Virus record (IMG/VR): IMGVR_UViG_3300045988_105900
DNA from: a virus
Direction: 5' to 3' (one strand)
Length of the DNA: 33,704 bases
Shown here: one piece after another, positions 1 through 33,704 of the stretch
Numbering within the stretch: the stretch's first letter is position 1
Layout: each line of letters begins with the position of its first letter
Program-made: the position numbers and the translations under genes
The notes under the pieces: model-generated
What the model saw: only the letters and a program-made list of their open reading frames with translations
The model's database searches: none
Told to the model about the DNA's origin: nothing

Positions 1-141
1 AATGAATGTAGGATGTAGGTGTAGGTAATAAGGGTATATAGATTTTTTTTGGGTCTTATATTTATATATATGCGCGCGCGCGCATATACGGCCATCGGGA
101 TGCGAGTGTCAAGTCGAATCGAAAAATGCAAAAAAAAAAAT
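1..141. repeat. Left copy of direct terminal repeat (DTR) or circular-assembly overlap
   Basis: 1..141 is repeated at 33563..33704. The only difference I find is GGG (97-99) versus GGGG (33659-33662). It contains a T8 run, an A11 run and a (GC)6 palindrome. Confidence 0.9.
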
Positions 142-178
142 CCCAGAACACCCGACTACATTTCCTACATCCTACATT
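5..178. repeat. 15-bp inverted repeat (aatgtaggatgtagg at 5-19, cctacatcctacatt at 164-178) carrying clustered TGTAGG hexamers
   Basis: TGTAGG occurs at 7-12, 14-19 and 20-25. The inverted form CCTACA/ACTACA occurs at 155-160, 164-169 and 171-176, and one more TGTAGG sits at 209-214. The left arm is inside the DTR and the right arm is just outside it. Confidence 0.8.
67..88. repeat. 22-bp perfect palindrome tatat(gc)6atata, alternating purine-pyrimidine (Z-DNA or cruciform prone)
   Basis: Read directly: the segment equals its own reverse complement. A second copy lies in the right DTR at about 33629-33650. A similar cacgcgcgcgcatg tract sits at about 33529-33542. Confidence 0.85.
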
Positions 179-280
179 TCGTACGGAAACCAACGATTTC
201 CGACACGCTGTAGGAGAAGTCTCGTAGCGAGTGTGCTAGGATTGAACCTGTTGAAAACAACTATACCACAGGAGAAGACC

Positions 281-2536
281 ATGCGCCACACCTTCCACAA
301 GCCGCAAGACCCGCCCGCGCTCGACATCAAACCCTACAGGAACATTCCCAACGGCCTCGCACGCGAAGTCAACGGCCTCACCATGGCCGTCCAGACCAGC
401 GAATACACGTTCACCGACGCACGACTCCAAACCGTCGCCATGCCCGTCATGGACGGCACCGGCAAGCCACGCTGGGACAACGCCTACTACGACGCCTTCT
501 GGTCACTCAGAAACGGCGACCTGCGCCTCAGCGAAGACGGCGACACCATGTACGCCCGCGACACCGACTGGCTCGGCGGAGACATGCCAAACACATGGCA
601 TTCAATCAGCAGCCTAGCCGAAGAGTTCGGCTTCCCCACCGGCAGCCACGCCATCCGCAACCTCGAACCCATGTTCAAGGCCGAAATGCTCAAACTTCCG
701 CGCATTGCACGCGGAATACTGTTTGGCCACACCGCCTTCCACCCGCAAGGCAAACACACAGTCGTGGTCGAAGAAGCCGCCGAAAACGACGTATACCTGT
801 ACGTGGACAACAGCCCATGGCTGCACGACAGCAAGAAAACCGCCAAACTCGTTGAACAGGCCAACAAGTTCATCGCCCAACTCACCGCAGACGATGCGAG
901 CCGCGAAAACCTCCTCCGCATGTTCGCAACCCCATTCCTCGAACCGCACAAGCATCTCTTCTACGTGTTCTACGGACACGGCGGCGACGGCAAAAGCTTC
1001 CTCCTCGGACGCTTAGGCGACGAATACCCAGACAAGGCCAGCGGCATCGGCATCAAAGCCCTCAACTCGTCAAGCGTGTTCGAAAGCGGCAATGAAGCGT
1101 TGAAACTCGACGGACGCTACTGGGTATACGACGAAGAAGGCGACATGCTCACCGACAAGGACATGGGCATCATCAAACGCATCGCCACCGGCGACACCAT
1201 CCACGCCCGCGGAGTAGGCCGCAACAGCGTCAACGTGCGCTCGAAGGCCACCCTCATCATCGCAAGCAACCATCCGCTCGCCACCAGCAACGGCGACGCC
1301 AACATGCGCCGCCTCGTGCCCGTCATGTTCGCCGGACGCAAGACCCCGCAGCAGATGCAGCCGCTCGCCGACTTCATCGACCAGTACGGCATGACCCCAT
1401 TCATGCTCGCGAGCGCCATCCTCTGGGCCGACAAGCCGTTGGACGATGACATCCACCGCGACATCAGCTTCAACGACAGTGAACAGGAGTTGGACGAACG
1501 CGCCATGTGGATTGTCAACGAAATCTGCGAAAACGGATACGCCGACACGCGCCTCTGCCCATACGTCGGCCACGTCAGCGGCGACACGTACAAGATGCTC
1601 GGCATCGGACTGCGTAGCAAACGCATCGACGGCAAGGTATGCTCCGTCCGCACCGTCATCGACGAAGACCGTTTCGCACCATACCGTGAACGCTACGAAC
1701 AGGAGCTTGAGGTAAGCCAACTTCCACTGCTCGAAGACCTGCCTGTACCAGAAATGCAGACCGACATGGAACGGCGCGTCACCGAATACGGTGAAATGGT
1801 TGACGTCAAAGCGCCCGAAGGCTTCAAACTCCACAGGGAGCCGACCGACCCGGCCAATCCGAAAGCCATCCGCAACTGGAAGAACGGCAGGCAGGAAGAC
1901 ATCGTGGAAATCGGCCAAGGAGACGTATACGCCGTCATCCCACAGCCCGGCCACATCATCATCGACATGGACGCGCCCAAGGACGAGCACGGCCGCCACG
2001 GATACGACATCCTCCGTCCCATGCTCGCCCCGACCCTCATGGTGCACACGCCGACCCACGGCGGCATCCACGCCTACTACAGGCTCCCGGAAGGATGGAC
2101 CGGCAAGCTCAAGAACACCAACCATGCTGACGGAATCCCCGTGGATGTGAAGGTGGACGGGCGCGGCTACGTGCTCGGAGCCGGTTCCAACATCGACGGC
2201 ATCGGCTTCTACCGGCTCGTAGGAGACGAACTCGACGTGCAGGAAGCACCGCTCGCACTCCTCAACTGGCTCGTCGAACATGGATACGGCGTCAAACCAA
2301 TTCCGAAGCCGACCGCAGTCAACGAGAGCGCGCCGCGCAACGGAAGGCCAGACCTCACGCCAGTGCCAGAAGGACGCCGCAACGACACGCTATACCGCTG
2401 GGTTTGGGGACGCCTCCACAACCATGAGGACAACGAAACCAACATCCACGACGAACTCAGGCTCCGCGGACACGTCAGCGGGCTTGGAGACGCGGAAATC
2501 GAACGCATCTGGCAGAGCGTGAAGGAAACCGCATGA
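281..2536 (+). CDS. Replicative SF3 (D5/P4-type) helicase fused to a C-terminal AEP primase-polymerase and a PriCT-like tail
   Basis: AGGAG at 270-274 lies 6 nt before ATG 281 (the track ORF starts at GTG 233). Helicase motifs: Walker A YGHGGDGKSFLL (nt ~974-997), Walker B VYDEEGD, IIASNH. AEP motifs: IIIDMDAP (nt ~1955-1978), HGGIHAYYRLP, VDVKVDGRGYVLGAGS. C-terminal RNDTLYRWVWGRL...DAEIERIWQSV. Confidence 0.85.
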   Translation: MRHTFHKPQDPPALDIKPYRNIPNGLAREVNGLTMAVQTSEYTFTDARLQTVAMPVMDGTGKPRWDNAYYDAFWSLRNGDLRLSEDGDTMYARDTDWLGGDMPNTWHSISSLAEEFGFPTGSHAIRNLEPMFKAEMLKLPRIARGILFGHTAFHPQGKHTVVVEEAAENDVYLYVDNSPWLHDSKKTAKLVEQANKFIAQLTADDASRENLLRMFATPFLEPHKHLFYVFYGHGGDGKSFLLGRLGDEYPDKASGIGIKALNSSSVFESGNEALKLDGRYWVYDEEGDMLTDKDMGIIKRIATGDTIHARGVGRNSVNVRSKATLIIASNHPLATSNGDANMRRLVPVMFAGRKTPQQMQPLADFIDQYGMTPFMLASAILWADKPLDDDIHRDISFNDSEQELDERAMWIVNEICENGYADTRLCPYVGHVSGDTYKMLGIGLRSKRIDGKVCSVRTVIDEDRFAPYRERYEQELEVSQLPLLEDLPVPEMQTDMERRVTEYGEMVDVKAPEGFKLHREPTDPANPKAIRNWKNGRQEDIVEIGQGDVYAVIPQPGHIIIDMDAPKDEHGRHGYDILRPMLAPTLMVHTPTHGGIHAYYRLPEGWTGKLKNTNHADGIPVDVKVDGRGYVLGAGSNIDGIGFYRLVGDELDVQEAPLALLNWLVEHGYGVKPIPKPTAVNESAPRNGRPDLTPVPEGRRNDTLYRWVWGRLHNHEDNETNIHDELRLRGHVSGLGDAEIERIWQSVKETA

Positions 2537-2829
2537 AAAACCCGCTGCAACGGTTCTGCGAGACTGCGAAACGGCATGGGGCGGACGTGACAATCCGCCC
2601 CACCGGACGCGGGCTATTATGCGACTTCGAATGCCCGAAATGCGGACGCGTCCTCGCCGCACTCGACATGACGGCAGGACGCGTCAACGTGGTCGGCCAT
2701 CGGATTAGAATAGAAAGCGCGCACGGCATCGAAAAAGCCTGCGCCATCATCGAACGAACCCTAGGAAAGGAGCACGAATGCGCGACCTGTACACCACCAT
2801 CGCCTACGGAATCATCGCAATCACACTGA
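2533..2829 (+). CDS. Hypothetical protein with Cys pairs (CPKCG ... CATC)
   Basis: ATGA overlap with the primase stop. No recognisable family. The 3' end overlaps the next ORF by 52 nt, so the true end or the neighbour's start is uncertain. Confidence 0.45.
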   Translation: MKNPLQRFCETAKRHGADVTIRPTGRGLLCDFECPKCGRVLAALDMTAGRVNVVGHRIRIESAHGIEKACAIIERTLGKEHECATCTPPSPTESSQSH

Positions 2830-2987
2830 CCGCCATGCTCGTATTCGCATGGTATTCCGACTATGCGAACACGCCCGTGCATTACACGACGATACAGACC
2901 GTGGATGAGGGAGGCTACGAACACGACTGCCTCGTAGCGACCTACAAGAAGGACATGACGATTGACTGCATCCATCCAAACGATTGA
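2778..2987 (+). CDS. Small membrane protein (one TM helix)
   Basis: AAGGAG lies before ATG 2778. Hydrophobic segment YGIIAITLTAMLVFAWY. Confidence 0.5.
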   Translation: MRDLYTTIAYGIIAITLTAMLVFAWYSDYANTPVHYTTIQTVDEGGYEHDCLVATYKKDMTIDCIHPND

Positions 2988-3159
2988 AAACCAAGCCCGC
3001 ACCATCCAAGAGTCGCTCGGACGGCAACTCGACGCGCTGCCAGACGATTACGACAATCCGAAAACGCTGAAAGCGCGAATGGATCTGCGCAGGGCGTATA
3101 ATGCTGCTACGGACATCGTGGAACTCACGATGCGGTTAAGATTGGAAAGATTGGTATGA
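2962..3159 (+). CDS. Hypothetical helical protein
   Basis: TTG start. The ORF fills the gap and is coupled (ATGA) to the next gene. Confidence 0.4.
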   Translation: MTASIQTIENQARTIQESLGRQLDALPDDYDNPKTLKARMDLRRAYNAATDIVELTMRLRLERLV

Positions 3160-3644
3160 ACTTCAAACGACACTTGAATCAGCGAATCCGACTAGTGGAA
3201 GGAATGGACCCGAATGCGACCGGTACCGGAATGGGAGGCTCTGAAGGCCAGACTGGAAGCCCAGAAGCCACGACACAGCAGGAGCCGACAATCACCCAAG
3301 CCCAGCTCGACGCCATCATCAGCCGAAAGCTCGCCAAGGAACGCGAAAAGCTCGAAGCGGCCCAGAAAGCAGCCGAAGACGCCAGAAAATTAGCCGAGGA
3401 AACCGAAGCGCGCGTCAAGGAAGCCCGCAACAAGGGAATCAGCCTTGGCCTGTTGCAGGCGAAGCGCAACGCCATCGCCGAACAGTACGGGCTGAGCACC
3501 GAACTCCTGCCGGAAGACGAAACACGACTCGACGAATTCGAAAAGCAGCTCGCCGCAAGCATCAACAGCCGCACGCGCGTCACGCCGGTGACCGTCGAAC
3601 CGACCGCCAAGACGCCCGACTGGATGGGTGCAGCTCATGCGTGA
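3156..3644 (+). CDS. Scaffolding-like protein (DUF4355-like)
   Basis: Low-complexity N-terminus followed by TQAQLDAIISRKLAKEREKLEAAQKAAEDARKLAEE, a coiled coil typical of phage capsid scaffold proteins. Confidence 0.5.
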   Translation: MNFKRHLNQRIRLVEGMDPNATGTGMGGSEGQTGSPEATTQQEPTITQAQLDAIISRKLAKEREKLEAAQKAAEDARKLAEETEARVKEARNKGISLGLLQAKRNAIAEQYGLSTELLPEDETRLDEFEKQLAASINSRTRVTPVTVEPTAKTPDWMGAAHA

Positions 3645-3834
3645 CGTCCGAATCCTCAGCATGGTGATACGCGATGAAAACGTTCCGGCGACCCTCTCAA
3701 TCATCGACGATGATGTGGTGGTAACCACGCCAACGGAGTTGGACGAAAGCGAGAAGGACAAGCTGGTAAAACGTTTTGCCGAGCGCATATTGCAGCTGGG
3801 ACTCGCAATGCACGACTGGAAGGAAAAAGATTGA
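3628..3834 (+). CDS. Hypothetical protein
   Basis: GTG 3628, or ATG 3637 (ATGCGTGA overlap with the upstream stop). TTGA-coupled to the next gene. Confidence 0.45.
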   Translation: MQLMRDVRILSMVIRDENVPATLSIIDDDVVVTTPTELDESEKDKLVKRFAERILQLGLAMHDWKEKD

Positions 3835-4250
3835 CCGACGAACTGAAGCCGCTCGCCACCGTCGAAGACACCGAAGCATACCTACGTCACAAAGTGCCCG
3901 TCAACCTCGTGGACTATGAGGAACGCAAACGCGGAGCCGCATCCAACGTGCTCCGCATGATGTACCGCAACCAAGGCGATGACTTGGACAAACAAGTCAA
4001 CGAAGACCCGCTCACCCACCAAATGGTCGCCGACATCATCGGAGTCAGCGTCGCGCAGGACGTAAGCCGCAAGGAATCCATGTCCGACAGCGACACCGAT
4101 TTGAGCGCGTTCAAAACGTTCACGCAGACGGCGGGCGGCTACAGTTTCACCGGCGAATGGCGAGGCAACACGGACGATGTGTTCTTCACCAACAACCAGC
4201 TCAAACAGCTGGGCGTCGGGCGCGCCACCATAGCGAGGTTCCAACTCTAA
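3831..4250 (+). CDS. Head-tail adaptor (gp6-like connector)
   Basis: TTG start after AAGGAAAAAG. N-terminal LATVEDTEAYLRHKVP resembles the 'tleeaKahLRi' opening of the Phage_connect_1 family. Position is next to the other neck genes. Confidence 0.5.
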   Translation: MTDELKPLATVEDTEAYLRHKVPVNLVDYEERKRGAASNVLRMMYRNQGDDLDKQVNEDPLTHQMVADIIGVSVAQDVSRKESMSDSDTDLSAFKTFTQTAGGYSFTGEWRGNTDDVFFTNNQLKQLGVGRATIARFQL

Positions 4251-4558
4251 TGCACTACGGACTCAAAACCCACGAAATCACCGTCACCACCGGTGAAAGC
4301 GAATACACGCTCAACGCGCTCGTAACCGCGAACACTACAAGCGAAGACACCGGCACCTACGACAACATGACCGAAGTGAACTCGCTCACCATCCACGTCA
4401 ACACACCGGACACGCCCCCGGAAATCGTCGGCGGAGAACTCGAATACCACGGAAACCCCTACCGCGTCACCTCCATCAAACCGCCCATCGACCCCGAAAA
4501 CAGGGTCATGTTCAACCCGTTCAAATGGAGCTTCAACGCGAAGCAGGTGCAATACTAA
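4250..4558 (+). CDS. Head-closure / head-tail joining protein
   Basis: TAATG coupling at 4248-4252 (the track ORF starts earlier, at 4157). About 100 aa and beta-rich, with ELEYHGNPYRVTSIKP resembling the conserved 'g..Y.I..v' block. Confidence 0.45.
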   Translation: MHYGLKTHEITVTTGESEYTLNALVTANTTSEDTGTYDNMTEVNSLTIHVNTPDTPPEIVGGELEYHGNPYRVTSIKPPIDPENRVMFNPFKWSFNAKQVQY

Positions 4559-4830
4559 TGGCAAGACTAAAAGGCGCGAAAATCATGGTCGCCGCACCGA
4601 ACGCGGCAACCAACCTCGTACTACAGTCGGCAGGATTCCAACAGGAATCCCGCCGCGTAGCATCGCAAATCATGCCACAATTGCGAATGGACTCATACAG
4701 GGACAAACCGCCAATCATGACCACATACCGCACGCTCAGTGCATTCAACGGAACGCATCGAGCCGGAACGGAAATCAAATACCATAAGACGCCGCATTCA
4801 GGCGACACGCTGAAAGGATTCGGATTGTGA
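4558..4830 (+). CDS. Neck/tail-attachment protein (HK97 gp10-like, tentative)
   Basis: TAATG coupling at 4556-4560. Called from size and position only. Confidence 0.35.
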   Translation: MARLKGAKIMVAAPNAATNLVLQSAGFQQESRRVASQIMPQLRMDSYRDKPPIMTTYRTLSAFNGTHRAGTEIKYHKTPHSGDTLKGFGL

Positions 4831-5204
4831 GCAAAGACAATGAAATCGTCGAAGACATCATCAACGGACTGTCCCAACGGCTCAACATGCGCGTATACGA
4901 CAAGTATCCGACCGTGAAAAACCCCAGCCAGTATCCGCTCATCATCGTCACCCGCCAGAACGCGTCCGACATCACACCATACATCCGCCACTTGGACGTG
5001 GCAATCACCGTAGTCACACGCGAACTCACCGGCGAAAACGACAACACGCTCAGCGCCGAAATCGGCGACGCACTGACCGACTGGTATAATCAAAGCCTCT
5101 GGGACATCATGGGCGCACCACTGCTCAACACCACCGACGCCCAGCCGGTCAAAGACGGACGAATATCCACCGTCTACAACTACCAGATGGAGTATCTGAG
5201 TTGA
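4827..5204 (+). CDS. Tail terminator / tail completion protein (DUF3168-like)
   Basis: GTGA coupling. IVEDIINGLSQRLNMRVYDKYPTVKNPSQYPLIIVT resembles the tail-terminator N-terminal pattern. Confidence 0.45.
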   Translation: MSKDNEIVEDIINGLSQRLNMRVYDKYPTVKNPSQYPLIIVTRQNASDITPYIRHLDVAITVVTRELTGENDNTLSAEIGDALTDWYNQSLWDIMGAPLLNTTDAQPVKDGRISTVYNYQMEYLS

Positions 5205-5704
5205 AGAGCACACAGGAGTCGGTCGAAGACCTCATGGAAATACTTTCACCGACAGCCAAAGACATCATCACCGACGAACAGGTGCGACAAGCCCAAGTCG
5301 CCGCCAGCCGCGGCGACAAGCACATGGCCGGCAAAGTCTTGGGAGACATCTGGAATCAGGTCGCGGAAAAATCCGCAGGATTGGGGCTAGAACGACTCGA
5401 CTCCGACAGCTTCGGCAAGAAAATCGGATGGCTCCTAAGCCAGCAGCATTCCGAAAAAACAGTCAGGGACTTCCTCGCGAAATACAAGCGCGAACTGGCC
5501 GTACAGCCAATGCAGGAGGCGACCGCAAACCTGTTCGCCATCGACTCGACAACGGAAGTCGTACGCGAATCCGTAGGTGAAACATGCTCATGGTGCCTCG
5601 AACGGTGCGGCATCTGGCATCCCTACGACGCCAACCACTACGGCGTCTGGGTAAGACACGCCGGATGCGACTGCAAAATCTACGTAAGGAACAGCCTCAC
5701 ATGA
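5201..5704 (+). CDS. Short MuF/SPP1 gp7-like minor head protein
   Basis: TTGA coupling. C-terminal CSWCLERCG...WVRHAGCDCKIYV matches the C..C / H..C.C ending of Phage_Mu_F-type proteins. At 167 aa it is shorter than usual. Confidence 0.45.
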   Translation: MKSTQESVEDLMEILSPTAKDIITDEQVRQAQVAASRGDKHMAGKVLGDIWNQVAEKSAGLGLERLDSDSFGKKIGWLLSQQHSEKTVRDFLAKYKRELAVQPMQEATANLFAIDSTTEVVRESVGETCSWCLERCGIWHPYDANHYGVWVRHAGCDCKIYVRNSLT

Positions 5705-5850
5705 CGCCAACCATCAACAACACCGACCAGCAATACCATGAAAGCCCAACGCGACACGCCATCATGAAAGCCGAAATGGTACGATGGTATCGAGAACAAC
5801 GACGCCAAATGGCAGAGCAGTTAAGGAGGATTTATGGCAGGGAAAACTGA
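5701..5850 (+). CDS. Hypothetical 49-aa protein
   Basis: ATGA coupling at 5701. MTPTINNTDQQ...; it falls below the track cutoff from this start. Confidence 0.35.
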   Translation: MTPTINNTDQQYHESPTRHAIMKAEMVRWYREQRRQMAEQLRRIYGREN

Positions 5851-6145
5851 AGAAGCCCTCTCAAGCCGCATGGAACAAGTCAACGGACTCATCGACAAAG
5901 CCTACTCAGACATGAAAGAGTACGCGCGAAAAGCCGAAACAAACGACGATGACCGCGAATACAACATAAGCATGGCAACCAACGCGCAGAGAAACTACGT
6001 CAGCTTCATGAACCTGCTCATGACCATGACCAAAAACTTCGACGAAGCGGTGAAAGTCGATTCGCACAAAAGCAAGACCACAGCCGCCAAAACACCCAAG
6101 ACCACCTTGCAGAAACTCGTAGCGAAGGAAGCGAAACGCGCATGA
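5834..6145 (+). CDS. Hypothetical helical protein with a basic tail (possible small terminase candidate)
   Basis: AGGAGG lies before ATG 5834. Predicted all-helical with a Lys-rich C-terminus. No recognisable family. Confidence 0.4.
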   Translation: MAGKTEEALSSRMEQVNGLIDKAYSDMKEYARKAETNDDDREYNISMATNAQRNYVSFMNLLMTMTKNFDEAVKVDSHKSKTTAAKTPKTTLQKLVAKEAKRA

Positions 6146-7008
6146 CACTCACCATCGTGGACGAACAGACCATCTCATTCCCATGGATAGAACTCGTCAA
6201 AAACGCATACTCCATGCGAGTGCGAGTCAGCAACTTCAGTGCGGTCGGCAAACGCAGCTTCACCCGCATACTCGCCAAAGCCATCGGCGGCGTCAACTCC
6301 TACTTCCTCATGCAGGACGGAGACCCGCTCAGCGCCGACTACCTTCCAACGGCAGACCTGCCATTGGAGAAAGTCGCGGCAGTAGGCTTGGACGGGCGAT
6401 GCTATGACGAAAACGCCGAGGAAATCAACGAAAACCTCCGATGCCTCACCCTCAGCCACGCGCCAGTCACCGACCAAGCAGTACTATTGGCACAGCGCGC
6501 CATGGCCATCGAAGGCCTCATCTCCCAAAACCTCGAACACCTCATGCTGCCCGAGCCAGTCGTGGTAGGCACATCACCAGACGTGGTAATCAAAGCCGAC
6601 CCGAACAAGAACCCAGCCAACTGGACGAAATTCGACGCCAACGATGACCACGACACCATCGTTCGCCCGGAAGTCAAAAGACTCAGCCAATGGGACAACG
6701 GACAGCTCAAAACCCTCCTGCAAAACACGGCATTGAGCTTCCAAATGGAAACCGGACTCCCCCCGCAGGACGCGCAGCTTCTCGACACGCTCGGAGCGTC
6801 AACCCAATCATTGGTGTCAAACCGTGAAAGCTTCGTAAGCCGCACCTACATCATCAAACAGGATTTGAACGCGGTGTTCGAACCATTGGGCATCACATTG
6901 GATTACGAGCTCACGTTCCCGCAGACCGCGCAGGACATCGCATCCATCGGCGACGCCTACGGAAAGGGCGCAAACGCCGACATCCTCAAGAAATATCAGG
7001 TGGTGTGA
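6142..7008 (+). CDS. Portal-like protein (unusually short, 288 aa)
   Basis: Immediately upstream of TerL. The C-terminal block FQMETGLPPQDAQLLDTLGASTQSLVSNRESFVSRTYIIKQDL resembles the conserved 'a.a.GvP..ll....s..s...r..F' portal core. Confidence 0.4.
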   Translation: MTLTIVDEQTISFPWIELVKNAYSMRVRVSNFSAVGKRSFTRILAKAIGGVNSYFLMQDGDPLSADYLPTADLPLEKVAAVGLDGRCYDENAEEINENLRCLTLSHAPVTDQAVLLAQRAMAIEGLISQNLEHLMLPEPVVVGTSPDVVIKADPNKNPANWTKFDANDDHDTIVRPEVKRLSQWDNGQLKTLLQNTALSFQMETGLPPQDAQLLDTLGASTQSLVSNRESFVSRTYIIKQDLNAVFEPLGITLDYELTFPQTAQDIASIGDAYGKGANADILKKYQVV

Positions 7009-7009
7009 C

Positions 7010-8458
7010 ATGCTGGTGAAGAACCCAAACTGGAGGGCTAACGTACGCCCAACATCCGACGTGGCAATCATGGCCGCGGAATACGTGAACTGGGGCCGCG
7101 GAAACGCAATCCTCCCATTCCAAGTCGAATTCCTCAACAACGCCTTCCAACGCAAGAAGGACGGCACTTGGAAATACAAGCGCGTCGCATTGAACATGCC
7201 GCGACAGAACGGCAAGACCAAAATCCTCACCGCACCAATCCTCTACTACCTGTTCGTACTCGGCCTGAACGTGCTCGTCACCGCGCACGAGCAGATAGCC
7301 GCCAACAAAATCATGGAGGATTTGAAAGACGCCATCGACTCGAATTCAGAACTGAAGGCCGAAGTCACGCATTTCAGCACCACCATGGGCCGCGAGCGCC
7401 TACAGTTGAGGAATGGCGCGTTCGTCCGGTTCCGCTCCCGCAAGAGCGCTTCCGCGGGCATGGGCGGCACGTTCGATTTGGTTGTCTTCGACGAGGCGCA
7501 GGAGCTACGCTCAGAATACGAGGCGATGATTTCCAAGACCCTGAAGACGCGCCGCATGGCGATGATAATCTACACGGGCACCCCGTTCCTCCCATCGTCC
7601 ATCGGAGACACGTTCAACGTGTTCCTCGACAACGCAGAAAACGACGATATGGCGTATGCGGTGCGTTATGGCATCGATGACGAGACCGCGGACATCGAGG
7701 ATGAGCAGTTGTGGGCGCTCACCAACCCGCTCTACCCGGACGTGATTCCACGCGAAGCGTTCCTCACCGACGTGGCGATAGCCAAACAGGGTGGCGCGGA
7801 CGGCCTCATCGACTTCCGCATTCAAGACTTGGGCCTGTGGTGGGCGGACAGCATTCCGCCAGCAATCCCAATGGACTTGTGGGACAGCGCATATTCCGAC
7901 CTCCAACATGACCGCGATACGCTCGTCTACGCGCTCACCTTCGACCCGGCAACCAGCACGCTCGCCCTGTCCGTGGCTGCGAGCACCGAAGAGGTGACGG
8001 TCGGCTCGCAGCATTACGACAAGTGGGCGTACATCATCGGCGAAATCGTGGACGAGCGCCCCACCACCGAATCATGGCAGTGGGTCGTGGACGAATTGAA
8101 GACACGCCCACGCAAGACCACGCTCATCTTGGACGCTGGCGGCTTGAACAATCCGATAAGGGACATGCTTCCGCGCGGATTGAACGTGGTCCAGCTGACC
8201 GGCACCGAATTCCTCGCATCCCAGCAGGGATTCCTCGACCTGTTGAACGAGGGACGGTTCAAGCATACGAACAATCCGCAACTGACCGCAGAAGTGCAGA
8301 ACGCGCAGAAGCTCAAATCCGGTTCGGATGACCAGTGGAAGTTCGCTCCGATACGCAAGACCGAAACCACGGCTGGACTGAAGGGAGTGTCCATCGCCGC
8401 ATGGTATCGCGGCGTCAACCGTCCGAAGGAACGTCAGGTCAGGGAGGTGATAGCGTAA
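7010..8458 (+). CDS. terL: Terminase large subunit
   Basis: Walker A MPRQNGKTK, Walker B DLVVFDEAQE, an ATPase-then-nuclease layout and a length of 482 aa. Confidence 0.9.
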   Translation: MLVKNPNWRANVRPTSDVAIMAAEYVNWGRGNAILPFQVEFLNNAFQRKKDGTWKYKRVALNMPRQNGKTKILTAPILYYLFVLGLNVLVTAHEQIAANKIMEDLKDAIDSNSELKAEVTHFSTTMGRERLQLRNGAFVRFRSRKSASAGMGGTFDLVVFDEAQELRSEYEAMISKTLKTRRMAMIIYTGTPFLPSSIGDTFNVFLDNAENDDMAYAVRYGIDDETADIEDEQLWALTNPLYPDVIPREAFLTDVAIAKQGGADGLIDFRIQDLGLWWADSIPPAIPMDLWDSAYSDLQHDRDTLVYALTFDPATSTLALSVAASTEEVTVGSQHYDKWAYIIGEIVDERPTTESWQWVVDELKTRPRKTTLILDAGGLNNPIRDMLPRGLNVVQLTGTEFLASQQGFLDLLNEGRFKHTNNPQLTAEVQNAQKLKSGSDDQWKFAPIRKTETTAGLKGVSIAAWYRGVNRPKERQVREVIA

Positions 8459-8742
8459 TGGGCAAGGATACCGGACTCTACCGCCGCAACCGCACCATCC
8501 TGCGCGAACGCACCAAACGTACTGGAGCGCCATGCTATTATTGCGGCGAACCGTTCTACTGGGGTCGTAACACTGCGCATCCTCTGGCGTTCACCGCAGA
8601 CCATGTGATACCGCGCGCCGCCGGTGGAAGCGACAGGATGGACAATCTCGTTCCAGCGCACATGCAGTGCAACCGCGCCAAGTCGGACCATATAGCAAGT
8701 CCGGCGACACGCCGAACGCGAACTGCGACGAGAAGGTGGTAG
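8458..8742 (+). CDS. HNH endonuclease
   Basis: TAATG coupling to terL with GGGAGGTG as RBS. CYYCGEP...ADHVIPRAAGGSDRMDNLVPAHMQCNRAKSD is a classical HNH motif. Confidence 0.9.
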   Translation: MGKDTGLYRRNRTILRERTKRTGAPCYYCGEPFYWGRNTAHPLAFTADHVIPRAAGGSDRMDNLVPAHMQCNRAKSDHIASPATRRTRTATRRW

Positions 8743-8800
8743 AATAAGAACTGTTGCGCAGCAATGTGCAGCTCCTCTCTTGTGATTCTGGTTTGCACAG

Positions 8801-8830
8801 CACCCCGTTTGACGAAAGTCAGACGGGGTG
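8801..8830 (+). terminator. Hairpin after HNH (caccccgt / acggggtg); it overlaps a TTGACG-N17-TATGCT promoter-like sequence
   Basis: 8-bp perfect stem at 8801-8808 / 8823-8830. TTGACG at 8809-8814 and TATGCT 17 nt downstream. No clear T tract, so its role is ambiguous. Confidence 0.4.
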
Positions 8831-9070
8831 TTATGCTATGTATTGGAGATGGTCGGCAGACATTCGAAGCTTCGTTATCATGCCAAGCCCGACCGTCTCC
8901 TCTTCAAAAGGTACGGACTTGAACCGCCCGGCACAGTCGTTAAACAATGCATGGGCATACCCACTGGGCGACCGTGGGGTTGAGGCGCACACAGCCGGAA
9001 ACAATCGTGGTAGAGGCCAAGTCGGGGCCGCAATGCAGAAGGCCGACACCATCAACCACGAAAGGCAGTC

Positions 9071-10114
9071 ATGTCCCTAGCGACAATCGAACTGAAGCCC
9101 GGCTTCGTAGACCGCAAGCTGATTTCCGAACAGCCCGCAGCCGGAGCCATCGCAAAGATTTCCAACAGCACCCCAATCGACCTCATCGGCACTCAGATGC
9201 AGACCATCGACTTCTCCGGCGAAATGGGCATCTTCGGCGAAGGAGCCACCGGCGAAACCGAAGCCGAAAAGAAGAAGTCTTCCAACGACGCCACCAACGG
9301 AGTCGTGACCATCAACCCAATCACCTTCTACATCTCCTACCGTTTCCCGAAGAAGTTCCTCCAACTGTTCGGCGTTGACGGCGCATACAATCCGACCGAC
9401 GCCACCTTCCGCGCCGGCTCCCCGCAGACCATGCTCCAAAGCATCCTCGCACAGCCGTATCAGGCTGGTATTCTCGACCAGTACCGCACGTACGTGAACC
9501 GTGCAATCAGCCGCGCACTCGACTTCGCCCCAATCTTCGGCATCAACCCGGCCACCAAGGCCGCTTCCACCGTCGCACGCACCAACGGATACGTGCTCGA
9601 ACATGCCGGCGACATCAACTACACTCCGGGCACCGGAGTGGAAGCAGCCACCGCGTTCAAGCAGGCCGTGCGACAGGTCGCCGCACAGGGCGACGCTTCA
9701 GCGCAGGGCGTCACCACCTCCGCCTACTTGGCCTCCATCGGCGACGGCCTCACCACCATCGGTACGCCAACCCAGTATGCGTCCGACGTTCCGCTCATTG
9801 GCAACATGGTCAACCTCGGCGGCGTCACCCTCGCAGCCTCTAACACCGTGTCCGACACCGCCGCGGCCACCGGCTCCGGCCAGCTGGAGAACAAGGTGCT
9901 CGATGCGGTCATCGGCGACTTCGCCAACCGTTTCGTCTGGGGCGCAATCCCACTGTCCGGCATCGAAGTGTTCGACTCCGGCAATCCGGACAATTCCACC
10001 GAAGGCGACTTGGGCGCTGTCAACAAGGTGATGCTCCGCACCGAAGTCGCAATCGGCTGGGGCTTCATCGGCGGAACCAGCAAGTTCTACGCCATCACCC
10101 ACGCCACCGAGTGA
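9071..10114 (+). CDS. Major capsid protein (HK97 fold)
   Basis: 347 aa with a strong codon pattern. The C-terminal DLGAVNKVMLRTEVAIGWGF resembles the HK97-family 'dl...n.v.lraE' block. Position is directly before the tail genes. Confidence 0.8.
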   Translation: MSLATIELKPGFVDRKLISEQPAAGAIAKISNSTPIDLIGTQMQTIDFSGEMGIFGEGATGETEAEKKKSSNDATNGVVTINPITFYISYRFPKKFLQLFGVDGAYNPTDATFRAGSPQTMLQSILAQPYQAGILDQYRTYVNRAISRALDFAPIFGINPATKAASTVARTNGYVLEHAGDINYTPGTGVEAATAFKQAVRQVAAQGDASAQGVTTSAYLASIGDGLTTIGTPTQYASDVPLIGNMVNLGGVTLAASNTVSDTAAATGSGQLENKVLDAVIGDFANRFVWGAIPLSGIEVFDSGNPDNSTEGDLGAVNKVMLRTEVAIGWGFIGGTSKFYAITHATE

Positions 10115-10130
10115 CCTCACCCGCATATGA

Positions 10131-10154
10131 GGGAGGCGACAATGCCGCCCTCCC
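10131..10154 (+). terminator. Imperfect hairpin between the capsid and tail-tube genes (possible attenuator)
   Basis: gggaggcg / cgcc(c)tccc stem with one bulge. No T tract. Confidence 0.3.
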
Positions 10155-10189
10155 CACCGATAGAACGTTAAACTACGAAAGGAAATGAG

Positions 10190-10789
10190 ATGGGCGCAAA
10201 GCAGTCTTCCGCAAACGTGACATTCTCGAAGCCGGGTACCAGTGCCAACAAGTCCGGCTATATTTGGGTCGCCCCATTGGGCACCGCCGTCCCCACCGAC
10301 GCCACCGCCGAACTGGATGCGGCGTTCGTCGGCCTCGGCTACCTGTCCGAAGACGGCCTGACTGAACCGGCATCCCTCACCGCAGGCGATGACATCGTTG
10401 CCGCGGGCGGCGATACCGTCGCACAGGCCGACCCGACGTTCTCCAAGACGTGGACCGGCACGTGCATCGAAGCGTTGAACGAAGACCTCCTCAAGGTCTC
10501 CTACGGTTCCGCCAACGTGACCGTCACCGACGCCACCGAGAGCAAGGATGGCGTTATCACCGTCAAGGAGCAGGCCGGAGACCTTGAACATCATGTCATC
10601 GTCATCGACGAAATGCTGAAGGGTGGCCGAAAGCGTCGCAACGTGATGCCTGACGCGACGTTCCTCATCACCGGCGATATCAGCCACGTGCATACCGCTC
10701 TGGTGAACTTCGAGTTCACCATCAACGCTTATCCGACCGCCGACAAGCCCGCACAGACCCAGTACATCACCATCCCAAAAAAAGCGTAG
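10190..10789 (+). CDS. Major tail (tube) protein
   Basis: GAAAGGAAA RBS. GYIWVAPLGTAVPTDATAELDAAFVGLGYLSEDGL matches the siphovirus major-tail pattern. The gene ends ...CCC AAA AAA GCG TAG. Confidence 0.8.
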   Translation: MGAKQSSANVTFSKPGTSANKSGYIWVAPLGTAVPTDATAELDAAFVGLGYLSEDGLTEPASLTAGDDIVAAGGDTVAQADPTFSKTWTGTCIEALNEDLLKVSYGSANVTVTDATESKDGVITVKEQAGDLEHHVIVIDEMLKGGRKRRNVMPDATFLITGDISHVHTALVNFEFTINAYPTADKPAQTQYITIPKKA

Positions 10790-10822
10790 ACTCTCCAAAT
10801 CCGAGCCTTACGGTCACCGTCC

Positions 10823-11485
10823 GTGACACGACCGTACCGTCAGGCGGGCATCATGTGGCTCATCGGCGACTGGGGTCAGAAAGACCCTTGGACCAGAGCT
10901 TCTGGCGTGCAGATGGTTAGGGGTGAGGATGGCTTGTACACCGGCGTCCTCACCCTGCCGAAAGGCACAAAGTTCGACCTGAAGATTCTGAAGAATCCTA
11001 CGGCTGGTCAGCTAATCTGGAGCGCGACACGGTATACTAGCGTTCTGAACTCGGATGGTGTCTACGATTTTGGAGAGTTTACCGACAATCTTGTTCCGAA
11101 CGGCAACTTCGAAGAAGGTGACGTGAAATGGACTCCAACGGGTCTTATCTGCAAGAACAGTGCTGCGCACGGTGGGCAGAACGTGCTGGTATTATCAAAT
11201 GATGGTAGCAGCGCGTCTTCTGACACGTTCGTTATTCCACCGAATCAAGTTTTCGCATGCTCATTCTACTTCCTCTCTTGGGTTAACCCGAGAGGTTCGC
11301 GCATCATAGTGAAGAACGTCGATACGCAATCCGTCCTGTTTGAATACTCGAACATGGGTGAAGTCACTAGGCGTTGGGTATCGTTTTCCGGAAAGTTCAA
11401 GTCAGGAAACTCACCAGTAAGGGCACAGGTTATTTGCGAGGCGAAAAATGGTCAATTCGATGACCTTTCGCTTGTCTCACCGTGA
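10823..11485 (+). CDS. Dual carbohydrate-binding-module protein (CBM48/CBM20-like N-terminal half, CBM4_9-like C-terminal half)
   Basis: IMWLIGDWGQKDPW...VQMVRGEDGLYTGVLTLPKGTKFDLKILK matches the 'V.L.GDFN.W...M...G.W...LP.G..Y.Y' pattern. NLVPNGNFEEGDVKWTP matches the CBM4_9 opening. Start is GTG 10823 or ATG 10853, and neither has an RBS. It is in the same frame as the tail-tube gene. GC is about 50% in sampled 60-mers versus about 67% in the neighbour. Confidence 0.7.
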   Translation: MTRPYRQAGIMWLIGDWGQKDPWTRASGVQMVRGEDGLYTGVLTLPKGTKFDLKILKNPTAGQLIWSATRYTSVLNSDGVYDFGEFTDNLVPNGNFEEGDVKWTPTGLICKNSAAHGGQNVLVLSNDGSSASSDTFVIPPNQVFACSFYFLSWVNPRGSRIIVKNVDTQSVLFEYSNMGEVTRRWVSFSGKFKSGNSPVRAQVICEAKNGQFDDLSLVSP

Positions 11486-11501
11486 CAATCTCATAGGAAC
11501 C

Positions 11502-11544
11502 ATACCCCACATGCCAGTTTCATCTTGACCGGCATGTGGGGTAT
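11502..11544 (+). terminator. 14-bp perfect hairpin after the CBM gene
   Basis: ataccccacatgcc (11502-11515) pairs with ggcatgtggggtat (11531-11544) across a 15-nt loop. No U tract. Confidence 0.5.
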
Positions 11545-11584
11545 CCTTATAAATGAACACAATACAGTTCGAAAGGAAAGACCA

Positions 11585-11869
11585 ATGGCAAAACGCAAGC
11601 CAACCATCACCATCGAAGACTTCAACGACAATTGGGGAGACGCCTACGCGAAACTCCTCCGCAACCGCAAATTCCAACAGGCCATCCACTCCGAAAAAGT
11701 CGAAGACGGCGTGGAAACCATCTGGCTCGTAGACAAGCTCATGCGCGGCGTGCTGAAGGAAAACAAGTACGAAGCGGTCATGAACGCATTCGACGATGAT
11801 GTGCTCGACGCATGGGAATACCTCTCGGGAAAATTGCCAGCGCTTTTGGATTCACAGTCGAAAGACTGA
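11585..11869 (+). CDS. Tail assembly chaperone (G-like)
   Basis: AAGGAAAG RBS before ATG 11585 (the track ORF starts at 11525). Position is immediately upstream of the tape measure gene, and the ORF contains the slip site. Confidence 0.75.
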   Translation: MAKRKPTITIEDFNDNWGDAYAKLLRNRKFQQAIHSEKVEDGVETIWLVDKLMRGVLKENKYEAVMNAFDDDVLDAWEYLSGKLPALLDSQSKD

Positions 11870-12171
11870 CCTACGCGATAAACCCCGACCAGTGGGACGG
11901 CCAAATCTTGGCCGACTTCGCAAGCCAATACGGCAGTCCCAGAAACTACACTCTCATAGAGAGAGCCAAACTCATAGGCACGTTCGGAGCGACGGCACGA
12001 CTCTTGGACATCATCCAACAGTCAATACTAGCCCCATACAGCGGCAAGGGCAGGAAGCCAAAAAGCGTACTCCCCGCCAATCAGAAGAACACCAAAACGG
12101 AGGATTATGAACTCGATTCGATGAACACCGAAGACATCGACAAGGCGTTGGGTCTTCACCGAAAGGAATAG
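11812..12171 (+). CDS. T-like extension of the tail assembly chaperone (expressed as a 11585..11833/11833..12171 fusion)
   Basis: The -1 frame overlaps the 3' end of the G-like ORF and ends 4 nt before the tape measure start. Confidence 0.7.
   Translation: MGIPLGKIASAFGFTVERLTYAINPDQWDGQILADFASQYGSPRNYTLIERAKLIGTFGATARLLDIIQQSILAPYSGKGRKPKSVLPANQKNTKTEDYELDSMNTEDIDKALGLHRKE
11827..11833 (+). promoter_or_regulatory. -1 programmed frameshift heptamer G GGA AAA
   Basis: Zero-frame codons are tcG GGA AAA. The -1 frame continues GKIASAFGFTVERL..., which is ORF 11812..12171. This is the same type as the lambda G/GT site GGGAAAG. Confidence 0.8.
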
Positions 12172-12174
12172 CAG

Positions 12175-15100
12175 ATGGCAAAGGGCAGCATCGCAACCGC
12201 ATGGATACAGGTACTCCCATCATTGGAAGGCCTGCAATCCGCATTGGTAAAAGCCAGCAAGGGCGCGGTGCTCACCCCCACCGTCCAACCGAAAATATCA
12301 GGGTCGGCAAGCCGCATGTTCAAAAACAGCGGCACCGGCCTGTCATCCATCTTCTCCGGCTCGTTCGCCAAAAACCTCAACCTGCAAGACGGCGTGAAAG
12401 GTGCGCTCAGCGGCGTGCTCGCATCCTTCACCACAGGCGGACAGCGTTCCGCCAACGCCTTCGGCAACAGTTTCAGCAACCTCAACATCGGCAAATACCT
12501 GAACACGGCGGCAGTTGTCGCCGGAGTCGTATCAGTCTCCCACGCCGTCAAGAACGTGACCTCCAACGTCATCGAGCTCGGCAACCAGTGGGGTCAGACC
12601 ACCGCCATGCTGAAGAACGCGGTAGGCACCACCGGAGACTATAAAAGCTCGCTCGAAACATCACTGGAGTATGCGAACAAGGTTGGAGTCGCCACGGACG
12701 ATTTCGTCCAATCCGCCTCACGCCTGCGCACGCTCGCGCCTGAAGTCGTAACCAACTACAGTGATGCGGCGAAATTCACCAAACTGCTCGACATGAACAT
12801 GGTCAGCACCGGCGCATCCACTCAGGAAGCGTCCAGCGCCATGCGTCAGATTACCCAAGCATTGGGCAAGGGCATCGTGAACGGCGACGAACTGAACTCC
12901 ATCATGGAGAACTCGCCGCAAATCGCGCGAATGCTCGCCAAGCATCTCAACGTTTCCGTAGGCGAACTGAAACAGTTGGGCAAGGAAGGCGAAATCAGCG
13001 GCCAAGCCCTCTACGATACGGTGCTTGAAAACGCGGACGCCATCGAAAAGCAGTTCGCCGCCATGCCCGTCACGGCAGACCGCGCATGGAACAGCATCAA
13101 GAACACGATTGGCGAAAGGTCCGCGGAAGCGGCGACCTCGGTATCGGCCAACATCGGTAAGACATTGAAAGCCATCTCCGATTCGGGCATGGTGGATACG
13201 TTCGGCGAAATGCTCGCAGGATTCGTACCATTGACGAACGCAGCTTCCACACTGGCTGTAACGTTCATCAATCAGCTGGCTCCAGCCGTCAACAAGGCGT
13301 TCAACGCGCAGCAGGTCGAACAGTTCCTCGCCCCGTTGACGAACCTTATCAGCGCGAACTCGCAGAACATCAACCTCCTAACCTCATTGGGTGACATTCT
13401 GAACACGGTAGGCGTCATCGGAACCACCGTATTCTCCCTCATGGTCGCCACGAACGACCGGTTCGCCTCGCGCATCCCGTTCATCGGTACCGCACTGGTT
13501 GGCGTGAAGAACACGCTCATCAAACTCGGCTCCAGCTTCACCAGCGCGTTCGGCGCAGCGGTGTCCGCATCGTCCACGGCAATCGACAAGCTCGCCTCCA
13601 TGGCCGACGCGATGTCGAAAACATTGGCGGAATCGACGAAAGTGCAGAACGCGCTCGGCAGATTCAACGTAGCGTTCGAAGACTTGGGTTCATGCGCGTT
13701 CAGCTTCGGACAGAAAGGCGCGGAAGGCTTCGGCATCGTCGAGCAGGCCGCAGTGAACCTGTGGAACGGCGTCGGACAGGTATCCGACAACGTGAAGCTT
13801 CTCCAAAACGGTTTGAACATGATGGGTTCAGACGTGGACGCGCTTCCCGAAGCGTTTACCACCGCGTTCGAAACCCTCAGCACCGAAGTGGACGTCGCCG
13901 CACGGAAGAAGGCTCCAGCCCTCATTCAGGCGTTCAATGACATTCGTGCAGCCGTTGACACCATCGTAGTGGATTCGGACATCTACCGTACGTTGGACAC
14001 TGCCGGACAGAGCGCCGACATCTACCGTGACAAGCTCGTGCAGGTGGGCCGCGAATTCAAGGAGCTTACCGGCTTCGACATTCCGAACGTGTTCCTCCCA
14101 TTGGTCGGTTCTGCGGTGTCCGCGTCCGACAGCATCATGCAGACGTTCGGCAACCTGAAGGCCGGACTGTCCAACTATGCCGAAAACACGGCGCAGCAGT
14201 GGGCTCCGGTCAAGGAGATTTTCACCGAAATCTTCTCCAGCGCGTCCGCCGCAGCCAAGACGAAGATGGAAGTTCTTCGAGCCGACGTGGAATCCGGCGT
14301 GCTCACCATGGTTGAGAACGTGAAAGGCAAGGCGGCTGAATTCAAGACTGTGTTCAGTGAAATGCTGGACTCGACCGGTATCAGCAACACCATGTCCAAA
14401 CTCGGGTCTGCGGTAAGCAGCGGACTCTCCTCCGTCAAGGGCGGACTCAAATCGTTCGGTTCTGAAGCGGCATCCACATTGTCCATTCCGTTCCGTGGAA
14501 TTCCGGAAAAGATTTTCGGCTCGTTCAAAGGACAGAATCCGTTCACGCCGTTGACATCCGCGGCGAAGACGGTCGGTGCCGGACTTTCCGCCACGTTGGG
14601 CGGTGCGGTAACACGTCTCGTCGGACGGTTCGCACCACTGGCGTCCGCTGGAAAGGTGGCCTTCTCCGCCATTGGCTCCGCAGCGTTGAAAGTGTCTTCC
14701 GGCGCGTTGAAAGGTTTCGGCGCAGCCGTGAATGGAGTCGGCGCGGCAATCGGCAAGATTGGCGGCATCGCATCATCCTTGGGTGTGACTGGCGCATTGT
14801 TCACCGGCCTGACCACCGGATTCCAGACATTGTTCAAGCTTGACCCGAGTCAGATGGCCGGAAAGTTCGAGGAATGGCAGTCGAGTCTCGACAATGCGAT
14901 GGAAGGCGTGCAGACGAAACTGCCGGCAATGGCGAGCGCGTTCGCCGCAGCCTTGCCACAGATGGTTTCCAGCGTCACCGTCGCACTGCCGGGCATCGCC
15001 AACGCTTTCGTAAGCGTAGGACAGACGCTCGGGCCGGCGTTGATGACGATTCTGCCGCAAATCACGCAGGCGTTCTCCACCATGTTCGCCCAGCTGCCCG

Positions 15101-16188
15101 GCTTCATCGGCACGTACGGTCAGCCGATGCTGGAAACATTCGCCACACTGTTCGCAACGATGGCGGGCCAGATTCCGTCGCTCATGACGTCGCTCGGTCA
15201 AGCGCTGGTAACAGGCATTCAGGTCGCGTTCTCCGCAATCGGAGACAATAGCGGAGCAATCGCCGGATTTATCAGCGGCTTCGGAGCATCCTTGGCTTCC
15301 GGCATCCAAACATTGGGGTCCACCGTGGTGGCCGCATTGCCGTCCATCGGCCAGAGCATCGCCACCGCATTGCCGACGCTGATTCCGGCATTGATGTCCG
15401 CCATCACCAGTGTGGTAACCTCACTGGCCGCAGCTCTGCCGGGCATCGCCGTCGCCATCATCAACCAGCTGCCGGCAATCATCGGCGGATTGGTGACCGG
15501 AATCGTCAACAGTCTTCCGACGCTGTTGAGCGCCTTCGTCAGCGTGGTGACCAGCATCGCCGCGAACTTCCCAAGCATTTTCATGGCCGTCGTACGCATG
15601 ATTCCGTCGATTATCTCGAACATCGCCCGACCGTTCTCCGGATTGGGCGGTCAGATTCTCGGCTTCATCGGGAGCATTCCGAGCCAAATCATGGGATTGT
15701 TCGCCGGTGCCGGCTCGTGGCTGGTCAATTCCGGCGCGGCGTTGATGGACGGTTTCAAACAGGGTATTCTCAATGCGGTCGAAAACGTGAAGAGCGCGGT
15801 GAAGGGCGCGTTGCAGAAGGTTCGAGACTTCTTCCCGTTCTCTCCCGCTAAGGTAGGCCCGTTCTCCGGTTCAGGCTATACGTCCGTGTCTGGCGAGCAT
15901 CTTATGCGCGATTTCGGCAAGGCCATCGGCGCTCAAGGCGCGTTCGTGCGCGGTCAGGTCGATGACGTGCTGAGTTCGCTGGATTTCAATCAAATCAGCC
16001 CAGCCGACTTTGGCGTGGTGTCGAAGCCGCGGCTTACCGACTATACTGGTAAGGTAGCGGCGGCACAGTCCACAGGCGGCGTCCACATCGACAATGTGGT
16101 CGCAAGCCCGTTGAGCGACGTGGAGCTGGTGGCACGCCGATTCGGATACGCATTGAACAATGAGATGATTGGAAGTGTCAGACCTTGA
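12175..16188 (+). CDS. Tape measure protein
   Basis: 1337 aa. Ala/Gly/Ser-rich helical repeats and a hydrophobic C-terminal third. Canonical position. Confidence 0.95.
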   Translation: MAKGSIATAWIQVLPSLEGLQSALVKASKGAVLTPTVQPKISGSASRMFKNSGTGLSSIFSGSFAKNLNLQDGVKGALSGVLASFTTGGQRSANAFGNSFSNLNIGKYLNTAAVVAGVVSVSHAVKNVTSNVIELGNQWGQTTAMLKNAVGTTGDYKSSLETSLEYANKVGVATDDFVQSASRLRTLAPEVVTNYSDAAKFTKLLDMNMVSTGASTQEASSAMRQITQALGKGIVNGDELNSIMENSPQIARMLAKHLNVSVGELKQLGKEGEISGQALYDTVLENADAIEKQFAAMPVTADRAWNSIKNTIGERSAEAATSVSANIGKTLKAISDSGMVDTFGEMLAGFVPLTNAASTLAVTFINQLAPAVNKAFNAQQVEQFLAPLTNLISANSQNINLLTSLGDILNTVGVIGTTVFSLMVATNDRFASRIPFIGTALVGVKNTLIKLGSSFTSAFGAAVSASSTAIDKLASMADAMSKTLAESTKVQNALGRFNVAFEDLGSCAFSFGQKGAEGFGIVEQAAVNLWNGVGQVSDNVKLLQNGLNMMGSDVDALPEAFTTAFETLSTEVDVAARKKAPALIQAFNDIRAAVDTIVVDSDIYRTLDTAGQSADIYRDKLVQVGREFKELTGFDIPNVFLPLVGSAVSASDSIMQTFGNLKAGLSNYAENTAQQWAPVKEIFTEIFSSASAAAKTKMEVLRADVESGVLTMVENVKGKAAEFKTVFSEMLDSTGISNTMSKLGSAVSSGLSSVKGGLKSFGSEAASTLSIPFRGIPEKIFGSFKGQNPFTPLTSAAKTVGAGLSATLGGAVTRLVGRFAPLASAGKVAFSAIGSAALKVSSGALKGFGAAVNGVGAAIGKIGGIASSLGVTGALFTGLTTGFQTLFKLDPSQMAGKFEEWQSSLDNAMEGVQTKLPAMASAFAAALPQMVSSVTVALPGIANAFVSVGQTLGPALMTILPQITQAFSTMFAQLPGFIGTYGQPMLETFATLFATMAGQIPSLMTSLGQALVTGIQVAFSAIGDNSGAIAGFISGFGASLASGIQTLGSTVVAALPSIGQSIATALPTLIPALMSAITSVVTSLAAALPGIAVAIINQLPAIIGGLVTGIVNSLPTLLSAFVSVVTSIAANFPSIFMAVVRMIPSIISNIARPFSGLGGQILGFIGSIPSQIMGLFAGAGSWLVNSGAALMDGFKQGILNAVENVKSAVKGALQKVRDFFPFSPAKVGPFSGSGYTSVSGEHLMRDFGKAIGAQGAFVRGQVDDVLSSLDFNQISPADFGVVSKPRLTDYTGKVAAAQSTGGVHIDNVVASPLSDVELVARRFGYALNNEMIGSVRP

Positions 16189-17018
16189 GCACGATAACCG
16201 TCACCGTTGGTGACATCACGCTTTACGGCGATGCCGGACACGAGTTCACATTGGTGTCCATGAGCGGTTTCGACGATTTGCCGTCAGCCAAGACCGAACA
16301 GGACGCTTGGGCTAGGGCTGACGGCAACGCCGTTCCCGGCACCACATACTATGACGGGCGCACCATCACCGTCAACGGATACTATGCGACCAGCACGGTC
16401 GAAGACACCGACGAGATGATGCGCCGTCTCCGCGGCATGGCCGGACGTCTGGTTCCCGTCACCGTGCAGAAAGGCGCGGGCGAAGCGTTATCATGCGATG
16501 CGGAACTCAGGTCGATGACCGTGGACGAATACCGGTATCGCGGCAAGGCCGGCTTCCAGATTGGACTGCTCGCACCATCCCCCTACCTGTATGGGCCGTT
16601 GTGCTCGCAGACGGTCGGCGTGCCGACGGACGGCGAAGGCATCCTCGGCCCTCTGACCGACCCGCTGACTGAAGGCGAGGTCGGCAATCCGGGACGTGTC
16701 GCCATCACCGGAAGCAGTTTCGCGCCGACGCATCTTGTCGTGAAAATCAGAGGCGGACTATCCGAAGGCGTGCGCATCCACTGCGTCGAAACCGGCGAAG
16801 CAATCGAATTCCACCGTCAAATCAATCCAGACGAGACGATGGTGTTCGATTTCGACGATGAACGAGTCCTGTTTCAGAACCAGTCGGATTTGAGCATGTT
16901 TCTCACCGAGGAGAATTGGTTCCGTCCCTACGGTGACGCGACGATACAGTTCACCCCATTGGGCGTGCAGTCGGGCGAGCCGACGATGACGGTCGAATGG
17001 AAGGAGGCTTGGCGGTGA
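16185..17018 (+). CDS. Distal tail protein (Dit)
   Basis: TTGA coupling to the tape measure gene, 277 aa, and an N-terminal ITVTVGDITLYGD...FTLVSMSGFDDLP pattern typical of siphovirus tail family proteins. Confidence 0.7.
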   Translation: MSTITVTVGDITLYGDAGHEFTLVSMSGFDDLPSAKTEQDAWARADGNAVPGTTYYDGRTITVNGYYATSTVEDTDEMMRRLRGMAGRLVPVTVQKGAGEALSCDAELRSMTVDEYRYRGKAGFQIGLLAPSPYLYGPLCSQTVGVPTDGEGILGPLTDPLTEGEVGNPGRVAITGSSFAPTHLVVKIRGGLSEGVRIHCVETGEAIEFHRQINPDETMVFDFDDERVLFQNQSDLSMFLTEENWFRPYGDATIQFTPLGVQSGEPTMTVEWKEAWR

Positions 17019-18202
17019 AAATCTATCTCGCGGATTTGCTGACCGGGCGCCGCATCATCCCATTGCCGCACACTTCCGCCGAATGGGAGATGAGGCTGAA
17101 CGACACCGACTCGCTCACCGTCAAAGTGCCAATCTACGCTTCGTCTGGCGACGCTCGCATCCAATATATCGCCAACGATGCGCGGCTGTTGGATTTGAGG
17201 AACACCGCCGCAATCGGCAAGACCGTCATGGTCGCCGAAGATGATGGACTAATGGTCGGCGGAGTGCTTATGCGTCGAGACTATGACGCCGACTCTGGCG
17301 TTCTCACCTTGGTTGCTTCAGGCATGTGGACGTATTTCGACCACAGGACGATTCTTCCGGCGAAGGCGATGGGGAAAAGCCTCATCAAGCCGGACGGTTC
17401 GCCGGACACCCAATACGACACGCACTACAAGGACGTCACATGGAACACGGTCGCACGCAATCTCGTCGAACAGGCGATGAGCTGGCCCCACAGCAGCGTG
17501 CCGGTCGTGTTGGAGGCAGCAGAGGTCGGCAAGTCCGAAGCGAACTATCAGGCGGTCGATTTGAATTACGTCGGCGAAGTTTTGACGAACATCACGAACT
17601 ATCAGAACGGTTGCGACATCGGGTTCTTCCCAGCGCGCACGGCTGACGGGTTGGGGTATGAGTGGCATATGAAGACCGGCCACCCACTGTTGGGCGGCGA
17701 AACCCACTATTTCAGCGCGTCCGCCATACAGCCGGGCATCGCATCATTGTCCGCCACGGATGATGGCGACAAGCTCGCCTCGTTGCAATGGTTCACGTCC
17801 GGCAAATCCGATGACAGGACGCTCGTCGTATCGGCCTACACGGATGTTCTGGAAAATGCGGGAGCGCCGATTTGGGAGAGCGTGGATTCCAGCCATTCGA
17901 CCGTGAAGCGGCAGAACACGCTTCAGGCGTATGCGAACGAAGCCGCAGCCGTCTACTGGCAACCGGTATCATCCACTGAGGCGAAAGTGCATCGCGGATA
18001 CCTGCATTCAGTGAATCAGACGCTCGCCAACTATACGGTCGGCGATTACATTCGGTTCACGACGAAGGGCGACTGGTATTATGTGGATGGCGCGCATACG
18101 CGGCGCATCACCGGCATCAAAGCCGATGAAAGCTCGAATTGGATTACGTTCACGTTGGGAGACGTGTTCGACGGTGTGAAAGTGACGGTGGATAATGGTT
18201 GA
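17015..18202 (+). CDS. Tail-associated protein (Tal / prophage tail endopeptidase-like)
   Basis: AAGGAGG at 17001-17007 precedes GTG 17015 (GTGA coupling; the track start is 16997). Called from size and position after Dit. Confidence 0.6.
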   Translation: MKIYLADLLTGRRIIPLPHTSAEWEMRLNDTDSLTVKVPIYASSGDARIQYIANDARLLDLRNTAAIGKTVMVAEDDGLMVGGVLMRRDYDADSGVLTLVASGMWTYFDHRTILPAKAMGKSLIKPDGSPDTQYDTHYKDVTWNTVARNLVEQAMSWPHSSVPVVLEAAEVGKSEANYQAVDLNYVGEVLTNITNYQNGCDIGFFPARTADGLGYEWHMKTGHPLLGGETHYFSASAIQPGIASLSATDDGDKLASLQWFTSGKSDDRTLVVSAYTDVLENAGAPIWESVDSSHSTVKRQNTLQAYANEAAAVYWQPVSSTEAKVHRGYLHSVNQTLANYTVGDYIRFTTKGDWYYVDGAHTRRITGIKADESSNWITFTLGDVFDGVKVTVDNG

Positions 18203-18956
18203 CGAGATTGTCGTGCATCAGGGAGAGTCGGCTGACGGCATCGCTCCGGTGGCCGAAGACGATGATATGGTCATCGACGTGAAGAATCCTGCTCAGGCCA
18301 CCAACAAGCTCGTGTCCACATTAAACGAGTATGGTCGCCGGTTGCGCGAACTGGAAAGGCCGTCAGGTGCCCAGTTGACTCAGGCGATTCAAAAAGTGTT
18401 GGATATCAGTGAGAACATCGACCAGACGGTGACCGCATCCATCAACAGGCACTCGTATGACCGTGCGACTATCGACCAAAAGTGCAATGCGTGGAATTGG
18501 GGCGTCCTATCGCAGGGACGCGGCGGCACGAATACAACGAACGCCTATGGCAACCTGTTTTCCGTAGGCTCGTGGCGTGCCGTATGGGCATTGTCAGACG
18601 GCACGTTAGGAACAGCCCAATCATCCCGCAAGGTGAAACAGGATTTCATGATGCCGGACATCACGTTGGAGCAGATGCGTGCCGTCGATTGGACGCTCTA
18701 CCGTTATATCGACGATGTGAACCAGCGCGGCGATAGTGCGAACGTGCATTTGGGTATGGTTGCCGAAGATTTGGATGACAACGGCTTGGGCTTGTTCGTC
18801 GAGTATAATGATGATTATGAGCCGTGTGGCATCAACTATCCGATGCTCGGCGTGTGGGCCATCCATGAGGCGCATTTGGCGCACGCCCGCATTGACGATT
18901 TAGAATCGCGCCTGAAGGCGCTGGAAGGAAAAGTCAACAATGACCTTACGCAATAG
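18195..18956 (+). CDS. Tail fiber/spike protein with a C-terminal S74-type intramolecular chaperone domain
   Basis: SSRKVKQDF...TLYRYIDD...HLGMVAEDL...INYPMLGVWAIHEAHLAHARIDDLESRLKALE matches the endosialidase chaperone (Peptidase_S74) pattern. Confidence 0.7.
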   Translation: MVDEIVVHQGESADGIAPVAEDDDMVIDVKNPAQATNKLVSTLNEYGRRLRELERPSGAQLTQAIQKVLDISENIDQTVTASINRHSYDRATIDQKCNAWNWGVLSQGRGGTNTTNAYGNLFSVGSWRAVWALSDGTLGTAQSSRKVKQDFMMPDITLEQMRAVDWTLYRYIDDVNQRGDSANVHLGMVAEDLDDNGLGLFVEYNDDYEPCGINYPMLGVWAIHEAHLAHARIDDLESRLKALEGKVNNDLTQ

Positions 18957-19905
18957 CCTGTTCGCAGTGTCCGGCAGGGCGTCGTTCTTGGATGCGCGAC
19001 GCGACATGAGCGGCCTGTTCGTCTGCGATAAGACCACGATGATGCCGATTGCCGGCATTCTCGACCGTTCGCAGGACAATCTTGTCACCGGCAACAGCAA
19101 TTCCATGAGCGTGACGGTGCATCCGTTCAACGCGGTGTTGAACCGTTATGGTGCGTTGCTTATCCAGAATGATGGAAACGTGAACGTGCCGGTGAATGCG
19201 GCTCCGTCCGCGAATTCGCGCATCGACGTCGTGTATGTGAAGCAGAACGAGACGCGCTCGCCGATGTCGGATAGTTCGGATGTTCCGGAGTTCGGCGTGG
19301 TGAAGGGTACGGCTTCCGCCGTGCCGGTCGCACCGGCTGTTCCGGTTGGCGCTTTGGCTTTGGCTCAGGTGTTGCTTCCTGCTGGCGTGTCGAACACGGC
19401 AGAGTCGGGCGTGGTTATCACGCAGACGTATATTGGTGCGGCCATGAAGGGTGACATGCTGCAAGTGCAGACTTCCGCCCAGCGCGACGCTCTAACCACG
19501 GTGCCGGAAGGCACGCTGCTGCATAATGTGGCCGATAATTGCGATTATGTCAGAACTCCAAGCGGCAAGTGGGCCAAAACGCGTGACACCATCGGCGTCG
19601 CCATACCATTCACCACCGATAAGGCGCAGCTTTCCCGCGAATGGGATACGGTTATCGTGTCCGGCAGCGTACATTACACTGGGTCAAACCAGCAGAACCA
19701 CGCTACGGCGAACGAAACCATTCCAACCGGATGGAGGCCATACGGAAACAACCCTGCCGCCGTCAGCTACGGTACCATAGGTGCCGTCAACGCCGAATGG
19801 TGCAATTTCGTGAAGCCGGACGGTCATATCATCATGCTCGGCAACACAAATGCCGTATACTCCGGTGTTACCGGAGGGTGGCAGTGCAGGGAGTGGAGGG
19901 ACTAG
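18940..19905 (+). CDS. Minor tail / putative receptor-binding protein
   Basis: 321 aa and beta-rich. It is the last structural gene. No enzymatic motif recognised. Confidence 0.5.
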   Translation: MTLRNSLFAVSGRASFLDARRDMSGLFVCDKTTMMPIAGILDRSQDNLVTGNSNSMSVTVHPFNAVLNRYGALLIQNDGNVNVPVNAAPSANSRIDVVYVKQNETRSPMSDSSDVPEFGVVKGTASAVPVAPAVPVGALALAQVLLPAGVSNTAESGVVITQTYIGAAMKGDMLQVQTSAQRDALTTVPEGTLLHNVADNCDYVRTPSGKWAKTRDTIGVAIPFTTDKAQLSREWDTVIVSGSVHYTGSNQQNHATANETIPTGWRPYGNNPAAVSYGTIGAVNAEWCNFVKPDGHIIMLGNTNAVYSGVTGGWQCREWRD

Positions 19906-20210
19906 CCGATATCGTAGGTGAGAACGGACAATATGGAACGATTTCCAGTCTGACCGCCAGCATATCCGATTTTCACGACTCCATCGGAGTAGACGCCCAA
20001 AAACGTCGGGAAATAGCCATTTGAAGTACCCGCATTAATGCCTTGTGGGCGGACTGGATAGAAGGCGCTGTTGTTCACACGCGCAACGTTCACATATGCT
20101 CCCCAACCGGTCAAGTTGATGTCAGCGGTCTGAACGTGGACGTGCGCAGTACCATTGGAAGCCCACATCTCCGCGCTATTCTTGTCGAGGTGAATATCCC
20201 TCCAAGGCAT
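19902..20210 (-). CDS. Hypothetical beta-rich protein, convergent to the fiber gene
   Basis: It is the only plausible ORF in 19906..20275. Its stop overlaps the fiber stop in a CTAG tetranucleotide (19902-19905). GC is about 47% in a sampled 60-mer. The G/N/T/Y-rich composition resembles the fiber C-terminus. Confidence 0.45.
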   Translation of the reverse strand: MPWRDIHLDKNSAEMWASNGTAHVHVQTADINLTGWGAYVNVARVNNSAFYPVRPQGINAGTSNGYFPTFLGVYSDGVVKIGYAGGQTGNRSILSVLTYDIG

Positions 20211-20238
20211 GTTCCATCCACGCCATTTTTCGCCTTTC

Positions 20239-20267
20239 CTGACATAATCGCAATTATCGGCTAGAAT
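20239..20267 (+). promoter_or_regulatory. Promoter of the lysis cassette (CTGACA-N17-TAGAAT), giving a leaderless or near-leaderless mRNA
   Basis: -35 at 20239-20244 and -10 at 20262-20267. ATG 20276 lies only 8 nt after the -10 hexamer. Confidence 0.55.
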
Positions 20268-20275
20268 AGTGCCAT

Positions 20276-20659
20276 ATGAACACTGACATCATCGTCGCCC
20301 TAGTGACCGGACTATGCGCCATCGTGGTCGCAGCGGTCACTTGGGCGCAAAACGGACGCGGCAACCTGAGCGAAGCCTACAGGCGGCTTTCGGAAGCCCA
20401 ATTGAACATGCAGCGAGAAATCGACCGGCAGGACGAGAAGCTTGCCGAGTTCATTCAGGAACGTAACGAACTCCGTTATCAGGATGATTTGAAAACCTCG
20501 TACATTCGTGCGATGGGGCATTGGCTGAACGAGCTCTGCAAAGTTCTCGACCCGGCGTTCCTGAAACAGTATCCGAAGCCAAGACTTCCCGACGCGTTGA
20601 GGAGTACAATAGAACCGTTGGAAAACGACAACAGTAAGGAGCAGAATATTGTTCACTAA
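20276..20659 (+). CDS. Membrane-anchored coiled-coil protein (lysis-associated, function unknown)
   Basis: N-terminal TM helix IIVALVTGLCAIVVAAVTW followed by a charged helical region. It is the first gene of the lysis cassette. Confidence 0.55.
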   Translation: MNTDIIVALVTGLCAIVVAAVTWAQNGRGNLSEAYRRLSEAQLNMQREIDRQDEKLAEFIQERNELRYQDDLKTSYIRAMGHWLNELCKVLDPAFLKQYPKPRLPDALRSTIEPLENDNSKEQNIVH

Positions 20660-20930
20660 GGATTTTTGGGTTGACACGTTGGAGCGTGCAATCCGCACCG
20701 CATGTCAGGCGGCATTGTCTGCCGGCGTGGTCGGTGGCGTCGGCCTGTTCGACGTGGATTGGCTGAACGTCTGCGGCATCGCCTTGGTCGCGGCCATCGC
20801 CAGTGTGCTGACGTGCGTGGCGTCGAGCGGCAAGACCGATTCAATCAGTCCGGCTTCCTTCGCAACGTCAGACAAGGCGAAGGTGACCGGCAAGCATATC
20901 GCAAGCAATGAAATGGAGGTTTCCGAATAA
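20649..20930 (+). CDS. Holin (r1t/LL-H-like)
   Basis: AAGGAG lies 7 nt before TTG 20649. KDFWVDTLERAIRTACQAALS plus two hydrophobic segments. Directly precedes the endolysin. Confidence 0.7.
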   Translation: MFTKDFWVDTLERAIRTACQAALSAGVVGGVGLFDVDWLNVCGIALVAAIASVLTCVASSGKTDSISPASFATSDKAKVTGKHIASNEMEVSE

Positions 20931-21856
20931 TGAGGATTGTGGATATCAGCAATTGGAAGGCCGATTGCGACGTTTCCAAGATTGACGCCGATGGCGTCGT
21001 TGTCCAGTGCACTTGGGGTGCAGGCGAGTTAACGACTGACAATGGTCTGGTTGATTCCGTGTGGGTTGGTGCCGATGCGAAGATTCAGGCAGCAGCCGCA
21101 CGCGGCCTTGCGGTCGGATACATGCACTACATTCGCGGCGTGAACGCTTCGGAGGAGGCGTATTTCTTCGCCGAAGCCACCAAGGGTTATTTGGGCAAGT
21201 ATGTGCCGTGTGTTGACTGGGAGAGCGACGATAACGCCGCTTGGGGCAATCGGGCCTATCTTGACGAATTCCTCTACCAGTACATCCGGTTGACAGGCGT
21301 GAAGCCGCTCGTGTATGCGCAGCGTTCCGAAATCCCGTTCATCAAGGATATTTGCGCCAAGCATGATTGCGGCATTTGGGAGGCTTGCTATGCTTCCATG
21401 GATGCGACCGGCTGGCAGGATGCGGATTCGATTTGGTCGTATGTGGCATATCCGATGCGCCAGTACACTTCGAACGGCCATATTGGTGGCTATGCCGGTT
21501 CGCTTGACTTGAACTATTTCGCCGGCGATAATGCCGCTTGGGATAAGTATGCTGGCGTTGGTGCGAATACTCCGGCGAATCCGGCTCCGATGCCGGTGGT
21601 TGACCCGTCTCCAACCGTGATTGCAACCTCGTATGAGGTTTCGGTCGATTCGCTGAACGTGCGTACCGAACCGTCCGTGAAGGGCGAGGTTGTCGCCAAT
21701 TACGTGCGCGGCCAGAAGGTTGTGTTGGATGGTTGGGGCGCTTATGCTGACGGTTTCCTGTGGGGCCGTTATATTGGCGCTTCTTCCGGCGAGCCGAGGT
21801 ATGTTGCCATCGGCACCGATTCCGGCAATGACTGGTATTTGACAATGTGCCGTTAG
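20930..21856 (+). CDS. Endolysin: GH25-type muramidase with a C-terminal SH3b-like wall-binding domain
   Basis: TAATG coupling. MRIVDISNWKADCDVSKIDADGVVVQCTWG...GYMHYIRG...VDWESD is GH25-like. C-terminal YEVSVDSLNVRTEPSVKGEVVANYVRGQKVVLDGW is SH3-like. Confidence 0.8.
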   Translation: MRIVDISNWKADCDVSKIDADGVVVQCTWGAGELTTDNGLVDSVWVGADAKIQAAAARGLAVGYMHYIRGVNASEEAYFFAEATKGYLGKYVPCVDWESDDNAAWGNRAYLDEFLYQYIRLTGVKPLVYAQRSEIPFIKDICAKHDCGIWEACYASMDATGWQDADSIWSYVAYPMRQYTSNGHIGGYAGSLDLNYFAGDNAAWDKYAGVGANTPANPAPMPVVDPSPTVIATSYEVSVDSLNVRTEPSVKGEVVANYVRGQKVVLDGWGAYADGFLWGRYIGASSGEPRYVAIGTDSGNDWYLTMCR

Positions 21857-21872
21857 CCTGATATAATGATGA

Positions 21873-21950
21873 CTGTTGGAAGTTTTTTCCAACAGCCCTC
21901 CTTTGGTTTCTCCATAGCCCCCGCAATGTTCATGCGGGGGCTTTCTCTTT
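21873..21950. terminator. Convergent terminator region (two hairpins)
   Basis: ctgttggaa/ttccaacag stem at 21873-21894. agcccccgca/tgcgggggct stem at 21916-21942, followed by ttctctttt on the + strand. Confidence 0.65.
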
Positions 21951-22105
21951 TAATCATCCAACAGTATGCATATCATGTCGGCCACGATTGCCATAGCCGC
22001 GTATGCGATGAAGACGCGCGTGTCCCACGCGCCGCACACCCACATGATGGCCGCGACGAATCCCAGCAGGACGATGGTGCAGACGATGAGCTTCAGGGTT
22101 TCCAT
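21950..22105 (-). CDS. Small membrane protein (51 aa, two hydrophobic helices), not in the ORF track
   Basis: My own translation: METLKLIVCTIVLLGFVAAIMWVCGAWDTRVFIAYAAMAIVADMICILLDD. The start is coupled (TGATG) to the MazG stop. Confidence 0.5.
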   Translation of the reverse strand: METLKLIVCTIVLLGFVAAIMWVCGAWDTRVFIAYAAMAIVADMICILLDD

Positions 22106-22473
22106 CAAAACTTCTCACCCTGCGCTTCCATCTTCCTTTTCATACGCCACACCTTGTGGTCTATCATGCGCCGCAAGTCGGACGGTTTTAATCCGTAGAT
22201 TTCGAACAGCAGACTGAAGCATATCTGCACGTCGGCCATTTCCTCGTACAGGTTTTCGATAAGCTCGCTGCGGGAGACCTTGTTGGTTGGGTCTTCTGGA
22301 TTGTAGCGTTTGAGCTTGCTGATTGCCTGAATGAGTTCGGCGCATTCCTCCATGCAGACGGTTGTCTGCGCATCAACGCCATACCGTGCGATGCTTCGCA
22401 TTTCCACGGCGTTTCCCTGCTCGGGTCTTAGATAGTATTTGGAGCTGTCACGCCAGTCCCGCTCAATCGCCAC
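22105..22473 (-). CDS. mazG: MazG-like nucleoside triphosphate pyrophosphohydrolase
   Basis: GGAGG RBS and a GTG start. MEECAELIQAISKLKR and LYEEMADVQI are the paired EExxE/ExxD helices of all-alpha NTP-PPases. Confidence 0.8.
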   Translation of the reverse strand: MAIERDWRDSSKYYLRPEQGNAVEMRSIARYGVDAQTTVCMEECAELIQAISKLKRYNPEDPTNKVSRSELIENLYEEMADVQICFSLLFEIYGLKPSDLRRMIDHKVWRMKRKMEAQGEKF

Positions 22474-22597
22474 AGCGCAACCTCCAACATTTCGTGCAGT
22501 ATCCGTTGAACATGTACATTTCTTTCGCAGTGAGTTTTTTCAGGCAATGCTTGCATAGCCTTGGGTCGAGGGCTGCTAGTTTTCTAATAACACTCAT
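22463..22597 (-). CDS. 44-aa zinc-ribbon protein, not in the ORF track
   Basis: My own translation: MSVIRKLAALDPRLCKHCLKKLTAKEMYMFNGYCTKCWRLRCGD (CxxC-N17-CxxC). GGAG RBS. It overlaps both neighbours in operon style. Confidence 0.4.
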   Translation of the reverse strand: MSVIRKLAALDPRLCKHCLKKLTAKEMYMFNGYCTKCWRLRCGD

Positions 22598-22742
22598 CTG
22601 GATACTCCATTCCTTCCTGTCTGTCTTCGTCCGTCAACGCCGAGTCGATTTCCTGCTTGCAGGTTTCGCACAGCATTTCAGGATACCATTCCTCCAATGT
22701 CATATCTCGACCGCAGTCGAGGCATTGTCTTGGCGATTTCAT
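22584..22742 (-). CDS. 52-aa zinc-ribbon protein
   Basis: GGAGGTG RBS before ATG 22742 (the track start is 22772). MKSPRQCLDCGRDMTLEEWYPEMLCETCKQ (CxxC...CxxC). Confidence 0.5.
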   Translation of the reverse strand: MKSPRQCLDCGRDMTLEEWYPEMLCETCKQEIDSALTDEDRQEGMEYPDECY

Positions 22743-22743
22743 A

Positions 22744-23283
22744 TCACACCTCCACCGCTGGCTGCGGAGCATGCTGATTCTGATAGTGGCCGACCATGCC
22801 GTATGGTTTCACCGCCGCATCGTTCAAGTATTCGAACGAGACCTGTCCGATTCTCATGCCGGGCGTCAGCATGATGGGGAAACTGTTCTCGTTCTTCAAT
22901 TCGACTGTGATGGTTCCGATGAATCCGGCGTCGATGAATCCTGCCGTCACATGGGTGCAGAGTCCGAGTCGGCCAAGACTGCTTTTTCCGTCGAACCGTG
23001 CCATCATATTGTCTGGTAGGCTGATTTTCTCCACGGTCGCGCCTAGGACGAACTGTCCGGGCTGTAGCATGTAGTGTCCGTCGATTCTGACGGGCTTGGT
23101 GTGGATGCCGTGCAGTGTGTGGTCGCTGCCGTCCGCATAGCCGTTTTCCGCATCCATAACGTAGGTGGCGATTGTGTCCTGCAAGGTCACGTCATACGAG
23201 TTGGGGTTCAACTGTTTTTCCGTGTATGGCAGGATGAGGTCTTGATGGTCTACGCACTGTTCGATGGTGATGTCGTTCAGCAT
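22744..23283 (-). CDS. dcd: dCTP deaminase family protein (Dcd/dUTPase superfamily)
   Basis: AAGGAG RBS before ATG 23283. FDGKSSLGRLGLCTHVTAGFIDAGFIGTITVELKN and PGMRIGQVSF are signature Dcd blocks. Confidence 0.9.
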   Translation of the reverse strand: MLNDITIEQCVDHQDLILPYTEKQLNPNSYDVTLQDTIATYVMDAENGYADGSDHTLHGIHTKPVRIDGHYMLQPGQFVLGATVEKISLPDNMMARFDGKSSLGRLGLCTHVTAGFIDAGFIGTITVELKNENSFPIMLTPGMRIGQVSFEYLNDAAVKPYGMVGHYQNQHAPQPAVEV

Positions 23284-23291
23284 TTTTCTCC

Positions 23292-23672
23292 TTACTCGTC
23301 GCAAAGGCGCTGCAACAGTTCCTTGTCGCTTATCGGTTTGATTTCATACAGGTGCATTGCACATACGGATGGGTCTTTCATATCTGCTTCTGCTGGGAAC
23401 CGCTCTTTGAGTTCTTGCACGGTCATGCCGGTCAGCTTGGAGAACATGCTCCACGTCCAAGGGCTGCCCTCATAGTCGCCGAACGGGGTTTCCGAGAGGA
23501 TGACGGCGTTGCCTAGGTGTGTTCCTGTGAAGGCGTCGGTGAATATGAAAGCAACCGTTTCATATGGCGATAGAGATTCGCGGAGGATGAAGATTGTCTC
23601 CCCGGATTCTATCTTCCGCCATTCCTCACGGCCTACTTTTATCCGCGTCACATTGCGGTTATCGCCGGCCAT
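23292..23672 (-). CDS. ASCH/PUA-like domain protein (tentative)
   Basis: IKVGREEWRKIESGETIFILRE resembles the N-terminal strand-turn motif of ASCH domains. No other signature. Confidence 0.35.
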   Translation of the reverse strand: MAGDNRNVTRIKVGREEWRKIESGETIFILRESLSPYETVAFIFTDAFTGTHLGNAVILSETPFGDYEGSPWTWSMFSKLTGMTVQELKERFPAEADMKDPSVCAMHLYEIKPISDKELLQRLCDE

Positions 23673-24096
23673 TCTTTTCTCCTTCCTGCATGAACGCCAA
23701 TGCCATGGTGAGGTAGGCGATGGCGTCCAGATACGAGTCTTCCTTAGTGTGGTCGTGTTTGATGCGTTCGATTTTCAGTTCGGCCATCATGATGGCGACG
23801 TCCGCTTCCGCATCGTCGCAGCCGAACCATCGTTTGGAAATGTTCTGGAACATGATGCGCGGATTGCCGTATTCTTCGGCCTTCTCACCGTTGAGCATGT
23901 CGTTCACACGGACGAGGTTGTCGGCGATGCGCGTGTAGATGCCGCTTTTCGTGGGCTGCGGCTGGTGTACTGCGATTCCAGCCGCACTGGCCGTCCTGTC
24001 GGCCAGCCGGTGCAGTCCGTCCGCGATTTGCGGGAGCGCCTTGTTGACGTCTTCCATCACCCTGTCATAGTTGCCGTTCGTTTTTGATGATGTCAT
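23659..24096 (-). CDS. Phage helical protein resembling the NTP-pyrophosphohydrolase-associated DUF6378-type domain (tentative)
   Basis: EEYGNPRIMFQNISKRW...DVAIMMAELKIERIKHDHTKEDSYLDAIAYL fits the 'YG.p...f..ia..w...dv..mm...K..R....h.Ds..D..gY' pattern common in phage nucleotide-metabolism neighbourhoods. Confidence 0.35.
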   Translation of the reverse strand: MTSSKTNGNYDRVMEDVNKALPQIADGLHRLADRTASAAGIAVHQPQPTKSGIYTRIADNLVRVNDMLNGEKAEEYGNPRIMFQNISKRWFGCDDAEADVAIMMAELKIERIKHDHTKEDSYLDAIAYLTMALAFMQEGEKNGRR

Positions 24097-25348
24097 CTAG
24101 GGTTTTCCTTCCTTCTATCACGTCCATGACCTTGCGGTTCCACGGCGTGTCCGGCACGAGTATGCGCTGCCGTCCCTGATAGGGGCTGCCGCGTCGCACC
24201 AGTCTTCTGTTGGCCTGCTCCCAGTCGGCGTATGTCCATGGGAGGTCGAGCCATATCTGGTCTTTTATGAGATGCTGCAATCCATCGACGCCGGTGCCCA
24301 TGGACTGCGGGTTGGCGACTATGAGCCGGTACTTTCCGCGTTCTTGAGCGGTCATGGCGAGGAATGTTTTCGCGTCGGTGCATGGCGTCCAAGTTTGGTA
24401 GATTTCGTCTCTTACCGCTTTGAACCGCGTCCATACGAGCAGTGGTGTGTGGTCTTCGCGTCTCTTGGCTTCACTGTATACTGTTTCGAGTTTGGACACG
24501 CCGAACCAGTATGATTCTCCACGGTCTTCGGTCTTGTAGGCGAATCCGTCATCGAGTTGTGCGAGTTTGACGGCGGCTGCGCTCGCACTGGTGGCGTACA
24601 CGTCTTCGGCCAACTGGTGTGTGTTCGCCCACTGTTCGAGCGCCATATCCTCCTGTTCGGGTTTCGGACTGGGTAGCCATTCCACGGTTGGCAGCTGGTT
24701 GCCGCCGCGTCGAATATCCAGTACGAGCTTCTGCAATTGTCGGCATGCTTCCTCGACCATTGGCTTGGAGTACGTGTATTTGACCACTGTACGCCCTTGC
24801 ACGTTCATCGTGTATGGTTTACCGTATCGCATCCTGAAAGCCCCTAGAGTGCGCCAAGAATCGCCTAACATGGCCATCCTGTCATTGGCGTGCGGATACA
24901 TGACCACGGTCTGCCCGTACAGGTCCTCCAAGTCCTTCGGTGCTGGCGTGCCCGTCAGCATCAAAACATTCTTGGCAAGGTCGCTGATACCTTTCACGAC
25001 TTTGGAACGTCCGCTCCTAGGATTCTTCACCATGTGGCTTTCATCCACGATGAGGCTGAAACCGTCCGGCACTTCGCCCAGCTTAGCGGCCATATTGTAG
25101 GACACTACGAGGTAACGGTAGTCTTCCAGCCAGCCATGCTTGCGGTATTCGTCGATGGTCATAGCCTTGCCGTGTGACCATTGGCTGATTTGCGGAAGCC
25201 ATGCGGTTTTCACGACGCTTGCCGGACAGATGACGAGAATATGTTCCGCATCGTCCAGCAAGTCCATGCTGCGCTTGGTCTTGCCGGTTCCGGCCTCGTC
25301 GAAGATGAAAGCCCTCACTGCTGCTCCTTTCCATGCTCGGCCTCCCAT
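24065..25348 (-). CDS. SNF2/SF2 family helicase
   Basis: FIFDEAGTGKT (motif I), LIVDESHMVKN (motif II), LMLTGTP (motif III) and, in the C-terminal helicase domain, MGTGVDGLQ / ADWEQANRRLVRRG. Confidence 0.85.
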   Translation of the reverse strand: MGGRAWKGAAVRAFIFDEAGTGKTKRSMDLLDDAEHILVICPASVVKTAWLPQISQWSHGKAMTIDEYRKHGWLEDYRYLVVSYNMAAKLGEVPDGFSLIVDESHMVKNPRSGRSKVVKGISDLAKNVLMLTGTPAPKDLEDLYGQTVVMYPHANDRMAMLGDSWRTLGAFRMRYGKPYTMNVQGRTVVKYTYSKPMVEEACRQLQKLVLDIRRGGNQLPTVEWLPSPKPEQEDMALEQWANTHQLAEDVYATSASAAAVKLAQLDDGFAYKTEDRGESYWFGVSKLETVYSEAKRREDHTPLLVWTRFKAVRDEIYQTWTPCTDAKTFLAMTAQERGKYRLIVANPQSMGTGVDGLQHLIKDQIWLDLPWTYADWEQANRRLVRRGSPYQGRQRILVPDTPWNRKVMDVIEGRKTLDDIIKNERQL

Positions 25349-25695
25349 GCGGCTATGCGCTCGCGTCCTTCGGGCGTTTTACGCCAGTTACGCCAAGTCT
25401 GATAGCTGACGCCATGCTCCAGCTTGAATTTCTTCTGCCATTTGCGGCAGGCGGCTTGGGTTTCCTCTCGATGCTGTTTCCGGTATCGCACCCAATAGTC
25501 GAGCATTCTTTCATGGTTTTCGTTCACCCACTTTTTCTTCAGCTTCCGCTTGTGCGCCGCCTTTTCGGGCGTCATGTCGGCGTAGTGGGTTACCGTCTTC
25601 TTTTTTCTGGCTGGGGGCATCGGCTTGGGCTGGCGCATTTTTTCGACGTCAGCCCAAGCCTCGCCGTCAAGCCATTCGGATAGGTCACCCTTCAT
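25315..25695 (-). CDS. Basic Trp-rich hypothetical protein
   Basis: Start at ATG 25695 (MKGDLSEWLD), overlapping the stop of the upstream small ORF. The track start at 25770 would run through that ORF. Lys/Arg/Trp-rich, possibly nucleic-acid binding. Confidence 0.45.
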   Translation of the reverse strand: MKGDLSEWLDGEAWADVEKMRQPKPMPPARKKKTVTHYADMTPEKAAHKRKLKKKWVNENHERMLDYWVRYRKQHREETQAACRKWQKKFKLEHGVSYQTWRNWRKTPEGRERIAAWEAEHGKEQQ

Positions 25696-25825
25696 CGTTC
25701 TTGTGGTTGATGAGGTCGATGATGCCTTTGACCGCGCCGATGAGAATGAGGATGACTCCTGTGCTTCCAAGCACGGACAGGACGATTACGAGCATGTACA
25801 GGCAGTTCATCATGAGCTCATGCAT
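25685..25825 (-). CDS. 46-aa single-pass membrane protein, not in the ORF track
   Basis: My own translation: MHELMMNCLYMLVIVLSVLGSTGVILILIGAVKGIIDLINHKNDEG. A perfect AAGGAG RBS precedes the start, and ATGCATGA overlaps the exonuclease stop. Confidence 0.55.
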   Translation of the reverse strand: MHELMMNCLYMLVIVLSVLGSTGVILILIGAVKGIIDLINHKNDEG

Positions 25826-26729
25826 TTTTCTTCTCCTTCACTACGCTGAGTCGGGTGGTTGTCGATGTTTTCTGGAATGGGGTCAGGTCTGCCGGATGCT
25901 GGCTGAAATACGCCTTGTAGTCGGTGGTTGTGCGCGTGGTTTCCACCAGTCTTGCGACATGTCCCGAACGTGAGACTCGCTCGCCGGGGTGTTCTTCCAA
26001 CCATGTGGAGAGCCGCTCTTTCAGCGCCTCGTACCGGTACTTCGCGGCCAACAGTTCGGAAAGCAGCCGTTGTCCGTCATTGTATGCGTCAGCTGGTTTT
26101 GCCGCACGCTCGTATTCGGTCGCATACCGTTCCAGTTCGCTCACTTCCATCACGTCCGGGATGATTACGATGTCGAGCGTTTCCTTGATTCGTTCGGTGA
26201 TGTATCCGGCGTCCATCATCTCCCATGACTGGGGTCGTTGCGCGTAGATGATTTCAGCATAGTCCGTGTCCATCATGCGGGCTTCTATCTGCGCTTGGGC
26301 AGCATACTGGTTGCGCTGTTCCGTGGAGAGGAACGCGTAGGACGGCTTGCTTCCGGTCTTCGCTTCGACGGTGTGCAGGAGGCCACCGAAGTCGCGGTAT
26401 GCTGCATCCAATGAGACGTGCAGGCGTCCGTCCGTGTAGAAACTGTTGTCATACCACGCGAGCTGCCCGTTCTCCAACCGGCTGACGGGAGTGTTCTTGT
26501 CAACGACGGTCAGTCGGAGGTGTTCGGCATACAGTTTGACGAGCATTGGCTCCCAAATGCTGCCGAACCGCAACGCGGATTGCAGTGCCGGAATGTCTGG
26601 AGGGGGGGAGGGTAGTTGTCCGGTGGCGATGAAATGCGCGAGGCTTGATGCGCCTATCGTTTCCTCGCGTGCTTTGAGCCATGTTGCACGGTCCGAGAAG
26701 ATTCGGTATGTCAGATTTCTTTCGTCCAT
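25818..26729 (-). CDS. YqaJ-like PD-(D/E)XK recombination exonuclease
   Basis: Start at ATG 26729 (MDERNLTYRIFSDRATWLKAREETIGASS). The track's N-terminal 94 aa are an Arg-rich read-through into the upstream gene. VSLDAAY...HTVEAKTG supplies the D...ExK motif. Confidence 0.7.
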   Translation of the reverse strand: MDERNLTYRIFSDRATWLKAREETIGASSLAHFIATGQLPSPPPDIPALQSALRFGSIWEPMLVKLYAEHLRLTVVDKNTPVSRLENGQLAWYDNSFYTDGRLHVSLDAAYRDFGGLLHTVEAKTGSKPSYAFLSTEQRNQYAAQAQIEARMMDTDYAEIIYAQRPQSWEMMDAGYITERIKETLDIVIIPDVMEVSELERYATEYERAAKPADAYNDGQRLLSELLAAKYRYEALKERLSTWLEEHPGERVSRSGHVARLVETTRTTTDYKAYFSQHPADLTPFQKTSTTTRLSVVKEKKNA

Positions 26730-27094
26730 CTCATTTTTCCTTCTGAATCGACGATGAGGATATCGTGGTAGACGTTCGTCATGTCCACCCAATTTTTGAA
26801 GAACAGCATGGTGTCTACGGCTTTCATGCCGTATAGGAGCATGACGTTCGCATTGTGTGCGGCGAGCGCCTTGAGTTCGCGGCACTGGTCTGGGCTTGGC
26901 TTGCCTACCGTGCGTTTCAGTTCGATGAACCACACGTTGCCGAGCGTGTCGACGGCGGTCACGTCGGGAAACCCGTTGCGTGAGCGTCCTTCGGTTTTCT
27001 GCACGTACCATCCTTGCTGTTCCAAGATTTTGATGAGACGGTTTTGGATGGTGGATTCCAATGGTTCCTGTCTATGGTTATTCAATTTCGGCAT
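26711..27094 (-). CDS. VRR-NUC domain nuclease
   Basis: GGAGG RBS. ESTIQNRLIKILEQQGWYVQK...GFPDVTAV...WFIELKRTVGKPSPDQ is the VRR-NUC signature. Confidence 0.8.
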   Translation of the reverse strand: MPKLNNHRQEPLESTIQNRLIKILEQQGWYVQKTEGRSRNGFPDVTAVDTLGNVWFIELKRTVGKPSPDQCRELKALAAHNANVMLLYGMKAVDTMLFFKNWVDMTNVYHDILIVDSEGKMRWTKEI

Positions 27095-27356
27095 TGTCAG
27101 CCTCCGTTATGCTAGTGGCGCTGACCCATACGGCGTAGGTGCCGTCCGGCTTGCGGCGCGTCACCGCGGCGTATTCGACCGTCGGCTCAGTCCATGCGAG
27201 CAGATGCTTGCGGACATGATAGGCGGTGGCGTTCGCGACGTTGCGTCTCCTGTATGAATGGTATTCGGCCCATTTGCCGAGATTGTTTTTGAGTGCAGTG
27301 TTGAACGCGGTGCTTTTCCGAATATTGGCGGGGGGGGTGTTTAGGAATTTCGTCAT
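27078..27356 (-). CDS. Hypothetical protein
   Basis: ATGA-coupled and fills the operon. No recognisable family. Confidence 0.45.
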   Translation of the reverse strand: MTKFLNTPPANIRKSTAFNTALKNNLGKWAEYHSYRRRNVANATAYHVRKHLLAWTEPTVEYAAVTRRKPDGTYAVWVSATSITEADNAEIE

Positions 27357-27550
27357 TCTTCTTCCTTTGGTTTGAAATATGCGGGTATGATTGATTTTGG
27401 TAGGATTCTGCCTTCGCGCTCCAACCGTTTAGCATGTGGGAACAGCCAGCCGCGTGACACTCCGAGTGCTTTCGCGGCTTGGCTGATGCTCATGCATGTG
27501 GTGAGCGCGTCAATCAGCGTATCGTCACTGTAGTGGATTGGCGCGTTCAT
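27353..27550 (-). CDS. Small helix-turn-helix DNA-binding protein
   Basis: CMSISQAAKALGVSRGWL is a classical HTH segment. 65 aa. Confidence 0.55.
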   Translation of the reverse strand: MNAPIHYSDDTLIDALTTCMSISQAAKALGVSRGWLFPHAKRLEREGRILPKSIIPAYFKPKEEE

Positions 27551-27556
27551 GGCTGG

Positions 27557-28096
27557 TTAGAACTCCGGCTCCGGCTCTTCGACACCAGCGTCTTCGACGG
27601 TCGGCTGGTTGTATGCGCCGAACTTGTGGGGGGCGGGGGTGCTGTTCTTTTCGACTCGAAGCAGCTGCACGCCGGTCAGGAAGTACGTGAGACGGCCTTC
27701 CTTCGTGGTTCCGATTTTGAACGCCACGTTGGCGAGCGTGCCATCACCCGGCTCTTCGGCCAGTTCGATGTCATTGGCGTTCTGGTCAACGATGCTGGGC
27801 CTCCACTTGGATGACAGGTTGATAAGCCATTTGCCGCGCTGCGGCTGGGTTCCGTCCTTGAGGGTGATGAGGTCACCATCCTTGTAGCGGAGGTTGTCAC
27901 CGTTGGCGCGCACGCCCAACTGTTTCGCCGACGCTACGAGTTCCTTGTGCACGTCGCCGTTCTTCGGGAAGGCGAGCTGCAACTGGTAGCTCGGTTCGAT
28001 GCCGCGCTGTTTCGCCGAGTCGGACTGGTATTTGTCTTTGATGTGGACGAATCGGATTTCGCCTACCGCTTCGATTTCGAGCATGTCATTTGCCAT
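27557..28096 (-). CDS. Single-stranded DNA-binding protein (T7 gp2.5-like / DUF2815-like)
   Basis: AAAGGA RBS, a beta-rich body, and an acidic C-terminal tail ending in Phe (EDAGVEEPEPEF), as in gp2.5-type SSBs. Adjacent to Erf. Confidence 0.6.
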   Translation of the reverse strand: MANDMLEIEAVGEIRFVHIKDKYQSDSAKQRGIEPSYQLQLAFPKNGDVHKELVASAKQLGVRANGDNLRYKDGDLITLKDGTQPQRGKWLINLSSKWRPSIVDQNANDIELAEEPGDGTLANVAFKIGTTKEGRLTYFLTGVQLLRVEKNSTPAPHKFGAYNQPTVEDAGVEEPEPEF

Positions 28097-28113
28097 TGTT
28101 TTTCCTTTCGGTT

Positions 28114-28587
28114 TTAGTTGAATTCTTCAGTGAGGGACGGGCGAGGGAGGGGGGCGGTGGCTTTTCCATCATCATCCATTACGGTGGTGAGCCCGAGCAG
28201 ATGGATGAGACCGTAGCGTCGATAGTAGGTTTCGAAACTGCCTACCTGTTGTGCAGCAGCAGCCGGATACGTGTAGCTGCTGCTTACCGCCTCACCGTGT
28301 TTCACCATGTCCATAAGGTTTTCACCCTCGTGCGCGCTCTCGTAGACTGCGACGGTGAGCGTGTTGTAGACGGTTGGCATGTCCGTGTCCGCGCCGATGA
28401 TTTCGCTTGCGCCTACCGCGGTCCAGCCCAAACCGTTTTCCACCATGCTTGACTTGACCAACTGCCAAATGTCGTTCAGTGTGGCATACTTGTAACCGTA
28501 TCCTTCGGCGGTGCGTTTCACCGCTTCGACGGACTGTTGCACGGCTGTGATTCGGGTGAATACGTCGTGTCGTTTGTCATTCGCCAT
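28114..28587 (-). CDS. erf: Erf-family single-strand annealing protein
   Basis: AAGGAAG RBS before ATG 28587 (the track start is 28638). GYKYATLNDIWQLVKSSMVENGL and QQVGSFETYYRRYGLIHLLGLTTVMDDDG are ERF family blocks. Confidence 0.7.
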   Translation of the reverse strand: MANDKRHDVFTRITAVQQSVEAVKRTAEGYGYKYATLNDIWQLVKSSMVENGLGWTAVGASEIIGADTDMPTVYNTLTVAVYESAHEGENLMDMVKHGEAVSSSYTYPAAAAQQVGSFETYYRRYGLIHLLGLTTVMDDDGKATAPLPRPSLTEEFN

Positions 28588-28957
28588 TGTTCTTCCTTTT
28601 TTCGATTTCGTTTTCGATGAGTGTTTCGTCAACTGCAAGGCTGTATGCCGTTGCTACGATATCATCGAAGTCCTGTTGTGTGTGCGGGAGGTGTTCGCTG
28701 AGCGCCAGTCCGGCTATGGTTGCAAGGTTTTCGTCGGTTGGGTTAGTCTCGTAGGCGTCTATGCGGCTCTGCCATACGTCGTGGCGTCCTTGCAGCCATG
28801 CGGTGAGCGCGTTCTGATAGTCTCGTGGCGTGTACGGTGTCGCGATTTCGAATGCGACTATGGTGCCTGCCACGTCTGCTCCGGCGTTGAGCGCACTGTT
28901 GGATAGGCAGCTTAGGTATGTCTCAACCTTGTTGCGAAAATATTCTGACTGATTCAT
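28577..28957 (-). CDS. Hypothetical protein
   Basis: GAGGT RBS. It is the first gene after promoter P4. No recognisable family. Confidence 0.45.
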   Translation of the reverse strand: MNQSEYFRNKVETYLSCLSNSALNAGADVAGTIVAFEIATPYTPRDYQNALTAWLQGRHDVWQSRIDAYETNPTDENLATIAGLALSEHLPHTQQDFDDIVATAYSLAVDETLIENEIEKRKNNGE

Positions 28958-28987
28958 TGTTTACCTCATTTCTTTGGTTTCATTATT

Positions 28988-29017
28988 ATTATATCATGGC
29001 GTGCCTTGCGACACGCC
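28988..29017 (-). promoter_or_regulatory. Leftward promoter P4 (extended -10 TGaTATAAT) overlapped by the inverted pair GGCGTGCC-ttgc-GACACGCC
   Basis: attata at 28988-28993 (TATAAT on the - strand), preceded by TGa. Boxes at 28998-29005 and 29010-29017 form an inverted repeat where the -35 would be. Confidence 0.5.
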
Positions 29018-29027
29018 CGAAAATCTA

Positions 29028-29528
29028 TCATACGTTCCAAAACATGTTGGAAACCCATACACCGCGTGCGTATTCAACCGGCGTACCCTCAAGCCACTTG
29101 AGGCAACCGTGGGGGGTAATAAGCGCCACTAGCCCCTGACCATCGAACACGTGATTGTGGTATCCGCCGTCAACCCACGCCTGAACCATGTTGCGAGAGT
29201 CTGAAGCATACGGCCCGTTCTCATACTTATATGCGATTCCATTATGCGCGATATACCCCCTATCGGTGCGGAACGGATGACAGTTGCGCGGCTCGACTGC
29301 CCCATGCGTGGCGAGACGGAAGTGAATCAGGCACGGGGCGTTCCTGAGCTGCTCCCAATGACTGAAGATGAATCCGACAACCTTCAGCGGGTCAATGTTT
29401 TTGAACACCCTCAGACGTTCTCCATCCCACCAGCTAACACCTCCACCGTCCGGATTCGACTCACTCATAGCGAGAATGTCGCACGGTTCCGGCATTGCGC
29501 CGGGTACTGCGGTTACGATAACACACAT
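29028..29528 (-). CDS. Class-II (Ntn, Cys2) glutamine amidotransferase-like thiol enzyme
   Basis: Starts MCVIV (nucleophile Cys after Met). LIHFRLATHG, NCHPF, IAHNG and SDSRN match YafJ/GATase_4-type class-II amidotransferase blocks. Confidence 0.8.
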   Translation of the reverse strand: MCVIVTAVPGAMPEPCDILAMSESNPDGGGVSWWDGERLRVFKNIDPLKVVGFIFSHWEQLRNAPCLIHFRLATHGAVEPRNCHPFRTDRGYIAHNGIAYKYENGPYASDSRNMVQAWVDGGYHNHVFDGQGLVALITPHGCLKWLEGTPVEYARGVWVSNMFWNV

Positions 29529-29550
29529 TGTTTTCCTCTTTTCTAACGGT

Positions 29551-29573
29551 GGGGGCGGGACGCTCCCGCCCCC
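29551..29573. other. 10-bp perfect GC hairpin between the amidoligase and GATase genes
   Basis: gggggcggga cgc tcccgccccc. No U tract on the coding (-) strand, so it is more likely an RNA-stability or processing element than a terminator. Confidence 0.5.
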
Positions 29574-29585
29574 GACAATTGGTTG

Positions 29586-31193
29586 TCAAGCGTTGTCCTC
29601 GGCGATATTCTTCCTGATTCGAGCATACCGGGCGCACAGTTCGGGACGCCCAGCACGCTTGTACAAGCGCAGTGCCGTACGTTCCAACGACTCCACGGTT
29701 GGCTTGCCATGGGAAGCTCGCGCCTTGCGACTGTACAAGATGTTTTCGAGCACCCGTTGCGCGTCAATGCGGCTGCGACGGTAATAGTCGCATCCGTCCC
29801 ATATCACCTCGCCGCCGGCTGCATGGTAGATGCGGAAGTAGCTGAGGCTACGACACGACTCGCCATGGTCCACAATCATCTTCGTAGCGCACTTAAGATA
29901 GATGTGCAGCGGTTGCAGATTGCGTGACGGAAAAGCGTAGGGGTGTGCGGTGCCGGATAGTCTTTCGTCAATGCCGTTGCGGCGGATTATTCGGCGATTC
30001 TGATTATCACACCATGCCTGACGTGCGCGGCGCGTGTCACCGTGGCTTGCGCGTGCGCGACGTGAAGCCCTGATGTTGGTTTCGACATTGCGGCGAACCT
30101 CCTTTGCGCGTTCCTTGCGCTCCAGCTCCTCTTTCGCATTTCGCATGGCTGCTGCGCGGTGTGCCGCGTCGAGACGTTCCTTAATGGTGAGGCGTGGCGT
30201 GTCGGCCACGCTATCGGCCATGCATGAGGCGTATCGCTCGATAACGCCCTCCTTGACCGTGCCGAGGGGGTGCTTTTCAAAAAACCGCCACATGGCGCGC
30301 GCCCACTTGACCGCCGGCTCAAGCTTGTCGGCACTGCCCGCATACCAGCAGTCAAACGTACGCAGCTCGATAGTGTCGGCGTGTTCGTCATTCACTGCCG
30401 TATGCTTGCCGGTGTACTCTCCATGATTGAGCTCGCACCAGTAATCATCGGACAAGTGGCGCATGTTGAGTCGCTCGCATTGCGTTCCGTCCAGTCCGCG
30501 CAACGCCCAATACCAGCGGCTTGCGCACTGGTTGGGGGTGCGTGCAACGTGGATGTGGCCGCCCGCGTTTTCGCCATAGTCGGGGATGCGTTCGACTAGT
30601 TTCACCAAGGCTGGAAGTTTGGACATGTCGAGAATATTGGTTTGCAATTCGACGCCACCAGCCTCCAATGACGGGTCACTGTCCCAGCCGGCAATGAGAC
30701 TCGATTCGGTGACGGCAGCCACGAAGTCGGTGTAGAGCTCGGATTCCATTTCGACTTCCACCCCGAACGTGAACTGCTTGCCGTTTCTGAAGGTGTACGG
30801 GTAGGTGTACTCGGTTTCCTTGGAGGCTAGGAGCGCCCCGTTGCCACGGTGACGCGGACAGCAGCAACCACCGTCCGAACTTCCCTCGCATCCCTCGCAG
30901 AGGATTGCGTCGCAATCGTAGGCCTTGCAATTATAGTAGGCGCTACTTGGGTCTAGTGGCGTTCCGCACTGCGCGCACCATGCTGTTTCGTCTTCAAAAT
31001 CCGTGTCATCGTAGACTCGGCGCATTTCGGAATCTGGCGTGCGGACGTAGAATTCGTCGCCGATTGCGACGCATTCTGCGGTGCCTTCCGGCCACCGGTT
31101 GCAGTATGTCCGGAAGAGATACTGTGGTATGCCGCTGCGGTCTATCCATTCGGCATACGGTTCACCTCCGAGGATTGCGATTCTTTCAGCCAT
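29586..31193 (-). CDS. Amidoligase_2 (glutamine-synthetase-like COOH-NH2 ligase) with an N-terminal Cys-rich module and an Arg-rich C-terminal extension
   Basis: AAGGAG RBS before ATG 31193 (the track GTG 31202 lies inside the RBS). FGVEVEME, WDSDPSLEAGGVELQT and NAGGHIHV are the three amidoligase blocks. The N-terminus has CAQCG...CEGCEGSSDGGCCCPRH. The C-terminus holds a repeat, SRRARASHG / SRKARASHG. Confidence 0.8.
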   Translation of the reverse strand: MAERIAILGGEPYAEWIDRSGIPQYLFRTYCNRWPEGTAECVAIGDEFYVRTPDSEMRRVYDDTDFEDETAWCAQCGTPLDPSSAYYNCKAYDCDAILCEGCEGSSDGGCCCPRHRGNGALLASKETEYTYPYTFRNGKQFTFGVEVEMESELYTDFVAAVTESSLIAGWDSDPSLEAGGVELQTNILDMSKLPALVKLVERIPDYGENAGGHIHVARTPNQCASRWYWALRGLDGTQCERLNMRHLSDDYWCELNHGEYTGKHTAVNDEHADTIELRTFDCWYAGSADKLEPAVKWARAMWRFFEKHPLGTVKEGVIERYASCMADSVADTPRLTIKERLDAAHRAAAMRNAKEELERKERAKEVRRNVETNIRASRRARASHGDTRRARQAWCDNQNRRIIRRNGIDERLSGTAHPYAFPSRNLQPLHIYLKCATKMIVDHGESCRSLSYFRIYHAAGGEVIWDGCDYYRRSRIDAQRVLENILYSRKARASHGKPTVESLERTALRLYKRAGRPELCARYARIRKNIAEDNA

Positions 31194-31261
31194 TGCTATC
31201 ACTCCTTAATAGATGGCTTTTTTTTCGTGCCCTTGCGGGACTTGCACCCGCATGTATGCTG

Positions 31262-31489
31262 TCAGGGCTGGACGGTCAGGACGTCGATGATGTGTAGCGT
31301 TTCGGGGTCCGTTGCGTCTTTTGCTGTTATCGCTGTGACTGTTGGCGTTTTGATGTGGACGCCATAGTCGGCGAGTGGTACCCATCGTACGGTGATACCC
31401 CCTTTGATTGCCTTTATGCTGCCGTTTGGTTTGCGGGTGATGTTGTATCCGCGCTCCTTCATGTTGCTGATGAATGTTTGCCGTTGCAT
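31262..31489 (-). CDS. Hypothetical 75-aa protein (weak HicA/YcfA-like look)
   Basis: GAGGAGG RBS. It is the first gene after promoter P3. FISNMKERGYNITRKPNGSIKAIKGGITV vaguely resembles the HicA fold pattern but lacks the catalytic His context. Confidence 0.5.
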   Translation of the reverse strand: MQRQTFISNMKERGYNITRKPNGSIKAIKGGITVRWVPLADYGVHIKTPTVTAITAKDATDPETLHIIDVLTVQP

Positions 31490-31517
31490 TGCTGCCTCCT
31501 CTTGCCTTTGTGGTTTT

Positions 31518-31558
31518 AATATATCATTTTAGTATTCTGTTGTCAACCCCGGCGTGTC
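31518..31558 (-). promoter_or_regulatory. Leftward promoter P3: GACACGCC-N4-TTGACA-N17-TATATT
   Basis: On the + strand: aatata at 31518-31523, tgtcaa at 31541-31546, ggcgtgtc at 31551-31558. Confidence 0.75.
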
Positions 31559-31589
31559 GCATTTCGCCATCACGCCGGAGGGGGTAGTA

Positions 31590-31970
31590 TCACAGCTCGG
31601 CCATGGTGTATGTTTTGTGGCGCATCGAACCGCATGCAATCACGTTAACCTGCTGTCCGTCCTTGACGGCCTTGCGCAACCACGGCAAGGTAACGCCCCT
31701 GAAAACGTCATCCGTCTGCGCGAGAAATTCCTTGACGTGGCGCAATGTCGTTGCGCTCAGGAGCCCCATTGCAACCTTGACCTCGTAGGTCTCGGGCACC
31801 ACGCCCCAGTCGCTTGTCGGCGTGACAGTCGCTACAGTGGTGTCGTACGATTTGAGTACGTAAATCATGCCGTTTTCGGTGTCCCACCGCTCGACAAAAG
31901 CCTTGCCATAGAAGGACTTGCGGCCATCATACTGCGGCTGTAGTTCGAACGTGCCTAGATATTCACTCAT
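31590..31970 (-). CDS. Hypothetical 126-aa protein
   Basis: AAGGAG RBS before ATG 31970 (the track GTG 31979 lies inside the RBS). It has its own promoter, P2. DGRKSFYGKAFVERW...LKSYDTTVATV is a motif I recognise only as 'phage hypothetical'. Confidence 0.6.
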   Translation of the reverse strand: MSEYLGTFELQPQYDGRKSFYGKAFVERWDTENGMIYVLKSYDTTVATVTPTSDWGVVPETYEVKVAMGLLSATTLRHVKEFLAQTDDVFRGVTLPWLRKAVKDGQQVNVIACGSMRHKTYTMAEL

Positions 31971-31999
31971 TTCAATCACTCCTTGTGGTTTTGGTTTTT

Positions 32000-32040
32000 A
32001 ATATACCGTATTTGTTGTCGAGCGTCAAGTATGGCGTGTC
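32000..32040 (-). promoter_or_regulatory. Leftward promoter P2: GACACGCC-N4-TTGACG-N17-TATATT
   Basis: On the + strand: aatata at 32000-32005, cgtcaa at 32023-32028, ggcgtgtc at 32033-32040. Confidence 0.75.
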
Positions 32041-32119
32041 GCAGTCGGCTGAATGCCGCAGCCTTGCCGCGCCGGCAATGGAGCAACACCCACTTTTGAG
32101 GGTGCCGCCCCACCGGACC

Positions 32120-32302
32120 TCAGGCGAGGGCCGCCCAGCTGCCTTCAAGGTCAGCATACCCCCTTGGGTCATCCGTCACACCCAGTGGCGTGAGCTCCCC
32201 GTCGCGGTAGGCGTAGACCTCGCCGGCTGAGGTGATGAACACCCCCTCGCCCCCTTGGACGTATCCCTTGCCGCTCAATGCCTTATGCATTTTGTCCTCC
32301 AT
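32120..32302 (-). CDS. Hypothetical 60-aa protein
   Basis: It is the first ORF downstream of promoter P1. Weak AAAGAG RBS. No recognisable family. Confidence 0.45.
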   Translation of the reverse strand: MEDKMHKALSGKGYVQGGEGVFITSAGEVYAYRDGELTPLGVTDDPRGYADLEGSWAALA

Positions 32303-32325
32303 CTCTTTGTTTGGTTGATACTTAT

Positions 32326-32365
32326 AATATACCGGATATGACGTCGTGTGTCAAGTCGGCGTGTC
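32326..32365 (-). promoter_or_regulatory. Leftward promoter P1: GACACGCC-N3-TTGACA-N17-TATATT
   Basis: On the + strand: aatata at 32326-32331, tgtcaa at 32349-32354, ggcgtgtc at 32358-32365. Confidence 0.75.
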
Positions 32366-32409
32366 GCGATAATGGTTCTCAATACCAAGCCCATGAGTTA
32401 CGAACCCGG

Positions 32410-32562
32410 TTAACAGATGAACGCGGTTAACGCTTGAACCATGTTAACAGATGAACCCACTTAATGCATTGACCTACTTAATGCATGTCATAGGTTAACG
32501 CATGTCATTGGTTAATGAATGAACACACTTAACGGATGGACCGAGTTAATGAATGCCTAATG
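32410..32562. repeat. Nine tandem 17-bp repeats (iteron/operator-like), consensus TTAAYRnATGnAC + 4 nt
   Basis: Units start at 32410, 32427, 32444, 32461, 32478, 32495, 32512, 32529 and 32546, an exact 17-bp phase. Examples: ttaacagatgaac, ttaacgcttgaac, ttaatgcattgac, ttaatgaatgaac. Confidence 0.9.
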
Positions 32563-32576
32563 AGAACCGTTCTCAC

Positions 32577-32616
32577 GACACGCCAACTTGACGTCATGTG
32601 TCAAGTGATGTATGCC
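32577..32616 (+). promoter_or_regulatory. Rightward promoter PR: GACACGCC-N3-TTGACG-N17-TATGCC (weak -10)
   Basis: gacacgcc at 32577-32584, ttgacg at 32588-32593, tatgcc at 32611-32616. It has the same architecture as P1-P3 in mirror orientation. Confidence 0.5.
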
Positions 32617-32645
32617 ATAGGTATCACCCAACCAAGGAGGAAACA

Positions 32646-32960
32646 ATGAACATCGAACTCACAGGCGAGGAAGTCGCCAAGGTAATCGCCGAGCAAATCG
32701 AGGAAGCCACCGGCGAGTGCTGCGAGGCATTCTCCAACGCCACCGGCTCGGTAATCACACTGCACGACACAGTGACCGCCCGCATCGTCCCACTGTTCAG
32801 CGTCATGGACGTAACGCCACTCGATGGCCCGTTCCGCCGCGAAATCACCGAAATCCCGCTGGAAGCAAGCTCAGTCAGCGGACTTAGGGAGATCGCCCAC
32901 GCAATCGACGAAGCCGCGTCGCACGTCCTAGCCGCAGCAGTGGCCACCGCCAAACACTGA
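32646..32960 (+). CDS. Acidic 104-aa hypothetical protein, monocistronic
   Basis: AAGGAGGA RBS before ATG 32646 (the track start is 32598). By my count, 17 Asp/Glu versus 6 Lys/Arg. It is followed by a strong terminator. Confidence 0.65.
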   Translation: MNIELTGEEVAKVIAEQIEEATGECCEAFSNATGSVITLHDTVTARIVPLFSVMDVTPLDGPFRREITEIPLEASSVSGLREIAHAIDEAASHVLAAAVATAKH

Positions 32961-32976
32961 CCGACGCCACACGCAC

Positions 32977-33002
32977 AGCGCCCCGCACGGGGCGCTTTTT
33001 TT
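32977..33002 (+). terminator. Rho-independent terminator
   Basis: agcgcccc gcac ggggcgct stem followed by a T7 run (32996-33002). Confidence 0.85.
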
Positions 33003-33562
33003 ATGCCCGCAAAACGATAACGATTCTCAATATCACGGGGGATACACCCCCTACACAAGGGGGGGGTGCCGGAAACCGACACACACGGAGCTTCACCGCA
33101 CGCCTTGCCGATTGCGCCGACGATGGCGAATGTGGCACGATGCCATCCAGAGCCATTCTTTGGGGCCTTGGACGGGCTTTCACGCAGAACCCTAGTACTT
33201 TTACCTTCCAGCGCTGAAAGGCTCTCAGATGCGCCTTTATTCGAGTCCACGCCTCCGGCAGCTGCGGCCATGGCAGGTGCGCATGGCGTTCCGAAGGCTC
33301 GTGCGACGCCGCACTTCGACTGATAGGGCGGCCATGTGGCGTGGTTGCGTCTTGGTTTCGGCGGATTTCCAACGCTTGGACTGGTGGCGGCCATGGTTGT
33401 GGGCGATACTTTCTGTGAAGGAATTGTGAACGGAGGTGTGACCTGCGTGATGGAATTGTGAAAGTCATATCAAAATTCGGCACTAAATTTTCCTGATTTC
33501 CGGCGTGTCATGGCGTGCCATGGTGTATCACGCGCGCGCATGAGAATGACCATCCCAAAACC

Positions 33563-33704
33563 CAATGAATGTAGGATGTAGGTGTAGGTAATAAGGGTAT
33601 ATAGATTTTTTTTGGGTCTTATATTTATATATATGCGCGCGCGCGCATATACGGCCATCGGGATGCGAGTGTCAAGTCGAATCGAAAAATGCAAAAAAAA
33701 AAAT
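33563..33704. repeat. Right copy of direct terminal repeat
   Basis: 142 nt, colinear with 1..141, with one extra G in the catcGGGGatg run. Confidence 0.9.

Follow-up and report, generated by a model that had tools for sequence, protein, structure and literature searches.

In the window (the whole stretch of viral DNA analyzed here, 33,704 nucleotides), the gene for the major tail (tube) protein and an open reading frame (ORF) with two putative carbohydrate-binding modules (CBMs) lie in one reading frame, separated by a single TAG. This layout raises the question of whether, and by what route, the CBM-like domains become attached to the tail tube. The first-pass annotation, made from the sequence alone, offered three answers: low-level amber read-through, a formerly fused gene inactivated by a nonsense mutation, or an independently translated moron. 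Comparison with ~80 related Bifidobacterium phage genomes and contigs points instead to ribosomal frameshifting, and we put at about 0.8 the probability that the tube gene carries, at its 3′ end, a programmed −1 frameshift cassette that is naturally broken here.

In the canonical form of this cassette, most ribosomes would terminate at the tube stop codon and release a tube protein of ~21 kDa. A minority would slip back by a single base on C_CCA_AAA, located 3 nt 5′ of the stop. Now in the −1 frame, they would translate a short linker, then a CBM20-like domain and finally a CBM4/16-like one. The product would be a tube–CBM fusion of ~46 kDa, present on a fraction of tail-tube subunits. In the window the heptamer is kept and lengthened to A7, and slipped ribosomes would no longer reach the CBM body. 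The arrangement of two coding regions in the same frame with one TAG between them is a by-product of an insertion, not a read-through device. The features concerned are collected in Table 1.

Table 1. Features of the tube gene, its extension, and the associated RNA elements in the window
Feature	Position	Strand	Basis or remark
Major tail (tube) protein gene, 199 aa, 20.9 kDa	10190–10789	+	TAG stop at 10787–10789
−1 slippery site C_CCA_AAA (10774–10780) and overlapping A_AAA_AAA (10777–10783)	10774–10783	+	Sequence reading
−1 reading from the slippery site, 48 codons, TAG at 10918–10920	10774–10920	+	Frame translation
Outer 4-bp helix, 10 nt past the heptamer	10794–10797 with 10856–10859	+	Alignment folding
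Conserved linker stem-loop, candidate frameshift stimulator	10812–10839	+	RNAalifold, pair counts
GGG with one extra G (GGCGGC to GGCGGGC)	10846–10848	+	Alignments with canonical relatives
Extension body, frame 0 in the window, TGA end	10850–11485	+	Weak Pfam matches, AlphaFold model of a relative, Foldseek, profile matches
Remainder of the CBM20-like β-sandwich	10850 to ~11090	+	Pfam, fold model
CBM4/16/61-like β-jelly-roll	~11091–11482	+	Pfam, Foldseek
Module-closing 14-bp hairpin	11502–11544	+	Inverted-repeat check, relatives

A conserved heptamer at the end of the tube gene

The product of 10190–10789 matches Pfam family PF25681 (Phage_TTP_17) at 2e-10 and the major tail protein family phrog_117 at 1.4e-35, the latter alignment covering only profile positions 34–209 of 319. 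Several readings of the first-pass annotation proved accurate at the 3′ end of this gene. It closes with ATC CCA AAA AAA GCG TAG and carries an A7 run (10777–10783); positions 10190, 10823, and 10853 are all 2 mod 3, placing the tube gene and the CBM ORF in one frame; and frame 0 of the window stays open for 231 codons past the TAG, to 11485. The CBM ORF is lower in GC than the tube gene, as had been claimed, but the gap is smaller than first estimated (50.6% versus 60.5%; GC3 57% and 78%, respectively).

Both slippery heptamers of the window are in phase with the tube frame (codons CCA, AAA, AAA). Among the relatives, the canonical C_CCA_AAA lies 3 nt 5′ of the tube stop, and the tube gene ends with this heptamer or with A-run variants of it in ~76 of 78 related loci, the exceptions being one locus with only A_AAA_AAA in phase (L060) and one that is rearranged (L070). 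The codon following the heptamer takes eight forms (GCG, GAG, GCC, GTG, AAG, CCG, CAG, and TCG), the codon preceding it is ATC, CTC, or GTC with an invariant final C, and the stop is TAA or TAG, with TAA in the majority. With the flanking codon and the stop varying across the ~78 loci compared, CCCAAAA is kept beyond the need of the protein sequence. An identical heptamer is used by Lactobacillus phage A2. The phage itself has a second site of the same type, G_GGA_AAA (11827–11833), for the G/GT tail chaperone.

The frame of the extension was read in the isolates BP677P4, BP677P1, BP742P1, and BA720P3, in 73 IMG/VR loci, and in ENA/Logan contigs; eight isolated Bifidobacterium phages are 83–85% identical over the region. 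Throughout the four isolates read, the IMG/VR loci, and the ENA/Logan contigs, the extension lies in the −1 frame. The comparison of fused and split homologs proposed in the first-pass annotation thus finds it out of frame with the tube gene. Measured from the heptamer, the −1 frame is open for 234–257 codons in 28 of the 64 loci with a full-size module. Frame 0 of the relatives meets further stops 2–63 codons (mostly 4–41) past the tube stop. It is open for at least 19 codons in 11 of 27 canonical relatives, and the same-frame layout is by itself unremarkable.

Sequence variation follows the same division. Upstream of the heptamer it peaks at the third position of the tube frame (8.6 versus 3.2 and 3.1), and in the linker past the stop it peaks at the third position of the −1 frame (15.4 versus 5.9 and 7.3); the heptamer is where the codon-phase signal of frame 0 gives way to that of frame −1. 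Past the stop, relatives display no coding signature in frame 0, the linker periodicity being that of the −1 frame. We infer both the occurrence and the efficiency of frameshifting from these sequence patterns.

The linker also contains a stem-loop that is conserved among the relatives. RNAalifold detects a compensatory pair at columns 45–54 (AU 14, CG 8, UA 2), and pairing in the stem reaches 94.6%, versus 89.3% in shuffles, a value attained in 0 of 500 shuffles. Folding of the stem is strong in some lineages (L003, z −5.6; L011, z −4.0) and weak in the window (z −0.35). It begins 29 nt past the heptamer in canonical relatives; frameshift stimulators usually sit 5–9 nt downstream. The 0-frame stop, 3 nt past the heptamer, may act as an added stimulator.

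The extension and its predicted fold

The first-pass annotation had assigned two CBMs to the ORF. Pfam scores for the window lie below the gathering cut-offs (CBM_20, 15.8 bits, cut-off 23.3; CBM_4_9, 15 bits, cut-off 25.9), while the predicted structure of a 49%-identical relative agrees with the assignment. Restoring the −1 strand raises the CBM_20 score to 18.3 bits and extends coverage of the profile from positions 21–80 to 5–80. As this remains below the cut-off, the domain is termed CBM20-like rather than assigned to CBM20. Profile comparison yields matches to the CBM20 starch-binding domain 7czj (E 0.14) and to the N-terminal region of an alginase (4q8k), and PF02018 is precomputed on several homologs. 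The AlphaFold model of the relative, P0064, has a pLDDT of 91.4. Foldseek searches with this model retrieve CBM4-2 (4bj0, 2y6j), CBM16 (2zew), and CBM61 (2xon) structures, with E values of 2e-7 to 2e-6 and TM scores of about 0.6–0.69, or 0.60–0.67 for TM(target), identifying a CBM4_9/CBM16/CBM61 jelly-roll fold. The domains of the extension probably bind glycans and would provide weak adhesion.

The N-terminal boundary of the first domain bears on how the extension is translated. A conserved stretch, SV.SPN..LTVTV.D, forms strand 2–8 of this domain in the P0064 model (pLDDT about 92). The model thereby places the first β-strand upstream of Met 10853, in agreement with the earlier suggestion that the fold needs residues 5′ of this Met. 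In 26 of 29 intact relatives, no ATG, GTG, or TTG occurs in the −1 frame ahead of codon +19 or +25, and separate initiation could therefore not make the conserved stretch.

It is accordingly unlikely that the CBM ORF is a gene of its own, translated from ATG 10853 (or GTG 10823) into a free protein of ~23 kDa, perhaps in all relatives. Gene callers annotate it as a separate gene in all isolates, and at least 90% of homologs keep Met 10853, so some internal initiation is possible; re-initiation past the tube stop, 34–64 nt upstream, is also conceivable. However, neither candidate start has a Shine-Dalgarno sequence, as the first-pass annotation had noted: GAAAGG is found 7–10 nt 5′ of the starts of the capsid, tube, chaperone G, and tape-measure genes, the four neighbors checked, and is absent here. 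Met 10853 is replaced by Ile or Val in L007, L090, and P0081. An independent start would also leave the invariant heptamer unaccounted for. The independently translated moron of the first-pass annotation is thus disfavored by the missing Shine-Dalgarno sequence, the upstream β-strand, and a linker lacking a start codon yet constrained as −1-frame coding sequence.

Downstream of the CBM ORF, the perfect 14-bp hairpin reported in the first-pass annotation is present (11502–11515 and 11531–11544, with a 15-nt loop). Its 3′ arm lies within the 17-nt spacer of a conserved promoter-like element, TTGACC (11525–11530) and TATAAA (11548–11553), and the changes seen in relatives are G-U compatible on the plus strand. 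A scan for promoters and terminators detected no sigma-70 site under its strict rule, and the hairpin's 15-nt loop and lack of a T run kept it from being called an intrinsic terminator. An Rfam scan of 10600–11700 returned only a chance match of the 11502–11544 hairpin to a microRNA model, far below threshold.

The window allele

The window differs from a 99.7%-identical, canonical sister contig (L083) by an added AAA, which turns A4 into A7, and by one extra G. These are the sole differences between the two within about 150 nt. The first 25 codons of the −1 reading (PKKSVDSPNPSLTVTVRDTTVPSGG, 10774–10848) are homologous to the linker and first β-strand of the relatives, and past 10848 the window's −1 reading is out-of-frame sequence. 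Situated 24 codons into the extension, the extra G has put the CBM body, −1 in canonical relatives, into the tube frame, and because of this displacement the frameshift product would end after 48 codons. The predicted product of the window lineage has 242 aa and a mass of 25.6 kDa, and includes PKKSVDSPNPSLTVTVR. We infer that the broken allele gives no functional CBM. Among the earlier proposals, a formerly fused gene that is now inactivated comes closest for the window, with two corrections: the link was a −1 frameshift and not an in-frame fusion, and the lesion is not a nonsense mutation creating the TAG but the 1-nt insertion at 10846–10848.

Three further short-read assemblies, deposited separately (ERZ27289418, ERZ1032225, and ERZ28628790; contigs L084–L086), carry the same A7 + GGG allele and the same-frame layout, each with a few private SNPs; the extra G is therefore real. 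A search of IMG/VR for the exact window junction, with GGG, returned zero matches, and a GG-or-GGG junction pattern found only L088 among JGI metagenome contigs, a canonical sequence with A4 and without the extra G. The allele persists with its CBM ORF still intact, which is compatible with a recent origin or with some residual use.

Amber read-through of the TAG at 10787–10789, in a lineage re-wired from frameshifting, would produce a 431-aa tube–CBM fusion. The open frame 0, the maintenance of the allele in at least four slightly different haplotypes, and a comparable locus (L063) with the entire extension in frame 0 right after a TAA are consistent with such a route. However, the linker it would make, TLQIRALRSPSVTRPYRQAG, is an out-of-frame version of the conserved linker and displaces the first β-strand. 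The first domain of the resulting frame-0 peptide then models poorly (pLDDT 32–61, versus 83–95 in P0064), and the second keeps a pLDDT of 85–93. ARAGORN detects no tRNA gene in the 33.7-kb genome, so the phage has no suppressor of its own. The canonical sister L083 also stops at TAG, and most relatives have TAA. Since frame 0 of L083 is open for 63 codons past its TAG, any +1 insertion in the linker gives the same-frame layout automatically. In a further +1-insertion lineage (L090 and L015; the L090 protein was found on 14 contigs), frame 0 contains two more stops, showing that such insertions arise without any read-through path. Read-through is thus quite improbable. What survives of the original proposal, for the phage group, is that recoding would append a CBM to some tube subunits; amber read-through as the mechanism is disfavored by the −1 frame of the extension in relatives, their TAA stops, the −1-phase variation of the linker, and the lack of a tRNA gene.

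Transcriptional slippage, in which RNA polymerase adds one A within the A run, would likewise lead into the −1 frame. Such slippage on runs of A has been documented in bacteria (PMC5009743), and besides the window, A7 is present in L038, L040, L042, and L060. However, in most relatives the run is just A4, not long enough for RNA polymerase to slip on efficiently; the conserved unit is an in-phase X_XXY_YYZ that includes CCC, as expected for tandem tRNA slippage; and G_GGA_AAA is used for G/GT in the same genome. We regard polymerase slippage as highly improbable. Two other routes to the CBM body were discarded. A +1 or −2 shift on the A7 run leads nowhere, as the +1 frame stops after 16 codons, and a second, corrective +1 shift at GGC GGG CAT has neither a slippery nor a slow-codon feature in its support.

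Least plausible of all is that the phage is truly canonical, with its extension in the −1 frame, and that an error of assembly or of homopolymer sequencing produced the extra G and perhaps also the A7: the site is a short G run and, lying in a linker that is not annotated as coding, an error would escape gene-level quality checks, but the allele recurs in the three assemblies with private SNPs, every other gene of the window is unbroken, and all 46 BP677P4 genes align to the window at full length in one frame each.

Breakage among relatives and comparison with known systems

Disruption of the extension is not confined to the window. Nonsense or indel lesions are found in 36 of the 64 relatives with a full-size module, and the flanking genes are intact. 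Widespread sequencing error in IMG/VR was rejected as the cause, as the capsid, tube, G, and T genes are intact in the same loci and the same kinds of lesion occur in short-read ENA/Logan assemblies. Intact and broken alleles are partly found in assemblies with adjacent accession numbers. It is a tentative idea that inactivation, possibly adaptive, recurs preferentially in the extension, through independent nonsense or 1-nt indel lesions in more than half of natural genomes, and so acts as an evolutionary on/off toggle of virion glycan adhesion in gut Bifidobacterium phages; the A7 + extra-G allele of the window may then be one successful “off” state. That the window allele has been re-wired, so that rare TAG read-through still decorates some of the tube, is less likely. 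A scan of GTDB (one genome per bacterial species) with the tube protein found no relative, and hence neither evidence for these phages as prophages nor further high-quality copies.

Major tail proteins with extensions produced by frameshifting have been described, among them the one bearing the CBM-type TpeX extension (PMC5009743; PMC6669499). In lactococcal phages of the 936 group (Skunavirus), the major tail gene likewise ends in a programmed frameshift that adds a CBM, and decoration is limited to part of the tube subunits (Hayes et al. 2019, PMC6669499). The CBM of TpeX is BppA-like, whereas the extension here is CBM20-like plus CBM4/16-like. The shift comes after an Ig-like adhesin domain in the 936 phages but would here come directly after the tube core; the host phylum, Actinomycetota, also differs. 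Binding by TpeX has been tested, whereas the present domains are known from sequence and predicted fold. Minority, C-terminally extended virion proteins, produced by recoding close to the 3′ end of a major virion gene, are further found in Lactobacillus phage A2 (head and tail), in the Listeria phages A118, A500, and PSA, and in Bacillus phage SPP1 (gp17.1*) (PMC5009743; PMC6669499), with Ig-like or other domains in place of CBM20/CBM4-like ones. The major tail protein gene of the Listeria phages uses +1 frameshifting (PMC5009743).

The lambda-type G/GT system has the same type of slippery site (X_XXA_AAA/G), but it yields an assembly chaperone outside the virion, whereas the tube site would yield a structural decoration. 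The A1 read-through coat protein of Q-beta is likewise a minority C-terminal extension made by recoding at a stop codon. That type needs an in-frame extension whose frame is conserved; the present phages conserve the −1 frame instead, and the in-frame layout is peculiar to a single mutant lineage. A literature search of incomplete coverage found no account of such a frameshift in Bifidobacterium phages.

For genome scanning, the window illustrates that one indel in a frameshift-dependent extension can mimic a read-through layout. The “hypothetical protein” encoded 3′ of the tube gene in human-gut Bifidobacterium phages is most likely not a separate gene, and would be re-annotated as the C-terminal portion of the major tail protein, made through the frameshift and probably serving as a glycan adhesin along the tail. 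As near-identical intact and broken alleles co-circulate, these phages offer a test case for the dispensability of tail decorations, in which the two kinds of allele could be compared for adsorption, for binding to mucus or exopolysaccharide, and for fitness.

Reading frame and slippery heptamer at the end of the tube gene

The tube ORF of the window matches Pfam Phage_TTP_17 (2e-10) and PHROG 117 'major tail protein' (1.4e-35, the aligned part covering only positions 34-209 of the 319-position profile). Past its TAG, frame 0 is open for 231 codons and continues into the ORF ending at 11485. GAAAGG lies 7-10 nt 5' of the start of the capsid, tube, chaperone and tape-measure genes, and is absent at that distance from both GTG 10823 and ATG 10853. 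The features listed in the first-pass annotation (shared frame, single TAG, no Shine-Dalgarno sequence, hairpin) are each present, and the drop in GC that it described is real, if smaller than estimated (60.5% in the tube gene versus 50.6% in the downstream ORF; GC3 78% versus 57%). By sequence, the downstream ORF is only weakly matched by CBM_20 (15.8 bits) and CBM_4_9 (15 bits), both under the Pfam cut-offs. Elsewhere in the window, the plus-strand ORF at 8335-8742 carries by eye an HNH nuclease-like motif, ADHVIPRAAGGSDRMDNLVPAHMQCNRAKSD; in the isolated Bifidobacterium phage BP677P4 the corresponding stretch, which runs from gene 12 to the capsid gene, is left unannotated.

Eight isolated Bifidobacterium phages (hosts B. 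pseudocatenulatum and B. adolescentis), 83-85% identical over 9000-12500, were compared with the window, together with 73 IMG/VR loci and more in ENA and Logan assemblies. The tube gene of these relatives ends ATC CCA AAA GCG with TAA or TAG as its stop. The ORF after it is in the -1 frame relative to the tube; the isolates examined have it annotated as a hypothetical protein of its own. C_CCA_AAA (10774-10780 in the window) has the canonical X_XXY_YYZ form of a -1 slippery heptamer and lies in register with the tube frame; CCCAAAA is retained in about 76 of 78 loci, with eight forms of the next codon and either TAA or TAG as the stop. Of the 64 loci with a full-size module (780-870 nt from heptamer to chaperone gene), 28 have no stop in the -1 frame for 234-257 codons counted from CCC AAA A..; the reading is PK-SV.SPN..LTVTV.D.TV..GG.MW..GDWGQ...

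Variation 5' of the heptamer is highest at the third codon position of the tube frame (8.6 versus 3.2 and 3.1), and in the linker past the stop at the third position of the -1 frame (15.4 versus 5.9 and 7.3). Of 29 intact relatives, 26 lack any ATG, GTG or TTG in the -1 frame ahead of codon +19 or +25. In the AlphaFold model of P0064, a 49%-identical homologue whose sequence begins at MTLTVTV, the first strand of the N-terminal beta-sandwich is made up of residues 2-8 (pLDDT about 92, with 91.4 for the model as a whole). Retention of the heptamer, the switch in codon phase, the lack of an early start and this first strand argue that the -1 reading is translated through the heptamer rather than from the annotated ATG. 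Independent initiation at ATG 10853 would agree with a Met at least 90% conserved, but it is improbable, as it lacks a Shine-Dalgarno sequence, omits one strand of the fold and leaves the constraint on heptamer and linker unexplained.

The linker contains a conserved stem-loop; one of its pairs is clearly compensatory (AU 14, CG 8, UA 2), and its pairing is above all shuffles and all slid controls. It begins, however, 29 nt past the heptamer, and in the lineage of the window itself it is weak; it is taken only as a possible frameshift stimulator. Further downstream, the region 11502-11553 may serve as an internal promoter, as a hairpin for termination or processing, or in both roles. In the annotation of relatives, the two tail-assembly-chaperone ORFs (G/GT) are given as separate overlapping genes.

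Features of the window around the tube gene and its extension
Feature	Coordinates	Strand	Remarks
Major tail (tube) protein ORF	10190-10789	+	3' end ATC CCA AAA AAA GCG TAG
14-bp perfect hairpin after CBM ORF	11502-11515 / 11531-11544		Conserved among relatives, whose changes are compatible with G-U pairing on + strand
Promoter-like element TTGACC-17 nt-TATAAA	within 11502-11553		Conserved; overlapped by the 14-bp hairpin, just 5' of chaperone gene
Canonical G/GT chaperone -1 frameshift site G_GGA_AAA	11827-11833 (within 11585-12171)		Joins ORF 11585-11869 to -1-frame ORF ending 12171

The allele carried by the window

Across 3.6 kb, the window and its sister contig L083 agree at 99.7% identity, and their 210-aa CBM bodies are identical. 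Near the junction the two differ by exactly two indels: L083 has A4 for A7, a difference of one Lys codon, and GGCGGC for GGCGGGC. The A4-to-A7 expansion (10777-10783) and the extra G are the sole differences within about 150 nt, and they occur together in all four A7 haplotypes of the window's lineage. The extra G, at 10846-10848, is 24 codons into the extension; because of it, the CBM body is in frame 0 from IMWLIGDWGQ on, while the linker and first strand (PKKSVDSPNPSLTVTVRDTTVPSGG) remain in the -1 frame. The -1 frameshift product predicted for the window is 242 aa (25.6 kDa), ending at TAG 10918-10920. Since frame 0 of L083 already has no stop for 63 codons after its TAG, any +1 insertion in the linker automatically yields the layout of a shared frame with one TAG. 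All 46 genes of BP677P4 align to the window at full length in a single frame, and A7 plus GGG is also found in three separately deposited assemblies (L084, L085, L086), each with a few private SNPs; together these rule out assembly error as the source of the allele. The window probably (about 0.8, judged from sequence) contains a tube-CBM extension that depends on a -1 frameshift, in an allele disrupted in nature.

Amber read-through of the tube TAG into the CBM ORF, as originally proposed, is highly improbable. It would put the out-of-frame reading TLQIRALRSPSVTRPYRQAG in place of the conserved linker and first strand. With this N-terminus the first domain is modelled poorly (pLDDT 32-61) while the second stays at 85-93, and the Pfam CBM_20 match reaches profile positions 5-80 only with the -1 strand restored. 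The window contains no tRNA gene. The canonical sister L083 also stops at TAG, most relatives have TAA, and the common +1-insertion lineage L090/L015 (the L090 protein occurs on 14 contigs) has two more frame-0 stops and therefore no read-through path. The first-pass interpretation is partly supported: decoration through recoding is upheld, read-through as its means is not. Transcriptional slippage is unlikely for the majority of loci, in which the run is A4.

Predicted fold and known counterparts

The fold evidence was obtained wholly on the P0064 model and not on the protein encoded by the window; Foldseek matches its C-terminal domain to CBM4-2, CBM16 and CBM61 structures in the PDB (E 2e-7 to 2e-6, TM(target) 0.60-0.67). 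This domain also resembles CenC-type CBMs of phage tail and receptor-binding proteins. The homologue sequence profile matches an alginase N-terminal region (E 2e-4), and its N-terminal domain weakly matches the CBM20 starch-binding domain (E 0.14). 'CBM20-like plus CBM4/16-like' is a fair description of the predicted extension, for which the sequence threshold for family membership is not reached and ligand binding is putative.

Frameshifting is an established way for phages to extend their major capsid and tail proteins at the C terminus (PMC5009743; PMC6669499). Examples include the Ig-like extensions in T3 and Lactobacillus phage A2, second products of Listeria phage coat and tail genes, and the tail-protein extension of SPP1 (PMC5009743). 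In lactococcal 936-group phages, frameshifting adds a CBM extension, TpeX, to the major tail protein, and host-specific binding has been demonstrated for it (PMC6669499). The Bifidobacterium phage extension appears to work in the same way, as known here from sequence and predicted fold, but differs from TpeX in its CBM folds and host phylum. No description of a frameshift extension in Bifidobacterium phages was found in the searchable literature, and no relatives of the tube protein in the GTDB one-genome-per-species bacterial genomes. Sequences of the phage group come only from contigs of about 33 kb of free-phage, virome or metagenome origin.

Repeated loss of the extension

The -1 extension ORF is disrupted in the other 36 of the 64 full-size-module relatives. 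Flanking genes, checked at 62 of the 64 loci, are almost always intact (capsid 46/47, tube 59/60, G 62/62, T 59/62). The lesions are of diverse kinds. Nonsense mutations recur at three Trp codons, W27 (L012, L032, L089), W32 (L012, L019, L073) and W122 (L021, L025, L036, L048), and at least 13 independent 1-nt indels fall in the extension. Several of these indels are window-like +1 insertions in the linker, for example in L081, L090/L015 and L063; the three companion runs of L081 carry an intact extension. Some lineages carry the first domain only.

Other lineages carry short acidic low-complexity -1 tails of 81-87 aa (L035, L038, L042, L043, L046, L060) or 51-61 aa (L053, L054, L069), in which about the first 20 linker residues are kept and are followed almost directly by the hairpin and chaperone gene; three of them (L038, L042, L060) have A7. 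An Ig-like extension (Big_2-type by eye: ATINVGESVQLKAKAVY ... WSASNDNATVD.NGMVTGRKAGSVTITAKD) is found in L026, L050 and L062 (about 3085-3400), with one part in the -1 frame and the other in the +1 frame and the break at an identical point in all three; it is either decayed or needs a second shift.

The CBM module (window 10853-11485) shares 64% amino acid identity with BP677P4, the lowest of all genes, versus 92-98% for most structural neighbors, and also has lower GC3, which suggests module exchange or fast evolution. The predicted decoration is therefore dispensable, fast-evolving and often lost. A frameshift of this kind is nothing unusual in phages; what merits further attention is how repeatedly the extension has been lost across the population.

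Follow-up and report, generated by a model that had tools for sequence, protein, structure and literature searches.

The window, the whole 33,704-nucleotide stretch of Bifidobacterium phage DNA analysed here, carries in its early region two adjacent minus-strand open reading frames whose products are predicted to be a cytoplasmic glutamine synthetase (GS)-like carboxylate-amine ligase, with the acidic, His and Arg motif residues all present, and a minimal class-II Ntn amidohydrolase of amidotransferase-like type. Together they constitute an enzyme module of two genes that occurs in Bifidobacterium phages and in mobile-element-like regions of Bifidobacterium chromosomes, and for which we tentatively propose γ-glutamyl-type chemistry in an accessory, early host takeover or counter-defence function.

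The ligase gene (29586..31193, minus strand) encodes 535 aa and ends with a stop codon at 29586-29588; the full ORF (29586-31202) opens at a GTG and would yield 538 aa, and homologues begin at the ATG at 31193. The amidohydrolase gene (29028..29528, minus strand) encodes 166 aa plus a stop codon, so that both ORFs lie where the initial annotation had put its gene pair. The GC hairpin that it had seen between them was also found, at 29551..29573 (minus strand): GGGGGCGGGA-GCG-TCCCGCCCCC, whose 10-bp GC stem closes a 3-nt loop and is not followed by a U-tract. Among 28 relatives the hairpin is 98% paired and includes one compensatory change of a G-C to a U-A pair; the distant phage L045 has a different hairpin in the same place, and no intergenic hairpin is present in the cellular copies. 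The nearest upstream promoter-like site, TTGACA-17-TGnTATATT at 31518..31546 (minus strand), came from a consensus scan, as a pattern match alone with 11 of 12 consensus positions and an extended -10, and is separated from the ligase gene by a 75-aa ORF (31262-31489). Together with it (31546-31518), pattern matching gave minus-strand sites at 32028-32000 and 32354-32326, and no terminator-like site was found on the minus strand down to the MazG-like gene, which shares the gene block of the pair with a dCTP deaminase and a DUF6378 gene. The proposed early-operon placement fits this arrangement, and the position after early promoter-like sites was counted as favouring an accessory or conflict role.

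The GS-like core of the ligase (aa 131-345; 30159..30803, minus strand) carries four motifs, GxExE, DxS..GxE, GGHxH..R and GK..AxN..TxExRxF. All of the ligase motifs quoted in the initial annotation are present, FGVEVEME at aa 143-150, WDSDPSLEAGGVELQT at aa 170-185 and NAGGHIHV at aa 209-216, and a fourth conserved block that it had missed, GK..AVN......TIELRTF, occupies aa 262-280. In relatives of 20-45% identity G144, E146, E148, S175, E182, G211, H213, H215 and R278 are invariant, and conservation is 90% or higher at D173, R218, K263, N268, T274, E276 and F280; judged from these alignments, the conservation of the motif residues exceeds chance. The motifs also align with those of mycobacteriophage Tesla gp108 and of LUZ24 gp18.

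The assignment of this core to a family is indirect. The ligase is 100% identical to a database protein encoded on a 33,703-bp contig and has more than 450 homologue clusters; it has no direct match in Pfam, NCBIfam, PHROGs or PDB sequences. The Pfam search that had been suggested fails: neither the 535-aa protein nor three cellular homologues match Amidoligase_2 (PF12224, gathering score 22 bits) at E≤1, and the profile is matched by only 3 of 28 ligase family members, the most distant ones. An AlphaFold model of the core (pLDDT 86.7, pTM 0.81) gave Foldseek matches in the PDB of which the top 50 are all glutamine synthetases or YbdK (1r8g), with E-values down to 1e-4 and probabilities of 0.9-1.0 but low TM-scores (0.3-0.4), and 46 fold matches in BFVD at E≤1e-3, where most of the named ones (more than 25) are called 'Amidoligase enzyme'. 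By hhalign, the ligase family matches Tesla gp108 with 96.4% probability (E 1e-9) over 166 columns that include all four motifs, and among 1.84 billion representatives the family profile reaches P0325 (E 1.2e-6) and P0330 (E 9e-6), which themselves pass the PF12224 threshold at 22.8 and 35.9 bits, respectively. Because of the fold model, the gp108 profile comparison and these transitive HMM matches, all of them remote evidence, the core (aa ~131-345) is placed in the Amidoligase_2 GS-like ligase superfamily as a putative, very diverged clade. The central amidoligase domain of the initial annotation thus stands by structure, profile comparison and transitive HMM matches and fails the direct Pfam test.

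Around the core, the phage ligase carries three additional elements. The N-terminal acidic domain (aa 1-70; 30984..31193, minus strand; pLDDT 76-92 in the full-length model) is phage-specific, cellular homologues aligning only from aa ~73, and has no fold or family match. It is followed by a Cys/His-rich module (aa 71-130; 30804..30983, minus strand) that contains CAQCG at aa 73-77 and CEGCEGSSDGGCCCPRH at aa 99-115, and whose predicted zinc ligands, C73, C76, C89, C94, C99, C102, C112 and H115, are invariant in the phage clade. With its CxxC pairs conserved across the wider ligase family and weak Pfam matches to C1_2, Rhodanese_C, B-box and DZR, this is predicted to be a binuclear-type zinc module preceding the core. 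The third element is an Arg-rich helical tail (aa 346-535; 29589..30158, minus strand; pI 10.5, 34 Arg in 190 residues) with two copies of a motif N-[IV]-x-x-S-R-[RK]-A-R-A-S-H-G, SRRARASHG at aa 377-385 (30039-30065) and SRKARASHG at aa 488-496 (29706-29732). Both copies recur in phage homologues of 529-599 aa and ~35% identity, and the tail is absent from cellular copies. The Cys module and the roughly 190-aa extension with its internal repeat were therefore located as first described, the repeat proving longer (RRNVETNIRASRRARASHG and QRVLENILYSRKARASHG); the novelty claimed for joining a zinc module to an amidoligase was overstated, as a BFVD match named 'LIM domain containing protein' has both a Zn-finger and an amidoligase.

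The partner matches Pfam GATase_4 (PF13230) with 31.5 bits (E 1.1e-7; cut-off 23), and the same family is precomputed for most of its relatives. The match covers positions 29-114 of the 272 in the profile in a protein of only 166 aa; complete four-layer Ntn domains typically span ~200-270 aa, and the cellular homologues of the partner, which have an extra acidic C-terminus, span 198-218 aa. The protein starts with MC and contains HFRLATHG (aa 69-76), NCHPF (82-86) and HNG (95-97), motifs that align with HTRWATHG and HNGI of GlmS/GFAT. In 20 diverse relatives R71, T74, H75, G76, H95 and G97 are invariant, and M1, C2, N96 and D110 are at least 90% conserved. We take the residue roles from GlmS, with an N-terminal Cys nucleophile and an Asn-Gly oxyanion hole; R71 and D110 presumably correspond to the Arg/Asp that in GlmS-type enzymes hold the α-carboxylate and α-amino groups of glutamine or a γ-glutamyl moiety. 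The best PDB sequence match is 3mdn and the best NCBIfam match EgtC, the latter at 27.6 bits, far under the model cut-off of 218.65; the nearest named relatives are stand-alone GATase_4/EgtC-type proteins. The earlier call of an Ntn Cys-nucleophile amidotransferase is upheld by the above-cut-off match, the conserved catalytic residues and the motifs.

The two genes are tightly coupled. Ligase and amidohydrolase follow one another directly in all 45 close phage and cellular loci, and the same order, a GATase_4 gene directly downstream of the ligase, recurs in a 38-kb phage whose ligase is 30-38% identical (L048), in Tesla gp108/gp109 (L051) and in a true Amidoligase_2 locus that also has a GGACT γ-glutamyl cyclotransferase-like gene (L055); two distant ligase-homologue loci that were examined have no amidohydrolase neighbour. 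In the Pfam description of Amidoligase_2, the conserved neighbour is either a GATase-like thiol peptidase or a cyclotransferase of AIG2/GGACT type, and the GATase_4 gene beside the ligase agrees with such membership. At several cellular loci the GATase match begins at the ligase end or no more than ~20 nt from it, and the pair of L002 overlaps by a single nucleotide. The cellular copies are found in Bifidobacterium, in chromosomal regions with mobile-element genes, and their neighbours include ArdA, Fic, TrwC relaxase, Abi_2 and integrase genes, which were likewise counted towards an accessory or conflict role; they adjoin an Abi_2 gene as well as an Xre-like regulator that is transcribed divergently. 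L055 has an anti-defence gene of Acb2/Tad1-like type 2.7 kb downstream of its pair.

Among cultured relatives the ligase is broken in eight of eight, by three independent lesions, and these phages grow; in viral metagenomic contigs it is intact in 25 of 33, lesions being present in L038, L040, L042, L043 and L046. Because all eight cultured relatives carry a broken ligase, the function of the pair is accessory and not essential. Dispensability, which the initial annotation had named as telling against its proposal, is half borne out by the growth of these phages with an inactivated ligase. All parts are under purifying selection in the metagenomic phages, with dN/dS between 0.10 and 0.32 at a dS of ~1 (ligase overall 0.22, N-terminal domain 0.22, core 0.14, tail 0.32, partner 0.10). 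The three independent lesions against 25 of 33 intact copies, as well as the Acb2/Tad1-like neighbour in L055, were also counted in favour of an accessory or conflict role.

Pairs of this kind have precedents. In Tesla, a Marvin-like cluster S mycobacteriophage, a 453-aa ligase (gp108, also a BFVD fold match) is followed directly by a class-II GATase-like protein of 299 aa (gp109, 30% identical to the partner), both just below their Pfam cut-offs (20.4 versus 22 bits and 19 versus 23 bits, respectively). However, the Tesla pair is at the right end of the genome whereas the pair in the window lies upstream of the recombination genes, the gp108 hhalign match spans the catalytic core only (residues 75-273), without zinc module or tail, and gp109 has almost double the length of the partner. 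Early clusters of the LUZ24-like/phiEco32 type, reportedly described by Iyer, Abhiman, Burroughs and Aravind in Mol Biosyst in 2009, combine COOH-NH2_lig, Amidoligase_2, class-II GATase, ATP-grasp and GGACT/AIG2 proteins. They share with the present pair the early-region GS-like amidoligase and class-II GATase-like protein and ligase motifs that align (GxExE, DgS..E, H.H), and literature searches gave no experimentally defined substrate for them, nor any activity, substrate or target for the phage amidoligase/GATase pairs of the superfamily. LUZ24 gp18, which hhalign relates to the ligase at only 45%, passes Pfam Amidoligase_2 (24.0 bits), unlike the ligase here; the LUZ24 GATase is a 510-aa GATase_6/7 protein instead of a 166-aa GATase_4 protein, and the additional ligases (ATP-grasp, COOH-NH2_lig) and the cyclotransferase of that cluster are absent here. 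Since amidoligase and GATase pairs have been described in phage early regions since 2009 (they occur in the LUZ24 group, phiEco32, Marvin and OM43 phages), the suggestion of an undescribed system went too far, and the pair is a variant of a known theme. Among cellular enzymes, EgtA/EgtC of ergothioneine synthesis and PuuA/PuuD of putrescine catabolism are also pairs of a GS-like γ-glutamyl ligase and an amidohydrolase, in which an ATP-dependent ligase of GS/GCS2 fold makes a γ-glutamyl amide whose glutamyl group is later taken off by a GATase-like Cys hydrolase. EgtC and the partner are both GATase_4 proteins, but there is no sequence-level orthology between them, and both systems are chromosomal metabolic pathways with further enzymes; the present pair, with its zinc module and basic tail, occurs only in phages and in regions that resemble mobile elements.

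In the mechanism that we tentatively favour, the ligase would use ATP to form an acyl-phosphate and then an amide or isopeptide bond, most likely of γ-glutamyl type, and the partner would hydrolyse a γ-glutamyl amide, removing or trimming the adduct as do stand-alone GATase_4 enzymes such as EgtC; alternatively, the partner could supply the ligase with ammonia released from glutamine. In phages, the acidic N-terminal domain and the 190-aa Arg-rich tail with its duplicated SR(R/K)ARASHG may direct the ligase to a macromolecule, perhaps nucleic acid or an acidic protein, and the pair would be useful in nature and dispensable or costly in laboratory hosts. We infer a role in host takeover or counter-defence as the most likely one; counter-defence is plausible, and neighbourhood alone cannot separate anti-defence from defence because the cellular neighbourhoods also hold the Abi_2 defence gene. 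A more specific version, which we consider doubtful, is a tagging system, possibly reversible, that is used by invading DNA (phages and mobile elements) in Bifidobacterium: an amide adduct, of γ-glutamyl or another type, would be placed by the ligase on a host factor of immunity or housekeeping or, through the Arg-rich tail, on nucleic acid, and would be tuned or taken off by the Ntn hydrolase. An activity that is costly or sensed in some hosts would explain the independent ligase knockout in every cultured phage.

It is possible, if somewhat unlikely, that the pair is instead a two-subunit glutamine-dependent amidotransferase, whose Ntn subunit would hydrolyse glutamine and pass ammonia to the ligase for amidation of an ATP-activated carboxylate; this might belong, for example, to a metabolite, to a precursor of the cell wall, or to a Glu/Asp residue or the C-terminus of a protein. 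In GS an acyl-phosphate is indeed attacked by ammonia, the partner keeps R71 and D110, whose counterparts in GlmS-type enzymes bind free glutamine, with the catalytic Cys and oxyanion hole, and the strict adjacency of the genes, down to the one-nucleotide overlap in L002, would fit a stoichiometric complex. To our knowledge, however, class-II GATases that deliver ammonia are almost always fused to the synthase domain; moreover, EgtC, the characterised stand-alone GATase_4 protein that is also the best NCBIfam match of the partner, is a γ-glutamyl amide hydrolase, and the GGACT gene of the related true Amidoligase_2/GATase_4 locus points to γ-glutamyl adduct chemistry. The logic would be akin to that of MurT/GatD or asparagine synthetase B, in which a glutaminase feeds ammonia to an adjacent or fused ATP-dependent carboxylate-activating enzyme (PMC3267633, PMC5871853). 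In contrast to the GS-fold ligase and class-II partner found here, MurT belongs to the Mur-ligases and GatD to the class-I triad GATases, and AsnB adenylates its substrate in a PP-loop domain.

That the pair modifies phage DNA or nucleotides, acting with the dCTP deaminase and NTP pyrophosphatase-like genes to furnish a base with an amide or amino-acid-derived group while the Arg-rich tail binds DNA, is distinctly unlikely. The tail is basic, the dCTP deaminase, MazG-like and DUF6378 genes share the minus-strand block, and in viral metagenomes thymidine-hypermodification clusters are accompanied by amidoligase and amidotransferase genes (PMC8989533). However, these nucleotide genes are 6-7 kb from the pair, and Pfam and PHROG scans of the minus-strand early genes gave no dUMP hydroxymethylase, thymidylate-synthase homologue, 5-hmdU DNA kinase, aGPT-Pplase or TET/JBP; the cellular copies have neither nucleotide-metabolism genes nearby nor a basic tail, and eight of eight cultured relatives replicate with a dead ligase. 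The early-gene scans and the cellular loci give no support to the link to base or nucleotide modification made in the initial annotation. We also regard as unlikely a mobile-element defence or exclusion module that would modify a host envelope precursor or essential factor and so block superinfecting phages or competing elements instead of countering host immunity. Comparative genomics cited in PMC10580990 proposes that the phiEco32 amidoligase/GATase genes modify the cell wall and prevent superinfection, the Abi_2 gene and divergent Xre-like regulator beside the cellular copies would suit such a module, and loss in pure-culture enrichment is expected of a function useless without competitors. 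Yet neither the phage nor the cellular proteins of the pair match PADLOC-DB 2.0, no integrase gene was found among the phage minus-strand genes scanned, both proteins appear cytoplasmic, no signal peptide or transmembrane segment being noted on reading their sequences, and the zinc module and phage-specific basic tail suggest a macromolecular target inside the cell. Finally, the lesions in all cultured genomes and in several metagenomic contigs might suggest a decaying or functionless remnant that is pseudogenising everywhere, which is exceedingly improbable: full-length versions are found in 25 of 33 viral contigs and in hundreds of protein clusters, the expected catalytic motif residues are invariant at 20-45% identity, and the purifying-selection result contradicts it.

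In summary, the pair is a variant of a known phage theme that is also found in Bifidobacterium mobile-element-like regions. Amidoligase/GATase pairs are widely distributed among phages, and predictions that they produce amide or peptide modifications date back to 2009. Current Pfam, NCBIfam and PHROG models miss a sizeable clade of the amidoligase superfamily, as the analysis shows. For the study of such pairs the Bifidobacterium clade is unusually well suited: its module is compact, with two genes, its phage and cellular forms are distinguished only by add-ons that resemble targeting elements, and natural ligase knockouts in all cultured isolates stand beside intact metagenome alleles.

Taken at the level of sequence, the 535-aa ligase (29586-31193, minus strand) and the 166-aa class-II amidotransferase-like amidohydrolase encoded directly downstream (the partner; 29028-29528, minus strand) appear as two enzymes whose catalytic signatures are intact. 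Their genes are tightly linked, conserved and restricted to the invading DNA of a single bacterial genus, Bifidobacterium, namely its phages and mobile-element-like regions. The open reading frames, coordinates and every peptide quoted in the initial annotation were all found in the sequence, and the ATG at 31193 is the start that ligase homologues use, their proteins opening with MA[ED]RIAI. The window, ~33.7 kb long, is essentially an entire phage genome whose region of interest shares 82% identity with Bifidobacterium phages BP677P1-P8 (host B. pseudocatenulatum); the ligase protein itself is 100% identical to one database entry, from a 33,703-bp contig.

The ligase had been assigned to the Amidoligase_2 family from its motifs, an assignment that its own sequence did not return, as there was no match to Pfam PF12224 at E<=1. 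Searches against Pfam, NCBIfam, PHROGs and the PDB (phmmer and profile search) gave weak Cys-rich matches only; a profile search across 1.84 billion representatives found no more than 135 relatives, and a later search with a diverse ligase profile was dominated by close relatives and brought no additions. The family is thus small and isolated. Four independent lines place residues ~131-345 in the GS-like amidoligase superfamily. The most distant profile matches, P0325 and P0330 (E 1e-6 to 1e-5), themselves exceed the Amidoligase_2 gathering score. An AlphaFold model of residues 60-345, computed with a diverse alignment, has a pLDDT of 86.7 and a pTM of 0.81, and each of its top 50 fold matches in the PDB is either a glutamine synthetase or the carboxylate-amine ligase YbdK. 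Among predicted viral structures, 46 proteins match the core model at E<=1e-3; the named ones are mostly "Amidoligase enzyme", and the matches also include a "LIM domain containing protein" and mycobacteriophage Tesla gp108. Moreover, the family profile aligns with Tesla gp108 in hhalign at 96.4% probability, over 166 columns that cover all motifs. Against PF12224, gp108 scores 20.4 bits and LUZ24 gp18, which exceeds the Amidoligase_2 threshold, 24.0 bits; hhalign with the latter reached 45% probability only, which alone is not convincing. A first AlphaFold run on 33 close homologues was poor (pLDDT 57) and of no use for the tail, and a fold search with that model returned no match for the N-terminal domain or the tail.

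Within the ligase family, G144, E146, E148, S175, E182, G211, H213, H215 and R278 are invariant, and D173, G212, R218, K263, N268, T274, E276 and F280 are at least 90% conserved. These residues make up the metal- and phosphate-binding pattern expected for a GS-like fold, and we infer that the protein is an active ATP-dependent ligase. N-terminal to the core, eight Cys/His residues (aa 73-115) are invariant within the phage clade, and CxxC pairs occur across the whole family in variable number; this set would fit a binuclear zinc module, for which the matches (B-box, C1 and double-zinc-ribbon) are weak.

The proposal that the partner is an Ntn amidotransferase was borne out by a match to Pfam GATase_4 (31.5 bits, cut-off 23). 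Its best NCBIfam matches are EgtC, GlmS and PurF, all far under the equivalog cut-offs, and its best solved relative is 3mdn, a class-II GATase domain protein. M1-C2, R71, T74, H75, G76, N82, H95-N96-G97 and D110 show little or no variation in relatives down to 36% identity; by analogy with GlmS-type enzymes, we take these residues to provide the Cys nucleophile and the Asn-Gly oxyanion hole, as well as an Arg and an Asp for binding glutamine through its alpha-carboxylate and alpha-amino groups. Given their retention, the partner is most likely catalytically active, hydrolysing either glutamine or a gamma-glutamyl amide. At 166 aa it is short compared to its cellular homologues (198-218 aa), which have an added acidic C-terminus.

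Partner homologues with 45-56% identity are present on Bifidobacterium metagenomic and genomic contigs, the hosts of the cellular copies being B. saguini, B. tissieri, B. margollesii, B. vansinderenii, B. asteroides, B. callimiconis and one uncultured bin. The contigs of these copies also carry TrwC relaxase, ArdA, Fic, Abi_2 and integrase genes, which suggests that they are integrative or conjugative elements; neither PLSDB plasmids nor PADLOC contained a match to the pair. Directly upstream of each cellular partner lies a 329-359-aa homologue of phage ligase residues 73-345 (39-46% identity), and the amidohydrolase directly follows the ligase in 45/45 loci, comprising the cellular loci and 33 IMG/VR phage contigs. 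A 38-kb phage with a ligase of 30-38% identity keeps the same order, together with ERF/VRR-NUC/SNF2 synteny, and the order recurs in Tesla and in L055, the locus of the bona fide Amidoligase_2 relative P0330. In L055 (features at 1729-2136, 2936-5536 and 7195-7464), the ligase/GATase_4 pair has a GGACT cyclotransferase-like gene upstream of it and, 2.7 kb downstream, an Acb2/Tad1-hairpin gene belonging to a known anti-defence family. Two other distant ligase homologues have no amidohydrolase neighbour. Since the cellular ligases match phage residues 73-345 and are coupled to an amidohydrolase, the core module consists of zinc module, ligase and amidohydrolase; the phage lineages have added an acidic domain at the N-terminus (aa 1-70) and, at the other end, the basic tail (aa 346-535), and the duplicated tail motif is kept even in ~35%-identity phage homologues. 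In most cellular copies, a divergent Xre-like HTH gene (~154 aa) precedes the cassette (L002-L013 and L044; for example L003 3151-3615, minus strand), its place being taken in L005 and L044 by a gene for a 268-aa relative; no homologue of this regulator exists in the phage.

Tesla gp108 (L051 1058-2419) is labelled "glutamine amidotransferase domain protein", yet its PF12224 score, fold and hhalign alignment identify it as an amidoligase. The idea that this 453-aa "GATase domain protein" is a ligase-GATase fusion was rejected, as it is a mis-named ligase accompanied by a separate GATase gene, gp109, which comes next; the mis-annotation is probably a carry-over across Marvin-like phages.

Between the two phage genes, the stem-loop noted by the initial annotation was confirmed at 29551-29573, with no U-tract after the stem. 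Its pairing is 98% across 28 related phages, with one stem position changed from G-C to U-A in nine sequences, and at that intergenic position the distant phage L045 carries a hairpin unrelated to it; in the cellular copies the two genes abut or overlap and no comparable hairpin precedes the partner gene. The hairpin is thus a real, phage-specific element, which may serve as a processing or stability signal, or as a U-tract-less attenuator setting the ratio of the two proteins.

The pair lies inside a block of minus-strand genes, extending from ~32.3 kb down to 22.1 kb, that also encodes an ERF recombinase, an Enc34-type SSB, VRR-NUC, an SNF2 helicase, DUF6378, dCTP deaminase and a MazG-like NTP pyrophosphohydrolase, and includes a weak YqaJ match. 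A consensus scan placed promoter-like sites at 32354-32326, 32028-32000 and 31546-31518 on the minus strand, and a pattern scan of that strand from 29.1 kb to 21.8 kb recognized no more of them and no terminator-like sites, so that the suggested early operon is compatible with the sequence at the level of consensus patterns. The convergent junction is closed by a terminator-like hairpin (21916-21942), which the scan placed on the plus strand.

Other features of the genome were recorded alongside. At the end of the GH25 lysin gene, and overlapping it, a perfect 12/12 sigma-70-like promoter with an extended -10 (21839-21867, plus strand) is followed by a hairpin (21875-21893) and then by the strong terminator at 21916-21942; this stretch (21839-21950) could be a small transcript of ~75 nt and is 90% identical in BP677P3, versus 82% for the ligase region. 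Rfam recognized no family anywhere in the window, this stretch included. AT skew changes sign strongly with the coding strand, being ~+0.3 to +0.4 across genes of the plus strand (1-7 kb) and ~-0.3 across those of the minus strand (22-32 kb), so that the coding strand is markedly A-rich over T. Finally, a 767-aa open reading frame (233-2536, plus strand) has DUF5906 (aa 246-360) N-terminal to Prim-Pol (aa 541-673), the reverse of the expected domain order, and the same listing order is repeated in the related phage contig L048.

Median dN/dS values, calculated at a dS of ~1 from intact genes (26 for the ligase, 29 for the partner), are 0.22 for the N-terminal domain, 0.29 for the zinc module, 0.14 for the ligase core, 0.32 for the Arg-rich tail and 0.10 for the partner, and speak for a pair that is functional in nature. 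In the phage collection, the ligase is dead in all eight cultured relatives through three independent lesions: a 2-nt insertion at ~aa 254 in five BP677P genomes (L001 21398 in BP677P3; window equivalent ~30430), a TGG to TGA change at the invariant W302 in BA720P3 and BA746P1 (L049 3511-3513 in BA720P3; window ~30288-30290), and a ~1 kb internal deletion removing aa ~61-380 in BP742P1 (L052 2459-2931; window ~30054-31013). The partner gene is intact in 8/8. The lost ligases go halfway towards the dispensability of the pair that the initial annotation would have held against its reading. The ligase is intact in 25 of the 33 metagenomic contigs, the remainder having assorted deletions and frameshifts. 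Naturally degraded forms of the pair among the IMG/VR contigs include L038, where a deletion joins ligase aa 332 to partner aa 114; L040 and L043, in which the ligase is frameshifted; L042, in which frameshifts affect the partner; and L046, which has lost almost the whole ligase and kept the partner intact. Relatives consisting of the C-terminal region only, considered as an independent domain family, were rejected as frameshifted or chimeric fragments of the ligase gene. With about one wild genome in four assumed to be defective, the chance of 3/3 independent isolates being so is, by rough estimate, ~1-2%. Most simply read, the lesions mark the ligase as an accessory gene that enrichment on laboratory strains selects against or, at least, does not require. 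Such loss speaks against an essential role in replication or DNA modification, and it fits a function in conflict or takeover with a host-dependent benefit.

As to mechanism, the presence of a zinc module and, in phages only, of a basic tail would point to a macromolecular target. We favour a scheme in which ligase and hydrolase would both act on a gamma-glutamyl-type amide, because of the precedent of EgtC, the usual fusion of amidotransferases to their synthases and the cyclotransferase-like neighbours. EgtC, to our knowledge the only characterised stand-alone GATase_4 enzyme, hydrolyses a gamma-glutamyl-type amide, and it acts in one pathway with the GS-fold ligase EgtA; ammonia-delivering class-II GATases are, as far as we know, normally fused to their synthase; and gamma-glutamyl cyclotransferase-like genes are added in related phage loci. 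A serious rival is that the pair forms a glutamine-dependent amidation complex, with which the tight gene spacing in cellular loci and the kept partner residues that would bind free glutamine agree equally well. A part in thymidine hypermodification is improbable: it stays among the rivals through the published co-occurrence of amidoligases and amidotransferases with thymidine-hypermodification clusters (PMC8989533), but finds no support here, because the pathway genes are missing from the minus-strand early genes in a Pfam/PHROG scan.

Amidoligase/class-II GATase-like pairs are routinely annotated in the LUZ24 group, phiEco32, Marvin and OM43 phages. Their presence in phage early regions was reportedly described in 2009 by the comparative genomics of Iyer et al.; our literature search found no experimentally defined substrate for such phage pairs, and a paper on leading-region anti-defence does not mention either family. 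What is new is a clade that escapes the Pfam, NCBIfam and PHROG models tried, the minimal 166-aa partner, the zinc and Arg-rich add-ons of the ligase, a pair common to Bifidobacterium phages and mobile-element-like chromosomal regions, and the recurrent loss of the ligase in culture. The Bifidobacterium pair is no new kind of system, and mainly offers a tractable way into a long-standing question.

Follow-up and report, generated by a model that had tools for sequence, protein, structure and literature searches.

What do nine exactly phased 17-bp repeats do beside the early promoter of a phage? The window analysed here, the whole stretch of 33,704 nucleotides, carries such an array between a leftward early promoter, P1, and a divergent candidate promoter, PR. 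An earlier note, made from the letters alone, took the locus for a nucleoprotein assembly site, which could be a replication origin with iterons, a centromere-like site or a cooperative operator array that shuts both early promoters.

The window is a complete, ~33.6-kb genome of a virulent-type Bifidobacterium siphophage. Comparison of its two ends revealed that bases 1-141 recur at 33564-33704; thus, it is a circularly closed assembly of ~33,563 bp. Its nearest named relatives are eight Bifidobacterium phages (BP677P1-4/P8, BA720P3, BA746P1 and BP742P1), all sewage isolates with B. pseudocatenulatum or B. adolescentis as hosts and with 72-80% DNA identity to the window at the array region. 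The genes shown in the three of their records that were examined are all annotated as hypothetical, and a literature search on these phages was unproductive.

The plus strand carries, up to ~24 kb, the primase-helicase, head, terminase (7010-8458), tail and lysin genes. The minus strand, from 32302 down to 24065, holds an early and recombination operon, which encodes small proteins without assignment, Erf, a gp2.5-like SSB, a 65-aa HTH protein, VRR-NUC, a RecE-like exonuclease, a SNF2 helicase and a Cys-rich 538-aa protein beside a class-II glutamine amidotransferase-like protein. The earlier note had assigned the primase-helicase to 29586-31202, where no such signature was found; the real gene lies just past the start of the window (Table 1). 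Its product scores E 2.5e-9 against DUF5906 and E 1.6e-12 against TIGR01613 (below the curated cutoff), and BLASTP aligns it with P4 alpha at 1e-4, the alignment reaching towards the origin-binding winged helix (PDB 1KA8). Scanning ~48 ORFs against Pfam, PHROG and NCBIfam gave no match to ParA, ParM, TubZ or a centromere-binding protein and no integrase, repressor or telomerase, in agreement with the earlier remark that the stretch has no ParA-like gene and no recognisable repressor. Rfam and tRNA scans of the whole window returned no match.

Table 1. Features of the array locus and of the origin-like element, with positions in the whole window.
Feature	Coordinates	Strand	Description
Origin-like element, right part	142..190		inverted CCTACA/CTACA x3 (CCTACA x3 at 156-176), ~100 bp upstream of primase-helicase gene
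Primase-helicase, 751 aa	281..2536	+	P4-family SF3 helicase (DUF5906), then Prim-Pol domain
Early promoter P1	32326..32354	-	TTGACA (32354-32349), 17-nt spacer, TATATT (32331-32326); 11/12 match to consensus
GGCGTGTCG box	32358..32366		directly upstream of P1 -35 hexamer
Left palindrome copy, imperfect, CGATAATGGTTCTCA	32367..32381		version of 15-nt TGAGAAC-N-GTTCTCA
Array	32401..32562	+	degenerate half-site CGAAC (32401), then nine 17-bp units from 32410
Perfect 15-nt palindrome TGAGAACCGTTCTCA	32561..32575		2-nt overlap with last array unit
CGACACGCC box	32576..32584		upstream of PR; with palindrome, right arm of inverted repeat
Candidate promoter PR	32588..32616	+	TTGACG, 17-nt spacer, TATGCC; read from sequence
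Acidic 104-aa protein gene (pI 4.5)	32646..32960	+	optional cassette; no family match
Intrinsic terminator of cassette	32977..33003	+	8-bp stem, 7 G-C pairs, then T run
Third palindrome-module copy CGATAACGATTCTCAATATCAC	33015..33036		far border of cassette
G5-N5-C5-N7-G8 element	33037..33066		right array boundary in cassette-less relatives
Origin-like element, left part	33565..33704		TGTAGG x3 (33570-33588), AT-rich stretch, palindromic (CG)n, A11 run

The phased repeats themselves are beyond dispute. All nine units described before are present, starting at 32410, 32427, 32444, 32461, 32478, 32495, 32512, 32529 and 32546. TTAA at positions 1-4 and T at position 9 occur in every one of them, and A at position 8 and G at position 10 in eight of the nine. 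Both Tandem Repeats Finder (in three overlapping pieces) and a repeat finder recovered the period of 17. The lag-17 identity of the array is 0.63 vs ~0.1-0.34 at other lags, a value reached by none of 20000 shuffles. The genome has 25 TTAA in total, nine of which are inside the array, all exactly in phase, and the G+C content is 39% in the array vs 56% in the genome. The palindromes said to arise in some cores were also found on counting (GTTAAC four times, ATGCAT twice).

Each 17-bp unit consists of two same-strand hexamers, RT[G/T]AAC, spaced 9 then 8 bp, and the consensus unit is TGAACACGGTTAACACA. As written in the window, the unit follows the formula TTAAY-N3/4-TGNAC-N4, i.e. RTNAAY hexamers in one orientation with alternating distances of 8 and 9 bp, and belongs to a sub-type (TTAAYgnATGnAC) with a degenerate second hexamer. 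A site scan of the window genome found no good half-sites outside the array. RNA folding of both strands gave unexceptional z-scores (-1.5 and -1.0) and Rfam no match; thus, the array is not an RNA.

We compared array loci from GenBank isolates and from IMG/VR, ENA and Logan contigs. Close relatives, with primase-helicases 86-93% identical, have the array at the same place in all cases except one genotype, and wherever present it starts 5-45 bp past the P1 upstream module. A logo built from 160 distinct units of more than 20 genomes reads A-TGAAC-nnn-GTTAAC-rn. The two hexamers hold 0.7-1.9 bits per position, with 1.3-1.9 bits at T1, A3, A4, C5, G9, T10, A12 and A13, and the spacers (positions 6-8 and 15-16) hold 0.2-0.5 bits. 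At the level of sequence, such conservation of a hexamer core with free spacers indicates selection for sequence-specific binding and favours a bound protein over a neutral minisatellite. To this extent the notion of a nucleoprotein assembly site holds; its origin and centromere forms are disfavoured, as set out below.

The spacing of half-sites (9, 8, 9, 8) is kept along whole arrays, and TGAAC or TTAAC can be found in either slot of the unit. Half-units are therefore swappable, making up a single kind of site in direct orientation. Other sub-types of the unit are TTAATGAATG[AACCCCC/TCATGGG], TTAATATATTAACCCCC and C-run variants with a period other than 17. The earlier note had proposed looking in related genomes for conserved phasing alongside divergent sequence. 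Close relatives do have the array at the same locus with divergent unit sub-types and 9/8 spacing, although the C-run variants depart from the 17-bp period.

The number of units is highly variable. The 28 distinct complete arrays range from 0 to ~16 units, one contig stops inside the array after at least 53 half-sites (at least 26 units), and several assemblies break within it. The array-less genotype, an IMG/VR contig (L012), has the P1 module joined straight to the G-rich element usually found behind the array. The same junction is found in ENA records OICK01004185.1 and OIDK01000137.1, which are 99.4% identical to each other, the latter being ~99.9% identical to the array-less IMG/VR contig. 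Its presence in separate assemblies implies that the array can be lost from circulating phage. Since the same P1, small early genes and full set of candidate binder genes are retained in this genotype, the array is not needed for early expression.

Beyond the close relatives, neither an array nor paired half-sites were found in genomes with primase-helicases 80% (L043-L045), ~41-42% (L036, L037) or 36% (L038) identical to that of the window. Thus, absence of the array from related phages, which the earlier note would have counted as a refutation, holds for these three lineages, whereas close relatives carry it. Two-unit matches in IMG/VR are limited to this phage family. Scanning 185,579 species genomes with two consensus units gave three matches, all outside Bifidobacterium. 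Paired TetR-type operator sites account for two; the third, from a Vibrio, is an array of 5 x 17 bp, the neighbours of which (an Hsp70-like protein and a 432-aa ORF with a signal-peptide-like N-terminus) offered no lead. Judged by these sequence comparisons, the array is real, under selection and specific to one phage lineage. It is of a general kind already known, an iteron- or operator-like binding-site array; what is unusual is that its co-oriented hexamers follow a 9+8 register and that its units number anything from none to more than 26.

The surroundings of the array help to define its limits. P1 drives the leftward early operon and is conserved in all close relatives; counted from the inferred start site of P1, the array spans about -80 to -245. 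The GGCGTGTCG box is also found upstream of P2 (32033) and P3 (31551) and, inverted, at PR. Each arm of the flanking inverted repeat carries the box of P1 or PR, as had been noted (GACACGCC boxes at 32358-32366 and 32576-32584), and the perfect palindrome of the right arm and the third related copy likewise proved to be where they had been reported (Table 1). The left palindrome is nearly perfect in most relatives and is replaced by GCAAATTGCCGCAACGGCTGAC in one sub-lineage. PR has a poor -10 element in the window genome and was not called by a consensus promoter scan of the window; its counterpart in BP677P3 is TTGACG-18-TATAAT.

A 24-bp inverted repeat had been described as bracketing the array. 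The repeat exists and is even longer, with arms at 32350-32384 and 32558-32592 (35 nt, 86% complementary), which in sequence terms are two copies of one promoter-upstream module (palindrome, CGACACGCC, -35 hexamer) belonging to the divergent P1 and PR. It is not a property of the array, however: 18 of the 28 distinct arrays compared come without the right arm, PR and the acidic gene. PR, the acidic gene and the terminator form an optional cassette that BA720P3, BP742P1 and most metagenomic (IMG/VR) relatives do not have, and in these cassette-less relatives the array directly adjoins the third palindrome copy or the G5-N5-C5-N7-G8 element. With the cassette optional and the left element variable, the inverted repeat does not belong to the array. 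The acidic protein, named before as a candidate binder, cannot be a required one, since most array-bearing genomes are without its gene.

An element with the layout of an origin lies elsewhere, just upstream of the primase-helicase gene. The 80% and ~41-42% lineages keep it together with a conserved non-coding block, and in them it is built from short repeats, AT-rich DNA, a palindromic (CG)n run and an inverted set of those repeats; the ~41-42% lineage has a changed repeat motif, GGTAG, and the same architecture. In SaPI origins, similarly, iterons that face each other flank an AT-rich centre, and the gene of a self-loading helicase adjoins (PMC9371898). On this sequence evidence, the element at 33565-33704/1-190 is the likely origin. 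GC and AT skew, with turning points at ~128 and ~15.6 kb, was discarded as an origin locator, being confounded by transcription direction and opposite in sign to the bacterial rule.

We consider it very improbable that the array itself is the replication origin, with iterons that recruit an initiator and melt nearby AT-rich DNA. It does have the tandem direct repeats with a conserved core that characterize plasmid iteron arrays, its G+C is low, and it sits 1.2 kb upstream of the primase-helicase gene, within the main intergenic region. The 17-bp iterons of RK2 and incC/incA of plasmid P1 are plasmid iteron origins and control arrays, incA being a non-essential second cluster that titrates the initiator. 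Classic iterons are ~22 bp apart, in helical phase, and come with a Rep-family initiator and, next to them, DnaA boxes and an unwinding element. The window array shows none of this: its period is 17 bp and its half-sites are 8 or 9 bp apart, out of the helical phase that spacings of ~11 or 22 bp would give, and the clearest case of an AT-rich element between inverted repeats lies 1 kb from it. Iterons of an origin are required in cis and would be present wherever the initiator of the replicon is, but the array is missing from one genotype and from the 80%, ~41-42% and 36% lineages, which have the same replication module. In SaPI origins, 6-12 iterons, each a penta- or hexanucleotide, serve a self-loading Rep helicase (PMC9371898). 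Their multiple 5-6 nt cores near a helicase-initiator gene resemble the array, but they are split round an AT-rich centre and face each other (PMC9371898), an arrangement found in the origin-like element and not in the array, which has a single orientation and no centre. Array-less genomes and the better origin architecture of that element, kept across lineages with its repeat motif changed, speak against the origin proposed in the earlier note. The least probable reading of all is the centromere-like site of the same note, which would be a plasmid-type centromere (parC/parS/tubC-like) of a plasmid prophage. Contiguous short direct repeats at a promoter do recall parC of R1 and pSK41 and parS of pSM19035. 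Yet the ~48 ORFs include no partition NTPase with its binding protein (ParA, ParM and TubZ all being unfound), and nothing points to plasmid or prophage maintenance: integrase and repressor are likewise unfound, the relatives were isolated from sewage on Bifidobacterium strains, and the array is dispensable.

The presence of the array follows that of the early genes. The 129-codon ORF (31590-31979), the 75-aa ORF and the 126-aa ORF (28577-28957) are present in all array-bearing genomes compared and absent from the 80% and ~41-42% lineages; the 60-aa protein has a weak partial match in one contig of the 80% lineage only. The 65-aa HTH protein is lacking in L043-L045, and the ~41-42% lineage keeps an HTH protein 46% identical to it. 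By these sequence comparisons, the array appears to track the P1-P3 module of small early genes and not the replication module. Taken with the fixed place beside P1, this co-occurrence makes a role in early transcription more probable than one in replication. The lineages compared are few, and co-occurrence among them is confounded by shared descent.

Possible binders are the early proteins specific to the array lineage, of 60, 126 (31590-31979), 75 and 126 (28577-28957) aa, or a host factor. Searched against Pfam, PHROG and NCBIfam down to E = 10, the small early proteins matched no DNA-binding family and no RHH protein, the sole exception being the 65-aa protein with weak HTH matches. The latter is present where the P1-proximal palindrome is (array lineage, L037) and absent where there is no such palindrome, a pattern suggesting that it may bind this palindrome. 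The 126-aa product of the 129-codon ORF (PF26096 by precomputed annotation, phrog_4264) was modelled with a pLDDT of 80; Foldseek and a PDB profile search gave no significant match for the model, and no obvious DNA-binding fold is seen in it. No arrays were found beside distant homologues of this protein in unrelated phages. Presence or absence of early genes in comparison with array-less L012 was tried as a test for the binder and rejected as non-discriminating, L012 keeping all candidates.

The main rival to promoter tuning comes from phage P4. By analogy with P4 crr or with incA of P1, the array could be an accessory iteron cluster for the P4-type primase-helicase, ~1 kb from the core origin, that enhances or titrates initiation; we regard this as conceivable but doubtful. 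An alpha-like primase-helicase with an SF3 helicase domain, as P4-type ori/crr has, is encoded near the array, and its alignment with P4 alpha runs towards the origin-binding winged helix. As in P4, the replicon holds two distinct clusters of repeats. The array and the origin-like element share one large intergenic region, and a conserved pair of TTGTGAA[G/C], 11 bp apart, lies ~150 bp from the latter. According to the annotated P4 record, the type-1 iteron TGTTCACC (reverse complement GGTGAACA) occurs six times in ori and ten times in crr, and GGTGAACA has TGAACA in common with the array half-site, a six-base likeness that could be chance; a literature search for the P4 iteron by sequence was unproductive. 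In P4, octamers of either orientation are spaced 9-11 bp apart or more loosely and irregularly, unlike the array sites, which are strictly 8 or 9 bp apart in one orientation. Dispensability and variable unit number would suit an accessory cluster. However, the 80% lineage, with a near-identical helicase and winged-helix segment, has neither the array nor TNAAY pairs, and array sub-types differ among genomes with primase-helicases 89-92% identical. Residues ~400-460 of the primase-helicase are predicted to form a helix, helix, beta-hairpin core in a model of residues 361-500 that has low confidence (pLDDT 54); winged-helix proteins head its Foldseek list with non-significant matches (best E 0.3).

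The variability of the array suggests other readings. That it is a decoy or sink for a host DNA-binding protein (a regulator or defence sensor), its dose varying in an arms race, we consider distinctly unlikely. Hypervariable copy number, occasional loss of the whole array and its AT-richness in a GC-rich genome agree with a decoy. The hexamer core is also constant while the small early proteins diverge to 55-65% identity, which fits a conserved binder encoded outside the early module. Against this, the two-unit scan of species genomes gave no Bifidobacterium match, single units being too short to search, and the idea is purely inferential. There is very little chance that the array is a functionless minisatellite produced by slippage. 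Units are quickly gained and lost, and assemblies break inside the array, but conservation is limited to two hexamers while spacers drift, a pattern that neutral homogenisation does not give, and sub-lineages whose units differ greatly in sequence still have the same architecture. That the array is a new kind of dose-setting device also seems unlikely to us. Here a phage or host protein of no known class would polymerise head to tail on the array, and the number of units would be under arms-race selection, e.g. for titrating a host regulator or defence protein or for setting early-gene dosage per host strain.

Our best explanation, which we advance tentatively, is that the array is a cooperative array of binding sites that tunes early promoter P1, and PR where present. 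Just as tentatively, we regard it as an accessory regulatory element. Molecules of a sequence-specific DNA-binding protein would occupy the sites cooperatively, in head-to-tail order. With a site every 8.5 bp, each binder would be rotated by ~291 degrees, i.e. -69 degrees, from the previous one; with such a step the filament would spiral instead of lining one DNA face, and the bound proteins would wind round DNA as a left-handed spiral with ~5 sites per turn. The filament would begin ~45 bp upstream of the P1 -35 hexamer and, in genomes with the cassette, end against the PR upstream module. It could tune or shut off early transcription, the number of units setting dose or capacity. This number shifts fast, slippage or unequal recombination being the probable cause; it could be changed by the Erf/RecE-type recombination system of the phage itself, and recombination between the flanking palindrome copies could remove the array or the cassette. 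The sequences show how the array is built, the conservation of its hexamers, its constant place beside P1, its variable unit number and dispensability, and its co-occurrence with the P1-P3 module; that a protein occupies it, which protein this would be and in which direction P1 and PR would respond are matters of inference.

Several observations bear on the promoter-tuning explanation. P1 is near-consensus, and the array stands at a constant position beside it. Against tuning, the array lies upstream of the promoter without overlapping it and can exceed 350 bp, which is long for an operator; in addition, the early proteins match no DNA-binding family, and the array-less genotype keeps P1 and the early genes.

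The closest known parallels to the array are RHH operator and centromere arrays, among them MetJ on 8-bp metboxes and ParR on parC. In a further system of this type, omega/ParB of pSM19035 binds contiguous 7-bp heptads as a left-handed spiral on straight DNA (PMC9499535). Like the sites of omega/ParB, the array consists of contiguous, gapless short repeats upstream of promoters, variable in number, and has a register out of helical phase, so that binders would spiral (PMC9499535). Contiguous 8/9-bp half-sites at a promoter, as in RHH-type operators, are indeed what the window has from ~45 bp upstream of the P1 -35 hexamer. Unlike in RHH arrays, no RHH protein or partition ATPase was found in the window, every site has the same orientation, the unit is a 17-bp hexamer pair (9+8 bp), and the array stays clear of the promoter.

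Human gut metagenomes commonly contain phages of this type. A single early protein of the window phage has 822 database matches at E <= 0.001; the best 120 of the 822 are at least 63% identical to it, and many of these are on contigs of 29-34 kb. Their hosts include B. adolescentis and B. pseudocatenulatum, and none of the genes or control elements of these phages has been studied so far. Relocating the likely origin to the element beside the primase-helicase gene is useful for engineering these phages or for building Bifidobacterium vectors. If the binder of the array has a new DNA-binding fold in an 8.5-bp head-to-tail register, it would be of structural interest. The array is the most variable non-coding feature of this phage family and lies at the switch point of early transcription, and its natural alleles, from zero to more than 26 units, make dose dependence easy to test directly.

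The first and last 141 bp of the window (1-141 and 33564-33704) are identical, and the contig is therefore a circularly closed assembly with an arbitrary break point. The break point sits within a (CG)n/AT-rich element with an origin-like layout; about 100 bp separate this element from the primase-helicase gene downstream of it. The lineages whose primase-helicases are 80% and 42% identical to that of the window (the 80% and 42% lineages) keep the architecture of the element; in the 42% lineage its repeat motif has become GGTAG.

The neighbouring non-coding block of about 500 bp contains near-invariant stretches in all relatives, for example CTCACCGCACGCCTTGCCnATTGCGCCGACGA, GCCATTCTTTGGGGCCTTGGACGGGCTTTCAC, GAACCCTAGTACTTTTACC and CCTTTATTCGA, separated by variable sequences and insertions. 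No Rfam match was found in this block. The block may encode a non-coding RNA or belong to the origin; in mycobacterial prophages, origins based on RNA have been reported (PMC7157519). The block includes a pair of TTGTGAA[G/C] motifs that resemble P4-type iterons (GGTGAACA) and are kept in most close relatives as well as in the 42% lineage. Further along there is a tandem duplication that is missing from the relatives, which have a candidate rightward promoter (TTGACT-17-TATCAC) at the corresponding site.

Coordinates of sequence features and genes in the window
Feature	Position (strand)	Description
Origin-like element	33565-33704 / 1-190	TGTAGG x3, AT-rich stretch, palindromic TATATGCGCGCGCGCGCATATA, A11 run, then inverted CCTACA x3
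Conserved non-coding block	33070-33560	
Paired TTGTGAA[G/C]	33412-33433	TCTGTGAAGGAATTGTGAACGG; two motifs 11 bp apart
Tandem duplication	33502-33523	10 bp; GGCGTGTCAT GGCGTGCCAT
CGACACGCC box	31551, 32033, 32358 (+); 32576 (-)	3-4 nt upstream of -35 hexamers
Optional cassette	32588-33036	
66-aa ORF	31972-32172	
Counterpart of the 180-aa fusion protein	31590-32302 (-)	
538-aa protein	29586-31202 (-)	Cys-rich, C-terminal part very basic
Amidotransferase-like protein	29028-29528 (-)	class-II glutamine amidotransferase-like

The CGACACGCC box is common to the three leftward early promoters P1 (32354), P2 (32028) and P3 (31546) and to the candidate rightward promoter PR, and a related copy, GGCGTGTCA, is found at 33502. 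The box probably acts as a regulatory element, or an upstream promoter element, that these promoters share.

At the array locus, the GenBank record of BP742P1 (OP172705.1, 3570-3990) contains a run of Ns between two identical copies of a segment made of the spacer, a six-unit array and the palindrome. The doubling may be genuine, a higher-order duplication of 308 bp, or it may have arisen as an artefact of scaffolding across the array. In a contig of the 42% lineage (L037, 9075-9185), the equivalent position is occupied by a single palindrome, GTGAACCGGTTCAC, flanked on both sides by GATAAAACGTTTTACCACCCCCC; the TGAAC half-site of the array recurs here in inverted form. Five tandem 17-bp units (ATGAACTTTGTTAACTT) were also detected in Vibrio sp. 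S9_S30 (NZ_JAAUWT010000009.1, ~5830-5920), with the two hexamers and the 9+8 spacing of the phage array. They lie upstream of an uncharacterised 432-aa ORF with a signal-peptide-like N-terminus. The likeness is probably convergent, and the Vibrio units could mark a binder similar to the putative one of the phage array.

Among the early-operon genes, the 538-aa protein had been taken for a primase-helicase in the earlier note; it lacks any primase-helicase signature. Together with its amidotransferase-like neighbour it may form a peptide- or metabolite-modifying enzyme pair, and both proteins are missing in some relatives. Some relatives (P0105, P0114) encode a single 180-aa protein that joins the product of the first early gene (~56-60 aa) to that of the 129-codon gene. 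The 66-aa ORF between these two genes shows little conservation and is unlikely to be a real gene.

The optional cassette is self-contained, consisting of PR, a gene for an acidic protein of 104 aa with a pI of 4.5, and a strong terminator, and is edged by copies of the palindrome module (a 15-nt palindrome with the box). Not all relatives carry it, and between those that do, identity is only 35-69%. Its organisation is that of an accessory early gene, which may act in host takeover or anti-defence.
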